Below are positions 1 to 64,000 of a DNA stretch of 64,000 nucleotides, one piece after another (position 1 is the stretch's first letter; each line of letters opens with the position of its first letter). The stretch comes from Rhodosorus marinus CCMP1338. Its lineage: Eukaryota; Plantae; Rhodophyta. The DNA lies in contig JAMWBK010000002.1 of the NCBI GenBank assembly GCA_029953675.1, forward strand, positions 2,046,001-2,110,000. Direction: 5' to 3'. Under the pieces are notes generated by a model. It saw only the letters and a program-made list of their open reading frames with translations, did no database searches and was not told where the DNA came from. The position numbers were made by a program, and so were the translations under genes.

Positions 1-32
1 AAGAGACTACTGTATGTTCGGAACGGTTCTAG

Positions 33-455
33 GATGTGTTGGATCCAGCCCTCCTAAGACCTGGACGTCTGGACAGGAAGATTGAGATCGCCTTGCCAAA
101 CGAACAGGGGAGGCTGGAAGTTATGAAAATTCACGCGGCGAAGATCACAAAACACGGGGAGGTTGACTATGAGGCCATAGTAAAACTGTCGGACGGATTC
201 AACGGAGCAGATTTGAGAAATATCTGCACGGAGGCAGGTAAGCTTTGTTTGCTCTTTCAAACTGAACGGCACACTACGAGCTTTCGCTAAAAAGAAAAAA
301 AATGACACAATCACACGCCAGGACTATTTGCAATCCGATCCGAAAGAGACTACGTCATTCAGGAGGACTTTATGAAGGCGGTTCGAAAGATTGCTGATCA
401 GAAGAAACTCGAGGGCAAGCTAGATTATAAGGCTTCGTGGAAGAACGACTCGTAA
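33..455 (+). CDS. RPT4: 26S proteasome AAA-ATPase subunit RPT4, 3' part (gene starts upstream of window); exons 33-237 and 322-455
   Basis: [19 protein letters not shown]...[15 protein letters not shown]; intron 238-321 (GTAAGC...CAG) restores [36 protein letters not shown], the RPT4/PSMC6 C-terminus. Confidence 0.93.
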
Positions 456-500
456 GCCGCCGAATATTGTAGAGAAGGTTTGCGAAAATTGTCGTGGGTC

Positions 501-1817
501 CTAGGCGGAGGAGGGCAGGAGGGGTAGGAGGGGTAGGAGGGGTTCCTCCTGAAGGAATATCGTGCGCACAACACCCTGCCTGGTGTAACATCTCTTATCA
601 TCCACGTACGATTCATTAGCACCCCGGACGGAGCGTTCCCAGGTTAGTTTCCCATCGTGGGGTCTGCATGAACTAGCGATTACGTTTGCATTGAGGAAAC
701 GAAGCCATCGACCTTCACCTGGCAAAAGCTCTCACAGGCGTGGTCGGATACGCCAGTCGTGCAGTGGCGAAATTGCTTTGTTGACAAGTATTGCGAGTGT
801 TGAAGTCATCTCATCAACATGCATGGTATCCAATCTAAATGCGTGATAAAGATGATAACACACACACCATCATTGCTCGCCTGGATTTACATTTTCAAGA
901 CTACATAGACAGTTCGCAACAGCTAACAGTTGGCTCTAGCTGGTGGTCGCGGTGGGTGCTGGACAATCAAGTATGATCGAATGAGCAATAGAGCGGGATA
1001 GTTCCCGTCCGACTGTTTACAATGCAACAGTTTGACAGAGCACCTGGTACATAGTCAGGCAATCTTCAGAGGCAAAAGGTACACTGGGGGGAAGCAACGT
1101 TCGTCCAAAACACCAGTCAATGAGCACATGTGCCTAGTTGCTGCCTAATCCATCCTCTCGTTCTGCGACCGGCGAATCGATCTGGAGTGTTGATCACGGT
1201 GAACACGATACTCGAGAAGCATGGCTCTTCAACCGAGGTATGCGGCTCAACTTCACGAAGACGAACATGGAAATCGACACCCTCACTTGACGAAATTGAC
1301 ATCCCATAGAGTAGCCGAAAACAAAGAATCAATTGGCTCCGCTGACAAACCACGATACAAGTGAATCAACCACTACCACAGCATTCCCAGCGGGCAAGGC
1401 GGTGCTCACAGCGATTCTGGCTACGCAGTGCCGCATGCTTTCCTCTACTCGACAACTAAAAACAGATGTAGAAACCGGTGCGACAAAGCCGCCTCACGCA
1501 AGCGTTCTTCCCTTCATAGATTCTGAAGTCAAAAAATGACTAACGAAAAGCTAGAACCCGCCGCAGCACTAGCAGTGAGAGTGCTCACTGCTAGCTTTTA
1601 GGTGACTTTATTACCTCCGGGTTAGACATACATCTAGACATTCCCAAACCGCAGTACGCCGTGTGTCATCTTCTTCGTCGGCGATTGGGAAGTTGGTTTG
1701 CGGTCGGTGGTCGTCTTCTTCATCCATCGAATCGTTTGGTCGGTCGGGTGGTCGGTCGGGTGGTCGGTCGCGTTTGTCTCTCTTCATTGATGATGGTAAT
1801 AGGGAAGGAGTGCTCAT
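501..1817 (-). CDS. Probable multi-exon gene of unknown function; exon structure only partly resolved
   Basis: ATG ORF 1611-1817 ends at a GTAAT donor with acceptor TTCAG at 1523; ORFs 1117-1353 and 501-725 look like further exons; acidic/DRPP-repeat N-terminus; middle exons could not be joined unambiguously. Confidence 0.35.
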
Positions 1818-1955
1818 CAGTGTTGTCTTCTTCGTTGTGGATCGGACTGAGATTATGTTGATGAAGACGGGGGGGGGTTGGGTACGGAGTTTGAAGAGGT
1901 AGGGATTGTTTTGAAGATAGGCTTTTTGGGCTTGGATTGAGAAAGGAAAAGAATC

Positions 1956-3098
1956 ATGTTGAGGAGGCTGGCTGTTTCTGAGGTGGGTGGATGGTCGTAT
2001 GGAGTCGTGTCTGGGAGGCGCGGGTTGTTTAGTAGCTCTCGGTTGTTTGAGGGAGTGAAGAAGGGTGGTAGTGGTGATAAAGTTGCTGAGAGTAGTGATG
2101 TTGAAGATCAGGGTAAGGAAGTGGCGGATAAGAAGTTGAAGGACGAGTCTGGTGGCGTGATTGCCAAATCTGAGCGTGAAAAGTCTGGAACGGGAACAAA
2201 AAATGAGGCGGACGAGGGACCTCAGGGGGAGAAGAAGAAGACCGCAGGGGCTGGGAAGCCGGAGACTACGAAGACCGCTGAGAATGAAGAGAAAACCGGA
2301 ACGGAAGGAACTGAAACTGGCAGAGATCCTCAGGAAATTGCACTAGAAGGTGTGAGACATGCTATAGATAAGAAATTGGAGCCACTCCCATCGAGTAGGT
2401 TCCAGAAGGGTGGTCGATTTGTGTGTGTGGAGAACGTCTCGCGCTTTGCGTCGCGGGAGGACCTGCTTTACTTTTTCAAACCTCATAGAATTGGCGCTGA
2501 GTTCTTCCGAAGATGGAAAGACGAGGATTCCGGAACATCTACTTGGTGAGCGCAGAATGGATTCCAAGCTGGAAAATGCCCGAACTATCCACCATTCTAA
2601 CAAGCCTCTTTGCGAATCTCGTTCATAGGTTTGTGAGAATGAGTGACGAAAATGCTGCCAAAGAGTTCGTAAAAGACACAAAGAATGCCTACATAGGCTT
2701 CAACAAGGTAAAACTAACACAAACTGATGAAGGCACCGTGAACAAAGAACTTGGGGATATGTTTATCGAGCGCAAGTCGCTTGGGCGAGTCGTTGCAATC
2801 AAGAATGCACCCCCAAGTATTCAGAGTTCACATCTCGAAGCTTTCTTCGAAGGCTACAATCTAAAGAGCGTAAAAAAATCGAGTAGAATGGATCCGGTAA
2901 GCAAACCATTGGCAAAGTCATGACCTGTCCTGTCGCTTCTCAAAGTCCTGACGACCAGTCTCGCTTACCCGTTTTCCTTTTATCCATTAGTCCACCCTGT
3001 TCGCAACCTTTGAGAATATTGAGGATGCACAGAGAGCCGCTAGAGAACTTAACAAGGGACTGGTAATGGACCGCCAAATCACCATCAGAATTTTGTAG
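1956..3098 (+). CDS. Probably mitochondrion-targeted protein with two RRM-like domains; 3 exons
   Basis: MLRRLAVS...RRGLFSSSRLF presequence-like start; RFVCVENVSRFASREDLLYFF and RVVAIKNAPPSIQSSHLEAFF RRM-like segments; introns ~2546-2629 and ~2897-2988 give an open frame ending ATFENIEDAQRAARELNKGLVMDRQITIRIL*. Confidence 0.7.
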
Positions 3099-3407
3099 AA
3101 CTGCGAGGCGGAACAAGACAAACACGGGGTGCTATTAGTCTTGGAAAATGTCCTCTCTCGATTCTTCAATCTCGTTGAGGCCCACATACAGGGACACTGA
3201 GCAAATGCCGAAAGCGTAGCATTCTGAGGCTTGTCAAACTAAAACGATGAACTAGAACTGGAGAATCAGGATCTGTACGATAGGAAACTTTGTTTGGCTC
3301 TTTTTATTTGCTTTCTGAGTTACAGTCGTAGAGAGCCGAACCTCCATAGTGAGAAGCTGGCGCTCAGCTTATCTCTCAAAGCGTTTCTGCATAACTGCTC
3401 CCCCTGT

Positions 3408-4151
3408 TTATGGGCATGGCATGAGGGTGAGGTAGGAGAAGAAGCAGCAATTACGATATACATGTGCGCGCCTGGCCGTGAGGCAGAAGTTGATACAGCA
3501 CGCATTGCTGAGTCCTTTCATGAGCCAGACTTCGTGGTAGTTGGTAAGGCAGCATCCCTGCCTTCCGATGATGAACCTCTCGCTTGTTTGTAGCTGCGCT
3601 TGGTTCTCCCGGGACACTTCCCGGGCCACCTCCCTCGACAACGCCCTTGAGAAAGTCTTGGTCGGTCCGTCCCAGGTTGGAAGAGCGTCCTCGCAGACTC
3701 CAACGTAGATCTTGGAAGTGCCATAGCTGTAGAGAGAAGTTCCATCATGGAGTCCAAAGTTGCCTCCGTTGGATCCGATTTCAACGCTGATGCAACTGGA
3801 GCTGTCAAGGTGGATCATGATCTCGTCCATTGATGCGTTGGTCGGTATACCCCTCTTGTCGATGACCTCGGAGTACAGGACGTCGCTGCCGGGGTGAGCA
3901 GAAAGGTATGAGAATCGGACCTTCGAGTCATCAGTATCCAGCACGTAGGCGAAGGCGATGGATTCACCAGAGCTGGACACAGACTCCCTGAGCTCTGCGA
4001 CCTTTGCATCTTTCTCCGCTTCCGTGAAAATTTCAATATTGAAATGAGACTCGGGAGGAATGTGCACTGTTGTCTTGGACGCAGCCATATTCAGGGCCAT
4101 TACGATCAACAGGACACTGGTCCAGAGGCTTACAACGCTCTTCATCATCAT
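3408..4151 (-). CDS. Secreted protein of unknown function with Cys-rich C-terminal module
   Basis: 247-aa intronless ORF; hydrophobic N-terminal signal peptide (SVVSLWTSVLLIVMALNMAAS); 8 Cys in the last ~50 aa. Confidence 0.7.
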   Translation of the reverse strand: MMMKSVVSLWTSVLLIVMALNMAASKTTVHIPPESHFNIEIFTEAEKDAKVAELRESVSSSGESIAFAYVLDTDDSKVRFSYLSAHPGSDVLYSEVIDKRGIPTNASMDEIMIHLDSSSCISVEIGSNGGNFGLHDGTSLYSYGTSKIYVGVCEDALPTWDGPTKTFSRALSREVAREVSRENQAQLQTSERFIIGRQGCCLTNYHEVWLMKGLSNACCINFCLTARRAHVYRNCCFFSYLTLMPCP

Positions 4152-7080
4152 GTTGCTCCTTTCTCAAACGATTAATTATCCGCTAGATGTCCTTGAACCG
4201 CTGCTATCCACCTTTATGATACCTTGATGAGACGTCTGAACATTGACCACCATTGCACATGGGCTTGGTCTCCTTAAGTACGATATGAGACGCAGACCGT
4301 CGCGAGTTGACAATGTCTTGAGAGGTCGCAAACCAAAACAGCTAGACTTTTGTTCCTAGTCAATATCTATCGGAACCTTTATTCCAATGTGGAAAGTAAT
4401 GAACGCGTAAGTCGTAAGCAAGCTGGGGTGCGGGTGTGCGTGCGTGGCGGCGTATACTCGCAAGGTGGATAAAAATAAAAAAAAAAGTTCCGGACAAGCT
4501 CGCTTCCCATCGAAGCAAAGAAATGATCGCTAAACTTCCGGTAACGAGAAAAAAACAAAAAAATTGCTCAAACAAGAATCTCATTGACGCCATCTGGCGA
4601 ACAAGAATCTCCAGGATTCGTGACGGTTTGTGACTCAACCATCGTCGAAAAGAAGGAAGCAATGCCTTGCCAAATCCAATCACACACCTGAGAAGGAAAT
4701 AATCCATATATTAAGGCAGCAAAACCACTTAGTTTGCACTATCTCCCCCCCCCAAAAAAAAGCCGTCCATGCTAACAGAAAAAGTTGGTGAACGATCACA
4801 CAAAATCTATTTTCTTTCACAAGAATCACCTTGCAAACATCCCAACCCCACTCCCAACTATCACCTCCCCACCTCCCTCCCTCCCTGGCAATCATCCTTT
4901 CCCATTCCTTCTGCGCACGACGATCCCCAAAACCAAACTTCCATTAAATAAAAACAGTCACGAACGTACCCCTCTTCTTGAAAACCTAATAAGTCCATAA
5001 TCCTCTAATTTTATTTTATAAATTAAAAAGTAGAATATATTAGAACATCTAACCCCCCTCTTAAATAGTGTCACCAGTACCAGCTGACACTAGATATAGA
5101 AAAGTAATTATTTTTACAAAGAAATTTCATCGTTTCACGACCTTTGACGACGAGAAACGGATCCTGAACGAAAGTAACTACAAAATAAACGTAAATTGAA
5201 TAAATATATATCAAAATATTAAAATAAAATTGGTATAGTTTTATTTTGTAATATTTTATTGTATAAATGGATATTGTTTTAGAAAGTATTTAAATGGATT
5301 TCATTTGCAAAAAAGGATACCTTCGTTCTGACTTGAAAAAATAGTCGCTTTTTTGTCGTGATTTTGTGTTTGGGGAAGAATTGTTTACTGGGGTTGGGGG
5401 ATAGATCGGGGGATGGATTGGGTGGGGGAGGTGTGAGGATGAGGTGGGTGAAGTAGTTTTTGGGGTTGATGGGAAGAGAGACTTCGGTTTCTTTAGAAAC
5501 TTTGTATATATTGTAAATTTCCAGTTGATTGAAATTTTGGGATTGAGGTTTAAAAGCGGGTTTGCTATTTATGGAAAGTGCTTGTGGCTGGTTTTCTTGT
5601 TTGTTTTGATCGGGAGGTGGGTTCGTAGACGGAGACTTTTGGCTGTCAAGGGGTTGCGAAGGCACGCGTTTAGCGTAATTTAAAGAGGGCTCGAAATTGT
5701 TTTTTTTTGTTCGGTTAACCTGATTAATTCCCGCTGGCATTCTCTTGAAAGTTGATTTCGGTTCCACCGAGTACCGGTGTTGGCCGACCCGCGGATCCAG
5801 ATAGCACCTACCAGCGACTTTGCACGCGGTTGAACCCGAACGTGAAAGCATAATATGAAAAAAGAGGGTGCGGTTTGCACTACGAGGTTGAATTGGATAC
5901 GGATCACAGGATAGTGGCCAATTTCCGAACCGAGTCAGTACTCTTAGTGAAGCACGGAGCGAGTATGGATTAGTACGCCCGTGCGGCTGCATCCATCCCT
6001 TACCCGCTCATCCAAAGTCGCCGTGGGAATATGGCTAATCTCTTGGAGTAGACCGCAGACTTTTGCTCCTCATCTCGAGCCCTCGGACGACCGCCATCGG
6101 CGAGCGATTGTCGACCATTGTTCGATCAGGTCGGTGCATATTTGTCAGGTTTCGTCGAAAGCCTACTACTCTATAAGCCACCACAACAAGGCGCCAACGA
6201 CGACTGTCAGGGAGCAAAGATCCTCCTCCTCAGATGTGAGGTTGGGAATCGTTTCGAGGCAAAACCAGATCAACAACGTCCCTATCAAGTGCCAACTCAC
6301 CCCCAAAGAGCTCTTAACACTGCGCTAAACATCCTCAAAAGCGTCATCATTAGAAACAAAGACACAGAGTCACAGCTATAGAGGCATCGGCGATATTGCC
6401 CACCCCTGTTTTCCATTACAATCCAGGAAGGGTGGCGGAATGAACCTGATAGTCAAAAAGTTCTGGGAGGCGTTTCATCCCGCCACCATCTCAGTCAGCT
6501 ATTGACAAAGGCTAATCATTATATTGTCTGTCCTTATCGAAGTCCACTAGCAGTACTACGATTGATTCGAGTAAGCAAGAAAAAGATTGTCCTAATCATA
6601 TCCGACAAGAGCTATATGCTGTTGTCAGAGATGACGCACGCACTCAGTGTGCCCGGTGACCGACTGGAACGCAAAGTGGAACATGCAGAGAACAAAAACT
6701 CCGGCAAGAGCTAGTTTGATGGCGGCGGGTACTACCTGGCCTAGTTGTTGACTCGGTTCTGGTGAGCTGGCTAGCTTTTTCAAACCCTCTCTCAAGCACG
6801 TTTTAGACGAAAAGGGAAGCTTATCCTTAAGGCGTCCCTATGAATAAACTGGTGAACAGTAAAATAGCATCTTGACCTACGCCACACTCGTATTGCCTCG
6901 TTCACCACCTCGACGGGGTGTCTTTTCAAAAATTAGTATCCCAGCGGATTGGTACGGCACAAATAGGATAAAGAGGATGAGCCACTCTGAAGTCTCTCTT
7001 CTCTGTGCGGATTGTACCACACGCGTCTTCACAGTGATCTTCTATGTACTAGTTCACCAACCAGTTGACATCTATATAAT

Positions 7081-7500
7081 CCAGGACTCAAGGCAGGAAG
7101 ACGATAAAGATGATGCAGACGCTTGGGGAAAATACTAACATCAGCATCCTCATTAAACGAATCTCTGATATGTGGACAGAATCTTCAGTCCTTCCACGTT
7201 CATATCGCTGATCCACTCCAGCTGATCAATCCGCCCTTGTCATTGCCATTCAGTATCCAAGAAGACGATAAAGAGGATGTAGACGATTAAGAGAATCCTT
7301 CAAATCGCCATTCTCACCGAAGGAATAAGCGAAATGTGCAGAGAATCTTCAGCAACCCTACAGCCACATCGCTGCTCTATTCCAGGGGCTCAATCAGACT
7401 CTGCTGTTGCCATTCAGTATCCAAGGCGTACACGAAGAAGGGCATGCGCACGACTAAACCATTCTCATTGAATGCATAACTGAGCTGTAGATATAATCTT
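7081..7500. repeat. Degenerate ~165-bp tandem repeat, about 2.5 copies
   Basis: GAAGACGATAAAGA(T/G)GATG(C/T)AGACG at ~7097 and ~7261; TTGCCATTCAGTATCCAA at ~7243 and ~7407; AGAATCTTCAG recurs. Confidence 0.8.
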
Positions 7501-7986
7501 CTCTAATCACTTATTGATCATACATACACATCGTAAGTTCACCTTCCGGTTCACCTCGAGGTTGTCAATCGAATAGCAAATCTACGTAAAGGCGCGAAGA
7601 GGACGGCATTGTTAACGTATCGTTTTTTGGAGACAAGAGATTTTCCGGGTCTCAGAGTAGGGAAGGAGACACAGCAGCACTAAAGATATCTTTAGATGAG
7701 AAGCAGTTGCTTTCTGAGGCTGATCTGAAGAGAGCTAGGTTGGATTCTGGTAGGTTTTTCCCAGTATAATCTGATCGCGGTCTGGGGTTTGCTTTTGACC
7801 CGAAGATGGTCTTTGTCTGACTGACTGGCTTTGCCTTTGTCTCTTCACTTTTTGTTCAGAATTGGAGCCTTGAGTGTTTCACACAAGCTGAAGGTGCTCC
7901 GTGTGAAAAAATCACTTAAGAGGAATCTGTGCTTTTTTGACGGGGTCTGTATTTTTGAAGTGGTTGAGTGGGATTGGAAGTACGTT

Positions 7987-8896
7987 ATGAGTGGTATAGC
8001 GGTAGGAAGGCTTCAGCAGGAAAGAAAGGACTGGCGTCAAGATCACCCTCATGGTTTCTTCGCGAAGCCTACGGTAGCGAATGGTCAGACCAATGTGATG
8101 AGATGGGAATGTGGAATTCCTGGGAAAGCAAACGTAAGTGAGGAAGGATTTGCTTGGAAAACAAGATCCATTTTGAACTTGTACAAGGCCGTACATCAAG
8201 AAGGAAATGCACTTCAAGTTTGTCTTCCTGAACAAAACTGAGGAATTCTTATAATCTCTCCGTGTCGCAGACAATATTTGAGGGAGGCCTGTATCGCTTA
8301 GTGATAGAGTTCCTAGACGAATATCCCAGTCGACCGCCAAGATGTAAGCCAATTAAGCCCATTCTTTCATTATTTCTTCACACTTCCTAACAATGAATCT
8401 TTTCATGTGATCACAGGCCGCTTTACTCCACCTCTGTTCCATCCCAATGTCTACCCGTCCGGAACGGTGTGCCTCAGTATCCTCGATGCGGAAAAGGGAT
8501 GGCGACCTTCCATTACCGTCAAACAGGTCAACCACCTAGCACAGAAATAGTCCAAAAGTCCATCTACTTTGCTGACCGATTTGTTCTTATCGCGATATCC
8601 ACTACAGATTCTGCTAGGAATTCAAGATCTGCTTGATACACCGAATCTAAACGACCCGGCCAACAGCTCAGCCTATACACTGTACACGTAAGCGAAAGCC
8701 CTCTTCAGGCAAACCACTCAATAATACCATATCGATGTCGCTTGTTGAGGATTTCGCCAAGCAGGAACACGACCTGATATGTGTTCCCTTCCTAACAGCC
8801 GGAGTGCTTCCTCGTCTGCTACAACATAGGAAGCACAAAAGTGAATATGTCAGGAAGATTCGTCAAATCGCGGCAAGCAATCCTCCTCCTTCTTAA
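7987..8896 (+). CDS. UBC9: SUMO-conjugating enzyme Ubc9; 5 exons
   Basis: [28 protein letters not shown]; [16 protein letters not shown] (active-site Cys); [22 protein letters not shown]; last exon [21 protein letters not shown]; canonical GT-AG introns. Confidence 0.95.
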
Positions 8897-9120
8897 AGAA
8901 GCACCCATAGAACGGGGGCAAGAAGAAGCTAGCAGCATGAGCGAAACCGAAGAAAGCAGTTTCAGGCGACAATCTCTTAAGAAGGAACGTCGGCAGGGGG
9001 CGTAGCTGAACCCCCAGGCCGCGAAAGATGTGACTGCCTGAAGAGCGTCAGCCAAAATGCCCAATTCATGTAGACAGAAAGTGGAACGGAATAAATAATA
9101 GATTCCTTTCCAGCAAATAT

Positions 9121-10485
9121 CTAGAGCTTCCTCTTCTTCTCGCTAGGGCTGAAGCCATCGTCGGACCGTTTCTTGATTCGCTCGCCATGCTTTCCTCTCT
9201 TGCCTTCCAGTGGATCCTGTACTACATATCCATCTTCCTGATTGTGAACATCTCTCGGGAAAACGAGTTCATGCCTCATCCACTCGCTTTTGTTGTTTTC
9301 GTTCCCTTCAGTCTCCTCATCAGCCTCCCCCTTTTCTGGTTTCCCGCCGCCAAGGAAGCTACCGCGAAAAGTCTTGAGCTTTTCCAAAGTTTTCTTCTCC
9401 CTTCCGCCGGCTTCTGCAACTCGCCGCTTGTGCAGGTACTTGGCTCTCCGTGCCTCCAAGGGGGATAAAAACTCCTCCTCTTGCTTCAACCTCTGCGCGT
9501 CCTCTTTTCGGCTCGTCAGAGAAGCCTTTGCAGATCGCTTCTTCCTCACAAGCTCATCTCGAATCCGCTTGTACTCCTCTCGCGCTTCAACAGCCTGCTG
9601 ATCACCGTCTGAGCCTTGGTCATTGGCCGATTTATTAGCTCGCCGGTCCTCGGGTTCAGGTCCACTATCGTCATCATCATCCGAAGAATCGTCAACAATG
9701 AAGCTCCTTTTACCAGTTTTCTCACTGTCGATCTGTTTCTTTACTGGCTCTACAGCAGCGACCGGATCTTGCTGAGTTGCTTGCGCAACACTGGGATGTA
9801 CGAGAACAGGTTTTCTCTTAGAACTATCGTCTTCATCCTCTTCATCGCTCTCCTCTTCATCCTCATCATCAGCGAAGGACAGAAGCGTTCGGTTCTTCAC
9901 TGCCGCTCTCGGGACAGCTCGTTTTTCAGCCTCTGTGCTCTTGGAGATGGTGACTCTCGGAAGAACGTCATCGAAAGGATTTGACAAGATTTCTATTTTC
10001 TTCACTTTGGGAGGAAATAGCGGACGATCATGCGCGTCCACTTCAAGATCCGCAAACCTAACAAGGTTGAAGATCGTATCCCCAACCACCCTTCCGAATA
10101 TCGTGTTCTGGCCGTCGAGCCAATCACAAGGACCTAAAGTAATGAAAAACTGTGATCTATTCCCTTCATTTTCTTCAGAAGCCATCGCCAGCAAACCACG
10201 GCTTCGAAACTTAAGCCTGGAATGAATCTCATTCGGAAACGGCTCCCCATAAACCGATTCACCACCAGTTCCTTCCCCAGTTGGATCCCCCGTCTGAACC
10301 AAAAAGTCCTTGATTACCCGATGAAAGATAGATCCTTCGTAGTATCCCTCCAGGGAAAGCTGAAGAAAGTTCCGGCACGCCTTTGGAGCCTCCTTACTCC
10401 ACAGCTCAACCTCCACATCTCCACCCGATGTTCTTATCACAACCTTTCCAGATGTTGGTGGCTCCTGAACATATATATTAGACAT
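9121..10485 (-). CDS. CWC27: Spliceosome-associated cyclophilin CWC27 (CYP57-like)
   Basis: MSNIYVQEPPTSGKV...IELWSKEAPKACRNFLQL..EGYY...FHRVIKDFLVQTGDPTGEGTGGESVYG..F.NE.HSRL.F; long charged C-terminal tail. Confidence 0.93.
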   Translation of the reverse strand: MSNIYVQEPPTSGKVVIRTSGGDVEVELWSKEAPKACRNFLQLSLEGYYEGSIFHRVIKDFLVQTGDPTGEGTGGESVYGEPFPNEIHSRLKFRSRGLLAMASEENEGNRSQFFITLGPCDWLDGQNTIFGRVVGDTIFNLVRFADLEVDAHDRPLFPPKVKKIEILSNPFDDVLPRVTISKSTEAEKRAVPRAAVKNRTLLSFADDEDEEESDEEDEDDSSKRKPVLVHPSVAQATQQDPVAAVEPVKKQIDSEKTGKRSFIVDDSSDDDDDSGPEPEDRRANKSANDQGSDGDQQAVEAREEYKRIRDELVRKKRSAKASLTSRKEDAQRLKQEEEFLSPLEARRAKYLHKRRVAEAGGREKKTLEKLKTFRGSFLGGGKPEKGEADEETEGNENNKSEWMRHELVFPRDVHNQEDGYVVQDPLEGKRGKHGERIKKRSDDGFSPSEKKRKL

Positions 10486-11249
10486 GCTTTTTTACACTTA
10501 TTACAAACATCATCTCTCAAAAATTTCCGTCCTAACGCTCTCCGAAACCTACCACAAACCTTTCCTCCATCCTCCTCACATCTCAAACCTTTCATTTCTC
10601 TCACCTCAGCACAGCCGTTCGTACAAATACTACAACGTACTATATCGTACTAGAACTTGTATTGTAGTACATATTAGTACTATGTACTATTGATAACTGT
10701 TGGATTTGTTTCGTAGCTATTGCGGAGAGAAGGGGTGAGTTGGGTAAGTTGGTCAAGGACGAGTGAGTGGCTTAGACTAGCAACATACGAAATCAGTATG
10801 CGATAAGGTCTTTCTACCCTCTGAGAACGGCTTATCGTAGCCACCTCCCCCCGGGGGCCCCTCTTCTTTCCTGTTCTTCTGCTTGAAGATTTGGACAGTG
10901 ACCGAGGTGATTCTGGGGGACGAGGACCTCTGCGCACTGCTGATCAAATAAAAGGTCACAACTCCTTCTTACGAGGCTGGCAGGAAAAGAGTCGCCAAAG
11001 CAAATCTGAACATCCGACCTGCATCCAGTCGATCCTGACCAGGCAAAACCGTTGTAGGACGTTTTTACAGGACGCTTACCAGGACAGGTTGTCACGCTGA
11101 AGACAAACGCAAGTACCTCAAGATGAATCCTGAGGCAATGCAGCCTTCCTCCTCCTCCAGAACGCCCTAACATCAGAAGACCAGGTGCTTACCAACTAGA
11201 GCGGGGTGGGAGCCCATTGCTTGCGAAGATTTGTTCGTTGGTGGTGAGC

Positions 11250-11900
11250 AACGTGTTGGGGAATGTTCGAGCTTGGGGTTTGCAAAAGTTGGAGTAGATG
11301 AAGAGAACTGGATTGAAGCTTTAGGTTGGCTTCCTTTTGGTAAGTCTTTGTTGATTTTTGTGAGCGTTGTGTTGTCGCTTTGTGTGCTGTGGAGAAAGCC
11401 TTCGCCAGCAGGGTTTTTTGGGATCTTGAGGAAGGACAAGCTGGGAGCCCAGAAGCTTGGTTCGTGGTGTTAAGAGTAGATGAAGAGACTGGATTGAAGC
11501 TATAGCTGGCTTCCTTTTGGAAATTCTTTGCGTACATTTTTTGTGAGTGTTGTGTTCGCGCTTAATGTGCTGTGGAGAGAGTCTTTGCCGGCAGGGTTTT
11601 GGAAAAGGGATCTTGAGGATTGTGGGTACCTGGGAGCCCAGAAGCTTGGCTCGTGGTGTTGGACTGGATGAAGAGAACTGGACTGAAGCTTTAGTTTACT
11701 TTCTTCGAGCTTTTGTTAGTTCACATGAGTGGTTTTGTTCTGGGCTTGTTGGGTTTTTCTGGTTCAGTTGGGTAAGACAACTTGAGAGAACCCGTTCCCC
11801 TCAGACTTCGGCTTGCTGAGGAAGGAAGGAGAAGTTGGGGAGTCGAGAAGCTTGGCTTGTGGGGTTGGAAGAGAAGTGGCCTGAATATTTAGCTGACTTC
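11250..11900. repeat. Degenerate ~185-bp tandem repeat, about 4 copies, upstream of the J-domain gene
   Basis: ATGAAGAG(A)ACTGGA(T/C)TGAAGCT at ~11298, ~11480, ~11668; GGGAGCCCAGAAGCTTGG at ~11443 and ~11632; weaker fourth copy near 11847-11880. Confidence 0.85.
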
Positions 11901-11953
11901 CTGGGATTTTCTGATTTCTGGTTTGTCTTCTGGGTTTTTAATGTGCGTCGGTT

Positions 11954-12918
11954 ATGAATAAGCCTTTTCAGGAGCTCGGACTCTCGTCCAAAGCTAGCGA
12001 GGAAGAGATAAGAAAGGCGTTCAGGCGGAAGGCTTTGGAGTAGGTGGTTTTTCCTCCCCTGATTTTGTATTTTTAATGGATCTGTAGTTGCGTTTTCTTG
12101 ATGGGTTTCTTGAGCGATGACTCTTTCCTATCCCTGCAGATTGTGTGTTTTCGCTGGTGTTTTTATGATCTTTTCTCATCTTTGGTTCTTGCTGTAGGTG
12201 GCACCCTGATAGACACACTGAGAACAGGGCTGCAGCTGAGAATAAGTTCAAGGAAATCAACTCGGCATATGAACAATGCATGTCGCTGAAGAAATCTGGG
12301 TTTGATGGATATCGTGCGCACAGAGCCACAACCTCAGCGGCAGGTGGAGCGGCTTATCGGTCATCGAACTCATGGGCAAAAGCTAGTAAAGATTTTGATG
12401 ACGAGAAGAAGCAGGAAGGCCAAAGGGTATACACTGGGGTCCCCAACCGAGGTGGTTTTGGGACCCCGTATGCTACGTTTCAGCAAGCAAATGTGGGTGC
12501 CACTCGGTCTCACGCGGGTTGGGGAGGTACTTATGCGTTCAGAGCGAACCAAAGAACCAGTTTTTACAATTCCAAATACAGGCCAAACCAGGGTTTTCAA
12601 AACGACCCGAAACCCGGGAGCTGGCACTACGCGCAGAGTCCAGAAGAGAAGTTTGCAATGGGCTGGGCGTTTCAATCGAACTCGGGAAGGTACTGGTCGA
12701 CCCTCCCAAACCCCAAGACTTTTCCTTTCTCTTTCAACTGGGCTAACACTCTTGAGAATATGTTCTTGTGGCCCTACAGAGCGGGAAGATCTCGGTTGCC
12801 CATGATAATGATGCCGATAGGCGTGACCGTGTTCCTGGTCATGTCAATGTATCAATTTGCGTCGAATCCGGTGAGCACCATCATGACAAAAGAAGCCACG
12901 CCGTTTAGCGTTCAATAG
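11954..12918 (+). CDS. J-domain (DnaJ family) protein with C-terminal transmembrane segment; 2 exons
   Basis: Exon 1 MNKPFQELGLSSKASEEEIRKAFRRKALE joins via intron 12040-12197 to WHPDRH...AENKFKEINSAY (HPD motif); hydrophobic IMMPIGVTVFLVMSMY near C-terminus. Confidence 0.88.
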
Positions 12919-13494
12919 TTCTACGCGCAAGTAATCCGCACACTGACTTTGCCCCATCCACTGTGAATGTTTCTCATCAGCACCGCCGTCCCATTGATAT
13001 GAGCATTAATGAGAGACTGGAGGAAACGGCTAGAGAGAAGGAGCAGATACGGAAGGAACAGATCAACTTACATCGACAGCGGGTGATGACTCACGACCTA
13101 GAAGAGGAGACCCAAGCAAGGGTCGGCCGATGAAAGCAGTCAAGCCGCCTTTGAAGTGATGAATCATACCCGTCCGCAAAATGAGAGATATGGATAGAGC
13201 CTTGTGGGCCCACGACGGCGGGGATGCGCCTCACACCCGACCAACTCGAAGGAGAAACTTCGTGCGCACACCAGAGATATTATTGCAAACAACCTGTCTG
13301 CGGTCTTGAGTGTTCTTCCAAACGGAGCCAGCAGATGATGTCGTTCTAGGTTTTCTACAGGTCATGTCTATAGAGTTGGAAATCTGGACCATCCATGTGG
13401 AACGGAAAAGCTGTTTGTTTTGCTTTATGTACACCGATTTTTGATGTGTAGTCAGTCTTAATATAAGGTCGAAACTCCCACGCTTGGAATGGTT

Positions 13495-14928
13495 TTAAGC
13501 AAGGACGACATTGATTCCCTTGAGGCGCCGGAGCCGATTTCTCGTATCGATAACTGGGCAGGTGACTCTCTTGAACATATCATATTCGATGTTGTCATGG
13601 TCTGTGACGATAACCACGGCATCCTGTTGGCTCAAGATCTCCTCAGATATAGCAACACTCTCCACGCCTTCCAGTCTCTTGTGGGTCCTTGTTTTGGGGA
13701 CCTTGGGGATAAACGAGTCGTGGTATGATATCGCCGCTTGGAGGTCAAGGAGGAGTTCCCAGATCTTCAACGCTGGGGATTCACGGCAGTCGTCGACGTT
13801 GGGTTTGTAGGCAATCCCGATCAGCATGACTTTTGAGCCCTTGACAGCCTTGCCCACATCGTTCAGGGCGAGCTGTACCTTATCCACAATTCGGCTGGGC
13901 ATGGACGCGTTCACTCGACCAGAGATTTCTATAAATTCGCTTCTCTGTCCAACCTCCTTGGCCTTCCATGTCAAGTAGAACGGGTCTATTGGAATACAGT
14001 GACCCCCGACCCCAGGGCCGGGGTTAAACCTCTTGAATCCGAAAGGCTTTGTCTCCGCGGCGTCCAGTACCTCCCAAATATCCACGTCCATCTTCTCAAA
14101 AACTAGCTTTAGCTCATTCACAAGCGCAATGTTCACAACTCGGAAACTGTTCTCAAGTAGCTTGGAACACTCGGCGATCCTCGCCGACTTGACTTTTACA
14201 ACGTTCTTGAACCCTCCGCATCTGTAAAGAGCGGCAGCTAGCACACCAGAGCTTTCATCTACGCCCCCAACTAGCTTCGGAATGATTGAGGTTTCGACAG
14301 CTTCATCACCACTTCCAGCGGGATTCTCCCTCTCCGGTGAAAAGGCCAGGAATAGCTGCCATTAACAAAGAACAGAGAACGACGATGGGGACTCTTTTGT
14401 CAGATTCGTGCTCAAAAGGCGCGCACAGATGATATTCTCCGATGAGCTCACGTCAGTTCCTACTTCAAGCTGGTTGTCTTTCGTGAGTATTCTCAATACG
14501 TCCGTATCAGTTGCACCTGGATAAGTCGTGGATTCCAGCACAAAAAGCTGGTTGCCCATGAGCTGCTTCGCGATTAGCTCGCTGGTTCCAAACACGTAGG
14601 ACATGTCCGGCTCTTCATGCGTCCCAAGCGGGGTTGGAAGGCACATCACATAAATATCCACCCCCGCAAGGTCCTCAAGTTTCGTTGTCGCCTGGAACCT
14701 TATGGAATCGCTGAGATCCTTCACCACGTCCACACCGATGTGCTTGATATAACTCTTCCCTTCGCTTAACAACGTTACCTTCCTTTCATCGACGTCGTAA
14801 CCCCTCACCTTCAGTCCGCTTCGATGAAACACAGCTGCCAGAGGTAATCCAACATACCCAAGACCGATCACGCCAACAGTAGCTCTACCATTCTCAATCT
14901 TCTTCAGCAAGTCCTCCATAGTCTCCAA
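13495..14928 (-). CDS. Bacterial-type UDP-N-acetyl-D-glucosamine/mannosamine 6-dehydrogenase (WbpA/WecC nucleotide-sugar dehydrogenase family); 2 exons
   Basis: VIGLGYVGLPLA Rossmann motif, LESTTYPGAT, FSPERENP, KLLENSFRVVNIALVNEL, PGPGVGGHCIPIDP (catalytic Cys), GIAYKPNVDDCRESP; 96-nt GTGAGC...CAG intron at 14356-14451. Confidence 0.92.
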
Positions 14929-16375
14929 CTATCATCGATCGCAAACTAACCACAGAAACTCCCACTGACCAATAAAAGATCAAAATCCAATGCCCACCGT
15001 ATCAGTCTAACTAATCCAAAAAAAATTCCTCTGATCTCCAAACATGCTGGCTGGTGCCTGCTTCAGTACCCCGTACACCCAGACAACGACTCCTGCATCC
15101 CCAACTCCAACCACTACTCTACTAATACTTATAAACCTCCTCCCCAAATGCTCAGACTATTCCATAACTTTCGCAAACGAAATCCTCCATATGTCATATA
15201 TTCACTAAAATAATTCTTAATACATATATTTTGAAAACTAAAATATTTATATGGGCCATTCAGTTGATCTTTTTTCAAGTTTCCAGTGAAATATACTTCT
15301 TTTTCTAATATTATTTACCTATAGGATGATATCTCTACGTAAAAAGTGCATATATTTAGGAACGAATGTGTATGTGGCACGGCCGACGTTTTGGTTAATG
15401 AGTTTCGGGAGTCCTTCAACGCAAACGAGAATGAATTTCGTGATTTCTCAAGGCTCTTCAAGCCACAGATCCACCGCTGGTCGTCGGATGAGTTTATGTT
15501 TTCGTGTTGTTGGCATTGATCAGGAGGAACGGAAAACCAACCCATTGGGACAATGGGCATTAGGGTTTTGAAATGACTGAGGTCACGAGGTGTAACAGAA
15601 TCACGTCCATGAAGCGTTCCATTACCTCCTCTTCTTTATTCCCGGGAATTCTCTATCTTTTTCTCTAAGACGAGAAGAGTGTAAAACTCCCTTGTGTCCC
15701 GATTATGAGTTGAGCTCCTTTCCCGTCCCATCAAATTCAACTCTGAAGTCCACGGCGGATGAGTGCGTAACCGACTTTTTGATGAACTTCCTACGATATT
15801 CGTTCGAATACGGAACAGAACAAAACCGCTGTTGCCTGGATCGACAGCCGTTTTCCAATCCAAATTACTCAAGTTCACAACAACGCAGCATTCATAGTCT
15901 GACTAAAACACATTAGATCACAGCGACCTTGTAGAGCCTTCCTACACCCTTCCCATATTCTCTAGACGCAGAGCAGCACAGAATAGCTTCTAGCATGCAT
16001 CGAATGCACAATTTGGAATCCTCTTCCCTGCCCCAGTCATCCGCTGCGCTATCACAGGCTAACAATAATGAGATTGTATAGGTCTAGATAAGTTTTCAAG
16101 GCTTACTCAAATCATCTCATGCTCTCTTTATCCAGGGCAGAACAGGATTGAACAGAAACCAACTACAGCTGCTGCCCGCACCGGCTGCATTGACTCAAAC
16201 CTTTCCGATCCCATTAAGCACAGCTTCAGAGCTGGTGAGTGTGTGGACGAGAGCTGAGAAAGGCTTGGGGGAGGAGATGGGAATGTGGTATGGCCCTGGC
16301 TATGACAAACAGGGATTGGAAGCTCTGCAAGAAACAAAAGGTCTACTTGTGAGCACGTTTGAAGAGGAAAGAAGG

Positions 16376-17191
16376 ATGGATACTGGATTCGTCCTCAATG
16401 GTGGCAGTTTGCGGCCGCGTCAATTGACAGTGAGCGCGGCTAGTAGGAAGGGGAAGAAAGGAAAGACTGCAAAGGGTGGCAAGCAGGTGAGGCCTGGTTC
16501 CGGGACTGGATTTGGACCACCGAAGGAGGAGAAATTAGAGCATGTGGATACGGAGATTGTAGCAGAATCTGATTCTGTTGGGGCCCAGAGGAGTGCGGAA
16601 GATGAAGTTATGGCCAAGTTTGGGGTGTACCAGTCGTCTGGCGCGAAAGTTCTCCAGGAGAAAGTTGAACGGAAAAGACGAGCGGACGAGGAGCGAGAGA
16701 AGAGCAGGGTTTCGAACTATTCGAAACTCGTTTCTAAAATAGGTATCGACGGCGTTGGCAAGTAAGTCTCCGTACATGTGACGCAGTAGACAAGCGCTGC
16801 TCCGATGCTGATCAAATGTTCTTGCATGCGTTCAGATTGGACAAGGCTCTGGCAACTGCTTGCACTGTCTGTCTCGCAGTGGTTTTCGTTACCGGTATAC
16901 TAATAGGTGTTGAAGCATTCTTCAAAGCAACAGGTTCGTTTCCTCAGAATGACATGAATACACTGCAAAAACATTTGTGACTAATCTCGTTTGTTTTCCT
17001 TGGGGTTTCGGTTAGGACAAGATGTGCCGCAAAATCTCGACCAGTTCCTAGTTCAGGGGGTCAACTACGTTTTCACCCCGTCCCTCCTGATCTTCTTTGC
17101 GTGCTCAATCAATCTAGGACTCCTCAAGTCGGCACAGATCGACGAGGCAAACGATTACATCCGAAGTCAGCAGGATCAGAATAAGAAGTGA
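16376..17191 (+). CDS. Putative plastid-targeted protein with two predicted transmembrane helices; 3 exons
   Basis: MDTGFVLNGGSLRPRQLTVSAASRK transit-peptide-like start; GTAAGT and GTTCGT introns join LDKALATACTVCLAVVFVTGILIGVEAFFKATG and QDVPQNLDQFLVQGVNYVFTPSLLIFFACSINLGLLK. Confidence 0.7.
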
Positions 17192-17415
17192 ATAGCACCC
17201 AAGCGGGGCACAGTGATAGGCAGCTCAAATGGCGCTTGCTCCTTCGATAGGCTTCTTTCTCTGGTTAAACATTTTTTTGGCCTTGTTAATCTCTCTTCTC
17301 TTTTGATCTTTTACAATATCCGCCGAAGAGGAAAAATGGTTCGTTCTACATGTGAAGGACGTTAAGCACTGCCCCCCCTCCCCCCCCTTTAAGAGCTAAA
17401 AAGAACTTTCAAAAC

Positions 17416-17975
17416 TTATTTGAAAAAGGAGGGCAACCGATTCCACCATTTACCCTCAAGGAGACCCGGTCTGACTCCTTTCCCGCCGCACGTACTGCAA
17501 ACGACGGGTTTGCCGCCACAACCATCGCAGTAAATCGGTTCACCAGAAACATTGTCGTAGTACGGGCGACCGTTGCACTCTAAACAAACACGGTTGCCTT
17601 TTCCATCGCAATCGCCACACTTGTCATCCTAGAGCATGATCAGAAAAGCCAATCGTGAGCATTTAATTACCCCCGTTTACGCTGAAAATCAGATCCGCAT
17701 GTTCAACAGCACTCGTCAACTCATGAGAAAGTGCTTACCCCGCGGATCTCATTCGGTCTCATGTCCATTTCAAACCTTGAGCCCATTCCCTTCTTCTCGA
17801 ACCCTACATACTTGTCCGTTTTGAACCCGTCGTAAATCTCCTTCCTAATTCGCGGCTTAGCATCATCAGCCTCACCAGCTTCCTCGCACATCCTCACTCT
17901 TTTACACGTCTTACAACGTGCCTTGTGAGACACCCCGAATCCTCCAGAGCCTACAAAACCCACCTCGCTGTCCAT
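17416..17975 (-). CDS. Small putative plastid protein with DnaJ-type Cys-rich zinc finger; 3 exons
   Basis: MDSEVGFVGSGGF transit-peptide-like start; last exon CGDCDGKG..VCLECNG...CDGCGGK..VCSTCGGKG (CxxCxGxG repeats). Confidence 0.8.
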
Positions 17976-18156
17976 GGTCAAACCCTCCTCCAAAAATTAA
18001 CACAATCCACGAGCAATACAAAAAACAATCTCAGCCTCGATATAGACCCAAAGCTCACACGTCCTCTGCTACCAAAAACACCAAACAGCAAGAGCTCCCA
18101 CCCACACCACCCCCCAACCCTCTACCAACAAGAAAAGATCTGTAGATCTAATCCTT

Positions 18157-18157
18157 C

Positions 18158-18188
<31 letters not shown>

Positions 18189-18200
18189 GATATAGATATA
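18157..18200. repeat. (TA)n-type microsatellite in an AT-rich promoter island
   Basis: ATATATATATATACATATATATATATAGATATAGATATA; shorter (TA)n runs also near 36424, 43428, 51516 and 63545. Confidence 0.85.
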
Positions 18201-18994
18201 AACTAAATCTGTCCTTGCGCTTCCGTATCAAACCTCACTCCCAGCCTCCCCTGCACATCCAATCCTGTGCACCCTCCCAAATCCCCAATCCCCAATTCTG
18301 AACTCAACAAAATCTCATCCCCGAAAAAAAAGAAAATTTCCTTCAAAATCCACCTCACAATATCCTCCCTCCCCCTTAACAATTCGACTCTACTTTTCAA
18401 TCTCAGTATTCTTCTAACCCGTATGAAATTCTTTATCTTAATATTAAACAAATATATAACTTTATTTCATATATTAGAAGAAATTAGTTTAGGAATTAAG
18501 GAGAGGGGGGGGGTGTTTTTCTTGTTTTGTTCATTCTATTGGTACCCCCTTGGTTGCCAACGCGAATAATGCATCACGGTCGTGAAACATAAAAACTTGG
18601 GGAGATGACGATTTCTTTAAATAAAACGCAGGATGACGTCTTTATTACATCCATGCGTTTGAAATATAATTTAAAATTAGTTGCTTTACTTAGTGGTGAG
18701 TTCTCTGACCCCTCTTATCCTTAGAAAGAAAAACGTTTTGGAATTTAGGAGAGGGGGGTGATCGCACGGACTACGACACAAAATAATTCCTAGTTGTTAT
18801 TTTTTGGTAGCTTTTCATTTCTTGTTTGTTTCTGTACAGGAGGGAAGTATTGCTCGTCGTCCCGTAGGATCCTTGTTCTCAATAGGGGGTTGGAGTCTTT
18901 TGCAAAGGATTTTAGTCAATCAAGGAAATATTGATTGATAGCGTCCCATTGATATTGGGACAGTCCCTTTTTTCATCCTTTTCAAGAGTGGGCT

Positions 18995-19383
18995 ATGGCA
19001 AGGGATGAGAAGCACTATAACTTCCCTACAGAACAGCTTGTAAAGATTTGGTTCAACTTTCTCTTCATTATTGTGCCGTCTGAGACCCCATGACCGGCCA
19101 GAGGTCAATCAGCAGAGTCGTTTAGATGGATATGACCTACATCTTCGTCGCCGTAGGAGCCTACGCCAATTGGGGTACGTGAAATCCGTATTTGGAAGTG
19201 GGAGCATTATCGTCACCTGCATGATCGCCGAGCTTCAAGCCAAGCTCAAGAGTACATGTTCCAGAAAGAAGTGAGAAAGGCATCATCCCGTCCAAGTTCA
19301 AACAGCACCAACGGCCACGTCCGGGACAACCCCCCCCCCAACCTTGGAAAGGTTCGCGAAGCAATCTCAGAGATGGCCACTAG
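18995..19383 (+). CDS. Possible small (~70 aa) spliced orphan protein
   Basis: ATG 18995; introns 19040-19125 and 19175-19264 have GT-AG ends and typical lengths; product MARDEKHYNFPTEQLMDMTYIFVAVGAYANWERSEKGIIPSKFK...; no family recognised. Confidence 0.3.
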
Positions 19384-19625
19384 GAACCTGTCCTGGATAC
19401 AAACGCAAGCGTACTTGATGAACGATTCTTGGAATGTCACAACTGCTTCACTGAAATAGGCTTGCGTCAAAGTCTTCTCCACAAGCCGTTGGGACGAAAG
19501 CTTGGTAAGCAACTAAACGAAGAAAAAAAAATTTTTGTGAGTCAAGCAGCCGCGTCGACAGTGGGGCGCTTTTGGAGCGAACTGGTCAGCGAAGGCGACG
19601 AGTGCGGAATTGTATCTTGACCAGA

Positions 19626-20300
19626 ATGGAGGAAAAATCAAACGGATCTGAAATTATTTCAAGAAAGCTTCTTCGCCTAGGAGCTCTTGCGGCGATCGTG
19701 GCGATAGCCTTGCCTGTCTTCTTCGGTTACGGGCATCGGCACGTGTTCGACCCTGTGGAGCTGCAGGAATTGGCGAAACGCGGGATAGAGCAAGGCAAAG
19801 GAAATAGTACCCTCGTGATTAGCAGCGTCACTGAACTCGTGAAGGAGAGATACGGAGATCACATATTCGATTCCCCGAGATGGATGTTCAACAATGCTGG
19901 AGGTGCGATGGGCACGATGCTCGTGCTCCATTGTTCCCTCTCTGAATACTTGATTATATTTGGAACGCCGTTGGGAACGGAAGGTCATACTGGACGATTT
20001 ATGGCGGACGATTTCTTCACGATGATTGTCGGTGAGCAGTGGGCGGCGTTGTCGAAGGCTCCACTGCGTGAGGTCTATGCACCTGGCGATCAGCACCACT
20101 TGCCAAGAGGCGTTTCCAAACAGTACCGGTGCCCGGGAGAATGCTGGGCTCTTGAATACGCAAGAGGAAGCATTGTTTCTATGCTGCCTTTCGGATTCGC
20201 GGACACGTTCACCTCAACTCTAGATTTTGTCTCGCTGTTGGAAACTATCCAAGTGTCCGCGGGAGGCATCCTCAGAGAGCTTCTGCGAGGAAAGGTCTAG
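19626..20300 (+). CDS. ERG2: ERG2 / sigma-1 receptor family (sterol C-8 isomerase-like)
   Basis: N-terminal TM helix; WMFNNAGGAMGTM.VLHCSLSEYLIIFGTPLGTEGHTGRF.ADD; WALEYARG.I.SMLPFG.AD. Confidence 0.93.
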   Translation: MEEKSNGSEIISRKLLRLGALAAIVAIALPVFFGYGHRHVFDPVELQELAKRGIEQGKGNSTLVISSVTELVKERYGDHIFDSPRWMFNNAGGAMGTMLVLHCSLSEYLIIFGTPLGTEGHTGRFMADDFFTMIVGEQWAALSKAPLREVYAPGDQHHLPRGVSKQYRCPGECWALEYARGSIVSMLPFGFADTFTSTLDFVSLLETIQVSAGGILRELLRGKV

Positions 20301-21093
20301 TTTCCGGACGCGATCTTTCAAGGTTCAGAATCTCTGCCTCCAACGAAGGAGCGCATAGAAACGAACCGTAGCAGGAGCAATTGTACAAAAACTTATTTGG
20401 TGACGAGAACCCTTGCATTTTTATTTTTGTTTTTGATCGTTGTTGCTCTGAGGTGCAACCCTTGATCAGAGCAGATAGCTTTGCCCTCCTAACCATTAGA
20501 CGAGTAAAACTCATCAAACAATTAGCACGTTCATACCGAACAGGTTTGATCGCAGAAGGCAAAGTGGGATTCTCCCGGAGGTGATACCATCAACCCGAAC
20601 CCGAAGATTCGATGGATGCTCGCAGGCCAGACTTGCTCCCTAGAATTGCTGCACAGGATCAAATCCATCAGCCAGACGGCCTTTCGACAGAGCCCGCCCC
20701 CATGGCTGCACCTAGCTCAGTCGCAGATATCCCATATACTTGCAATCCTGCCTGAGGTGCCCTTTCGTTGTCTTCCACGACGACAACCCCACTGCTACAG
20801 AGTTGGGATGCTAAGCTACGCTAAAAGCTTCTGGTCCAATCCTGTCAATGTGGTGCATACTCAATGTCAGAAAGGAACGGTGAGCGCTGAGTTGCTGCGC
20901 AATGACCACGGAGCTGAGTGGGCGTCTTGAAAGAAAACCAAGCCGACGAAACTCATCCTTTGCCGAGGATCGAAGGGGTTCTCCTCTTTCCTTCCACTAA
21001 CTTGAGGAGGGAGGTGTCGAGCCTAGGAACCTGAGTGCTTTGGAATGGTCACCTACAGTACTACTGGGATTTGCCGTATAGATCAATAGAGGA

Positions 21094-23337
21094 ATGAATT
21101 GGCTTCTTCTTTACGTATCAAGCCAAGCTTTTGGCTTGAATGGAGCTACGGCTTGCAGAAGTCGAGCTTGCAGAAGTCGAGCTTGTAGCAGGTGGAATGG
21201 GTATAGGGTATCAGCTAGAGTTCCCGGAAGTGAGTACTATGAGGGTGTGATTGAAGACGACAACGACGAAGACGACGACGACGAAGATGATGATAATGAA
21301 GAAGACGAGCTAGATGGTTTGGACGACGAGGATCTAGAAGATGAGGACCTCGAGCTCATGATGGAAGGGCTTGGGAGAGAGTTTGAAGAAGATGTAGACT
21401 CTGTGGGATCTCCTGGTGAGGACACGCGAAGCGTTGGATCTGGGAAAAGCTTTCTGGAGAAGATGAGGAAACGGGTAGAGAATGGGTATGGCCCAAACGG
21501 TGGCGATGAAAAGGGTTCATTTAGAAGGCAAGCGCGGAACTCCGGCAGACAGTCCAGAGAGCCAATTTCCAAGGATTCAAACTCGAGCAGGCCCGAACCC
21601 CGCTTCCGCTCTTCGCTTACTCGCAGAACAACGCGGAGAAGAAATCGGAAACCTGAGCCTGATACGCAGTCGAACTTAGCGGATCCTGAGAACTTGCAAT
21701 CACCAGAAGGTCCGAAAAGCAGCAGGGACTCATCAAAGAGTCCCAGAAATCGGAAGGGCTCCAGTCGACGTGCTCAATCAGCACCTGGCTCATCCCCGGG
21801 GGAGTCGGATGATGCAGACTTACCAGAGCTCAGCGACGCCTTGAAGCGAATTATGGGCGGAGGCGGAGCTCCCGACTCCAGCTCCACAACCTCTGATTTG
21901 ACAGTGGTCGATCGCAATGACCCAGAAAAGAACGAGAAGAGTGCTGGAAAGAGCGTTGATGAACGAGGACCCTCGGAGGTTCCTAGACGGCCCAGCAGGT
22001 CTTTTGATGAGGACTTGAAGTCCAGTAGTCCCTTGCGACGGCGCTTACTCCAGCGCAATAGAGGGCGCGCAAGTGGGACCCCACCATTGGATTTGGGCAA
22101 GGGTCAAGCGGATGATGTGCTCGAGGAAGACGACGAGTTCGTCGATGACAACGACCCTGAAGATTTGGACGAGAAGACAAGAATGAACTGGATCGAGCAG
22201 CGTCGTAGGGAAAAGGAGACGAAAAAAAGGGAACTGCGGGGAAAAAATAGCAAGTACGACCCTCGGTTTCATGGTAGAATGGATCAAGACAGTCCTGAGA
22301 CCGTGATCGGGTACGGAAAGCGCGCTGAATCTGATGGTTGGAAAGGTGGGCGCCCCAAAGCGGACGTGACAGATGGAAGACAGGAGCTCACCGAAGACGA
22401 AATCAAGGAGATCCTGGAGAGAAGGAAAAACATCAACCGTAGTCGAAAGCGCGGACAGAGGGAAGAAGTGCAGGAGACCCCCAACCCTGAAGACGTATAC
22501 ACTTTCCAAGATGAGGACAACAGGGCAGTCCCAATTGGGGAGGTATTCCCAGATGAGAAAGTAGCGAACAGGTTTGCGTCGTTCCTAGGTGGAATGAACG
22601 ACCAGAAAGAGGACGAATCCAGCACGTTCTTCAAAAGAAAAGGAGTTTCACCTCTGTTCTCGGCGAAGAAGAAGAACAAGGACTCGCAGCCTCAGTACCA
22701 GGCACGCTCAAACTCCCCCAAAGCTGGAAGAAAATCGCCTGAAACTAGGAAGCGACCTCCTTCTCTTGGCCAGCAGCGCCGTAGCAGCCCCATACCGCAG
22801 CGGGGGATTGTCCAACCGCTTGAGGAAGAATATCCAGACTACGATCCCAATGATGACTATGCACGGAGGCCACTAGAGTGGGATACGAAGCTTGCCTCTG
22901 ATGCGTGTGCAACATGCAAAGGAGATGGGCTCGTGACATGCCCATATTGCCTTGCAGATGAATGGCTACCCCCTTTGGACGAGTACCTGTCCGATCCGGT
23001 TGGAGATGCTGTAAATCAGCCCGGCAATGATCCAAGTGTACGTTACGTGAAAAAGCCTGCGAGCCCTGAGATGCTGAAGAACCTGCGGGAGTTCTGGAAC
23101 CGGCCTGACTTGGCCATAGCAGGTGATGGATGGGCTCAGTGTCAGTTTTGCGCGAAGGGACAGAGCCTCTGCCAAGCTTGTGAAGGCTCAGGTAGCAGGC
23201 TACGGAAGGGGTTCGACTATGAAGCAGAAATGCGGGAGGCGTATCCTGAAGAGCTTCATGACGACGTCGGGCTTGACGACGAGGACGAACAGTACCTCTC
23301 TTTCAACAAACATTTCCACAGAAGACCGCAATTCTGA
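21094..23337 (+). CDS. Large putative plastid-targeted protein: acidic/disordered region plus C-terminal DnaJ-type zinc finger
   Basis: 747-aa ORF; Ser/Arg/Cys-rich transit-peptide-like start with an ACRSR repeat (15-nt unit); D/E tracts; CATCKGDG..TCPYC...CQFCAKG..LCQACEGSG. Confidence 0.8.
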   Translation: MNWLLLYVSSQAFGLNGATACRSRACRSRACSRWNGYRVSARVPGSEYYEGVIEDDNDEDDDDEDDDNEEDELDGLDDEDLEDEDLELMMEGLGREFEEDVDSVGSPGEDTRSVGSGKSFLEKMRKRVENGYGPNGGDEKGSFRRQARNSGRQSREPISKDSNSSRPEPRFRSSLTRRTTRRRNRKPEPDTQSNLADPENLQSPEGPKSSRDSSKSPRNRKGSSRRAQSAPGSSPGESDDADLPELSDALKRIMGGGGAPDSSSTTSDLTVVDRNDPEKNEKSAGKSVDERGPSEVPRRPSRSFDEDLKSSSPLRRRLLQRNRGRASGTPPLDLGKGQADDVLEEDDEFVDDNDPEDLDEKTRMNWIEQRRREKETKKRELRGKNSKYDPRFHGRMDQDSPETVIGYGKRAESDGWKGGRPKADVTDGRQELTEDEIKEILERRKNINRSRKRGQREEVQETPNPEDVYTFQDEDNRAVPIGEVFPDEKVANRFASFLGGMNDQKEDESSTFFKRKGVSPLFSAKKKNKDSQPQYQARSNSPKAGRKSPETRKRPPSLGQQRRSSPIPQRGIVQPLEEEYPDYDPNDDYARRPLEWDTKLASDACATCKGDGLVTCPYCLADEWLPPLDEYLSDPVGDAVNQPGNDPSVRYVKKPASPEMLKNLREFWNRPDLAIAGDGWAQCQFCAKGQSLCQACEGSGSRLRKGFDYEAEMREAYPEELHDDVGLDDEDEQYLSFNKHFHRRPQF

Positions 23338-25149
23338 TATTCTACGGTTGGAAAAAGACAGGCCGCTGGCTCTAGCAGGGCTATCACTCTCACCAACGAT
23401 GGTTCGCGTGGATTGTCGCTTTGGTCGGAAAGCGAAAGTACGGCAGCAACCCAACACTCATAGATTCCACGCCGACCGCCAATTTGCCCCTCAGCGGAAC
23501 CCTCCTCGAAATACCAGATTCTTATATACTATCGTATTTCTGTCCGCCAAACCCAAACTTGTCCAAATATTTACTAAAAACAATTAAAATAACTGAATGG
23601 GTTGCTTATCAGATTCTGATAAGGAAAATCGGGTAGAATCCGAGGTTTCGAGGAAACCCTTCAAAATATTCCTAAAAACAATCCCAAGCAAGGATAAAAT
23701 TGGTACCATTGCTTCGGATTGTTTTAAAGTTTTTACCTCTGTTTTCTTTTTTTTTCATTTTGCTACTTGTTTCGATGGGGTCCCAAAAGGGGTGGCAACA
23801 CACAGCAAAGCCGGGGGGGCATGCTGCCATGAAATTTAGTTGAGTTGATCCATCATGCAGGAAACTCAACTAAATTAAGCTTATACAAGAAAAGAAAAAA
23901 TAATCTAGATTAATTAATATAGATGAAAATAGGACTAGATATCTCAGAAAATGTTTAAATAGATACTAACTTGAGGAAACTAGGAACCTCCAGGCCCGCT
24001 CCGCCTCACTTACTTACACCACGCCCCTCTTGCAAGGCGAGAATATCAGGAAAGGAAAAGTAAAAGCGGAATAGTTAGGAGGAGGATGCGAAAAGACAAA
24101 CAAAAGATTTTTGGTACAAAAATCTTATTTCCCTAGGAGGAGATTGGAGAGACAGCTGTCGCAAAATCGCGCGAAACTTCTAAGAGGTTCTTTCGTTCCA
24201 CTGGGTGAGGGTGTAAGAGAAAGGAAAAACAAGCGGATATGAGGGGGGTGATTTCCTAGAAATTGTGTATTTACTATGTACATATTCGCTATAAAAACGA
24301 TATTACTTGGACTTAATAACCCCCGTTCCTAAAACGATCAATCACTCTTTTTTGTCTAATATATAAGAATTATCAAACACAATGGTTCTGTAAAGGGGGT
24401 AGAGTTTTACTTTGTGAGTACGTTCTATACGATTTCAGACAATCATCGAATAGGGTGGGGAAAGGAAAACAATGTGAGTGCGGTAGATTCATATAGGATT
24501 TTAAAAAGGGGTAGGATGTAATTTTTAGAAAAGAGAGTTTTTGGATTCTGGAAAGCGGTTTACGGCATATCCATAATCATGACGATTGGACTTCAAAAAC
24601 GCCTACTTGTGCAGACGGTAAGGAAGAATTCCTTCAGAGACAAAGAGGCAGGCTTCTTTCACCTCGGACGAACTATAGACATATCATCTAGTTGAGCAAG
24701 TTTTCAAGTGGATGGGATGAGCTGGGATTTTGGGGTGGAAGAAGAGGGTTGACATCTTTTGGGAGACTTGTTTAAGTATTGCTGAGCGTATATTTCTGGT
24801 TAGGGAGCGTTGTTTGGTTTGTTATGGTTTTCTGTGGAGATTGAGCGTGGTCCGATGGGGATGATTGTCTGTAAAAGTTGATTTTGGAGGCCGGGGAGGG
24901 GGGGGGGAGGTTTTGGTCAGAATGCGGGAGGTTTCGACCATTTTTCAGAGAGCTTGAGGGAGCTTTTAAGCGTCCTTTTCTTCGGAAAGGATTTTTGGCA
25001 AAGTCTTGTTGTGCGTGCTTTTGTTTTTTTTGATGCGGATAAGTTTTGGAGGAGGGGGTGGGGAACTAAGTGCTGGTTATTTTGGCCTCCTTTGTGGAGA
25101 AGAAAAATTGTTGGCGGAGGAGTGTAGTCCTTAATGTGGAAGAATCGTG

Positions 25150-26975
25150 ATGCCTCCAGCCCAGCACGCCTGTGAGTACTGCGGGAAGAGCTTTCCGAAA
25201 AAGTCGAACTTGAAAGTTCATTTGAGAAAGCATACGAAGGAGACCCCATTTGCATGTAGTCACTGCGACAAGAAATTCAGCTGGAGATCATCATGGATCT
25301 CCCATTTAGCTTGGCACTCGGGTATTGCAAAGGATCAGAAGGCTAGAGGGAATGCAAGGCTGATGCCGAATATACAACAGCCGAGGATGCCAATAGACAT
25401 GGCCATGAACGCTGGGCAGATACAACCTATGCTATCCCCGGACCAGGTTGGAATTGCAGCCTTGCTTGGGCAGCAACAGATGAACGCGGGGCACCATATG
25501 CAGCAAATGAATCATCAGCAAATGGGCCAACCGCCGATTCCTCAGCAGCATATGAATGCTCAGCAGCATGTGAATCCTCAGCAACATATGAACCCTGAGC
25601 AAATGGCACAGCAGCAACTCTCAAATGAACAAAGGCAGATGAAGATTAGGCAAATTGCAGCACAGTTGCCTCCGCAATACCAGCAAATCCTTCACAGCCT
25701 GACCAATCAAGGTACAATGCAGAACAAGAGCGAACCTGAAGACACGAATTTCAAGAAGGAATTTGCTTTCGAAGTTGAACAGGGGTATCGCAACAACCAA
25801 GATAGGATGAACCCACAAGACCCTGGCGCGCCGCCTATGTACCCCTACGAAGGCTCTGCAAATGCGAACCAAAACTTTTCATCGTCAGGGTTGTTGAAGC
25901 CGGACTTAGTCGAACCGGAATCCGGGAAGAAGTCCGGGGTCGTTGTTGAAGAGGAACAAGAGAGTTTCTCTAGCCTTCGCCGGAAATCGAAGCAGCTGGC
26001 GGAGTCCGCGATCAAAGCAAGCGCCACCATTGCACAGCAGTCTGATGACTATGATTTTGGAGAGGATCTCATGGACGATCGTTTGGGAGCTTCAAAAAGC
26101 TTTTCGGCTGCGTCAGTGGACAAAATTAAGTTTGCGGAGCTGAGTCAGATTCATGATGATGAGGGGGTAAGCACTTTGAGACCAGGATTCGCCCAGGCGT
26201 ATGACCCCGATAAGTTCGACGACGGGTTTCCCGACACTTCTCAGCATATGGTAAGTTCAACTCAACGGTGACTCTGACTTGAGCTCGTTTGGGTAGTCAT
26301 TTCAGCTAGTCCAAGTGGGCAGATTGCTTGGATGGCTAGTGCTGCTCTCTGCGCTGACTCCAGTAGAGGGGTACGGTGAGCAGATTCTTACTTCTACGCT
26401 TGTACTGTGTCCTCCCCCTTTTACAGGACATAGAAAAAACACTATCTGCGAGCCTCAGCCAGTTGCTGCTCGAGGGGCGAACTAACAGTGAAATCCTTAG
26501 CAAGCTTGCGGGCCCATCAGATAGCGTATTGATGAGTACCCCGTCGCAGGTAAAGGCGACACCTTCGGCCGCCCGATTGAGAGAAGCGCCGGCACCGACA
26601 CCAGGAATAAGGAACCCTGCTTCAAACATGTTTAGCCAATCAAACTCGGCTTCAAAGGCCCCAAGCTTCGTCGGCATGAATGACTCGATCGTCAACTCCA
26701 GGAGTAAGCTGAGTTTCTCGTCGAGGGGTGTTAAGTCAACCTCAATCAAGCCGTCGAACTCTTCGTTTCTTGGGGATCCATTGTACAGCCTTACCGTTCC
26801 TGGTGTTCAAAGTCCTTTCATGAGGAGCATTGTGGAATCACCACGCCAGGATGGCGAAGACGATTTTGTCGATCTCCCTGCCGCTCTGGGGTTTTCAACT
26901 GCAATTGGAATGCTTCCTACGCCACTGCATGTGGAAGATCCGTTTGGGGCATTGCTTCCATCTGATCAGGGATAG
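25150..26975 (+). CDS. C2H2 zinc-finger transcription factor with Q/M/H-rich region; 2 exons
   Basis: CEYCGKSFPKKSNLKVHLRKH-TKETPFA-CSHCDKKFSWRSSWISHLAWH; QQH(M/V)N(A/P) 18-nt repeats near 25543-25596; intron ~26250-26428 joins QHM to DIEKTLS. Confidence 0.85.
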
Positions 26976-27394
26976 GTGGTTCCGGGAAGCGCCTAATACC
27001 AAACACTCACTGGAGTGTTTGGAGTTGTCTTACTAATAGTGCGTAGGCAGGGTGTAGAGGAGGCGATCTGCAGATGTTATATCGCAGGGTTCGGGCTACT
27101 GCCTATCTTCTTTTTTTGTTGTGCTTCTTTTCCGGCCGCTTATGTTTTTACCATGTTTGGAAATGGGCAAAAGCATAAGCTATGAGCCCAAGAGCCTGAT
27201 TTGGCTGAGATGGAATCATCGCGTCCGCACAAGGATGTTGGAGCGATATCCTTCCGCACATAAACGAACAGAAGAATTGTTTATAGCTCAAGACGTGAGT
27301 TGAAATGCAGAAACGCCGCGAGGCTCCAGACTTTAGAACACGAAGAGTGGGAAATTTGCTCGAGCATCCAAGGTTGCTCCGACTTCCCCAAGAG

Positions 27395-28781
27395 TTACTT
27401 TCTGTTAGCAGTTGATGCATCCTTCTGCTCCGATCCGTTCCGTTGGATCAGCTCGATCCAGTACCCATCGGGGTCCAGTATGAAGGCGATAACTTTTATG
27501 TGGTGGAACAAGAGAGCCATGGGCAGATGAAGCCTCGTTGGTTTAGATTGTCAAATGCTTCCCAGCAAAGGCGCGAATGGCCACAGGAGCCTTGTTGCTT
27601 ACCTCCAGCGTCCTGGAATGGACCGGCTTTGCGTTTGATGGCAATGCCTTTCTTCTCAGCCTCTTCGACGGCCTTCTCAACATCAGTTACGATAAACCCA
27701 ATGTGGCCAAAGCCCTTGGGGTCAGTATTTCCATTGTGATAGGTCAGCTTTTCGTCATTTTCGCTGCCATGGTAATGGTGCAAAAACAGGACGTAGTTTT
27801 CCAAGTTCTCCAAGTAAATGTGCGATTTGGACATGGAAGCCGATGCATCGAGTGATTTCACTGTACTACGAGGGTAACCCATACCGTAGATTGTAAGCTC
27901 CGCCCCTGACTCTTTAATCTCATGCTGAGCCATGAGCGTGAGCCCCAGATCTTCGTAAAACTTAATACTCTTCTGAGCGTCCTTCACCCTAAACTCTGTC
28001 GACCTTTGCGTCGGACTCGGTCCCAGAACACCGACGGAATTGGTAGACCGCTTCTTCATGGAGTTTTCCGCGAAAAGGACCCAATAGCTGCAAGAGGAGC
28101 AACGTATTGTTGCATCTCAGATATCCCTCCCGACGACATCGATAGCTCTAATGGTGTGGAAGTGGCGTGTTCTTACCCATCGGGATCGTAAACTCGCAAC
28201 ATCTGAGTCCCTAGTTCAGGGTTCATGGGTTCCGGTCCTCTGACTATCCCAACCCCGTTTTCCACCAACTTTTTGTGCACCTCAGACACGTCGTCCACCC
28301 AGATTGTTGAGAAAGCATACCCAACGGGATCAGCATTGCCACTATGATGAGCAAAGTTCTCGTCCTTCTCAGTACCCCAGTTGTGAGTCAGCTCCACAGT
28401 GTGATACCTCCTCCCCCAAAGCCACTGAGCTCGCTCCGCCTGAGGAGTCTCCAGATCCGGGACTTGTTCCCCGTCGGCGTATGCGTAGAAGTACAGAGAA
28501 AACTCCAGTGACGGGAAATCCAACCTGGTAAGAAACGTCATTCCAAGCAGTTTCTCGTAGAAGACTCTCGATTTCTCAGGATCCTTAATCCGCAGCATGG
28601 TCTGTGCGAACACAGGATCGTTCCCAAGCACGCCAACAGCCGCCGACATCTTCGTAAGCGATCTCAATGTCCAACCCCCAGGCTTCGCTACCGTCGCGCT
28701 CCTCCCGCAGTACCTCCAAACACCAGATCTAACCAAGCTACCCCCTGTGTTGATACTAAATCCAGCTAAAGACATTATCAA
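27395..28781 (-). CDS. GLO1: Two-domain glyoxalase I (lactoylglutathione lyase), Zn-type signature, probably plastid-targeted; 3 exons
   Basis: FAQTMLRIKDPEKS..FYE..LGM, VELTHNWGTE, HNGNTDPKGFGHIGF, FILDPDGYWIEL; introns 28088-28176 and ~27494-27602; MSLAGFSIN transit-peptide-like start. Confidence 0.92.
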
Positions 28782-29009
28782 ATCAAGAAAGAGCTCTTAG
28801 CAAAGCACATCACCCGCCACAAACGGAGAAAAGCAGCGCCTTTGCTACTAGCCAAGCCAAGATCTGTGTCACCCACACTGCTCCACCTTTTTGACTCAAA
28901 CCGCTTTGCAGCTGAGTAGCAAACGAGATGAGATCTCCTACGCGTCTGTCAAACTCCCTATCAGAGCATGAGAATGCTTTTCACAATGGATTCGAATGGT
29001 TTTTTTCTA

Positions 29010-29560
29010 GCTTCTCATCTTCAGTAGATGTGAATGGATGACACTGTCAGGGCTCCCGCGCGACTGGCTTCAGAGCTCGAACTCTGCTCTGTCAAGTTTT
29101 CTCCCTCAAGAGATATGAAAAGTATATATACAAACGAACCTCCATAGCTTGAGCTGTGACACCTCAGCTTAGGGGATTCATACCAAGCCGTGAAGAGGAA
29201 GCAATAGATATGAATGGAATGCCCAGAGTCGATGGATGGATACACTGTCAGAGCTCCGCCACTGGCTTCAGAGCTCGAACTCGGCTCTTTCAAGTTCCCT
29301 CCCTCAAAAGATATGAAGGGGATCTACAAACGTCATATCATGAGCATGTGCCACCTCGGCTTACGGGATAGCTTCTCATCTGCAGTGGATGAGAATGGAT
29401 GACACGCTGTCAGGGCTCCGCGACCTGGCTTCAGAGCTCGAACTCTGCTCTTTCAAATTCTCTCCCTCAAGAGATATGAAAAGGATCTACAAACGTCTAC
29501 TGTTTGAGCTATAGCACCTCAGCTTACAAGGGACTCATTCCAAGCCGTGAAGAAGAACCG
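29010..29560. repeat. Three-copy ~180-bp degenerate tandem repeat with ~360-bp higher-order period
   Basis: CTGGCTTCAGAGCTCGAACTC(T/G)GCTCT and CCCTCAA(G/A)AGATATGAA occur three times; GCTTCTCATCT at ~29010 and ~29372; CCAAGCCGTGAAGA at ~29183 and ~29540. Confidence 0.9.
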
Positions 29561-30503
29561 CCGAGAGCTGAAGAGTGCGGACAGAGAGACGGATTTAACA
29601 GTTTATCGATCTAACTTCTGCTGTCGAAAAGATCCTCAAAAGCTTTCGGTACGAACTAGAACCGCTGGATATCGCTTCTCTGGTTGTTCCAAATCTGGGC
29701 TTACATGAAGACGGGTTGACTGGATGGGCTGTGTTAAGAGTTCGTTGGGAAGAGCAACCTGAGATCGTCTACTCTCCTACCAGCCTCGGAGCGCAGATAG
29801 TCTGGGCAGTAGGTTGCAGCGGCGTGTTAAGCGTTCAACGTTCTTCCAAGGTCACGCTTTTCTGAATCGGGGGTGTAGTCTAGAATGAGGTACCCCTAGG
29901 TAGCGCGCCAAAAGAGCGAGCTTCCAGAACCAAGGCAGCATTACTGCGCCAGAGAGTCAGACTCAGAGAAGTAAACAGTCGAGAAAAGCTTCAGGGCAGT
30001 CACACCAACACTCACGCAACTAAGCACCCCTGGCAGTATCCAAGAATCCCGAACGCTGGGGAGGATGAGGGGTAGGCAAAAGCTAGTGTGAAGAGCAATC
30101 TGAGATCCTCTCTCTCTCTCATACAATGTCAGAGCGAACGCATAGATAAGACAGTCTGGGCTGTAGTTTGTCGCTGCTTATCAGACTACAAATCGTCTTC
30201 GTCCTCGAGTTCTCAAGCCTGGTTCTTTCGACGTGATGGTACGTCCACATCTGTGATGCCTCAAGAGGTTGATCGCACAGTAAGATGACTATGAGGAAGT
30301 ACCGCGAGTGATACCTCAAGTCGTCACTTGTGCAGATCAAGAGCTGAGACCTAAACGCTAGGACGCGTCGGGGTCTCTTTCTCTTTGGTTTGAGGAAGGT
30401 GACAGTCAAGGCGAAGAGGCTTGAGGAGGATGTTCGAAGAGTTTTCGGAGGGCCAGCATGGCTTGGATGTCGAATGGTGAGGTCGAATTGATACGGCTAT
30501 GCA

Positions 30504-31346
30504 ATGGCTAAGGAGTTTGAGATGCGGGCAGACCAGCGGCCAATTTACGGTGGGTTAGTGGGCAGAGATCCCGTCTTGGACGTTGTCCACGAAGAAATTG
30601 AGGATGACAGAGTTAGGAAAATTGAGTCCGTACTGCGCAACCGCTGTGGATCCGTGCATGTGCTTTTGGAGGAGCTAGAAGATACGTCGAACGGATCGGC
30701 GTGTCTTCGAACTTGCGAGGCTTATGGACTGCAGTATATTCACGTGATTGACACGAGACGTCACGGGAAGGCAAGCCGAGGCGATACGTCCATGTCCTCT
30801 GGAAAATGGCTGTCTGTAAAGTATTACGACAGTACCTGGGAGCCGATCAGAGTTTTGAAAGAGCAAGGGTTTACCCTTATCTCAGCAGTATTCGATGTGG
30901 ACAGGTTGCCGCTTGGAACTTGTTCTGTTCCTAACTCGGTTTCCATTGAGGCGATGGATTTTCATAAATTTGATAAGGTCTGCCTCATGTTCGGCTCCGA
31001 ATCCAAAGGGCTGACGGGTGGATTGAAAATCACCGCGGACTATAGGGTGTTTGTTCCAATACATGGCTTTGTGGCGGGTCTAAACCTTTCCCCCTTTCTT
31101 TCTCTGTTTATATACCAACTCTTCCTGCAGAAGAGGATCCGCGCGGACCTCACCGATGAGGAAATCGGCCAACTGTATAAGAAATGGGTCTGTCGTTCAG
31201 CTGCCAAGCGAAAGAACATGGACAAAGAGCTGAAGAGAAAGCTCATGGAGCTCTCCCGCGATGAATCGATCAAGCCCGGCCGCAGACCAAACCGGAAGGC
31301 CGATCAGGCCCAGCTCGAACACGTAGATAAGCGCGAAGCAGACTGA
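30504..31346 (+). CDS. SpoU/TrmH-family RNA 2'-O-methyltransferase (SPOUT)
   Basis: VHVLLEELEDTSNGSACLRTCEAYG (motif 1), MFGSESKGL (motif 2), VPIHGFVAGLNLS (motif 3); true N-terminus may lie upstream. Confidence 0.85.
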   Translation: MAKEFEMRADQRPIYGGLVGRDPVLDVVHEEIEDDRVRKIESVLRNRCGSVHVLLEELEDTSNGSACLRTCEAYGLQYIHVIDTRRHGKASRGDTSMSSGKWLSVKYYDSTWEPIRVLKEQGFTLISAVFDVDRLPLGTCSVPNSVSIEAMDFHKFDKVCLMFGSESKGLTGGLKITADYRVFVPIHGFVAGLNLSPFLSLFIYQLFLQKRIRADLTDEEIGQLYKKWVCRSAAKRKNMDKELKRKLMELSRDESIKPGRRPNRKADQAQLEHVDKREAD

Positions 31347-32310
31347 TTGTTTTCGTCGTAATCTTCTCTGTTATAACTCGAACAAATCTCTGCCCCGTGC
31401 TCGTAGCCCTCCTCAACCCGCTCCACTCCGCCAGCGCCCCCGCTAGATTTCACTAGCCAATCAACGAATGAGAAAAGTATTTTTAACGAATTAATTAGTT
31501 ACACCTGTCCAGGATGAGTCTTTAAAAGCCTTTCGTTACGACGGGGCCGGTGAGCGAATGTTGGGGAGGGAGGTAGTGAATGGTTCTTCTGGGTTTTACT
31601 ATATGATGAATGGGAGCGTTCTTTTTTGGCATCTGCCGATTAAATTATTGTTAACACGGTCGCCTTCCAGAAGACTTGTTACACAAGAAAGGACCGTTTT
31701 CAGATCTGATTCCCCTTTACACTCTTTTTCAGTTGTTGTTGCTGGTTGAAACCCGGTTCGGTTCCGGTTTCTCCTGCTTCCGACTAAAGGAAAGAGTGGC
31801 AAGAAACCCAGAGGATAATCCCATTTCGCTGGAGATGGAAACAAATAGCCTTCCGCTGCGGAGCTTTTGGTTTCGGTGGTGGCGATGATCGTTCCGTGAG
31901 GTGGCTGACCAGCAAGCTTGGAAACTCCAAGGTCTTTCCCGTGTTCACGTGATGCCAGTGACCGAGCGCTGCTTTGAGGCGCGGATTCTTGTTATCTGCT
32001 GTAGAAATTAGGACGATTCCAACCGTTGAAACTGGTTTTTAACGGCGTTTGCATTTGCATTCCATGCGAACCGACCGGAGCTGGAGCTCAACATAGATGC
32101 CAGCGAGGGGGGGGGGGGTATTCAGGCCAAATTCACGCAATCCGAATGCCTCCGAGACAATAGCAAATTCTGCGAGTAGTTGCTCAAGAGCACACGCCAA
32201 TAGGCACTAGCGCTGTGCTTCGAAGAGAACCTCTGTGGCAAATCACCGCGTTCAGTCTCTGTTGAAAGTCCGAAGCACGGTCCTCGCCTGCCGATTGAAG
32301 TGAAAGAGTC

Positions 32311-35300
32311 AACTCCCTCGTGATATTAACCAGGAGCTCTAGTCATGCACATCAGGTAATCAGCCGGAGTGTATTCTTGTCTCCTTGACCACCTATTACG
32401 CAGGTGGTCCACATCGAAATGGCACCTAGTCCGGAAGTTGCTTTTGCATTCTGAACAACAGTACCCGCGCTCAGATCCTTCTCTGGAGTGGAAGAACTCC
32501 AACCTGCATTGGCAGAGTGAGTTCCGAATAACGAACGGCGTCTGAATGCCAGAAAACCGTTGATGGTGCACCACCCCATACCGCATGTCGACGTCCAATC
32601 GAAAGCGTCCGCATGTGCACGAAAAGCACCTCAGGACAAAGCGCCTAATTCTCACCTTGGATCGGCTCCGGCTCGGAGAACGATCCATTCGCAACTGAGC
32701 CAAGCCCAACTGAAGCTGATGGTTTTCAGAATGATAAAGCTGTACGCTTGTAGTGGTATCCCCTCCGTCAAGCGCTCATAGGCAGAGGGAACTGAACGAA
32801 TGCTACTTCAGACGCCGAACTGTCGACAACGGAGCGTCATGACTGACTCCTTGCCATTAAGCTTGAATCTCCGCGATTGCTTCGTGCCTGGAAATCAGGT
32901 CATCGCCATCTGCAGAGGCTAAACCGCCGGTTCTCGGATTGGCAAGTGACCTCTTCGCGTTTTAGCTGAGCAAAAGCGAAGCTGATGGTTCAAGATGATG
33001 AACATGTGAACTCGTCGCGGCCTCCCAACCTCAAACTGCCAAAGCAGTGGGAATTGAAAGAAGTTTGCCAGACTACAATGGCCAATTGGGATCGTGTTAC
33101 GACTTGAATCTTTGCTTTCAAGCTCCAATTCTGCTTTGTTTGTGGACGCGCGTCATCAGCGTCTTGTCTCGCTTCTCAGGGTAGTTAGGCTCTGAATAAA
33201 CGGATCTTCAATCTTTGCTTGGCAAGTGCAGTCTAAGCGAACATCCGCACAAATGCAAAAGCAAGCTTCCAAGCCACTTGAAATCTGAGCAAGTTTTGCA
33301 AATCAAGAAGCTAAACTAAGACCCGTCATTTGGAGCTTTTCACTACTCCAACTCAACTTGAGCAATGGCGGTCGTAAATAGACGGTTTTTGGAAGCCTAT
33401 CTCGTATGCAGTCCTGAAAGCTGGAGCGTTCCGGACTCCAAACCTTGTGCAACTAGTTTTGCCTTCTTGCATCGCAAGCTTCCAATCCGCAAGACTGAAT
33501 CCGAGGAAAACCAAGGGGCTTGACAATACCTAGGCGTACTTCACTCAAGTATTTTCGCCGGGGCGGACGGGGAGAACATCCTTCGTCACAAGAATTCACA
33601 CAAACAAATTTTCTTCACCAATTTCCAAACAGACCTACCTCGCTGAGGCCTGCGTTCAGACTTTTTCTCCAAGTCGTGAGAATGTGCACTACGCGTGGGC
33701 AAATTTCTCCTGGTAGGTGGAAATCGAAGTGGATTGTGCAATCTCTGACAAACCATATCAATACCGGAGATATTGTTTGGGACACGGTCAGTCATGACCC
33801 CAACTCAAACCAACTATACGATGTTCGTCGCGCCGGAATTGCTTCTAGCCGGTGTGCCGACAAGGGATATCCAGGCATAACAAGGAGGGCAGATGTGTCG
33901 TCCAAAGGAATGGAGGGATTGGAAGGTAGAGCTGCCCTCTAACGTAGAACGATCGATTGCTTGCATTGCTGAGCAACCCCAGTTGTGTAAAAATAGCTAC
34001 CCTTGGCGGACTCTTACCGCTTGTACGAAATACTTGTTCGATCGCTTTGTCACGAGACAATCGGTGTGTGGTTCATTTGGAATCCCCTGAACATCAGCAC
34101 TCACCAAATTGGAGGCGAGACAAAAAAAAGAAAATACAGTTGTTTTTTGGCAGTGCGTGCTACCACCGTTGGCGCCGTTGGCGGTAACACGCACCTTTCT
34201 AAAAGTTGTCAACCCAGTTTAGAGTTTTGGGAATCAATATCCCTGTCCTGCTTTGATTCATCAATCAATAAAGTTCACAAAGAATCACGTGCGACTTTCC
34301 TACCCTGTGTACTCAAACATGGTCGGGTTCCGCCTCCAGCCCAATCTCTTCCGAAATTTATGATTATTCAATATATATCTTTTTTTTTAGAGATAAATCC
34401 CAATCCTTCATTCCCCCTGTCTTGATTTTTTCGGTTTAGCATATTGTCTTTCGCATCAGCTGGTTGTGGAGAGACAACAAAGTTCCTATTTTTTAGTATC
34501 CGCACATTTTCAGGCTCCATTAGCGAATTTATTTATTTTTAAATAGTTACATTGGACTGGGCAAGTCCAATGTAAGTTTGCCAGACACCTCCATGTCGGA
34601 ATTAAATGATTTATCTTATGCTAGCGTCCCAACACAACAGGTTTAGCAGACCACAATTAGAGTACAAAATAACTTTTCGTCCGATAAAGGTCCGATATGG
34701 TCTATTGAGTCCGAAATTCCTCAATCAACAACATATATTGATTGCAATTTCAATCTTCTTATTCCGGGTGCGGTGCCCTGGATGGTCTTCTTCAAGGCGT
34801 TTTGCCTTATTGGAGGCTTCCCTTCTAACATTCTGAGCTTGAGCATTTTTGAGGGGTGTACAACAGCCTGCCGCTTTGCAAATAATAATAATAATTCAAT
34901 ATATGGACTAGAGATGATTGAGTACTTGTGACAATCTTGATTGAGTATGGCGCGTTTTATCGGACCGTTTGTCCTGACATATCGGACAGGTGTAGATCAA
35001 TATCTTCTTTTGGAACGAACCGTCATTTTCGTAGAAACTAGAAACTATCCAAGTATATCGGGCTTATCCAATGCAGTCCTTTGTTGTTCATAGAAAACAT
35101 CTATTGGATAAACGCCAATGAACAGTATTCAATACTATCTATTATTTATTAGAATGTTCGACGTCGTCGGCGGAAACGACTGGTCATCCGGAAAAACTGA
35201 TTTCATTTATTATTATGAGAATCTGTTGGTTGATCCAAGCATAATATCAACTTGATGGCGAATGACATCATCTCGTCCGCGGTCCATCAACCAATGGATG

Positions 35301-35340
35301 GCCTTCTGAGGAACCAAAACTGCGCCTGTATCGCACAAAC
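32311..35340 (-). mobile_element. Heavily decayed Ty1/copia LTR-retrotransposon pol relic
   Basis: Minus-strand motifs in copia order PR-INT-RT-RH: LCDTGA (~35330), PVRYVRT-NG (~34975), VWKLV (~33620), KAKLVAQG (~33450), GDDLI (~32900), GGAP..FSGIQT (~32560), RTRCHFDV and PAD (~32400-32360), then a purine tract GAGGGAG (32313-32319) just after the stop; many stops and frameshifts; no matching 5' LTR found. Confidence 0.65.
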
Positions 35341-38300
35341 TTTAGCAAATAGTGGAAAGCAGGACAAACTTCGCTTGCTTACCCGCAAACTTTAGTTTTA
35401 GATTGTACCAGTTACTTGATGTCCTGAAAAACCAATCTGTCGAGTATTCAGGCTAAAGCGGTTCGGAAATGATTAAAACCTTCAGGACCCGTGATTTTTG
35501 TAGTGTTATCGAAGAAAATCTAGAATTGCAGACATAACACAGTAGGGGGTATAGGTTTTCGAAGAAATTGGAGAGTTGTGGCATGCACGACGGAGATGCA
35601 CAGAACGGTGTTTTGATATTTTTTTAGAAGACACGACAGACAACTTTGGGAATGAATTGTTAAATTTTTGAATCAGAACTGGGTTCGGCCCTTCCTATTG
35701 GGAAGTTTTGGCCAATAGAAAGGGAGTTCAAGTCTTCTTGGTAAAATATTTGAATTAATACGACTTGCAAAGTGTGAGATTCCCATCAATACTCCGAACA
35801 CGGGCTTCGAAAAAGGGAAAACCGGGAAAACAACGTTGTTCGGATGCTGGTTCGACGAGCAAGGAAACTAGATCAAATCAGTAAAATCTGACATATATCC
35901 TCAGCTGCCTTATTTATCGTCTCGACAGAGCCTCCTCAGCTGTCAAGACGACTTTGACCTCTTTGCGTTCGAACTTTGCGTTCGAACTTTGCGTTATTGT
36001 TGGACCGGGACAAGTGCATTTATAAATTAGCCCGCTCCCCGCCCCTCAGCAAGCGTCGGCGAGCATTTATCAGGGGAATTTGTCCTTACTTCCCCGCCCC
36101 TCATCAGAGTCTTGCTTACCATTTCCCAGGGTAGCCATGGTCCGCTCTAAATGACTAAAACCCTTGACCAGACACTAGCCACCGACAAGTCACTCTCCAA
36201 TCAATAAGATCAATCCGCATCATTTTGAATCAGTCTCTTGCGTATTTAACCAATGAATTTCTCCCACGTGAACTGTTGTCAATCAAAATATGGGCAGCGA
36301 ACATTTCGACAAAATTTTGTCAGGTTTTTTTTAGTATGTTACAAGGGAATTGGTATGACCGACGTAAAGGGCTAGTAAAGTACATGAAGGCAGGAGGCTG
36401 CCAACCATATAAATTCAGTGGAAATATATATATATATATATAGCTCCAAGCAGATTTTTGGTTTTCCTGAGTAAAAGGAGCCATTTTGGTGTTATATTTT
36501 TTTACCCGGAAAAGCGTTGACCCCCGGAAACCAGCATACACCCAGATTCCAGGCCTCCAAAGATCCTCTCCTCAACTAGCGGGAGTAGTTTTACGCTTTT
36601 CAAGGTACCCAAGCGGAAGAGGGCTTCCTCACCCCCCGAACGGATGACGTCACTTGAATTTAGTACTAAAGATGAGATTTACGACTGATCTGATTTCCAA
36701 GGCGAACATGAAAACGTGAGGAGGATACCAAGAATTTCTAGTAATCAACTCTCCCGCCGACCCCCCTCGATTCTGATTATCCAAGCCACACTCAGAGTAC
36801 CCTTAAAATGACTGCGCGAGTGGAAATTTCTATGCAATTAAATATAAAATGACTGAGTTCAAAATACCGGCACAGAGTACTAGTCGTAAGAGGGCTGAAC
36901 TACTATGCTTCCAAGCAAGGGGTAGTCCAAAGGGGCGGGGTAGATACACGTTCAGCGTGTAGCCAATGACGTCGCTGCGGAGCTTAGCGCATTTTGTGAG
37001 TGGAGAAAATGGAATTTTTCTTTGCCCTTGGGAGAGTTTCCAAAATTCCCCCTAACACTTTCATTCAAAAACAAAAAAGGGGTTGCTTGGTGGATACATT
37101 TTTTTAACGATGAAAAATGGATACGTACGTCAACAAAAAAAATGAGCCCAATCCTTGTTAGTGAGATTGATAATATTGATTGACCGCGGCAGGGATGTCA
37201 TAACGGTGACTTCATTTTTTTATTCCGCTTAAACTTCTCCTCACACTATCCCCCCCCCCCTCGCCTTCGCGCCTAGGAGTTTTCGATGTTAGGTGAGGGG
37301 CAATAAAGAGGCTCGGTGCAAATCCAATACCCATAAGTTTGCCATACAATACATGCAGGAAACGCGCACTAAGGAACCTCGAACCTTCTTCCTATTGAGG
37401 GGCGGAACCCAGGGGTGAAATTGGGGCGCAAGTTTGGACAGGAATACTTGGAAAGGGCTGAAGAGGAAGGGTGGAAGCGAAGCGTGGTGGAAGCGGGGGG
37501 GGGGGGAGGGAGGAAGAGAAGTTTTGACGTTTCTTGATATTTCTATCTATCTAACAGGTCGCTTTTCAGATGATTCATATTTAAATTAAATTTGTATGTT
37601 TTCAAGATATAAGTCAATTTGATAGAAAAAAACGGAACTTGCCAGCAATATTTTAGGACGATGAAAAAAAAAACGAAGAAAGAAAAATTCTGGACCAAAA
37701 AATTGGGAATTTCTTTACCTAGAAATACCTCATAAACAGTGAAAACCACAAATTAATTTGTGGTTGTGCGGAGGACTTGAATATTTTTTATTTAGAAAAA
37801 TTGACAGCGTGGTTGTTTCAATGACAAACTTTGAAAAAAACAGAAAGGGGGGGTATTTAGGTGTGTAGGAAAATGGGGGCTTAAAAGTAGGTTTTTTTAT
37901 GTGTTGTGAGAGAAACGGGGTTTGGAGATGGTGGGAAAAGAGTGAGGGGGAGAAAGAGAGACAGTCAGAGGAGAGTTGGAGATCTGTTTTTTATGCGCTG
38001 AGAAATGAAGGCGAAGTGGATTGTTGCCTTTCTTATAAGGTAGGAATGTGGATAGGGACCTGGAGGAAGGGAGTTAGGTCTTAAGTTTGGAAGTTTGATT
38101 ATACATATGTTTGGGAAAGGGTGGGAACGGGTAAGTTGCTGGAGTAGTAGGAGGACAGGAGCTTAGGTTCCGATTTGGAGAGGAGTGGTTTGGGAATTTG
38201 TTGGGGATGTTGCTGGGAGGACTGACAATGGATGCTGGAGTTGCTACAGCAATGGAAGGAGAAGGAGTCTTCGTCTGACGTCTGTAGAAAGGAAGGCTTT

Positions 38301-38380
38301 TTCGTGGAAGTGTTTGTTGTAAATTTTCTTGATTGGCTGAGTCTTTCAGGGGCGCTTCTGTTGAGCGGGGGAAAACAAAC

Positions 38381-39601
38381 ATGGGGCAGAAAAAGTTGAA
38401 ACTTTCTCCGGTACTGTTGGATAAGTATGATGTGGATGAATCTGTCCTAGGGAATGGGAGCCGCGGCAGCGTTGTCCATGCGCTCCGCAAGAGCGATGGT
38501 AGAGAGGTGGCCGTGAAAATTGTGTGTAAGAGGGAGTTGAATGAGTGGTCTCAAACTGCGGTGGCTAGAGAGGTTCATGTCTTGAAGACTGTGCACCATG
38601 AGAATATTGTGGAGTTTGTGGATGCTCTCGAGGACCAGCGCTACGTCTACATGATTCTTGAGTATCTGAGGGGAGGGGACCTCTTCACAAGGTTGCAGAA
38701 AGAAACCGCGGTCCTCAGTGAGAAGACGGTCCTCACTTGGGCCTACCAGATTCTAGAACCTTTACAGAAGCTTCATGAGAATGGGATCGCTCATAGGGAT
38801 ATTAAGCTCGAGAATTTCGTGTTCGCTACATCAAAGGACGAGGAGAAGCAGATCCTGAAGATTGTTGACTTTGGTCTTGCGTTCTGGCGACGACCGGGGA
38901 GCGCTATGACGGCCTCAATTCCTTGCGGAACAGTGCAATATTGTTCGCCGGAAATCGCGGCTCAGCACAAGTACGTGCCAGAGCAAGCTGACATGTGGGG
39001 GGTTGGAGTTGTTCTTTATGCCTTGCTGGCGAGAAAACTTCCGTTCTACGATCAATCTCGATCAGGAACCATTGCGAAGATCAAACAATGCAAACTGTCG
39101 TTTGAGGGGGAGAGGTGGAAATCGGTTTCACCAGATACGATCAGCCTGATCAGCAAACTGCTAAGCAAGAGAGGTGCCGACAGACCAAGCGCTTCAGAGG
39201 CTCTCGCCCTCGTTGACGAGTGCCTCAGCGGGGCTCCACTGTCGGATATTGAAGATGATGAAAGCAACGAATCTCGAAGTATGGAGCTGCCTTCGCATAC
39301 TCGTATCCCCGTTGACCCTGAGCCAAGTAGGCAGTGCCAGGGCATGCATAGCTCCTCTGGCTCAGATATATCTCCGGATCCAATTGGCAACTCTCACAAA
39401 CGTAGGAGGAGTTCGTCCGATCCTTTCACATCTTTGCTCAGCGGGATTTTGATGGCGAGCAAGAGGCGCGAGCAGGAAACCGACGTGGAATCTCTGTCCG
39501 GCTCTGACGACGTCGATGAGGACGAGGATGTGGACGAAGCAGATGAGCAGGAGCTTCCTGGCTTTGTCGATGGGCTGTGTGAGGCGTACACTTGTATATG
39601 A
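38381..39601 (+). CDS. Ser/Thr protein kinase, CaMK/CDPK-like catalytic domain without EF-hands
   Basis: GNGSRGSV, VAVK, EYLRGGDLF, HRDIKLENF, DFGLA, CGTVQYCSPE, ADMWGVGV; acidic tail. Confidence 0.93.
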   Translation: MGQKKLKLSPVLLDKYDVDESVLGNGSRGSVVHALRKSDGREVAVKIVCKRELNEWSQTAVAREVHVLKTVHHENIVEFVDALEDQRYVYMILEYLRGGDLFTRLQKETAVLSEKTVLTWAYQILEPLQKLHENGIAHRDIKLENFVFATSKDEEKQILKIVDFGLAFWRRPGSAMTASIPCGTVQYCSPEIAAQHKYVPEQADMWGVGVVLYALLARKLPFYDQSRSGTIAKIKQCKLSFEGERWKSVSPDTISLISKLLSKRGADRPSASEALALVDECLSGAPLSDIEDDESNESRSMELPSHTRIPVDPEPSRQCQGMHSSSGSDISPDPIGNSHKRRRSSSDPFTSLLSGILMASKRREQETDVESLSGSDDVDEDEDVDEADEQELPGFVDGLCEAYTCI

Positions 39602-39896
39602 TGAGTTGGGCGATGTTGCTGCCGGCCCTTGCCATGTTTTTTAATTTTGAAAGTTTTTGTGAAATTTTGTCACAGATTTACTTATTTACTATTGAGTTTT
39701 TTGTCGAGGCCGAGCGAGGAGTACGTATTCTTTGGTTGGTTTTAGGTCATGCACATGTGGCTTTCTTGTAGAGTATTGTTCCCCACACTGCGCAGATAAA
39801 TTGAGATGTTCTTGAAGAACAATGGTCCGAACAATCGAAAAAGTATAGAGGAGCACCTTCACAACCTTGGGAGAGCAAAGACTGCGACCGAGCAGC

Positions 39897-41858
39897 CTAG
39901 TCCACCCAGAACTTGGAGATGTTACCCGAGAGCTTTTCGTGTTTTGCGTCATCTCGGCGTGGAATCCACGCCTGTCGCAAACTTTCTAGAGCGTGTTCTG
40001 CGACAAGGATCGTACCATGTTGCTTATGACACTCGTCATCGCTGATATCCAATTTCGAGACAGAAAAGGACTTGTCCTCGCTCTTCGGGGTCGGCGTGGG
40101 CTCAGACCGTCGATCGAGGTCGTGAACCTCAGCAAGCGTGCGAGGAAAGGCGAGGAACGATTCCTCGCGATTAGAGTCCTGTGGAGCCTCATGAAGATCA
40201 TTCTGCCTTTCAAGAGTGGATTCTATGGCGTCCGCATCCTCACGATCCAACAACCTATGGTGGTGACAATCTTGTGAGGTAAATTCAATCGTCCGAATTC
40301 TATTTGGCATGCAACGAGAGCCCGGCGGCACTCACCTCTTGTTGTTCGTAACCACGGCACTGGTTTCACTGCCGCTGTCTACTGGTTCCCTGTGGATCGA
40401 CGACGTTGACGACGTGATCGGCTGAACCATGAGAGCCCCTTTCTCCCCGGCTTGAACCATCAGCACAGGATCCGACATTGCTGAAGGCCCTCGAACGATT
40501 GCCAGTCCGGACGGGTTCGCCGGGCAGTGCAAATGTGACAATGGTGGTCCAAGCGAAACGTATGGACCGGGATTAAAAGTCTCATCAGAGTGTACGGTTG
40601 ACTCGCGATAGGCCATGCATGAAGCGTCGGATTGGTTTCCGCTTACGATCCTCACGACGAGCTCCATAGTCGATGCCAAGGACTCGACCGCAAGCAGATC
40701 CGTGGGGCCACTATGGAGAGTCCATGACACCATCGGCATGCGTAGAAATCGCTCGTCACATACGAGCACATGATGGTGCGTGGACAGAACTACGTGAAAT
40801 GAGTCTCGCTTACTGATAATTGACTTGAAATGTCGATCGCCGAGAGCCAAGTTCCATTGACTACTCGAAAGAATCTTACTGCAGGTCCCAGATTCCAAAT
40901 CTAACCGCCTAACGTTGAGTTCATCTGCAACTAACAGGCCCCGGGGGTGGACAGTTCTTGTCATGGATAGCCAGCCAACATCGCTGTGAGCTGCTCTTTC
41001 CAAGCCTCTCACCTCGGCGGCGCAAACCGATTTGCGGCCATTGTCTACTCGAACAACTTCCGCGGTTCGGTCAGATCGAAGCACGGTGAATTCTCCAGGA
41101 ACCCACTCGTTGACGCACACAGCGCTGATAAGCCGACAGTCATTAGGACGTCCGACCTTGGCTACGCGACGAAGTCCAGAACCGCGGCCTTCCCAGCGCA
41201 ACAAATAAGCTCTGGTTGCAGATCGTGAAACAGCGAAAAGCTCTTCCCCATCGTAGTGGTTCGTTGTCGCATCAATCCCCTTCACTCTGCTCCTCGATGC
41301 CACCACCTTCTCATCCCCACCGCGTTCAACAAGCAGTTTTCCGTTTTTCCACGCAGACCAGATGTCGACGAGCTCGAGGTCTCTCGCGGAACCATTAGGC
41401 GAGAAGACTGCATGAGTCTCAGACGTAGCTCGAAGACAGTTGCCTCTAAGATGCTCTGGAACTTCTACTGGTCTATAGAGCCTTTCTTGCGTTGTTTCGA
41501 GCTCGTCAACTAGAACGTTTCTTAGCACCGCTGAAGGTATGTATCCAAACCTATCCCCACGATGATGCTTTCTGCTTTCGATTTGGAATCTGTGAGCCCT
41601 TCTCCGTGCGAGGAGTTGTTTGTTTCTTATCGCCTTCTTGTTCGGACTTTCTCGGGCTTGGAAGACGTAGGTGTTGGTTGCCGACGTCACGGGCTCCTCG
41701 TCTTCAACCCCAGCCCCGTCGAAGATAGTGACCGGTGCTGCATTGGGTGCCGCACTGGGTACAGGAGCATCAAGTTCGGTATAGTACGGAACTGTTTGAG
41801 ATCCATACACGCCTTCACGAGCCCACCAAGGCAAAGGCAACAGGGCGCCTCCGTCCAT
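39897..41858 (-). CDS. Protein of uncertain function, possibly TAF1C/RRN6-like beta-propeller (Pol I core factor); 2 exons
   Basis: Long ORF 40332-41891 (first ATG 41858) with beta-rich repeats and LVCDERFLRMPMVSW, resembling the RRN6/TAF1C D.R....P...W motif; intron 40255-40335 links to ORF ending FWVD*. Confidence 0.55.
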
Positions 41859-41861
41859 CAC

Positions 41862-42978
41862 ATGTCGTACGAACAAACTCTTGCTTTGCAACGGGGAGAC
41901 AGGCCTCCAGTACTTCTCAGATACAGACAGTTCATGCCGAACGGTGATGAGGACAACGGTACTTCAACTCTACGATTCTTTCCATTCCGGATCATCTCTC
42001 TTCTGAACAATAACTGAGGCTTTCTCTCCTCTCGATGCATCCAACCAAACCCGTTCGCAAATGTCTAGGCAAGTATGTATGGCCATCGGGCAGAGCTCTT
42101 GCTCAACACGTCGTTGGGATTGAGAACATGTTCCATGATGCCATCGTAATTGAACTCGGAGCAGGAGTTGGATTACCAGGACTTGCTGTGAGTGCTTAAC
42201 TACCCCATTTGAATTCAATCCAAATCCTCAGAGGCTTCTTGAAGAGGCTGACCTGATTGAGAGGTCGCTTCTGTTCACGTCATTTGAAAGGCCGCGTCCG
42301 TTGGCGCTAGAAAAGTGTACCTGTGCGATCGTGCAGAGCATGAAGATGTCCTTGCTCTTATTCAATCGAACATCAGTCTCAACAACCACCACGACGTATG
42401 CGAAGTACGTCCTCTAACTTGGGGCTGCATTGATACAAAACTCCTAGCGTGGACAGTCAAACCGGATGTGATTCTTGGCTCAGACCTGTTCTATAGGACG
42501 GTAAGACGACCTCATGAGAGCACCAATGCAGATGGACTTGATCCAATTACTGATTGGCGGTGCTCTGGATAGGCGGATTTTGAGCCTCTTCTAGCAACGT
42601 TGACGGCGCTCTTCGAAAAGGTAGTGCTGCTAGGTTACCGTTCCATGCGCCAGCACGTTTCGCCTCATCCACCTGCTGTTTTTCTCTTCACAGAATCCTC
42701 AGGCAGTATTCGTGACGGTGTACGAGGAACGAAGCGCTCGACGAACTCTAGGTACGTTTGAGACTATTGCGTTCTCAGGCCAACTCCAGAATTTGCACAA
42801 CAGCTCATGGGCCGATCGGGCACAACATCTTAACCGCTGAAAACCTCTTGTCAACCCTATAGATCCCCTCTTGGAGCTTTGGAACATGAGAGCCGAGTCC
42901 GTTGCTTTCGAGGGATGTGACGAGCAATCGAATTTGTTCCTATATCATATATACAGCCGAGCAGTTCATAAATCTTAG
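41862..42978 (+). CDS. METTL23-like class I SAM-dependent protein methyltransferase (Methyltransf_16 family); 6 exons
   Basis: GKYVWPSGRALAQHV, VIELGAGVGLPGL, VYLCD, LTWG, DVILGSDLFY, TVYEERSA; all introns GT-AG and in phase; start codon uncertain (41862 or 41935). Confidence 0.85.
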
Positions 42979-44223
42979 TCATATCAAAGTCCACGACCTG
43001 GAACATAGGAACGGCTCCCCCCCGGGCCTCGAAGCGAATACCATCCGCGAGACTCGAACCCACGACCTTTGCCCCGTACCCTACCAAAAAAAGAAAAATA
43101 GCAGCCAAAGTCGTATTCGAGGTTTTTAGAAATAATTCTCATATTCAATCTCTTACGAACAGATGACTCTCTGTTGCATCCCAAAACAAGTATTAAAACA
43201 GATATTCACGTTATCAATCAATATTAATCTTTATAACCAATAGAAGAGAAGATAGGGATATATTCACGACTGAGTCAGTCAATATACGGTCCACCAGCTG
43301 AGTTCTTAGATAATTCAGGATTCGAGTCGAGATATTCTTTTCAGTTCTGAAATGCTGTCCCAGACATTCTAAACCGTATTTATGAAATGCATATACGATC
43401 ACGAACTAAAATATAAGTAATGTAATTCTATATATATATGTATATTATGAGTATGCGGGATAAGTTAAACGATGAATACGGAAGGGGCAGCATTTGATGT
43501 TCAGGGTGGGTTTGAGTTCGGAGTGTCGGATGGAGTTTCAGTCCAGATTGTCACTACTCTAGAAGTAATTAGGTGTTTCCCTCTCCCCCCCAAATGTGAT
43601 ACGATTTAAGAATCGTAGTATACGCAACCACTCAACCTCTCAACTGACCGACAGGCTGTGACACGGATAGACAACCCCCAAGAGTACAAACACAAGGCAA
43701 GTGTGGTGGTCTCATCCAGTTGTTAGAAACTCCCCTTTCATAGCCCTGGTAAACCTCCAAGCAGACACCGAATTCCACCTCGTTATACTTTCACGGAGAG
43801 TTCTAGCCAAGTTCGCTCACGAACCCCGATCAGTCTGGATGCACAGACCGTGCTCAAAAGCACCTAGTCCCACGCTGAATGCTGTGTTGAAGACAAGGTC
43901 CCGTCTTGTAGAACTAGAAAACTTTTGAAGAGAACCAGACGCTCTCGTAGTGTAGTCCTTCCAGATCCTTGAGTATCCACAAAAGGTCCTTCACAGGCTC
44001 TGTTAGGAAAGAATTCTCTGATCACCACTGTATTGAGGCTCGTAAGGACTGAGATAGTAAGCGCCTTATGATTTAAGTGTTGGGTTTTTGGGCTGAGGAG
44101 TTGGTGGTGGGGAGGACGAAGGACGCGTTTGGATTTTTGAGTCTTGAAAGGAGAGAAGAAGGTAGTTTCTAGCTTTCCTTGAGGGAGTTTTAGTTTGGAT
44201 TTTTTTTTAATTTGTGGGGAAAG

Positions 44224-44728
44224 ATGGCTATGCGGGTAACTGCCAACGGAGATGTTGTTCTTACTGGAAAGACGACGATAAGAAATGGGCAGATGGTACC
44301 TGGCGGTGCCAGTATGGCGCCTTGGCCACTGTCTATGATGCCTGGTGTGGAATCTCTTACTTCATTGATGAACTTGGGGTATATTTTCCTCGTTTCTTTT
44401 GTGGATATTAATTGGGAGGCCAGACAGATTGCCAATCCTTCGTCCGGGTATGGAAGAACTCCGCCTCCGTCAGGTGGATCAGGCGGATTTGGAGGAGGTG
44501 GTGGTGGTGGTGGCGGCAGTGGTGGAAACGGAGGAAACGGAGGAAACCCTGGACCACCCCCAAGGAAGCAAATGGGTAAGGAAGATGCTAGACAAGACAA
44601 GTTGACTCGGAACCAGCGTCTGAGAAGAGCACCCACTTTTTTCGCTTTTCTTTCATGCAGGCACCCAGGGCTTAAGCCCAGGTCTGTTCTCCGGGGGTTG
44701 CAGCAGCGGCGCATGCGGTGCTATATGA
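44224..44728 (+). CDS. SelK/SelG-family small ER membrane protein, Cys-containing homolog; 2 exons
   Basis: NGQMV...PW.LS, one hydrophobic segment, G/P-rich linker, PPPRKQMG; intron 44576-44660 gives C-terminus GGCSSGACGAI*. Confidence 0.6.
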
Positions 44729-45058
44729 TTTGCAACATATGACCTGCTCCTCGTCTTTATTCTCAGCCTCAAATATGAGGGGTGCCCATAAAAACGTCCT
44801 CTAGGAAACATGAAGTGCATCTAATATTTGTACTGTCTACTACATCAGACGAACCGTGACAACCGTAAAACTATTCCGCATTTGATATCTTGTCGAAAAC
44901 CTACTTGCAACAAAAAACCCAAAAGAACGACACTAAAGCTGCGGGTCTAGCTCCCTCACTGTGCACCAACTAGTTCTCTTTCAATGTTCACGAACACATA
45001 TCTACCCACTGCTAAAAACAAAACCAAACCACCAAGATCGTACACCCTCCTCAACCGC

Positions 45059-46309
45059 TTACGTCCCTTTGAAAGGGATCATTTCTAAGCTGAACTCCTC
45101 AGCGAAGCAATCGGACAAATCCTTTCGAACTTGTTCCGGTGTGACTACATACCAAAAAACACAAATATGACCAAATCAGATGGACGGAGGATGATCATTG
45201 AGGAACCGCAGAGTCAGACAAGAAGTAGAGCAGGAGGACTATTCAATGCGGACTGAGCTGAGGCCGTCACGCTCGGGTTCCGATGAAGCCCACCTGCATT
45301 CCCCCACGGAAGGCGAAGAACCTTCTCAAGGATGGTGAGAGAGAAAAGGCAGAGGAGTTACCTTGTGGAGCAAACCGGTTTAGACAGCCAACGGACTTTT
45401 CCTTTATACCACACGGGACAATCTGATCGAAACCGGAGAGGCTGAACACAGATGACAAGTAAGACCAGTTCGTTTGAGGATGTTTGGAAGCATCTGCTAC
45501 TGGAGACAAAGATTCAGTGCTTGGTTTCACGCACTCTTCTGTAACATTGAGGGCAAATCCATGCATTGTTACCCATTTACTAGCACCCAAACCGATTGCT
45601 GCCAACTTTTGTTCTCCATTCCAGACTCCAGTTAAGCCCTGTGAGAGTCATTCAAAAGCCCAGATTAGGCGTAACCTTTGGATTCTTGTTCGCCTTGTCC
45701 GAAACGGTGATGGCAATAGCTGAACGCTTACTTACTTCCTTTCGAGTGCCTTCGACGTCGTACTTTGCGAGTGTGTTGATGATGACTTGTTCCAGCGATC
45801 GGATGTACCATCTCAGATCTTTCTTATGGTTTCTAAGATTGACAATTGGATATCCAACCTGCGCATTGATTCAGAGATCGATCCATCAGATCGTGAAGGC
45901 TATTTTAGCTGGCTTTAGAAGAGCCTTTCCGTCCTACCACCTGTCCCGGTCCGTGGTAAGTGACTTCACCACCACGGTCAATTCTATGGACGTCCCACGG
46001 CGGGTTTTGAAGATCAAACTTGACGTGTTCTTCCGACGATGCCCGACCGAGAGTATAGACTGGTTGATGTTCGAGAAGGATCAGAACATCAGGCAGGTCT
46101 CTTCCACTTTCTACCATCCTGGATGAACAAAGCAGTCAAATGGATTAGAAAGCAAATTCGAGGAAAACTCTCAATTCTACTTGTTTCACGAGTTTCTGAA
46201 CTGAGTACCTTTCACACCGGAGAGATCTCTGCCATTCCCATGCGGTCTGATAGCGTACTCGACCCTTCACATTGTAGTACCAGCAGAATCGCCGCGCGGC
46301 AGCGTTCAT
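45059..46309 (-). CDS. LIP2: Octanoyltransferase LipB/LIP2 (lipoate biosynthesis); multi-exon
   Basis: [74 protein letters not shown], last exon [18 protein letters not shown]; N-terminus not resolved. Confidence 0.92.
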
Positions 46310-46925
46310 CTCCCTCCGAAGCCCCACCCACCAACACGTCGACAGTCACCTAACCACTCTTGCTCCGAGTGATCGATGATCAATGATGATTACTTCAGAT
46401 TATTTCATCTTCAAAAATTGTTGATAGACAAACTTTGTACGGAAGCACTTCATCCAGCACAATAGGCTGTCGTTAAAGCTCAACTGGCAGTGGATATCAA
46501 ACGCTTTAACCTTTCGACCGAGTGGGGAGGAAAGACACCGCTTGCATGTGCAAAGGAGAGGTATCGAGGACAACGGGATTCTAGTCCATGCTCAAAAATT
46601 TCAATGATGATGATCTGAGATATACCAGCTCTTCGAGCAGCGACAGAGTGGACGATGTAAGGGTGGCTTGGCTTTTGTTCAACCCGGTACTTCGCAAGGA
46701 CGAAGGATATGATAAAGCTTAGGGCGACGGCAAAAAAGTTTTCCTCATCGCAACGATCAGCAGCTGGATCTCACGATCGATTCATCAGAGCAGATCCAGA
46801 AGGACCGAAAACGGCAAAAACCTGGGAGAGGGGCGAGCAGAAGTTGCGGTCTTCTGTAGAGTACTGCTTCCTCTTTTGAGCTCTGAAAACAAGTCGTCGT
46901 GAAAAAACTCTTTCCTCTTGTTGTT

Positions 46926-49900
46926 TTACTGATAACCCAGCATTTCCCATGCTTGGAAGTCCTTCTGTGCACGCTCCTGGGCCATCTTGTCCATAATTCG
47001 TCTGTGGGCCACCTTGAGGAACTCTTTATAACTCCATCCGCTCTGTGCAAGAGCGATGTTCTTGTCTTCGATCAACAGCGGGAGGTACTGGTTCTGCTCC
47101 GCACCGTCGCTAGATCCCGCTGGAGCAACAATAACTTGCGTCAGGTTGCTCTTGGATTCCAAGATTCTCGTAATGATTGCAGAGATTCTCATCGCGAGCT
47201 CCCCTTGGCCTTCTACGATCAGTCGAAAAGCAATAGGTATCTTAGTTGGAAGAAGGGATCATTCGAAAACGCTTCCTCGAGAGGTTTTTTGGTCATATGA
47301 ACGGGTTACCTTCGCCAAGACGGAGCCTATAGACACCAGTAGACATATCAAAGATCTCCTGGATTAGCTCTGGTGAGCACGCTTTCCCATACCACAGGAG
47401 TAGTCTTAAACCGTTGTCCACTAGGAACATCCTCTCATCCGCGAGAAACTCGCTGCTTAGGGGAACCGATGCTGGCAAAGCAATGGGCTCGCCCTCTGGA
47501 GGGAATCCATCCTGTGGAGCGCGCGGGAGCTGGAAGTAGGAAATGAAAGAGCACATTTAGTAAGAAGGTCAGGCAGTGACTCGACTGTTCTGGTCTTGGG
47601 CAACTTACCCCGGCGAATTCGTCCAGCTGGCTCAGGAGAACCATTCTTGGGTATGCGAAAGTCGTTATGTCTTGTGGTCGAGCTGTGGAGAGGAACAGTA
47701 AGGCCGCGGCTCTCTCATCGGTGGAAACTACGCCGAGGTTCTGACCCGAAGGTTGTGGCCTGAAGGCAGAGGACTTCAGGATACCCAGAATCATTACCGG
47801 GAGCAGCTTAAGAGTCTCCGGGAGAACTAGTTTCGTCGACTGCGACTTGGGGGGGTTGCAGAATTTTCTGTAGACGAATAGTATATGCGCCGTCTTCTCA
47901 ATCAATGCCTCACGCACTTTGGACAAGACCCTTGATCCGCTAAATGCGGCGTTTGCCGCCCTCATGCACATCATCGCCACCACCGCGTCCAGATCTGCGC
48001 TTCTGAAAGTGTCCTGCAACACCGTCGTCTTCGGTGGGAACATTGTATGGACCCGGATCCTTCGTCGCCCTGCTAGGTCAGTGTACAAGATTGCACATTG
48101 AATGCACACATTGTTCGAAAACGCGCTGGCACTGATCATCGATCCTCCACCGAGGTTGGTCTGAATCTGTCCATCATGTTTCAACTCCAAAGCCATGACA
48201 GAGTCCACTCCCATGACCGGAGCGATGACATCGTTTCTCCTCTGCGGCCGGCCAAAACTGCCCATGTACTCTCCAGTCTCCAGGCCCTTCGACGCCCTCA
48301 CCTTGACCATCGCGTCCAAGGCTCGAACTCCCCAAATCGCGTTGACCAGAATCTTCCGAACACTCACGTCGTCCTTTCGATAGTCAAAGTTTGTCAATAA
48401 AAATCCTCGACCGCCCGAAGCTCTGGGAAGCCTCAGCAGGGAGGCTGCATCGACGTAGGGCTGTTGTGTCGCAATCACCATATCAACCGAGATTTGTAAT
48501 TCCGCCATCTGCGAGCCAAGATCATCGTAAAATGGTGTTTCATCCTTCAAGAGAGCTTTCTCCCGTTCCTCACTCGAAACAGAACCTCCGCCTCTCCGCT
48601 CAAGTTTTCCGCTTCCAACGCTTGGAATACCTCCAGTTACCACGAAAACCTAAACGACAATTGCGAGTTAAGAGCAGCGGTCAAAACGTAGGGAAACCGA
48701 ACCCTAAAAGCAACCCTGGCGTGTCTACATGTGCCTCACACGTTGTCCAGAAGGCCTACTGTTGCCTAATCATGTGCACGGGTGGATTGAAAGATGTCCT
48801 ACCTTTCCTCCAATATCAGCAAGAGCTTGCTTGGCAGCGACTACTGCCGCTCCAAGTGCATTTCCTGACGGAGGAGGGCCTCCTTTAAGTTGAGAGGGAT
48901 CCATGAGGGAAAACGCATTCGAAATCATCTCAATCACTGAAATTGCACGTTCCGGAGGCTGGAAGAACGCCTCAGGTCCGATCGGTATGAAAGGGTCGCT
49001 CGTGTCCGGGACATATTGCACTCTGGCTTGTCCGTCTCCACGGCCGTCATAAAAATGTAGTGACTGATCGAACGTTATGATTCCAATCTTTGCACCTGAG
49101 CTTCCTCCGGGAAGTGCGTTGGCTTCTAGTATTGACTGAACTGATTGTACAGCGACTGTTGCAAGACCAGTAGAAATACCCGACGCAGAAACATCAACGC
49201 AGACCACGAAATGTGGTGGTGTGGGATCGGTGGCAAAATAGTCCTTGTTCCCGACGACATAGCTGCGGTAGGAAGCGACAGAAAAAAAAACAATCCGTTA
49301 AGTACAGGGTTCAGCATAGTTCTGCTGCTGGACCGTTTGAAAGGAGGCAAAGGCTTACTCTACACTTCCATATCGAAACTCGTGCCTATAGTCGATGTCC
49401 AACCTCAGCCCATTCGCTGGGTTGGTGGCACACATATGTTCACTCGGCGTGTCGTTCTCATGTCCACACAGATTGCAGTGGAACTTGTTCCCCGAGTCCA
49501 CGAATCTGAAACCTGGATTGGCGTACCCGTTGCAACTGGAGCATCGAAGGGGCCCTCCACCGCCAGCGGTCGTGAGATCAACGTCCAAAACCCCAGCCTC
49601 TCCAGGGTCGGGATCAGCAAACGGCGTGAGAATCAATCCCAGTGGGATCGAAGACGTTGCTTGCATCGATGAGTCGGCGGGGATCGAGTTCACCGTTAGC
49701 CGCATGAATCTTGGCGTACAGCTTCCAGTATCTACACCTATGAAGTCATTCCTGCTGGCAGGTGGAGGACCAACACCTGGAGCCGACCCGTCGGCTACAG
49801 AATTGTAGACTTCCCGTTTCGAGCCGCAGGCAGGCTCGATCGCAGTCGGTCGAGGAAGTGCTGGCTCCCTAAAAGATCACGTGAAAAAGACGGAAGAAAT

Positions 49901-50507
49901 TCCAATATATGCTTGAGCGAGATGCTTTGCATAATTCAAGGATTCATTATGGTGGTATGTCATACCCCACTCCAGGTGAACCCAGAGGTTCTTGCGGCTG
50001 TTGCGGGTACATCTGGGGTTCCAGTGACGACATTCCAGGGGCTTGTCCTTGTTGATAGGTCGCTGGAGCTCCGTAAGCGGCCGGCTGTTGTCCACCGTAG
50101 TCCGATGCGCCATAAGGCTGTGCCGGTGCACCATACGGTTGTGTCGATGAACCATAGGGCTGTGTCGACGTACCATAAGGCTGTGTCGATGCACCGTAAG
50201 GCTGATCTGGTGCGGGGTAAGGCTGCGCTGATGAATCTTGAAGGCCAATGTTACTCATCCCGCTAGCGATGGAATTTACATCAGCTTGTGGTTGATACAT
50301 TGGAGGTTGCTGCTGCTGAGCCCCCGCAGATGCCCCCGGAGGAAGGGGCCTCTGATGTAATAGTGACGTCCCTTGAGGCTGCATAGGAGGTTGGGCCATT
50401 GTCATGTCCGTCCCGACCGCATTCTGCCCGTAGGGTGCTCCCATCGAACCCTGCTGAGGAGGATTAGGTATGGACCCGCCATAATTCGGATCCGGGTACC
50501 TGCTCAT
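46926..50507 (-). CDS. SEC24: COPII coat subunit Sec24 (Sec24C/D-like); multi-exon
   Basis: P/Q/G-rich N-terminus with QPYG repeats; PLGLILTPF, PLRCSSCNGYANP..CNLC zinc finger, vWA trunk (VCVDVS..ITFD), beta-barrel, helical and gelsolin-like segments. Confidence 0.95.
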
Positions 50508-52112
50508 CCCCCCAAAATTCCCTCGCGGGTAATCCGCCCTACCTATCCCCCCGTCCAGATGATCTCGAAAATATTCACCCTCTCAACATGAATCCAACTC
50601 AAGAGAAAAGCCAACCCAATTGATTGCTACAGTCAAGATCAACAAAACCTAACTCCTCTTTCCTCCCGAAAACCCCCACCAACTCACCACAGGCAGTATC
50701 CAACCGCGTACTTCAGTCAGCTTTGGAAGTCAAAGACACCCTCCCCTTTTCCTTTTCTATCCTCAAAACCACTCGGCAAAGACCGATTCTCTCCTACAAC
50801 GTCTGTAGCAACTTGAAATCCTTCCTGAAGCTTATCAGACTCTTCACAGCATGCCAGTTCACATCGCGACCTTGATCAACACATTAACCAAGTGTCCCAA
50901 AGTATGTGAGGCCGTCTACTTTTCGCGTTTCGTGCTTTCATTAACCAGTTTCCAATGGAATGCGGGAATGCTGGCTGGGTCAAGTCAAAGCTTGGAGAAA
51001 GAATAACAACAGACTGTGACCCTGACCGATCTTGACTAGCAAACCACTTGAATCTTCCGCGAAGTCTGTTTGTATTAAACACAGCGCTATCGATTGCTCA
51101 AAATCGAACACCGGCTCGTTTGATTTCTGTGTTCGAACTTCCTTACTAACGATGACTCCTTTCGACGGGGCACGAAAGTTGGGGAGGAAGAGGAAGGGGA
51201 GAAATCAACACAGTTTCGCAGACAAGCACTCCGTCCCATGGTTAACATCTAACGCAAACATTCCCTCCGACTATCTCACAGATCCTCATCCCAAGCCACC
51301 CTCTGCCTCACCGTTAAAGAAGGAAATATTCCACACAGTATTCCCCCGAAAAGGTCAAAAAAATTCCTTTGGTTTTCCTTACCCTCTCCAAGACCTCAAT
51401 AACCCCCAAAACGCTGTGACATCCAAACCATTCAAAAAAAAAGAAAAAAAGAACGAGCACTTCCGATCGACAATAATTTTCTTGCTACATATTTAATGAT
51501 TGAATTACAATCAATATATATATACATTGACTGGACTACTCAATTTATTTTGGAATGGAAAACAGATATTCGGCGAATTCGAGCAGAATCTGAGAGCTTG
51601 GATTGATCTTGACTGATAGAGTAGAATATTTAGAAATATTGGCTAAGTGCGGGAGTGATTAAATTTTAAGAATAAAACTAAAGCACGATATTGATTTTGT
51701 ATACTAAAAACAAACTTCGAGAGCTTCTTTTTTTTTAATTTTGTTTTAATAATTAGAGTCGGTGTAGTCATTATTCTGAAATTTTGATTGAGGTTGGCTT
51801 TGCGGAATGGATCGAATATCAACTTCCTAGAAGACGGGTTGTTTGTCGAGAAGGTGGGTGGCTTTTACGGACTTGATGGCAAGCTCATGATGTAGGTAAT
51901 TTGGGCTATGAACTCTCCTAGAAGATCAAAATCCATTCCCCTCCCCCCAAAAACAAGAGCAAAGTACTTCTAGATGAGGACACTATTGGGCTTGCACAAC
52001 CGGTGGCGGTGAGGACAAGTGATGCTCAAAATTGTGTTTCCTCATAATTTTTCCTGTCTTTTCTTTCCCTTGTCCTCCTCGTACTGTGACTAACTGATTA
52101 CAGATCGCTTCG

Positions 52113-53501
52113 TCAAGGAGCGGCTTCGACGCTGTGCATTTTCATGGCCAGTTCAAACTCCATGAACCCGTCTTTTAGAAACGGACTGCTTGGCTGCTCT
52201 AGAAGCTTCCGTTCTCTGAACTTTGTGAATCCCCAACTCGAAGTTTCCGGTGAGAAGGTGCTCGGCTCCTTCGCGAAAAATTGGGGTCGCCTTCTCTTCG
52301 TGAAGTCCGTCAGACTGAAGTCAAAATCGATAACCTTCACAAACCTTGATGTCGGTGATGCATCAACCGGATCCACGTAGAGGAAGAACGACAGGTATTT
52401 GGGAGCGGACTTGCCATTCGGGTACATTAACAGCTTCCACCGATGCTCAACGCCGGAGAAAAAGAAGGAAAATGAGTCGCTCCATACCTCCTCCTCGTCT
52501 CTCACAGACTTCCAGTCAATCTTCCATCGGTGCACAAACACGGCGTTTCTTTGCCGGAATTGCATCTTGCTAATGTCCCAATCTGAGGGGTTCTTGCACA
52601 GAGCTAAAGCTGCCTCCAAAAGCAATTCCCGCGGAACAAATTTGTATGGTACCACGTCCTCCTCGAGCTCGATCGCGGTCATAAGAGGATAGCGTACGAG
52701 TGGTATGTACGGCTCAATGAAGGTTTCTAAAGGAACAGATTCCGGGCATCGAGCTTTTGCCCATCGGAGGACAACCTTGAACAGCTGAGACTCTTCGACC
52801 TGCAAATCCTCAGAAAGCAAAAGGACTCGAAGGGACTTCTCGCTTAGGGCCAGAACGTCGTCACCCGCAAGCTGAGTGGATTCACTGGCCAAAAGCTCTT
52901 CCATGCAGGGCTGTACTAATCTTGGCTCTCCGATTCTGAGACCAATATCGAGACGCTGGAACAGCGTCATCTCGCCTTGCTCCGCCTGGTCCAGCAGGTA
53001 CTGAGCACAACAATCACTGAGGGATCCAATACCGAAGCGATTCGCCGCTTCGTAAAGCGTAAATAGGTTCTGCTCTGGAACCTCAGCGCTACCAGTATAA
53101 ACAAAATCGATTATTGCCTGAAACAGAAAAATCCGTCGCAGAGGTTGGGCAAGACATGTTAGCTAAGTGCCTAGTTCTGGATTCTCCCCATCCTGACCAT
53201 GGCACGGAAGGACGCATACCTCCACTACGATGGCTGGAAAATCCCTAATATGCAGGATTGTTCCCACCGCCTTGAGTGAATCGGCAAAGTAAACAGAAGC
53301 AGAAGCAAGGACAGCCCTGTGACAATCGATCCTCATTTCCTTGATCGGAGCCAGGTTACTCTCATCCTCACTCAAAGACGTTGGCGCCATAATCGTGCAA
53401 TCCGTAAACTTTCTATCCAACTGAAGCTTCTTCAAACTCTCAAGAACTGCTTCCGACGAAGAAACAGCAATCCTGCTCCCGAGATCATTCTCAGTCGCCA
53501 T
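52113..53501 (-). CDS. BTB/POZ-BACK-MATH domain protein; 2 exons
   Basis: BTB: FTDCTI...CHRAVLASASVYF...IIDFVYTG; BACK: LLLSEDLQVEESQLFKVVLRWAK..VRYPLM; MATH: WKLLMYPNG..YLSFFL..WGFTKF; intron 53118-53219. Confidence 0.88.
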
Positions 53502-54130
53502 CTTTCTACCTCAAAAACCCTCCTTCCTCCGTACCACAATCAAGCAGGACGCCAAAATCAAACACGAGCACTCAAAAAAGTTGGTGCAGCCCACCCCCGT
53601 AACACCTCCATTCAAATCCTCAACGACCACAGATGACTTCTTGCAAATCTCATCCTTAAGAGTCCATCCTCACACATCCAAACCAGACTTGGAAATCCCC
53701 ACCCAAAAGAGCTGTGTCAAAATGGTCTTCTTCACCCCTTCTTCCTCACCAACTCCTTCAAAACCATGAAAAGCAGAAACAAAAATGGGACAATTGATCA
53801 AAACCCCCTCAAAACAATAGTACACTCTGGCCGAACCTTTCGTTGAGCTGCATTTATACAGGGGGTAGTAGATCAAGTACCCAGCCACGGCTCAAATCAT
53901 AATTAGCATTGTGTTTAGTCTATAAAACGTTTTTGGAAAAACTAATATTCATGATTTTGAATATTTAGGAAAATAAGACATAATGTAGAATACTCGTGTC
54001 ATGTTTTGGGTAGAATGGATCCCCGTCCAAAATTCTTGCTTTCTTCCTCCCCCTCCGAAAGATGCTCGCTCAGCTAAGTCGTTGATTTCTTATTTCGGAA
54101 CTTTTTGGCTTGGGATCTGATCGACTTTGA

Positions 54131-54511
54131 GTGTTCGGACGCCTTGGGATCAAGTGGATCTGTTCTACTGCGTACAGGAGGAAGGAGGCATTGTATGGTG
54201 CAGAGGAGGTTCTAGGAACAGTAAGAAATTCGTTGGCACGAACGAGAACCACTTTGAAACCCAACCGAGGGAGCGCCATCAGCACCAAAGCTCTTCCCCC
54301 TAGCGTTTCGGGTTGGGGCTCTAGTTCTAAGAGTAAGTCCCTATTCGACCAACAGAAGCCAGTGCTCATGAAATCGTTTAACGGCTTCCCCCGAATCCCT
54401 CATCTGCGACTTCCCGACAAACTCATCGAAGATCATAACCCCAAAACTCAGGTGCAGATCTCTCAATATTGGCGCTCATCGCCCTCAATCACTAGCACAA
54501 AGGAGGCTTGA
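54131..54511 (+). CDS. Possible orphan ORF, 126 aa
   Basis: Lies on the divergent side of an AT-rich promoter island (~53900-54000); non-ATG start in the ORF track; no recognisable motif. Confidence 0.2.
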   Translation: MFGRLGIKWICSTAYRRKEALYGAEEVLGTVRNSLARTRTTLKPNRGSAISTKALPPSVSGWGSSSKSKSLFDQQKPVLMKSFNGFPRIPHLRLPDKLIEDHNPKTQVQISQYWRSSPSITSTKEA

Positions 54512-55027
54512 GCATCCAGTAAGGTGTGTAAAACCAAACGCCTCAAGAGTTTGAGGCTCGCTCTGTCCAGTATGCACTTGTTGATGGTGACTGCCCAAGA
54601 AGAACTACTATCCACAAAATGGTACTTTATTTCCAATAAACTGCAAATGGAACCTCGCTTATTATCAACTCAAAATTTCTTCATTTACTAAGCAATGAAA
54701 AGCATTGAGTTTTGGACGCTTGAACGAGTGACTAGAATCAGATTTGCTGACGGCGGCTTTAACTCTGCCTGTGGCTTTGGCCAACCAGTGAGGGACATCA
54801 ACGGCTAGTCTGAGCAATCATGGGTGGATGCTTTTGCTGATACAAGGGAGCAACTTCGTATGCACCGATTTGGTTATTTAGTATTAGTAATCATGGGAGC
54901 GCTGTGACCTGTTGAGAGCGACGCTCATATTTGGGATGAATCAGACAGGTTGAGCACAGGAAAGGGAAACGGGGATAGTGACAGGCAAGTATGCTTATTC
55001 TGGGGTTGTTCACAATATCGGACAGTA

Positions 55028-56393
<1,366 letters not shown>

Positions 56394-57514
56394 CTCGTTT
56401 CCAAAAGGGCAGACGACCAACCGCAGATATAGGATAGCAACTTGCTTCGCCCCGCAAGAATTCCACAATAACTTCCGAACAAAAGGGCCTAACCCACTTC
56501 CTCAAAAGCAACTCAGTCTCGTCCAGATCCAGGTGCTTTCCCTACCGAACTCCGCATCCTCTCCTATCAACCTCTTCGTGAATATGAGATTAGCTGGTTT
56601 CTGCTTGCTAGTGCTCGCAGTTTTCATTTGTTTTTCAGAGGATTCTTAAGGCATCCGCCTGGGATAGCTAGATCTTATAGAGTTCGCTGCGGACACGTCC
56701 GAGCTTCACAACGGACATCATCAAACGATCATCCAGATTCGGGCATGGACATGATGCCCATCCAGCAAGGGGACTGGTTTCAGGAAAACTCGCCAACAAA
56801 GCTCTAGGATCTGCTGATTCAAGAGGGAATAAAAGCCTTTTCAAAAGAGCCTAATTCTTCTATTCTTTGATCTATCAGCATCGGATAGCTAGAGCTAGAT
56901 CTGAGTAAGCTCACACCTGCCCAAAGGTCCCCAGCCTCCATGAAGTCCCAACAATTATTTCCCTGTCCCCAATACTACGGCATTGAGAACAATCACAAAT
57001 ACCAATTCCTGCAAAATCGAAGAACTCTAACAACCCCTAAAGTTTCTATAGAAGAATCTGTTGTTCTGATATTTGAAACCCAAACCAGATCTCCCCAAGT
57101 TCGGTGTTCATTCACCATTGGTTGAAGTTGTATTTAATTAAAAACTAAAAAAGGCTAATGAATATTTTCAACGATATTTATATTTCAAATAATTGAAAAG
57201 TTAACAATTAAGCAAAATAGACGTTATTAAAATGAAATATGTTGTGATATTTTAGCTAAATTCATCCATTCTCCGTAATTATTGGACAATAATACTTAAT
57301 TATCGCAAAAAACTCTTCTCAAATTATATTTTAGCTATACAATTCTTGAGATTTTAATAGCTTAAAAATATTGAGCTAAATCTTTTGGTGTTCAATTTAG
57401 TTAATATTACAAATATCCTGGAGTACTTTCTTAAGAGTAATTTGCAGATACACTTGAGGAGGTGTTTTTTGTATCTTGTTTTGATAAGAGCTCAAGGACA
57501 ATCTGTCCCTGCGC

Positions 57515-59149
57515 TCAACCTTTTCTCTGTCTCTTAGTGGCCTGGGGGAAGACGAGTGGCGCTTCAAGCGTAGCGATGGCAGGAATCGTTCTTGCCTGTC
57601 TACCAGTACCAGATGCTTTGATTCCTTTTGTTAATTTACAACCCAGATGCTTGAAGTATGTTTTGCACCTGTCATCAAGTCCGAAAAAGACGTACATGAG
57701 TTCAAAGGTTGGTGAGAAGCGACTGGCCTAGGTTTTTGCCATCAGCCTAGCCCTAGCTTGACCCAACGTGAAAAGGAAATAGAAAGAGAACTTGATTTTG
57801 TACATACTTTGTTAGAGTCAGCCTAAGCGCCTTGTAGATCTCCGTGATTTCATCAGAGAATCCTACTGCTGTGAGCCACAGTACCAGACAGTACATGATA
57901 AGTCGATCCGAATCCTTCTGTCCTCTGATAAGCCTTTGGAGCGAGACAAGCAGACAAGTGACGCGAGAGTTAAGTTTGGCCGTTCACGTTTTGTACCTCC
58001 GAAAAGTGCAGTTTGTGGATCTGGTCACACACCTTGAACGATCAGCAGTGGCTGCGTCTTCTTGCATGAAGTCTATAGATAGCCGTTCGGCGGTTTTGAT
58101 TGGTGCGGAGGTGGCCTCCTGTATGATCAGGCTCGCCGTCCTCTTCGAAACTCCTCGCACACCGCTGCTGAACCGAAGTAAATAGTTCAGGTACACCGCG
58201 CTCTGTATTTTCCTTCTCACGCCCTCATCAAACGGCTCCGACGTTTCACTCAGAGCCTTGCCCAAAACTTGGAGAGTGATGTCTAAAAGTCCGTATTTCT
58301 GCTTCGCCTCATCCGCCCTGTTCGCTTTCACGAAACTAGCTACCAGCTCCGCAGTACTTTCCACTTCCTTCCATTCAGAGGCGGTGATCAGCCCCTCAAG
58401 CGGGTACGTCTCGTCGACCTTGTTTCAAGGCGATAAGGTTCATCAGCATTTCGATTTGAGCCATTTCAGCAGAGGAATTGTCTCACCTTATCCGTGTTTG
58501 GATTGTGAGGGGGTAGATCCTGAGTCACAATGGCACTCTCTGTGGATATCTTTCCGACTTGCGACGAGATGGTGTTCTGTAATGCCCGAGCCTCATCCTC
58601 AGCTATCTTCTCGGTTGTAACTCTGCCTTCAATCTTATTCTGTAGACTTCTCTTTCCACGCTTGCCTCCAAACTGTTGAACAAGTTCAGCCTTGGTCACG
58701 GCATCGTCGCTCGGTTCAGTTTCAGTGCGAGGCTTCGTGTCTGCTCGTGAGAGCAAGAAAAGGGATCGCACATGCGATACCTTCATCGTCTTCTTTTTCC
58801 GATCTACCGCGCAAACAAAGTATCTGATGTCGTGACATTGCGACAACAACGTGAGAACAGCTTCTCTACGCTGGTAGACGTTTGGATGGGCACGATTTAC
58901 TCACTTTACTGGAGAAGAAGAATCGCTCTTCCCCGAAAGTGTTGCCGCTCCAACGTCAACCGACAAGCACGAGGACTTCTGACTGTCATCTTGAACTTGA
59001 ATAGACGGCTGTTCTGCTTGCCCCTCAGAATTTAACGCCTCCTCCAACTCCTTGTCGACCGCTCCGGAGAACCTAACAAGTAGTGGCAATTCACGCTCAT
59101 TTTCGTTGCTTCTGACGACGGAAACCTCGAGGACGTCGCTCGAGTTCAT
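57515..59149 (-). CDS. RPA49: RNA polymerase I subunit RPA49 (A49/POLR1E); multi-exon
   Basis: ELVQQFGGKRGKRSLQNK, DLPPHNPNT, YPLEGLI..SEW, C-terminal LGC...ATLEAPLVFP. Confidence 0.8.
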
Positions 59150-59991
59150 CTTCCGTTGTCACCTGGAGCAAATAATCCACTCCAGGATCATACTATTCCT
59201 GGGGAAAAAGTTCTTCAATTTGCACGCTCCGTGGTCAGCCACTTCCCTCCCGAAACACGGAAAATACCATGCGGCTCCGCCAACAGGCCCGGCCCGGCGA
59301 GTGAAACCCATTTCCCATGTTGAGGCGGATCAAGCCGCTGCAGAGGCTTGGTAGATGATAGAACCAAGATGTGGAGAATTGATACTGAACGGATATTTGT
59401 TGATTCGATGACCTTGCCTTAAGATGTGATAGTCTGTTTGCACATCTTCAGATCGTGGTCGGGAGGATTTTGCGCCGCGATGAACGGGAGCTATGTACTC
59501 CCACCTACCAAGCAACTGGGTGCGACGGTTTTGCTGCTGGTACATGCACAACCGGAGGGTGGCGGGGTGGTGGAAAGCTCTCATCCCCGGATACCCGGGA
59601 CGTACCGGACAATGTGGGGTGTGTGTTTGAAACTGAGTCCCCAACTTGTGAGTGGAAAACTTGTTTACCGATTTAATGGCTTAGTCTGCGCTAGCAAAAG
59701 GCGTGGCTTACGCCGTTCAAACGGCAAGGCAGCGTTCGTGAACATTCCGTTTCCTGGCTTGGGGATCCACCGCTTAATCCGTCCAAAGAAACATTCTCTC
59801 GAGGCTGATTCCGTTCAGCAAGCCTCGGTGAGGGCGTAGGAGACTATTCATGCCCATCGAAAAAGTTCGATTTTTTCTATTTAAATATACTCTTGTGCAG
59901 GTCCAAGGTCCGAAACCACTGGGATGAAAACGTCAACCGACGCAAAGTTACACGTACACGGGTAGACAAGCAGTGCCCAATAAAACATATC

Positions 59992-62057
59992 CTACTCGAG
60001 TGGAACTTGCCCAAGTAGCTCGGCGTTGCTCTTAACCAATCGGGAATCAGCAAAGCTTACCGAAGGAAGAGAATCTTCAGACACTTGCGACTCCTTCTCC
60101 TCTCTTCGTCTCCGGAAGAAGTGTACAACTATGGGGTACAAGTGGATCACAATAGAAATCCCCAAGACGATGAGCTGAAATGCGAACAGAACCCAGGTGG
60201 TTTCGAGGGATACAGCGTCTGTCTCACTGCCCTCTACGTCCTGGTTCAGCATGGGTTCACAGCTCCCAACCCCTTGGAACCACTGAGCGTACAGGTCGTC
60301 ATTATAGCCTTCTTCTCTCAAGGAGACGAGCTCTTCGTCAATTGCTAGTCTTAGTGAGTGACGGTTTCGATGTACAGCAACTGCATAGTCCTCCAGTTGG
60401 AACACATCTCCGACAACAACTTTGTCGCACTCCTGAAAGGCTCGGTATCTCAGAGGAGGTGAGTCCCACACAATCGCATCAATCGAGCGATCCTCCAGGG
60501 CCTTAAACCTGTCATTGTTGTCCTCAATTACCGCCGGAATTGATTGGTCCTGAGCTCTGAGCCACTTGTATCCGCTCGTGTTTTCAGAGGATGTACCAAC
60601 TCTCTTCCCAGCCAAGTCATTTCGACCTGAGAATTGCGATGAATACGGTGGGCATATGTCAGACGTTGGGGTACTCCGGGTATACATCTCCATAAACAAC
60701 CGACGCTGCAGGCGCGCATTGAACAGTGAAATAGAATAAAGACGATATCTTGCACAAAGCCCATAGCGAAGAAGGAAGCATTTTGCTGGTGCTCACCTCT
60801 AATCGGTACTTGCAGGGACTGCTTTGTAAGAAACGCAGCGAGGTTGGCAGTATACGTTGCGATAATCACGAGAGAGACCATCATGAAAGCAAGTACTGTT
60901 AATCTCGCGGGCCAGCTACGGTAATTGATGAAAGGGTTTTGCAGAAAAGTAGTCCATGAGTGCCATTGCCCAAGAGGGAGCCCGTGCTTCGCGTCGATCT
61001 TCATGTGCGCGTTGCGATTCCTTTCGAACACCCAAATCGCAATTCCGACAAGAATCACAGTCGCAAACACTGAAACCCAGACATCCCAGGTAAACGGGTC
61101 TAGCATGCTAAGCGGATCCTTGCTAGTGTCCGTTGGTCTCAAGATCATAACTTCAAGCCCAGAGTAATAATACACGCGGCTGAAATCGACAATCGGCATT
61201 CGCTCGGATGTGACGGAGATGCACGCTGTTCCCATAAGATATTCTCCACTGGCCACCTTCTCTACCAAAATCGGGGTTTCCGCAATGCACACGATCTTGT
61301 ACTTGTCCCTCAAGCCCAACCTGCCGTAACCAACACAACAGAAGAGTTTGAGAAAAAAGAATGAGGCCTATGGGGAACACAGGCTCCAAACCTCCAAGGT
61401 CCGACCGCGCTCACCTGTCCATGATTTCCTCAAGTAGGTCTATAGAGTAACCACGAGGTCGACCTTGCTCTCGGGAGCCAAATAACTTGTCCTTATTTGG
61501 GGTGCAGAAGACGAAGGGTTCACATGGCTTGGTTCCGATAATAAACTCGTCCTCGTCCCCGGTAAGGCTAGGCGTAGGTGAGGGTGTACCTTCCCCTGGC
61601 CCCTGCCTCATGCTGGGGTGCAGGCGGAATTGACTTTGCTGTTCAGGTAGGCAAGACGACGGGCAACACATGTGAGAACTCTACTAATCTCCATTCCAAC
61701 GTTTCTCATCGCGAGAGTCTCCCCGTGAATGCAGGGCAAATTTCCTACCGTATCGCAAACGCCGCGCCTCGAGCAAAGGAATTCCTTGACGAGACCACGA
61801 GAAAACACGCTCTTACTTCCGTCTAGTGTATTCGGGCCATACGCCGATATTCTAGTAAACAACCACTTCAAGTCACTCGCGCTTAAGCCAGAAAACTCTT
61901 CCACCCCTGTCAACGCTGAGAGTGCTTGCAGATAAAAGTCCTCCACCATCCCACTAGCTTGCCGCCCAGTCCAATCTTCCTGTACGCTTGCATTCGCATA
62001 GAAAAGGACCAAGAGCAACACGACCACGCAGCCTTTTGCTCTCGCCATCTCGGTCAT
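59992..62057 (-). CDS. Ionotropic glutamate receptor-like ligand-gated channel lacking an ATD; 4 exons, ~570 aa
   Basis: Signal peptide; S1 (EPFV, GYSIDLL, ISVTSER..VDFS), M1 (PFTWDVW), pore loop, M3 ATYTANLAAFL (SYTANLAAF motif), S2 (DLAGKRVG, DAIVWDSP), M4; introns ~61646-61748, 61321-61414, ~60627-60796. Confidence 0.9.
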
Positions 62058-63702
62058 CGGGTTTCAAGAAAACCAACACACCTCGACCATAGGCCAGCAA
62101 AACTAAACACTCAGCCCCAGAAACGAATCTTAAGCAATTCTCAACACTCGCCGCCCTCTCCTAAATTCAAATGTAAGCGTATTTTCATGCACATCCAAAA
62201 CAGCAAAGCCAGTAGCCATGTCCCCTGTCCCCAACTAACGCCACAAACACACCCCCGTAGCCCACACCAAAGAAACTCAAAAAAACCCTCCCTTTCAAAC
62301 AAAAGAAGAGAACATGCTCTCACACTAAACAGCCTAACACAGCCTTTTCTCTCCCCATCATACCTTCCCCATCCCCAACTCTTCCTACCCACATCCCCAC
62401 CTACATCCCCCACCACAGCGAGCGCGACACCCCTTAGCTAGCTTTTTGGGCTCACATCTCTCTCTTTTCACGGCTTGAGCACAAGTATCTAACCGCCCGA
62501 AAGTAGCCAATTGTGTCCTTATTTTAGAATATATTTCCAAATCTTGACGTACTGTTAGAGTCTAAATCACTTACGAGATTTTGTTCGCATCTCTACCACT
62601 TCAATCGATTACCTCCGAGAGCGGGGGTCGCGAGGGCGTGGTAGTTCCCCGTGGGCCTTGGTGAATTGTGGTTGTTAATCGTGACAGACTGATTGGGATT
62701 GCCTTCTTAGTCCTACCCTTGGATCCTCTCATGTTGGCTAGGCGACCGGTGGCTCTGTAGACAGGTTGAGTTTTCGCCTTCCGCTGAATGGCACCTAGTC
62801 TCTGTCGATTGTGCAACAATGCTCTATGATTGCGGAGGGACTTGGAGTCCCTCGGTGATGCTAGAATCGTGTGTTTCTTTGAAGGAACAGATCTGCGGGT
62901 TGGCGGCGGTACAGGTGAGGTACGCACGAGCCAGGTTCATCTGAATTGTGCGCGCAAACGGGCGCGGTACCGGGCCCTCCAATGACAGTTGCTCTACAAG
63001 AATTTTCCTTGCGCTCCCAGTTTGACTCTAGACTGCATACCTAGGTAGATGCACAGCCCAGTGCACACCATTCGATACCCTTGGCAACTCGGACCTGGCA
63101 CAGCAGCTCAAAGACAGTCCAAAAAAAGGGATGATAGAACGCTGTGCGAATCTATTTCTGGATCCTACCTCCTTAACCTAGACCTCAGCTTCCTATTGGT
63201 CATCCCTCCCTTTGCCAACCAAGAAGGGGGATCAATCATTTTCACCGGACAAGTGACTGTTTCTGTTTTGACAAAAACAGAATCGTGATGCGCAATGGTT
63301 ATTACTCCAATTTCTCCTTGCTCGAACTGTGCCCCAAAAGTTCAGCCTTTTTTTTGGTTGAGGAAATTATTATGATAATACTTGAGTTTTTGTTTTTTTG
63401 TTGTTGCGCGGCTAACTATTGGTGAGAGCTACTTTCTTTTCTTTTGGTATTTTTTTTTAAAGCCTTTCAAAAGGCGTGGAAGGCAATGCGGCCATATCCT
63501 GTCATCATTTTGCTTTCTTTTTTCTTCGAGGACGTCTGCTCAGTATATACGTATATATATATATGAAAAACAAAATAGGGGGTAAAAAAGTTTCCATTGT
63601 GATTGCAATGGTAGTTGGCCCTCGTCGTCACCCCAGAGTTACCTGGTAACTGTTGTTTTCGAAGAAAGTTTTGGACATCAACATCTGATGAGGAAAACTG
63701 AC

Positions 63703-63870
63703 TCAAGTCCTGTTCTCTTGCGTGTTTTGCGCATCAGAAGGCCTTGGGTTTGACCACCACTTCGCTCCGGCGAGTTGACCGTCCTTAATTTGAGAGAACG
63801 ACCAAATTTCTTTGGAGAAGGGTTTTCGTTTAGCTTTAGGTGACCCTCCCTCGCTCCCAAAATACTGAAG
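63703..63870 (-). CDS. Possible last exon of a gene that begins beyond the window end
   Basis: Pyrimidine-rich TTCAG acceptor followed by an open frame YFGSEGGSPKAKRKPFSKEIWSF...ENRT*. Confidence 0.25.
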   Translation of the reverse strand, partial: LQYFGSEGGSPKAKRKPFSKEIWSFSQIKDGQLAGAKWWSNPRPSDAQNTQENRT

Positions 63871-64000
63871 AGTAGCGAGAAGCGTATGCTGCTTCTCTAT
63901 GTCAATTGAAATTCTTTAGAAGTTTCGGAGAGCCCTCTATACGCTTTTCTAAGGAGAATATCTCAAAGCCGTAAACTTTATGGAAATTCAATTGGAATCA

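What the first reader, a model, noticed from the sequence alone, without database searches (positions are those of the whole stretch)
13495..14928. Bacterial-type UDP-N-acetylhexosamine dehydrogenase carrying a spliceosomal intron
Seen: the motifs GLGYVG, ESTTYPG, SPER, GVGGHCIP.DP and AYK...D.RESP, plus a 96-nt GT-AG intron whose removal restores the frame. There is no targeting peptide. Established: these motifs mark the WbpA/WecC/WbpO branch, which makes UDP-GlcNAcA/ManNAcA for prokaryotic O-antigens and capsules. Eukaryotic UDP-glucose dehydrogenases instead read GAGYVG and FGGSCF. Inference: this is an old, domesticated horizontal transfer, and the alga may make N-acetyl-aminouronic acids for its wall, mucilage or glycans, which is not a familiar algal pathway. 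The intron and eukaryotic neighbours argue against contamination.
Basis: partly seen in the sequence, partly recalled or inferred. Interest (0 to 1): 0.75.

Follow-up and report, generated by a model that had tools for sequence, protein, structure and literature searches.

The report
Bacterial-origin sugar dehydrogenase in red algae
A red alga (Rhodosorus marinus) carries an expressed, intron-containing nuclear gene for a bacterial-type UDP-N-acetylhexosamine dehydrogenase that red algae acquired once from bacteria long ago, hinting at an acidic amino-sugar that nobody has yet looked for in these algae.

Summary
On the minus strand, ATG 14919 to stop 13495, two exons (14919-14452, 14355-13495) flank a 96-nt GTGAGC...CAG intron.

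The window is Rhodosorus marinus nuclear DNA, and the spliced product equals NCBI KAJ8907828.1. An MMETSP transcript of another R. marinus strain is spliced at exactly this junction, and an intron-retained isoform also exists.

The protein is a complete nucleotide-sugar 6-dehydrogenase: TIGR03026, three Pfam domains, invariant catalytic residues, and an AF2 model with TM 0.84 to a UDP-ManNAc dehydrogenase.

Orthologues occur in four red-algal classes (Rhodosorus, Timspurckia, Pyropia, Chondrus/Gracilaria). They form one clade (100/99) nested inside bacterial sequences. In florideophytes they sit intron-less among eukaryotic genes in conserved synteny. An old, single, domesticated bacterial transfer is therefore well supported.

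Characterised UDP-ManNAc dehydrogenases (WecC, Cap5O, 4r16) fall outside the clade. Inside it are a WbpB-fusion protein and a WbpB/E/D-neighboured gene, so UDP-GlcNAc to UDP-GlcNAcA (WbpA-like) is the best guess for substrate. That guess is unproven.

No partner gene was found, and predicted enzymes of this type were already described in fungi and algal viruses. Moderate interest: a new member of a known kind.

The parts
14452..14919 (-). Exon 1 (ATG at 14919; codons 1-156). It covers the NAD-binding Rossmann domain with GLGYVG (residues 19-24) and ESTTYPG (129-135).
   Evidence: The transcript-derived P0127 starts at the same Met.
14356..14451 (-). Spliceosomal intron: 96 nt, phase 0, 5' GTGAGC, 3' ...TTAATGGCAG. 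If retained, an in-frame stop follows.
   Evidence: restores the frame. (gapless alignment across the junction). (spliced transcript P0127; intron-retained isoform P0125/P0126). (the intron translation diverges and carries an indel between strains, while the exons are 96% identical).
13495..14355 (-). Exon 2 (codons 157-442 plus stop TAA at 13497-13495). It holds SPER; the central dimerisation domain with K221, N225, GVGGHC(276)IPID(280)P; and the C-terminal UDP-binding domain with AYK...D.RESP.

Best explanation
This is a resident, expressed nuclear gene of the red alga Rhodosorus marinus. It descends from a single ancient bacterium-to-red-alga gene transfer and has since acquired host codon usage and, in this lineage, one spliceosomal intron.

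It encodes a cytosolic, NAD+-dependent nucleotide-sugar 6-dehydrogenase of the UDP-N-acetylhexosamine group. The enzyme would oxidise the C6 hydroxyl of the sugar twice, via a thiohemiacetal/thioester on Cys276. By homology to UGDH, Lys221, Asn225, Asp280, Thr131 and Glu164 assist. The product is the uronic acid.

The most likely reaction is UDP-GlcNAc to UDP-GlcNAcA (WbpA-like, EC 1.1.1.136). This would supply an acidic amino-sugar donor for a still unidentified red-algal glycan.

Shown here: gene structure, splicing, expression, family membership, fold, conservation of catalytic residues, monophyly of the red-algal genes inside bacterial diversity, and chromosomal integration.

Inferred: the substrate (about 0.55), the direction and age of the transfer, and any downstream use of the product.
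For: Gene and intron.

Transcripts: P0127 is spliced and P0125/P0126 retain the intron, all from MMETSP0011 R. marinus.

Family:
- TIGR03026 scores 371.4 against a cut-off of 189.8.
- Pfam finds PF03721, PF00984 and PF03720.
- The AF2 model has pLDDT 92.8, with Foldseek TM 0.84 to 4r16.
- G19/G21/G24, T131, E164, K221, N225, C276 and D280 are invariant in 27 diverse and in 22 red-algal sequences.

Host integration:
- The contig is 3.48 Mb.
- The neighbours are eukaryotic.
- GC is 0.51, GC3 is 0.59, and RSCU correlates at r = 0.65 with neighbours, as host-like as the neighbours are with each other.
- The Chondrus and Gracilariopsis orthologues are intron-less, in shared synteny UBR4-GGACT-DH-COX6B-RPS17e.

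Phylogeny (LG+C20):
- The red clade holds Rhodosorus, Timspurckia, Pyropia vietnamensis, Chondrus, Gracilariopsis and Agarophyton, with support 100/99-100.
- Its sister is bacterial P0033/P0034 at 99-100/97-99. P0033 sits in an operon with MraY-like GT4, GT2 and GT1 genes.
- The whole is nested among Gemmatimonadota, Acidobacteriota and Planctomycetota sequences.
- The branching order inside the red clade roughly follows red-algal classes.

Substrate:
- E. coli WecC, Cap5O and P. horikoshii UDP-ManNAc DH lie outside the 62-row clade (100/99) that holds the alga.
- Inside that clade, P0202 is a natural fusion to a GFO_IDH_MocA (WbpB-like) domain.
- P0055 neighbours WbpB-, WbpE- and WbpD-like genes.
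- IMG names the close bacterial relatives UDP-GlcNAc dehydrogenase, and G. chorda's annotators chose the same name.
Against: - No enzyme of this exact clade was available as a biochemically characterised reference. P. aeruginosa WbpA itself could not be fetched, so the WbpA-like label rests on gene context and annotation of relatives.
- The closest bacterial relatives more often neighbour SDR epimerases or a WecA/MraY-like transferase than WbpB/E/D. This fits several HexNAcA pathways.
- No partner gene lies in the window (tblastn 1e-10).
- The WecA-like partner of the sister bacterium has no red-algal relative among its top 120 hits.
- I know of no HexNAc-uronic acid reported from red algae, and seven literature searches found nothing.
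- Absence from Cyanidiophyceae and from other eukaryotes is only an absence from the lists of best hits, not a demonstrated absence.
Confidence: 0.72

Rival explanations
1. Same gene and same history, but the enzyme is a UDP-ManNAc dehydrogenase (WecC/Cap5O-like) making UDP-ManNAcA.
For: The best PDB sequence and fold matches are UDP-ManNAc dehydrogenases: 4r16 at 4.8e-59 with TM 0.84, and Cap5O at 1.6e-50. The highest-scoring NCBIfam equivalogs are the two ManNAc-DH models.
Against: Both equivalog cut-offs are missed by far: 238.8 against 750, and 230.6 against 459. Identity to E. coli WecC is only 33%. WecC, Cap5O and 4r16 fall outside the well-supported clade (100/99) that contains the alga. 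No WbpA-type structure exists in the PDB, so the PDB ranking is biased. No UDP-GlcNAc 2-epimerase is nearby.
Confidence: 0.12
2. The enzyme acts on another nucleotide sugar: UDP-GalNAc (WbpO/TviB-like), or UDP-glucose so that it doubles as or replaces UGDH.
For: The family is known to switch substrates. Close bacterial relatives are flanked by SDR 4-epimerase-like genes. I could not check whether R. marinus has a canonical UGDH.
Against: The TviB equivalog scores 198.6 against a cut-off of 592. The UGDH equivalogs (AglM, TuaD, PRK15057) score still lower. E-values to bacterial and eukaryotic UGDH structures are 1e-31 to 1e-12, against 5e-59 for HexNAc enzymes.
Confidence: 0.1
3. The gene is not a lateral acquisition from heterotrophic bacteria. 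It would instead be ancestral to eukaryotes/Archaeplastida, or have come with the cyanobacterial plastid ancestor and been lost elsewhere.
For: It is present in four red-algal classes with roughly class-congruent branching, so it is very old. Absence in other eukaryotes was not exhaustively tested.
Against: No non-red-algal eukaryote and no named cyanobacterium appears among the best 120 hits of two searches or the 150 best 50%-cluster representatives. The sister group and all surrounding branches are bacterial, and those that carry a name are Gemmatimonadota, Acidobacteriota and Planctomycetota. No transit peptide is present.
Confidence: 0.06
4. Bacterial contamination or an assembly chimera.
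For: About 53% identity to bacterial proteins. Bacteria are common in algal cultures.
Against: A GT-AG intron that is spliced in poly(A) transcriptome data of a second strain. Eukaryotic genes on both sides within a 3.48-Mb contig. Host-like codon usage. Syntenic orthologues in other red-algal genomes.
Confidence: 0.01

Closest known systems
WbpA-type UDP-N-acetyl-D-glucosamine 6-dehydrogenase (EC 1.1.1.136; first step of the WbpA-B-E-D-I pathway to UDP-ManNAc(3NAc)A in Pseudomonas aeruginosa O-antigen synthesis)
   Same: Same three-domain architecture and catalytic residues. The alga's clade contains a DH-WbpB fusion (P0202) and a gene next to WbpB/E/D-like genes. Bacterial relatives at 51-53% identity are named this way by IMG, and the G. 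chorda orthologue carries this name.
   Different: It is eukaryotic and nuclear, carries an intron and stands alone. No WbpB/E/D/I or glycosyltransferase partner was found in the window or in florideophyte synteny. Orthology to PA WbpA itself and the substrate are untested.
WecC / Cap5O / archaeal UDP-ManNAc 6-dehydrogenases (PDB 4r16, 3ojl)
   Same: Best solved-structure matches (TM 0.80-0.84). Shared GLGY(I/V)GLP, ESTxxPG, PER and GVGGHC motifs.
   Different: Only 31-33% identity. The NCBIfam equivalog cut-offs are not reached. They are phylogenetically outside the alga's clade.
Predicted UDP-GlcNAc 6-dehydrogenase (UNGD) paired with a chitin-synthase-like GT2 in ascomycetes, chloroviruses and EsV-1/Ectocarpus (PMC4059230)
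   Same: A precedent for a bacterial-type HexNAc dehydrogenase in eukaryotes and their viruses, with an unknown acidic polymer as product.
   Different: Those genes sit next to a CHS-like gene and are thought to move via algal viruses. The red-algal gene has no such neighbour. The best IMG/VR viral homologues reach at most 47% identity and scatter among bacteria, never as sister to red algae.
Canonical eukaryotic UDP-glucose 6-dehydrogenase (UGDH)
   Same: Same superfamily, fold and chemistry.
   Different: About 21% identity, E about 1e-12. The nucleotide-binding and catalytic-loop motifs differ: GAGYVG and FGGSCF in UGDH. That statement rests on my own knowledge and was not re-checked here.

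Membership tests
Nucleotide-sugar dehydrogenase family (TIGR03026; UDPG_MGDP_dh) | Score above the curated cut-off, and all three domains (NAD-binding, central, UDP-binding) | tested here: met
   TIGR03026 scores 371.4 bits against 189.8. PF03721, PF00984 and PF03720 are all above their gathering scores.
Nucleotide-sugar dehydrogenase family (TIGR03026; UDPG_MGDP_dh) | GxGxxG NAD motif; catalytic Cys in GGHC; Lys/Asn/Asp/Thr/Glu catalytic set | tested here: met
   G19, G21, G24, T131, E164, K221, N225, C276 and D280 are invariant in alignments A1 (27 sequences) and A2 (22 red-algal sequences). The assignment of roles is by homology, from my own knowledge.
Nucleotide-sugar dehydrogenase family (TIGR03026; UDPG_MGDP_dh) | UGDH-like fold | tested here: met
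   AF2 pLDDT 92.8, pTM 0.88. Foldseek TM 0.84 and E 2e-36 to 4r16.
Nucleotide-sugar dehydrogenase family (TIGR03026; UDPG_MGDP_dh) | NAD+-dependent two-step oxidation of a nucleotide sugar | not testable with these tools
   Needs an enzyme assay.
WbpA-like UDP-GlcNAc 6-dehydrogenase | Groups with enzymes functionally tied to the WbpB/E/D pathway | tested here: met
   It is in the same 100/99 clade as the DH-GFO_IDH_MocA fusion P0202 and as P0055, whose neighbours are DegT, Hexapep and GFO_IDH_MocA genes. This is context evidence from relatives, not from the alga.
WbpA-like UDP-GlcNAc 6-dehydrogenase | Orthology to biochemically characterised WbpA, and activity on UDP-GlcNAc | not tested
WbpA-like UDP-GlcNAc 6-dehydrogenase | Partner genes (WbpB/E/D/I, 4-epimerase or a glycosyltransferase) in the same genome | tested here: inconclusive
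   None in the 64-kb window (tblastn) or in florideophyte synteny. The sister bacterium's WecA-like gene has no red-algal hit in its top 120. The rest of the genome was not searchable.
WecC/Cap5O UDP-ManNAc dehydrogenase | Reaches the NCBIfam equivalog cut-off and clusters with characterised members | tested here: not met
   NF008286 scores 230.6 against 459. NF040825 scores 238.8 against 750. It lies outside the WecC/Cap5O/4r16 group in the tree. Identity to WecC is 33%.
TviB/WbpO-type UDP-HexNAc C6 dehydrogenase | Reaches the NCBIfam equivalog cut-off | tested here: not met
   NF011729 scores 198.6 against 592. It was not placed in a tree, because no reference was fetched.
Canonical eukaryotic UGDH | Close similarity to animal, plant or fungal UGDH | tested here: not met
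   E is 8e-13 to human UGDH, against 5e-59 to HexNAc dehydrogenases. Structural-alignment identity is about 21%.
Horizontally acquired bacterial gene fixed in a eukaryote lineage | The eukaryotic sequences form one clade nested in bacterial diversity | tested here: met
   The red clade has support 100/99-100, the bacterial sister 99-100/97-99, and successive bacterial outgroups follow.
Horizontally acquired bacterial gene fixed in a eukaryote lineage | Physically integrated and expressed in the host; host-like composition; intron | tested here: met
Horizontally acquired bacterial gene fixed in a eukaryote lineage | Absent from sister eukaryotic lineages | tested here: inconclusive
   No other eukaryote appears in the best-hit lists. 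Those lists are truncated, and no targeted search of green, glaucophyte or cyanidiophyte genomes was possible.

The most novel reading that the evidence does not exclude
Mesophilic red algae (Stylonematophyceae, Porphyridiophyceae, Bangiophyceae, Florideophyceae) have kept a bacterial WbpA-like gene under purifying selection since before these classes diverged. The reason would be that they make UDP-GlcNAcA, or a derivative such as GalNAcA, ManNAcA or XylNAc, and build it into a so far unrecognised acidic amino-sugar glycan of the wall, mucilage or glycoproteins. Such a component could have been missed by standard monosaccharide analyses, which recover hexosaminuronic acids poorly.
Probability: 0.4. 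Interest if true: 0.6.

Novelty: new member of a known kind. Interest (0 to 1): 0.4.

Why it matters
The result adds a clean, well-dated case of bacterial gene domestication in red algae. The acquisition was single. The gene is retained in four classes and fully ameliorated, and it gained an intron in one lineage.

It also yields a concrete biochemical prediction. Red algae should contain UDP-HexNAc-uronic acid and some glycan made from it, and no such glycan is part of current descriptions of agars, carrageenans, porphyran or unicellular red-algal mucilages.

The prediction is cheap to test with a recombinant assay and nucleotide-sugar LC-MS. It matters to people working on algal cell walls and commercial polysaccharides.

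It is not a new kind of system, however. Bacterial-to-red-algal transfers are common, and similar predicted enzymes are known from fungi and algal viruses.

Tried and rejected
1. Alternative splice pairs. Six other frame-restoring GT..AG pairs (108-138 nt) would delete conserved residues such as SPERE or part of LEVGTD. They were rejected in favour of the 96-nt intron, which the transcript confirms.

2. A viral vector. A single-protein scan of IMG/VR found nothing. A profile scan found 98 homologues, with at most 47% identity. The six viral homologues placed in the tree scatter among bacteria, and none is sister to the red algae.

3. A co-transferred partner. tblastn of WbpB/E/D-like, SDR, GT4, GT2 and GT1 neighbours of bacterial relatives against the window gave no hit. 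A full database search with the sister bacterium's MraY/WecA-like GT4 found no red-algal protein in its top 120. The best named hit was a Myxococcota MAG at 45%.

4. Naming unlabelled clade members through SRA run numbers. Only SRR25727165 could be traced, to a Laurencia subopposita metatranscriptome.

5. Top 50%-cluster representatives that looked eukaryotic. P0223 turned out to be a frameshifted bacterial gene. P0131 and P0132 are high-GC red-algal genes. P0132 is the Bangiales orthologue (84% to Pyropia vietnamensis). P0131 groups with the unnamed P0031/P0041 rows, not with Pyropia.

6. Plasmid collection. The closest cultured relatives (Azospirillum, Pannonibacter, Rhizobium, about 50%) carry only the generic PGAP name, and their contexts vary.

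7. Literature. Seven searches for the enzyme or its product in red algae returned nothing relevant. One carbohydrate-genomics paper on Gracilariopsis does not mention it.

8. tRNA and Rfam scans of the window: nothing.

9. Whether R. marinus also has a canonical UGDH could not be checked.
Full report
**What is in the sequence**

Window positions 13495-14928 hold two minus-strand ORFs: 14928-14362 (188 aa from a TTG) and 14244-13495 (249 aa). The first ATG is at 14919.

Among all GT..AG pairs that restore one open frame, the 96-nt pair 14451..14356 (GTGAGC...AATGGCAG) gives a 442-aa protein.

Aligned with intron-less bacterial and florideophyte homologues, the junction ...LEVGTD|LFLAFSPERE... 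is gapless. The other candidate splice pairs would delete conserved residues.

**Identity of the window and proof of splicing**

The spliced protein is 100% identical over its full length to NCBI KAJ8907828.1, 'hypothetical protein NDN08_007932 [Rhodosorus marinus]', on a 3.48-Mb contig. The window is therefore nuclear DNA of a stylonematophycean red alga, and the gene model is already public.

The same 90% cluster contains three transcriptome-derived proteins of R. marinus MMETSP0011:
- P0127 (442 aa) is 424/442 identical and joined at exactly the predicted junction.
- P0125 (192 aa) and P0126 (310 aa) come from another transcript and read into and out of the retained intron.

Between the two strains the exons are 96% identical at the protein level. 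The conceptual translation of the intron is strongly diverged and differs in length, as expected for non-coding sequence. The intron is thus a genuine spliceosomal intron, the gene is expressed, and some intron retention occurs.

**Surroundings**

ORFs around the gene encode typical eukaryotic proteins:
- cyclophilin, 9121-10485(-)
- ERG2/sigma-1 receptor-like, 19572-20300(+)
- C2H2 zinc finger
- two glyoxalase-domain ORFs
- SpoU methylase
- protein kinase
- Sec23/24
- MATH/BACK
- an iGluR-like channel

No tRNA or Rfam family is present. The gene's GC (0.51), GC3 (0.59) and codon usage (RSCU r = 0.65 against pooled neighbours) are as host-like as the neighbours are among themselves. Contamination is excluded for practical purposes.

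**What the protein is**

- It exceeds the curated cut-off of TIGR03026, nucleotide-sugar dehydrogenase (371 against 190 bits).
- An AlphaFold2 model built on 27 sequences is confident (pLDDT 92.8). It superposes on P. horikoshii UDP-ManNAc dehydrogenase 4r16 with TM 0.84.
- The NAD motif and the residues that do the chemistry in UGDH-family enzymes are invariant in a diverse alignment and in 22 red-algal sequences. These are Thr131, Glu164, Lys221, Asn225, Cys276 and Asp280. Their roles are assigned by homology, from my own knowledge.

By sequence the nearest solved structures are HexNAc dehydrogenases: 4r16 at 5e-59, Cap5O at 2e-50, and an archaeal GalNAcA dehydrogenase at 7e-43. Human and nematode UGDH score about 1e-12, with about 21% identity.

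**Which member of that branch**

None of the NCBIfam equivalog models is reached: archaeal ManNAc-DH 239 against 750, WecC 231 against 459, TviB 199 against 592.

I built an LG+C20 tree with three characterised UDP-ManNAc dehydrogenases. These were E. coli WecC from the K-12 record, and Cap5O and 4r16 from the PDB alignments. All three, together with two Bacillota sequences, fall outside a 62-sequence clade (support 100/99) that contains the alga.

Inside that clade two members point to WbpA:
- P0202 is a natural fusion of this dehydrogenase to a GFO_IDH_MocA domain, the WbpB type.
- P0055 of a Phycisphaerales MAG lies next to DegT, hexapeptide-acetyltransferase and GFO_IDH_MocA genes, the WbpE/D/B set.

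IMG names the close bacterial relatives UDP-N-acetyl-D-glucosamine dehydrogenase. The Gracilariopsis chorda orthologue is annotated the same way.

In other close relatives the gene is followed directly by an SDR epimerase-like gene (six loci) or by a MraY/WecA-like phosphotransferase (eight loci). UDP-GlcNAc to UDP-GlcNAcA is therefore the best-supported reaction. It rests on context in relatives, and I give it about 0.55.

**Origin**

The best hits after R. marinus itself fall into two groups:
- A set of red-algal proteins at 52-68% identity: an MMETSP stylonematophyte-like transcript, Timspurckia, Pyropia vietnamensis, Chondrus crispus, Gracilariopsis chorda, Agarophyton chilense, Gracilaria domingensis and G. 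changii. Many unnamed assemblies belong here too, one from a Laurencia sample.
- Thousands of bacterial proteins at about 50-53%.

Four careful IQ-TREE analyses with different sampling all recover these eukaryotic sequences as one clade (100/99-100). The sister is a pair of bacterial sequences (99-100/97-99). The contig of one of them, P0033, is a dense operon with GT4, GT2 and GT1 genes. The whole is nested among Gemmatimonadota, Acidobacteriota and Planctomycetota sequences.

Within the red clade the order runs Rhodosorus, then Timspurckia, then (Bangiales-like high-GC group + Florideophyceae). This broadly follows accepted red-algal relationships, as far as I know them.

In Chondrus and Gracilariopsis the gene is intron-less and lies in conserved synteny (UBR4, GGACT, DH, COX6B, RPS17e). 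The Pyropia-type and P0031-type genomic contigs are also uninterrupted.

The simplest history is one bacterial-to-red-alga transfer before the split of Proteorhodophytina and Eurhodophytina, then vertical descent. The intron was necessarily gained after the transfer and, so far, is seen only in Rhodosorus.

No cyanidiophyte, green, glaucophyte or other eukaryotic sequence and no named cyanobacterium appeared in the best-hit lists. Those lists are truncated, so absence is not proven. The donor phylum is unknown. The only hint is that the sister contig's GT4 gene is closest (45%) to a Myxococcota MAG.

**What was not found**

No partner gene was found (epimerase, WbpB/E/D, decarboxylase, or a suitable glycosyltransferase). 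This holds for the 64-kb window, for the florideophyte neighbourhoods, and for the relatives of the sister bacterium's WecA-like gene. Viral homologues in IMG/VR are more distant than bacterial ones and do not group with red algae.

Seven literature searches found no paper on this enzyme or on HexNAc-uronic acids in red algae.

There is a precedent for the general idea. The Wangiella dermatitidis genome paper describes predicted UDP-GlcNAc 6-dehydrogenases next to chitin-synthase-like genes in ascomycetes, chloroviruses and EsV-1/Ectocarpus, with unknown product (PMC4059230).

**Verdict**

- The start codon is 14919.
- The gene is a conserved red-algal gene rather than a peculiarity of this alga.
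- It is already in public databases.
- It is not WecC-type and is probably WbpA-like.
- Its biological product is still hypothetical.

It is a new, uncharacterised member of a known kind: a domesticated bacterial nucleotide-sugar dehydrogenase. Interest is moderate, because it makes a simple and testable prediction about red-algal glycans.

Noticed in passing
window 14356-14451 (-); proteins P0125, P0126 (MMETSP0011): An intron-retaining transcript isoform exists beside the spliced one. Retention truncates the protein after the NAD-binding domain, 29 codons into the intron in this strain.
   Followed up: partly
proteins P0133, P0134, P0135 and many representatives of about 600-930 aa: Many bacterial members of this dehydrogenase clade are split by an intein (PF14890, some with a LAGLIDADG endonuclease). 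The intein is inserted right after the catalytic GGHC loop, around query residue 277-280.
   Followed up: partly
protein P0202 (741 aa, ENA, 583-kb contig): A natural fusion of the dehydrogenase to a GFO_IDH_MocA (WbpB-like) oxidoreductase domain. It is Rosetta-stone evidence linking this clade to the WbpA-to-WbpB pathway.
   Followed up: partly
proteins P0132, P0413-P0416 (Pyropia-type; loci L132, L133, GC 0.67-0.75): Bangiales orthologues carry a Gly/Ala/Pro-rich low-complexity insertion of about 100 aa in the surface loop just upstream of the SPERE motif. Total protein lengths range from 537 to 605 aa. It lies a few residues before the Rhodosorus intron site but is coding, not an intron.
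   Followed up: partly
alignment; P0001, P0127, P0121/P0002: Rhodosorus and one other MMETSP species share a 3-residue insertion (AGS/AGI) after SPERENP that all other red-algal and bacterial sequences lack. It is a lineage marker.
   Followed up: no
loci L046 (Chondrus) and L047 (Gracilariopsis), about 1-21000: Conserved microsynteny around the orthologue: UBR4, GGACT, dehydrogenase, COX6B, RPS17e. It is not shared with the Rhodosorus window.
   Followed up: partly
window 27496-28781 (-): Two adjacent glyoxalase-domain ORFs separated by about 113 nt that contain GTAAGA...TTGCAG. This is probably one gene with a short intron of the same style as the one studied.
   Followed up: partly
window 60528-61319 (-): An ORF with a ligand-gated ion channel domain (PF00060) and a glutamate-binding-site fragment: an ionotropic-glutamate-receptor-like gene in a unicellular red alga.
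   Followed up: no
window 19572-20300 (+): A strong ERG2/sigma-1-receptor-like ORF (PF04622, 2e-77), probably a sterol C8 isomerase.
   Followed up: no
proteins P0031 (532 aa), P0038 (558 aa), P0131 (742 aa), P0430 (516 aa): Several red-algal orthologue models have long Pro/Ala-rich N-terminal extensions without Pfam domains. They may be over-extended ORF calls or real extensions. Rhodosorus has none.
   Followed up: no
proteins P0143 (1074 aa), P0267 (1139 aa): Representatives with two dehydrogenase units in one polypeptide (a tandem duplication or fused gene calls).
   Followed up: no

Follow-up and report, generated by a model that had tools for sequence, protein, structure and literature searches.

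On the minus strand of the window (the whole 64,000-nt stretch of DNA analysed), we found a nuclear, intron-containing gene whose product is, judged by its sequence, a eukaryote-type channel subunit of the ionotropic glutamate receptor (iGluR) family built without an amino-terminal domain (ATD). Transcripts from two related strains of the red alga Rhodosorus marinus show it to be expressed and correctly spliced, and it is under purifying selection. The eukaryote-type assignment follows from the presence of the M4 helix, the YTANLAAF gate motif, both disulfide cysteines of the ligand-binding domain (LBD) and consistent grouping with M4-bearing receptors in neighbour-joining (NJ) bootstraps (200/200).

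Gene model and transcripts

The gene at 62057-59992 has four exons and three GT-AG introns. Joining its four minus-strand open reading frame pieces, with introns of 110, 94 and 170 nt removed, gives a coding sequence of 1692 nt and a 563-aa product. Position 62057 is the first base of the start codon and 59992 the last base of the stop codon, so the span 59992-62057 proposed in the earlier note coincides exactly with the start-to-stop limits. The features, in the direction of transcription and all on the minus strand, are as follows:

62058..62359, minus: 5' leader, about 300 nt, 77% identical to and collinear with a related transcript
61749..62057, minus: exon 1, residues 1-103, signal peptide and putative lineage-specific N-terminal extension (open reading frame and splice model)
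62057-61989 of the window, minus: signal peptide, about residues 1-23 (by inspection of sequence)
61639..61748, minus: intron 1, 110 nt, GTAGGA...AACAG
61415..61638, minus: exon 2, residues 104-178, Pro/Ser/Thr-rich linker (about 104-132) and start of S1
61321..61414, minus: intron 2, 94 nt, GTGAGC...GGCAG, spliced out in transcript L001
60797..61320, minus: exon 3, residues 178-353, rest of S1, M1, pore helix and filter, M3
61202-61200, minus: R218 codon, in S1, exon 3
60921..60968, minus: pore loop QWHSWTTFLQNPFINY, residues 296-311 (alignments to GluA2 and GluN1)
60831..60860, minus: M3 gate motif ATYTANLAAF, residues 332-341 (direct reading of sequence)
60627..60796, minus: intron 3, 170 nt, GTGAGC...TCTCAG, spliced out in transcript L001
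59992..60626, minus: exon 4, residues 353-563 and stop, S2, M4 and predicted cytoplasmic tail
60468-60463, minus: W406 and D407 codons, in S2, exon 4
60207-60124 of the window, minus: M4, about residues 493-520
59758..59991, minus: 3' untranslated region, at least 234 nt, collinear with a related transcript

Splicing and expression are supported by transcripts of two R. marinus strains that are 87-89% identical to the gene, and full-length peptides are present in R. marinus MMETSP0011 and MMETSP0315 (87-88% identity). The earlier note had suspected a red-algal source and had named lack of expression as a reason to give up its reading; the closest proteins are indeed these R. marinus transcriptome peptides, and the gene is transcribed. 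In transcript contig L001, alignment blocks 62359-61414 and 61323-60796 adjoin directly, as do 61323-60796 and 60628-59758, documenting the removal of introns 2 and 3. The same contig retains intron 1 (block 62359-61414 is unbroken), the donor of which is supported by the fully spliced peptides P0001 and P0264. At this intron only removal of a length of 2 mod 3 restores the frame, and exon 1 ends in ...GVC(D/E)T in peptides P0001, P0260 and P0264. A 62-nt alternative intron 1 (donor 61700) keeps the frame, yet is contradicted by spliced peptides P0001 and P0264 and was rejected. The 5' leader contains stops in every frame and a conserved 29-codon upstream open reading frame at 62219-62130.

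The gene is single-copy within the 64,000-nt window, where tblastn detected no paralogue. It is apparently single-copy in the alga as well, the close Rhodosorus matches collapsing into two allelic or strain clusters, that is, one recovered gene family. Its neighbours encode a cyclophilin, a C2H2 zinc finger protein, a protein kinase, Sec23/24 and a BACK-MATH protein, and its G+C content of about 50% is like that of the rest of the window. Overall dN/dS is 0.19, with 0.33 in exon 1, 0.07 in the M1-M3 membrane domain, 0.23 in S2 and 0.11 in M4 plus tail. The linker (about residues 104-132) reaches a dN/dS of about 2 on few sites and thus appears effectively unconstrained.

Domain layout and the missing amino-terminal domain

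The protein consists of a signal peptide, an extension of about 105-108 residues without a known family, S1-M1-pore-M3-S2-M4 and a tail. The Pfam families Lig_chan (5e-23), SBP_bac_3 (3e-14) and Lig_chan-Glu_bd (8e-7, just below its cutoff) are interleaved along it, and the best solved-structure match is GluA2 (1.9e-24), which aligns with residues 139-360 (S1-M1-pore-M3) and 417-515 (S2-M4); these scores put the family match far beyond chance. The AF2 model has a pLDDT of 85-90 in the LBD and helices at the positions of M1 (256-281), M2 (the pore helix, 292-305), M3 (314-347) and M4 (493-538 for the M4 region), and Foldseek matched AMPA-receptor LBD-TMD structures at 5e-24. Together these results bear out the S1-M1-P-M3-S2-M4 layout read earlier from the sequence, with a clamshell divided by the channel (S1 - M1 - re-entrant pore loop - M3 - S2), and the HMM search recommended with that reading confirms placement in the iGluR family. 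All of the motifs quoted in support of it are present: ATYTANLAAF, VTSER with R218, IVWDSP with D407, and the pore loop.

M4 is a hydrophobic helix at residues 493-520, followed by RRRR, that aligns to GluA2 M4; the best 19-residue Kyte-Doolittle window after S2 has a mean of 2.34, compared with less than 0.5 in bacterial types. In M3, ATYTANLAAF matches the SYTANLAAF gate motif. Its Y334 and N337 are shared by 16/16 animal sequences and by 17/17 (Y334) and 12/17 (N337) ATD-less eukaryote sequences, while bacterial types have F and T/S/A at these positions. C419 and C475 align with the GluA2 lobe-2 disulfide C718-C773, the bond itself being predicted, and in the C419 column Cys is present in all 16 animal and both plant-type sequences and in 15 of 17 ATD-less eukaryote ones, most bacterial sequences having Gly. 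The tail after M4 is rich in basic and acidic residues, conserved and predicted to be cytoplasmic, with the C-terminus LLGQVPLE.

The absence of an ATD was upheld by every search made for one. Pfam gave no match to ANF_receptor, the amino-terminal domain PF01094. An upstream exon encoding it, which would have undercut the earlier reading, was sought in the window and in the related transcript and was not found: an in-frame stop lies two codons 5' of the ATG, the remaining 1.9 kb holds no ATD-like frame, and the transcript's 5' leader is collinear. Since it has no ATD, the protein is neither a canonical plant GLR nor a canonical animal iGluR.

What stands in its place is a stretch of about 130 residues before S1, signal peptide included, that had been described as unrecognised and that remained so in our searches. 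The signal peptide is predicted by inspection to be cleaved between ANA and S at about residue 23, leaving about 108 residues before S1 begins at about residue 133. Residues 24-132 matched no Pfam family (E up to 10) and no PDB chain (phmmer, E up to 10), and BLASTP of the N-terminal region against the roughly 130-aa N-terminus of an Adineta receptor returned nothing meaningful. Structure prediction, which had been suggested for the pore and this region, yielded the membrane helices and the LBD, and for the extension three helices (31-50, 60-72 and 82-98) at pLDDT 50-69. The exon 1 extension ends in C95 and C101, and the Pro/Ser/Thr-rich linker is predicted to be disordered. We rejected an EF-hand reading of SASDLKWLF...DGSKS because the loop positions, judged by eye, do not fit. 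The region is known from only three near-identical sequences, among which the helical piece of about 80 residues and the disordered linker are, by comparison, specific to the Rhodosorus lineage.

Ligand-binding domain and pore

Under the residue rule of PMC12226733, with positions mapped by alignment, the GluA2 ligand backbone contacts Y450, T480, R485, S654 and E705 correspond to Y167, S213, R218, T369 and D407; GluA2 P478 is replaced by C211. These contacts and the gate motif are invariant among Rhodosorus strains. The side-chain pocket comprises N368, S370, W406 and Y433, and its combination of Asn at position 653 and Trp at position 704 lies outside the published ligand rules. The pocket fits neither the published glutamate nor the published glycine/D-serine pattern and so points to no single preferred agonist. 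A glycine/D-serine call from W406-D407, which resembles the W-D of GluN1 and GluD, was rejected, as S370 and Y433 point the opposite way under the published rule. Our best guess, by analogy, is a broad amino-acid profile of the kind seen in plant GLRs, GluR0 and AvGluR1. There are iGluR relatives that stay constitutively open or depend on partner subunits even though their pockets look intact; for the Rhodosorus protein, amino-acid gating and Ca2+ permeability may reasonably be inferred.

Whether aligned to GluA2, to kainate/delta-type receptors or to GluN1, the pore loop has Q305 (60941-60939) at the Q/R/N site (GluA2 Q586, N in GluN1), with N306 at +1 and P307 at +2, where Gly is usual. The earlier reading of Q-N at this site followed by Pro therefore holds for Q305 and P307 and is refined for N306, which we rejected as the site residue. 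The filter reads FLQNPFINY and is one residue shorter than that of GluA2; its +4 position is I309, with no acidic residue. There is no GYG or GFG, so that the reported combination of M4 with a GYG-less filter is confirmed from the sequence. The pore loop is invariant across all Rhodosorus sequences, and we found no described family sharing it within which the protein would nest. In the AF2 model the M2 helix ends at Q305, the pore (residues 291-320) being modelled with moderate confidence (pLDDT 63-70).

Two distant iGluR classes show greater Ca2+ permeation when the Q/R/N site is Q or N, and in both of them polyamine block depends on an Asp at +4 (PMC12226733). Since the TxVGYG filter is missing, the Rhodosorus pore should not be K+-selective; the Q at the Q/R/N site suggests by analogy that it probably passes cations without selectivity, Ca2+ among them to an appreciable extent, and strong polyamine block is unlikely given the lack of an acidic +4 residue. 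Selectivity rules from AMPA or epsilon receptors may not transfer to this channel, because its filter is shorter and the Gly found in nearly all animal receptors is replaced by Pro.

We consider it likely that the protein is a eukaryote-type iGluR subunit without an ATD that enters the secretory path and forms an amino-acid-gated, non-selective cation channel. The signal peptide, recognised by inspection, would direct it to the secretory pathway, and four subunits, lacking an ATD layer, would come together through their LBDs and membrane domains. Facing outward, the S1/S2 clamshell would bind a free alpha-amino acid, R218 holding the alpha-carboxylate and D407 the alpha-amino group, with S213 and T369 as backbone contacts and Y167 as a lid. 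Closing of the clamshell would pull on the ATYTANLAAF gate in M3 and open a cation pore whose narrowest point would be formed by Q305-N306-P307. The likely role in the cell would be external amino-acid sensing leading to depolarisation or Ca2+ entry.

Relatives and rival readings

Among the best 150 HMMER matches, at least 17 other proteins likewise combine M4 with the absence of both an ATD and a GYG filter; their sources include green algae, amoebozoans, a breviate and a rhizarian (for example Bryopsis, Tetrabaena, Phalansterium, Mastigamoeba, Pygsuia and Paulinella). The Ionotropic Receptors (IRs) with which insects smell are similar: most of them have no ATD, a roughly 200-aa N-terminal region without recognisable homology, a retained M4 and no K+ filter (PMC2924276). 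The view that the Rhodosorus protein fits neither the plant and animal pattern nor that of GluR0 and represents a special intermediate architecture was thus overstated; as the IRs and protist forms show, not every member of the iGluR superfamily has an ATD.

The uncharacterised protist and green-algal homologues (Bryopsis sp. GMH41002.1, Tetrabaena socialis PNH08131.1, and EukProt peptides of Phalansterium, Mastigamoeba, Pygsuia, Paulinella and Pyxidicula) share with it the signal peptide, the S1-M1-P-M3-S2-M4-tail order with neither ATD nor GYG, a YTANLAA-type M3 and the LBD disulfide cysteines. They differ in their unrelated pore loops, at 23-29% identity, and in having 2-57 residues before S1 compared with about 130 in Rhodosorus, where the helical extension is conserved. 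The likeness to IRs is one of architecture only. IRs are an animal-specific offshoot, most of which lack some or all glutamate-contacting residues, whereas the Rhodosorus protein keeps the backbone contacts R218, S213, T369, D407 and Y167; it comes from a red alga, and the IR25a-type sequences P0008, P0024 and P0035 were never sister to the Rhodosorus clade among the frequent bootstrap sister groups, which places it outside the protostome IR clade. With GluA2 (AMPA/kainate receptors) and plant GLRs it shares the LBD-TMD fold (Foldseek 5e-24), SYTANLAAF and M4, and with unedited GluA2 the Q at the Q/R/N site, but the roughly 400-aa ATD is theirs only, LBD identity is 21%, and the Rhodosorus filter has P for G and no +4 acidic residue. 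Membership of the plant GLRs is contradicted by the missing ATD and by P0038 and P0041, which have 21% LBD identity and fell in the sister group in 2/200 replicates. Prokaryotic GluR0-type proteins (Synechocystis GluR0 and relatives) also have no ATD, and their LBD similarity is the highest of all groups, up to 39-40% in S1 and S2, with DLxGKxVGT in common and the contact string IDAIVYDSP facing IDAIVWDSP in Rhodosorus. GluR0 has no M4 and is K+-selective through a TxVGYG filter (PMC11479355), in contrast to Rhodosorus, which has M4, a QNP filter, YTANLAAF in place of FTAxxTS, and the disulfide cysteines of eukaryotic receptors; neither the missing M4 nor the TxVGYG filter of the GluR0 type is found.

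Outside Rhodosorus, identity did not exceed 36% among the matches found, and the top raw similarity was to bacterial GluR0-type proteins of 340-400 aa (33-36% identity). Mean LBD identity is 31% (maximum 39%) to bacterial GluR0-type, 26% to ATD-less eukaryote, 21% to animal and 21% to plant-type sequences; in the TMD the order is reversed, with 23% to bacterial sequences and 27-29% to the eukaryote-type groups. In NJ trees, for which distances were simply corrected and in which branches are very long, the Rhodosorus clade grouped with M4-type sequences, and not with bacterial no-M4 ones, in 200/200 bootstraps on all columns (from which M4 is largely excluded), in 97/100 on the TMD alone and in 63/100 on the LBD alone; 30/100 LBD-only replicates joined it to bacterial types. 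The phylogenetic placement called for in the earlier note is therefore firm as to the M4-bearing receptors, with no supported sister group within them: the commonest one, drawn from ATD-less protist and green-algal proteins, appeared in 40/200 replicates. In the full NJ tree the clade is basal in the M4-bearing cluster. The idea of an intermediate is thus partly retained: the architecture is not unique, and its kernel of support is an apparent mosaic of an LBD nearer to bacterial GluR0-type proteins and a eukaryote-type pore, M3 and M4.

This mosaic bears on two readings of where the gene came from. A bacterial contaminant, a recent bacterial transfer or a decaying pseudogene is highly improbable and was rejected: although the best raw similarity outside Rhodosorus is bacterial, the gene carries three GT-AG introns of the spliceosomal type, of which two are demonstrably removed in mRNA, ordinary eukaryotic neighbours, the G+C content of its surroundings and a eukaryote-type M3, M4 and disulfide cysteines, and its intact frame and low dN/dS speak against decay. 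It is also quite unlikely, if less far-fetched, that the protein is a surviving early branch of eukaryotic iGluRs, a GluR0-like LBD on a eukaryote-type pore, gate and M4, descended from the first such receptors after M4 was gained and the K+ filter lost and before fusion to an ATD, and so lying below all ATD-bearing plant and animal receptors. The opposed LBD and TMD identities, the basal position and the LBD-only replicates that join bacterial types are in keeping with such a history, but the placement comes from NJ trees of very divergent sequences with a commonest sister group in only a fifth of replicates, and ATD loss is known, as in most insect IRs (PMC2924276). Moreover, other ATD-less protist receptors have the same bacterial-like S2 strings, so that slow evolution of the LBD accounts for the mosaic just as well. 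If the early-branch reading were true, the Q-N-P filter would be a selectivity solution not seen in studied receptors, and the protein a tractable experimental proxy for the passage of this channel family from its bacterial to its eukaryotic form.

The remaining alternative concerns function rather than descent. The protein might not act as a lone amino-acid-gated channel of the plasma membrane and might instead be partner-dependent, sit in an internal membrane, or be a leaky or non-conducting sensor. The ATD, the normal guide of assembly, is missing, the QNP filter is unusual, and the conserved tail ending in LLGQVPLE suggests regulated trafficking; in the iGluR family many subunits function only as heteromers or with the help of auxiliary proteins. 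We regard this as unlikely, since the searches recovered a single gene family of this kind from Rhodosorus, with no paralogue in the window, and the backbone-contact residues and gate motif are intact and invariant among strains. Bacterial and rotifer receptors that are ATD-less or otherwise simple function as homomers, and we retain the amino-acid-gated cation channel as the working model.

Red algae have barely been sampled in work on glutamate-receptor evolution, and a compact ATD-less receptor in a culturable unicellular red alga would be a convenient minimal subject. It would make two questions approachable: what M4 and a non-K+ filter add to a receptor that has no ATD, and whether the ancestors of Archaeplastida already sensed amino acids through channels of this kind. 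The advance is a modest one, as the family, the fold and even the architecture were already known and public transcriptomes already contained the sequence. A word-indexed search with the protein and a 16-sequence profile (8000 candidates scored) recovered no close homologues in other red algae, and the supplementary files of a eukaryote-wide iGluR phylogeny name none of the red-algal genera we searched for. Our literature search on ATD-less protist iGluRs turned up nothing beyond the insect IRs and overall numbers of GLRs in algae. The one red-algal report we found describes uncharacterised GLR genes in Pyropia, together with an effect of glutamate on spore release (PMC8969420).

Gene model and channel architecture

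The receptor gene lies on the minus strand, and the coordinates given in the earlier note coincide to the base with its start codon (62057) and stop codon (59992). The reading frame is split over four overlapping minus-strand ORF pieces, and removal of three GT-AG introns yields a 1692-nt coding sequence for 563 residues. An alternative intron-1 donor (62-nt intron) also keeps the frame but is contradicted by the spliced peptides of relatives, which read ...GVC(D/E)T-Q... over the junction.

Introns and motifs of the receptor gene (motifs by direct reading of the sequence)
61748-61639, minus strand: intron 1, 110 nt, GT-AG
61414-61321, minus strand: intron 2, 94 nt, GT-AG
60796-60627, minus strand: intron 3, 170 nt, GT-AG
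60968-60921, minus strand: pore loop, QWHSWTTFLQNPFINY
60860-60831, minus strand: M3 motif ATYTANLAAF
S1 side of the receptor: VTSER, containing R218
S2 side of the receptor: IVWDSP, containing D407

Every string quoted in the earlier note (ATYTANLAAF, the binding-site Arg, the Asp of VWDSP and the pore loop) was found in the translation, and the proposed S1-M1-P-M3-S2-M4 architecture was recovered by domain, alignment and model evidence. Pfam matches to Lig_chan (5e-23), SBP_bac_3 (3e-14) and, slightly below its cutoff, Lig_chan-Glu_bd (8e-7) are interleaved in the order typical of ionotropic glutamate receptors. The top match among solved structures is GluA2 (1.9e-24), aligned in two stretches, S1 to M3 and then S2 with M4. 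An AlphaFold2 model built on an alignment of 23 sequences (mean pLDDT 68; 85-90 in the ligand-binding domain, LBD) places helices at M1 (256-281), the pore (292-305), M3 (314-347) and M4 (493-538), and a Foldseek search with this model retrieved AMPA-receptor LBD-TMD structures (5e-24). The observation is therefore real, far beyond chance. Eukaryote-type hallmarks are also present: Y334 and N337 of YTANLAAF, and both lobe-2 disulfide cysteines, C419 and C475.

[quoted passage not shown] An in-frame stop lies two codons 5' of the ATG, and over the other 1.9 kb upstream no minus-strand frame, of the three, resembles coding sequence of a periplasmic-binding-protein-like domain. The leader of L001, a related transcript contig, follows the genomic sequence without a break and carries stops in every frame. 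The protein begins with what by eye is a classical signal sequence (basic n-region, core VVVLLLVLF, then ANA-S). Residues 24-132 match no Pfam family up to E=10 and no PDB chain; AlphaFold2 predicts helices at 31-50, 60-72 and 82-98 (low confidence), then a disordered linker (102-132). This extension is kept within Rhodosorus, and no counterpart was found outside the genus, other short receptors included.

The 5' leader contains an upstream ORF of 29 codons, MATGFAVLDVHENTLTFEFRRGRRVLRIA, followed by a stop (62219-62130, minus strand). L001 also carries it in readable form with a conserved peptide sequence, leader identity between window and L001 being 77% over 300 nt; this ORF may be regulatory. 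Elsewhere in the window, the longest ORF (21094-23337, plus strand) runs uninterrupted for 747 aa and has no Pfam match.

Pore and ligand-binding site

Alignments to GluA2 and to kainate-, delta- and GluN1-type sequences place Q305 at the Q/R/N site, N306 at +1 and P307 at the position of Gly in nearly all animal receptors; the filter lacks GYG, and +4 is the non-acidic I309. This refines the earlier Q-N-P reading of the pore loop. The model's pore helix stops at Q305, in agreement with GluA2, in which the Q/R/N residue is the tip of the M2 helix. The entire pore loop is identical across Rhodosorus sequences. Work on two distant classes of receptor shows that Ca2+ permeation is high when the Q/R/N site carries Q or N, and that polyamine block requires a +4 Asp (PMC12226733). 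By analogy, this pore would probably conduct cations non-selectively, Ca2+ included, and be blocked only weakly by polyamines; its shorter, Pro-containing filter may behave differently.

Ligand contacts mapped onto GluA2 numbering with the residue map quoted in PMC12226733
Y167, GluA2 450: backbone contact kept
S213, GluA2 480: backbone contact kept
R218, GluA2 485: backbone contact kept
T369, GluA2 654: backbone contact kept
D407, GluA2 705: backbone contact kept
C211, GluA2 P478: replaced, the sole exception among backbone contacts
Side-chain positions: N368 (653), S370 (655), W406 (704), Y433 (732)

The side-chain set matches neither the glutamate pattern (G/S/T653, T655, Y732) nor the glycine/D-serine pattern (S653, hydrophobic 655, F732; PMC12226733). 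The receptor very probably binds some alpha-amino acid. From its conserved residues we infer an amino-acid-gated, non-K+-selective, probably Ca2+-permeable cation channel.

Expression, lineage and selection

The nearest proteins are transcriptome-derived peptides from two strains of the unicellular red alga Rhodosorus marinus (Stylonematophyceae): P0001 and P0260 from MMETSP0011 (561 and 564 aa, 87% identical to the receptor) and P0264 from MMETSP0315 (562 aa, 88%). L001, a 2340-nt JGI contig, is a transcript of the second (MMETSP0315) type; its alignment to the window falls into three blocks whose breaks coincide exactly with introns 2 and 3, and it reaches ~300 nt ahead of the ATG and 234 nt beyond the stop. 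Close relatives therefore express the gene and splice it according to the model.

Intron 1 is kept in L001 (613-722, corresponding to window 61748-61639), unlike in two other transcriptome peptides, which are fully spliced. Retention would truncate the receptor after the N-terminal extension, a product called as P0039 (137 aa), and could be unprocessed RNA or regulated retention.

With a dS of 0.32 between window and L001, the window is a third Rhodosorus-like lineage, beside the MMETSP0011 and MMETSP0315 types. The receptor's neighbours (cyclophilin, a C2H2 zinc-finger protein, SpoU methylase, a protein kinase, a Sec23/24 homologue and a BACK-MATH protein) are those of ordinary eukaryotic nuclear DNA. 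The channel is under purifying selection, as dN/dS computed region by region shows.

dN/dS of the receptor against L001
Residues 113-563: 0.19
M1-M3: 0.07
M4 plus tail: 0.11
S1: 0.17
S2: 0.23
Exon 1: 0.33
Pro/Ser/Thr-rich linker: about 2, few sites

The cytoplasmic tail (residues 521-563; 60124-59995, minus strand) is strongly conserved in the three Rhodosorus lineages, including the strings RRRR..., SLPSVSFAD and the terminal LLGQVPLE, which could reflect a motif for trafficking or docking.

Relatives and placement

A HMMER scan of 1.84 billion representatives (E<=1e-3) returned 4509 matches, with identity of at most 36% outside Rhodosorus. To the best 150 of these we added named animal and plant-type sequences, and sorted the whole set by length ahead of S1, hydrophobicity past S2 and pore motif. 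Three kinds emerged: GluR0-type proteins (105, of 340-400 aa, lacking M4, many with TVGYG); ATD-bearing animal, plant-type and other receptors; and at least 17 full-length proteins with M4 but neither ATD nor GYG. Named members of the last kind come from green algae (Tetrabaena socialis, Bryopsis sp.), Amoebozoa (Phalansterium, Mastigamoeba), Pygsuia (Breviatea), Paulinella (Rhizaria) and Pyxidicula.

In neighbour-joining (NJ) trees of 331 columns, from which M4 was largely left out, 200/200 bootstraps put the Rhodosorus clade with the M4-bearing receptors. The sister group recovered most often, in only 40/200, consists of five ATD-less sequences from green algae, amoebozoans or unnamed sources. 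The clade is therefore an isolated long branch inside the eukaryote-type receptors. The similarity itself is mosaic, with a bacterial-like LBD and a eukaryote-like pore: mean LBD identity is 31% to the bacterial type, 26% to ATD-less eukaryotes and 21% to both animal and plant-type receptors, whereas in the membrane domain it is 23% to the bacterial type versus 27-29% to eukaryote-type groups. LBD-only trees joined Rhodosorus to bacterial sequences in 30/100 replicates, and TMD-only trees joined it to eukaryote-type sequences in 97/100. With placement by NJ, this mosaic leaves a small chance that the receptor is a truly early branch of eukaryote-type iGluRs, which we consider unlikely.

The earlier note held that the protein fits neither known pattern. 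It does depart from GluR0, which has no ATD, no M4 and is K+-selective (PMC11479355), failing two of these defining features, and from plant GLRs and animal iGluRs, which have the ATD that it lacks. It is not patternless, however: most insect IRs have exactly this ATD-less build, with ~200 aa of unrecognisable N-terminus (PMC2924276), and the database search found the same build scattered over protists and green algae. We conclude that this red-algal gene is real, transcribed and maintained by selection, and that it encodes an iGluR-family channel lacking the ATD. It is best classed as a new and isolated addition to the short eukaryotic iGluRs with M4, which are loosely known as a group. Pyropia has three GLR genes per genome, and glutamate speeds its spore release (PMC8969420). 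A recent eukaryote-wide iGluR phylogeny covers Chloroplastida, Cryptista, Amoebozoa and Discoba, and none of the red-algal names looked for is present in its supplementary files; public transcriptome sets have held the Rhodosorus sequences for years without comment.

Several homologues showed features of their own. A rotifer protein (P0168, Adineta vaga UJR27771.1, 578 aa) has just ~130 residues before S1, along with YTANLASYLT and M4, and its pore reads AFVGYGVDF, making it another short architecture, here with a K+-filter-like motif. Several database proteins carry two to five tandem receptor units per predicted polypeptide (P0040, Mastigamoeba, 1315 aa; P0042, Tetrabaena, 1032 aa; the plant-type P0038 and P0041, 2362 and 1884 aa); these are probably tandem gene arrays fused by gene prediction and not true concatemers. 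P0186, an ATD-less, M4-bearing homologue of 481 aa, lies at 2543-3988 of L002, an 8.8-kb contig (JGI 3300037860) of intronless, tightly packed genes almost all without a Pfam match (only Glyco_transf_15, AIM24 and a faint Tectonin), a layout pointing to a giant virus or else to a protist with a very compact genome.
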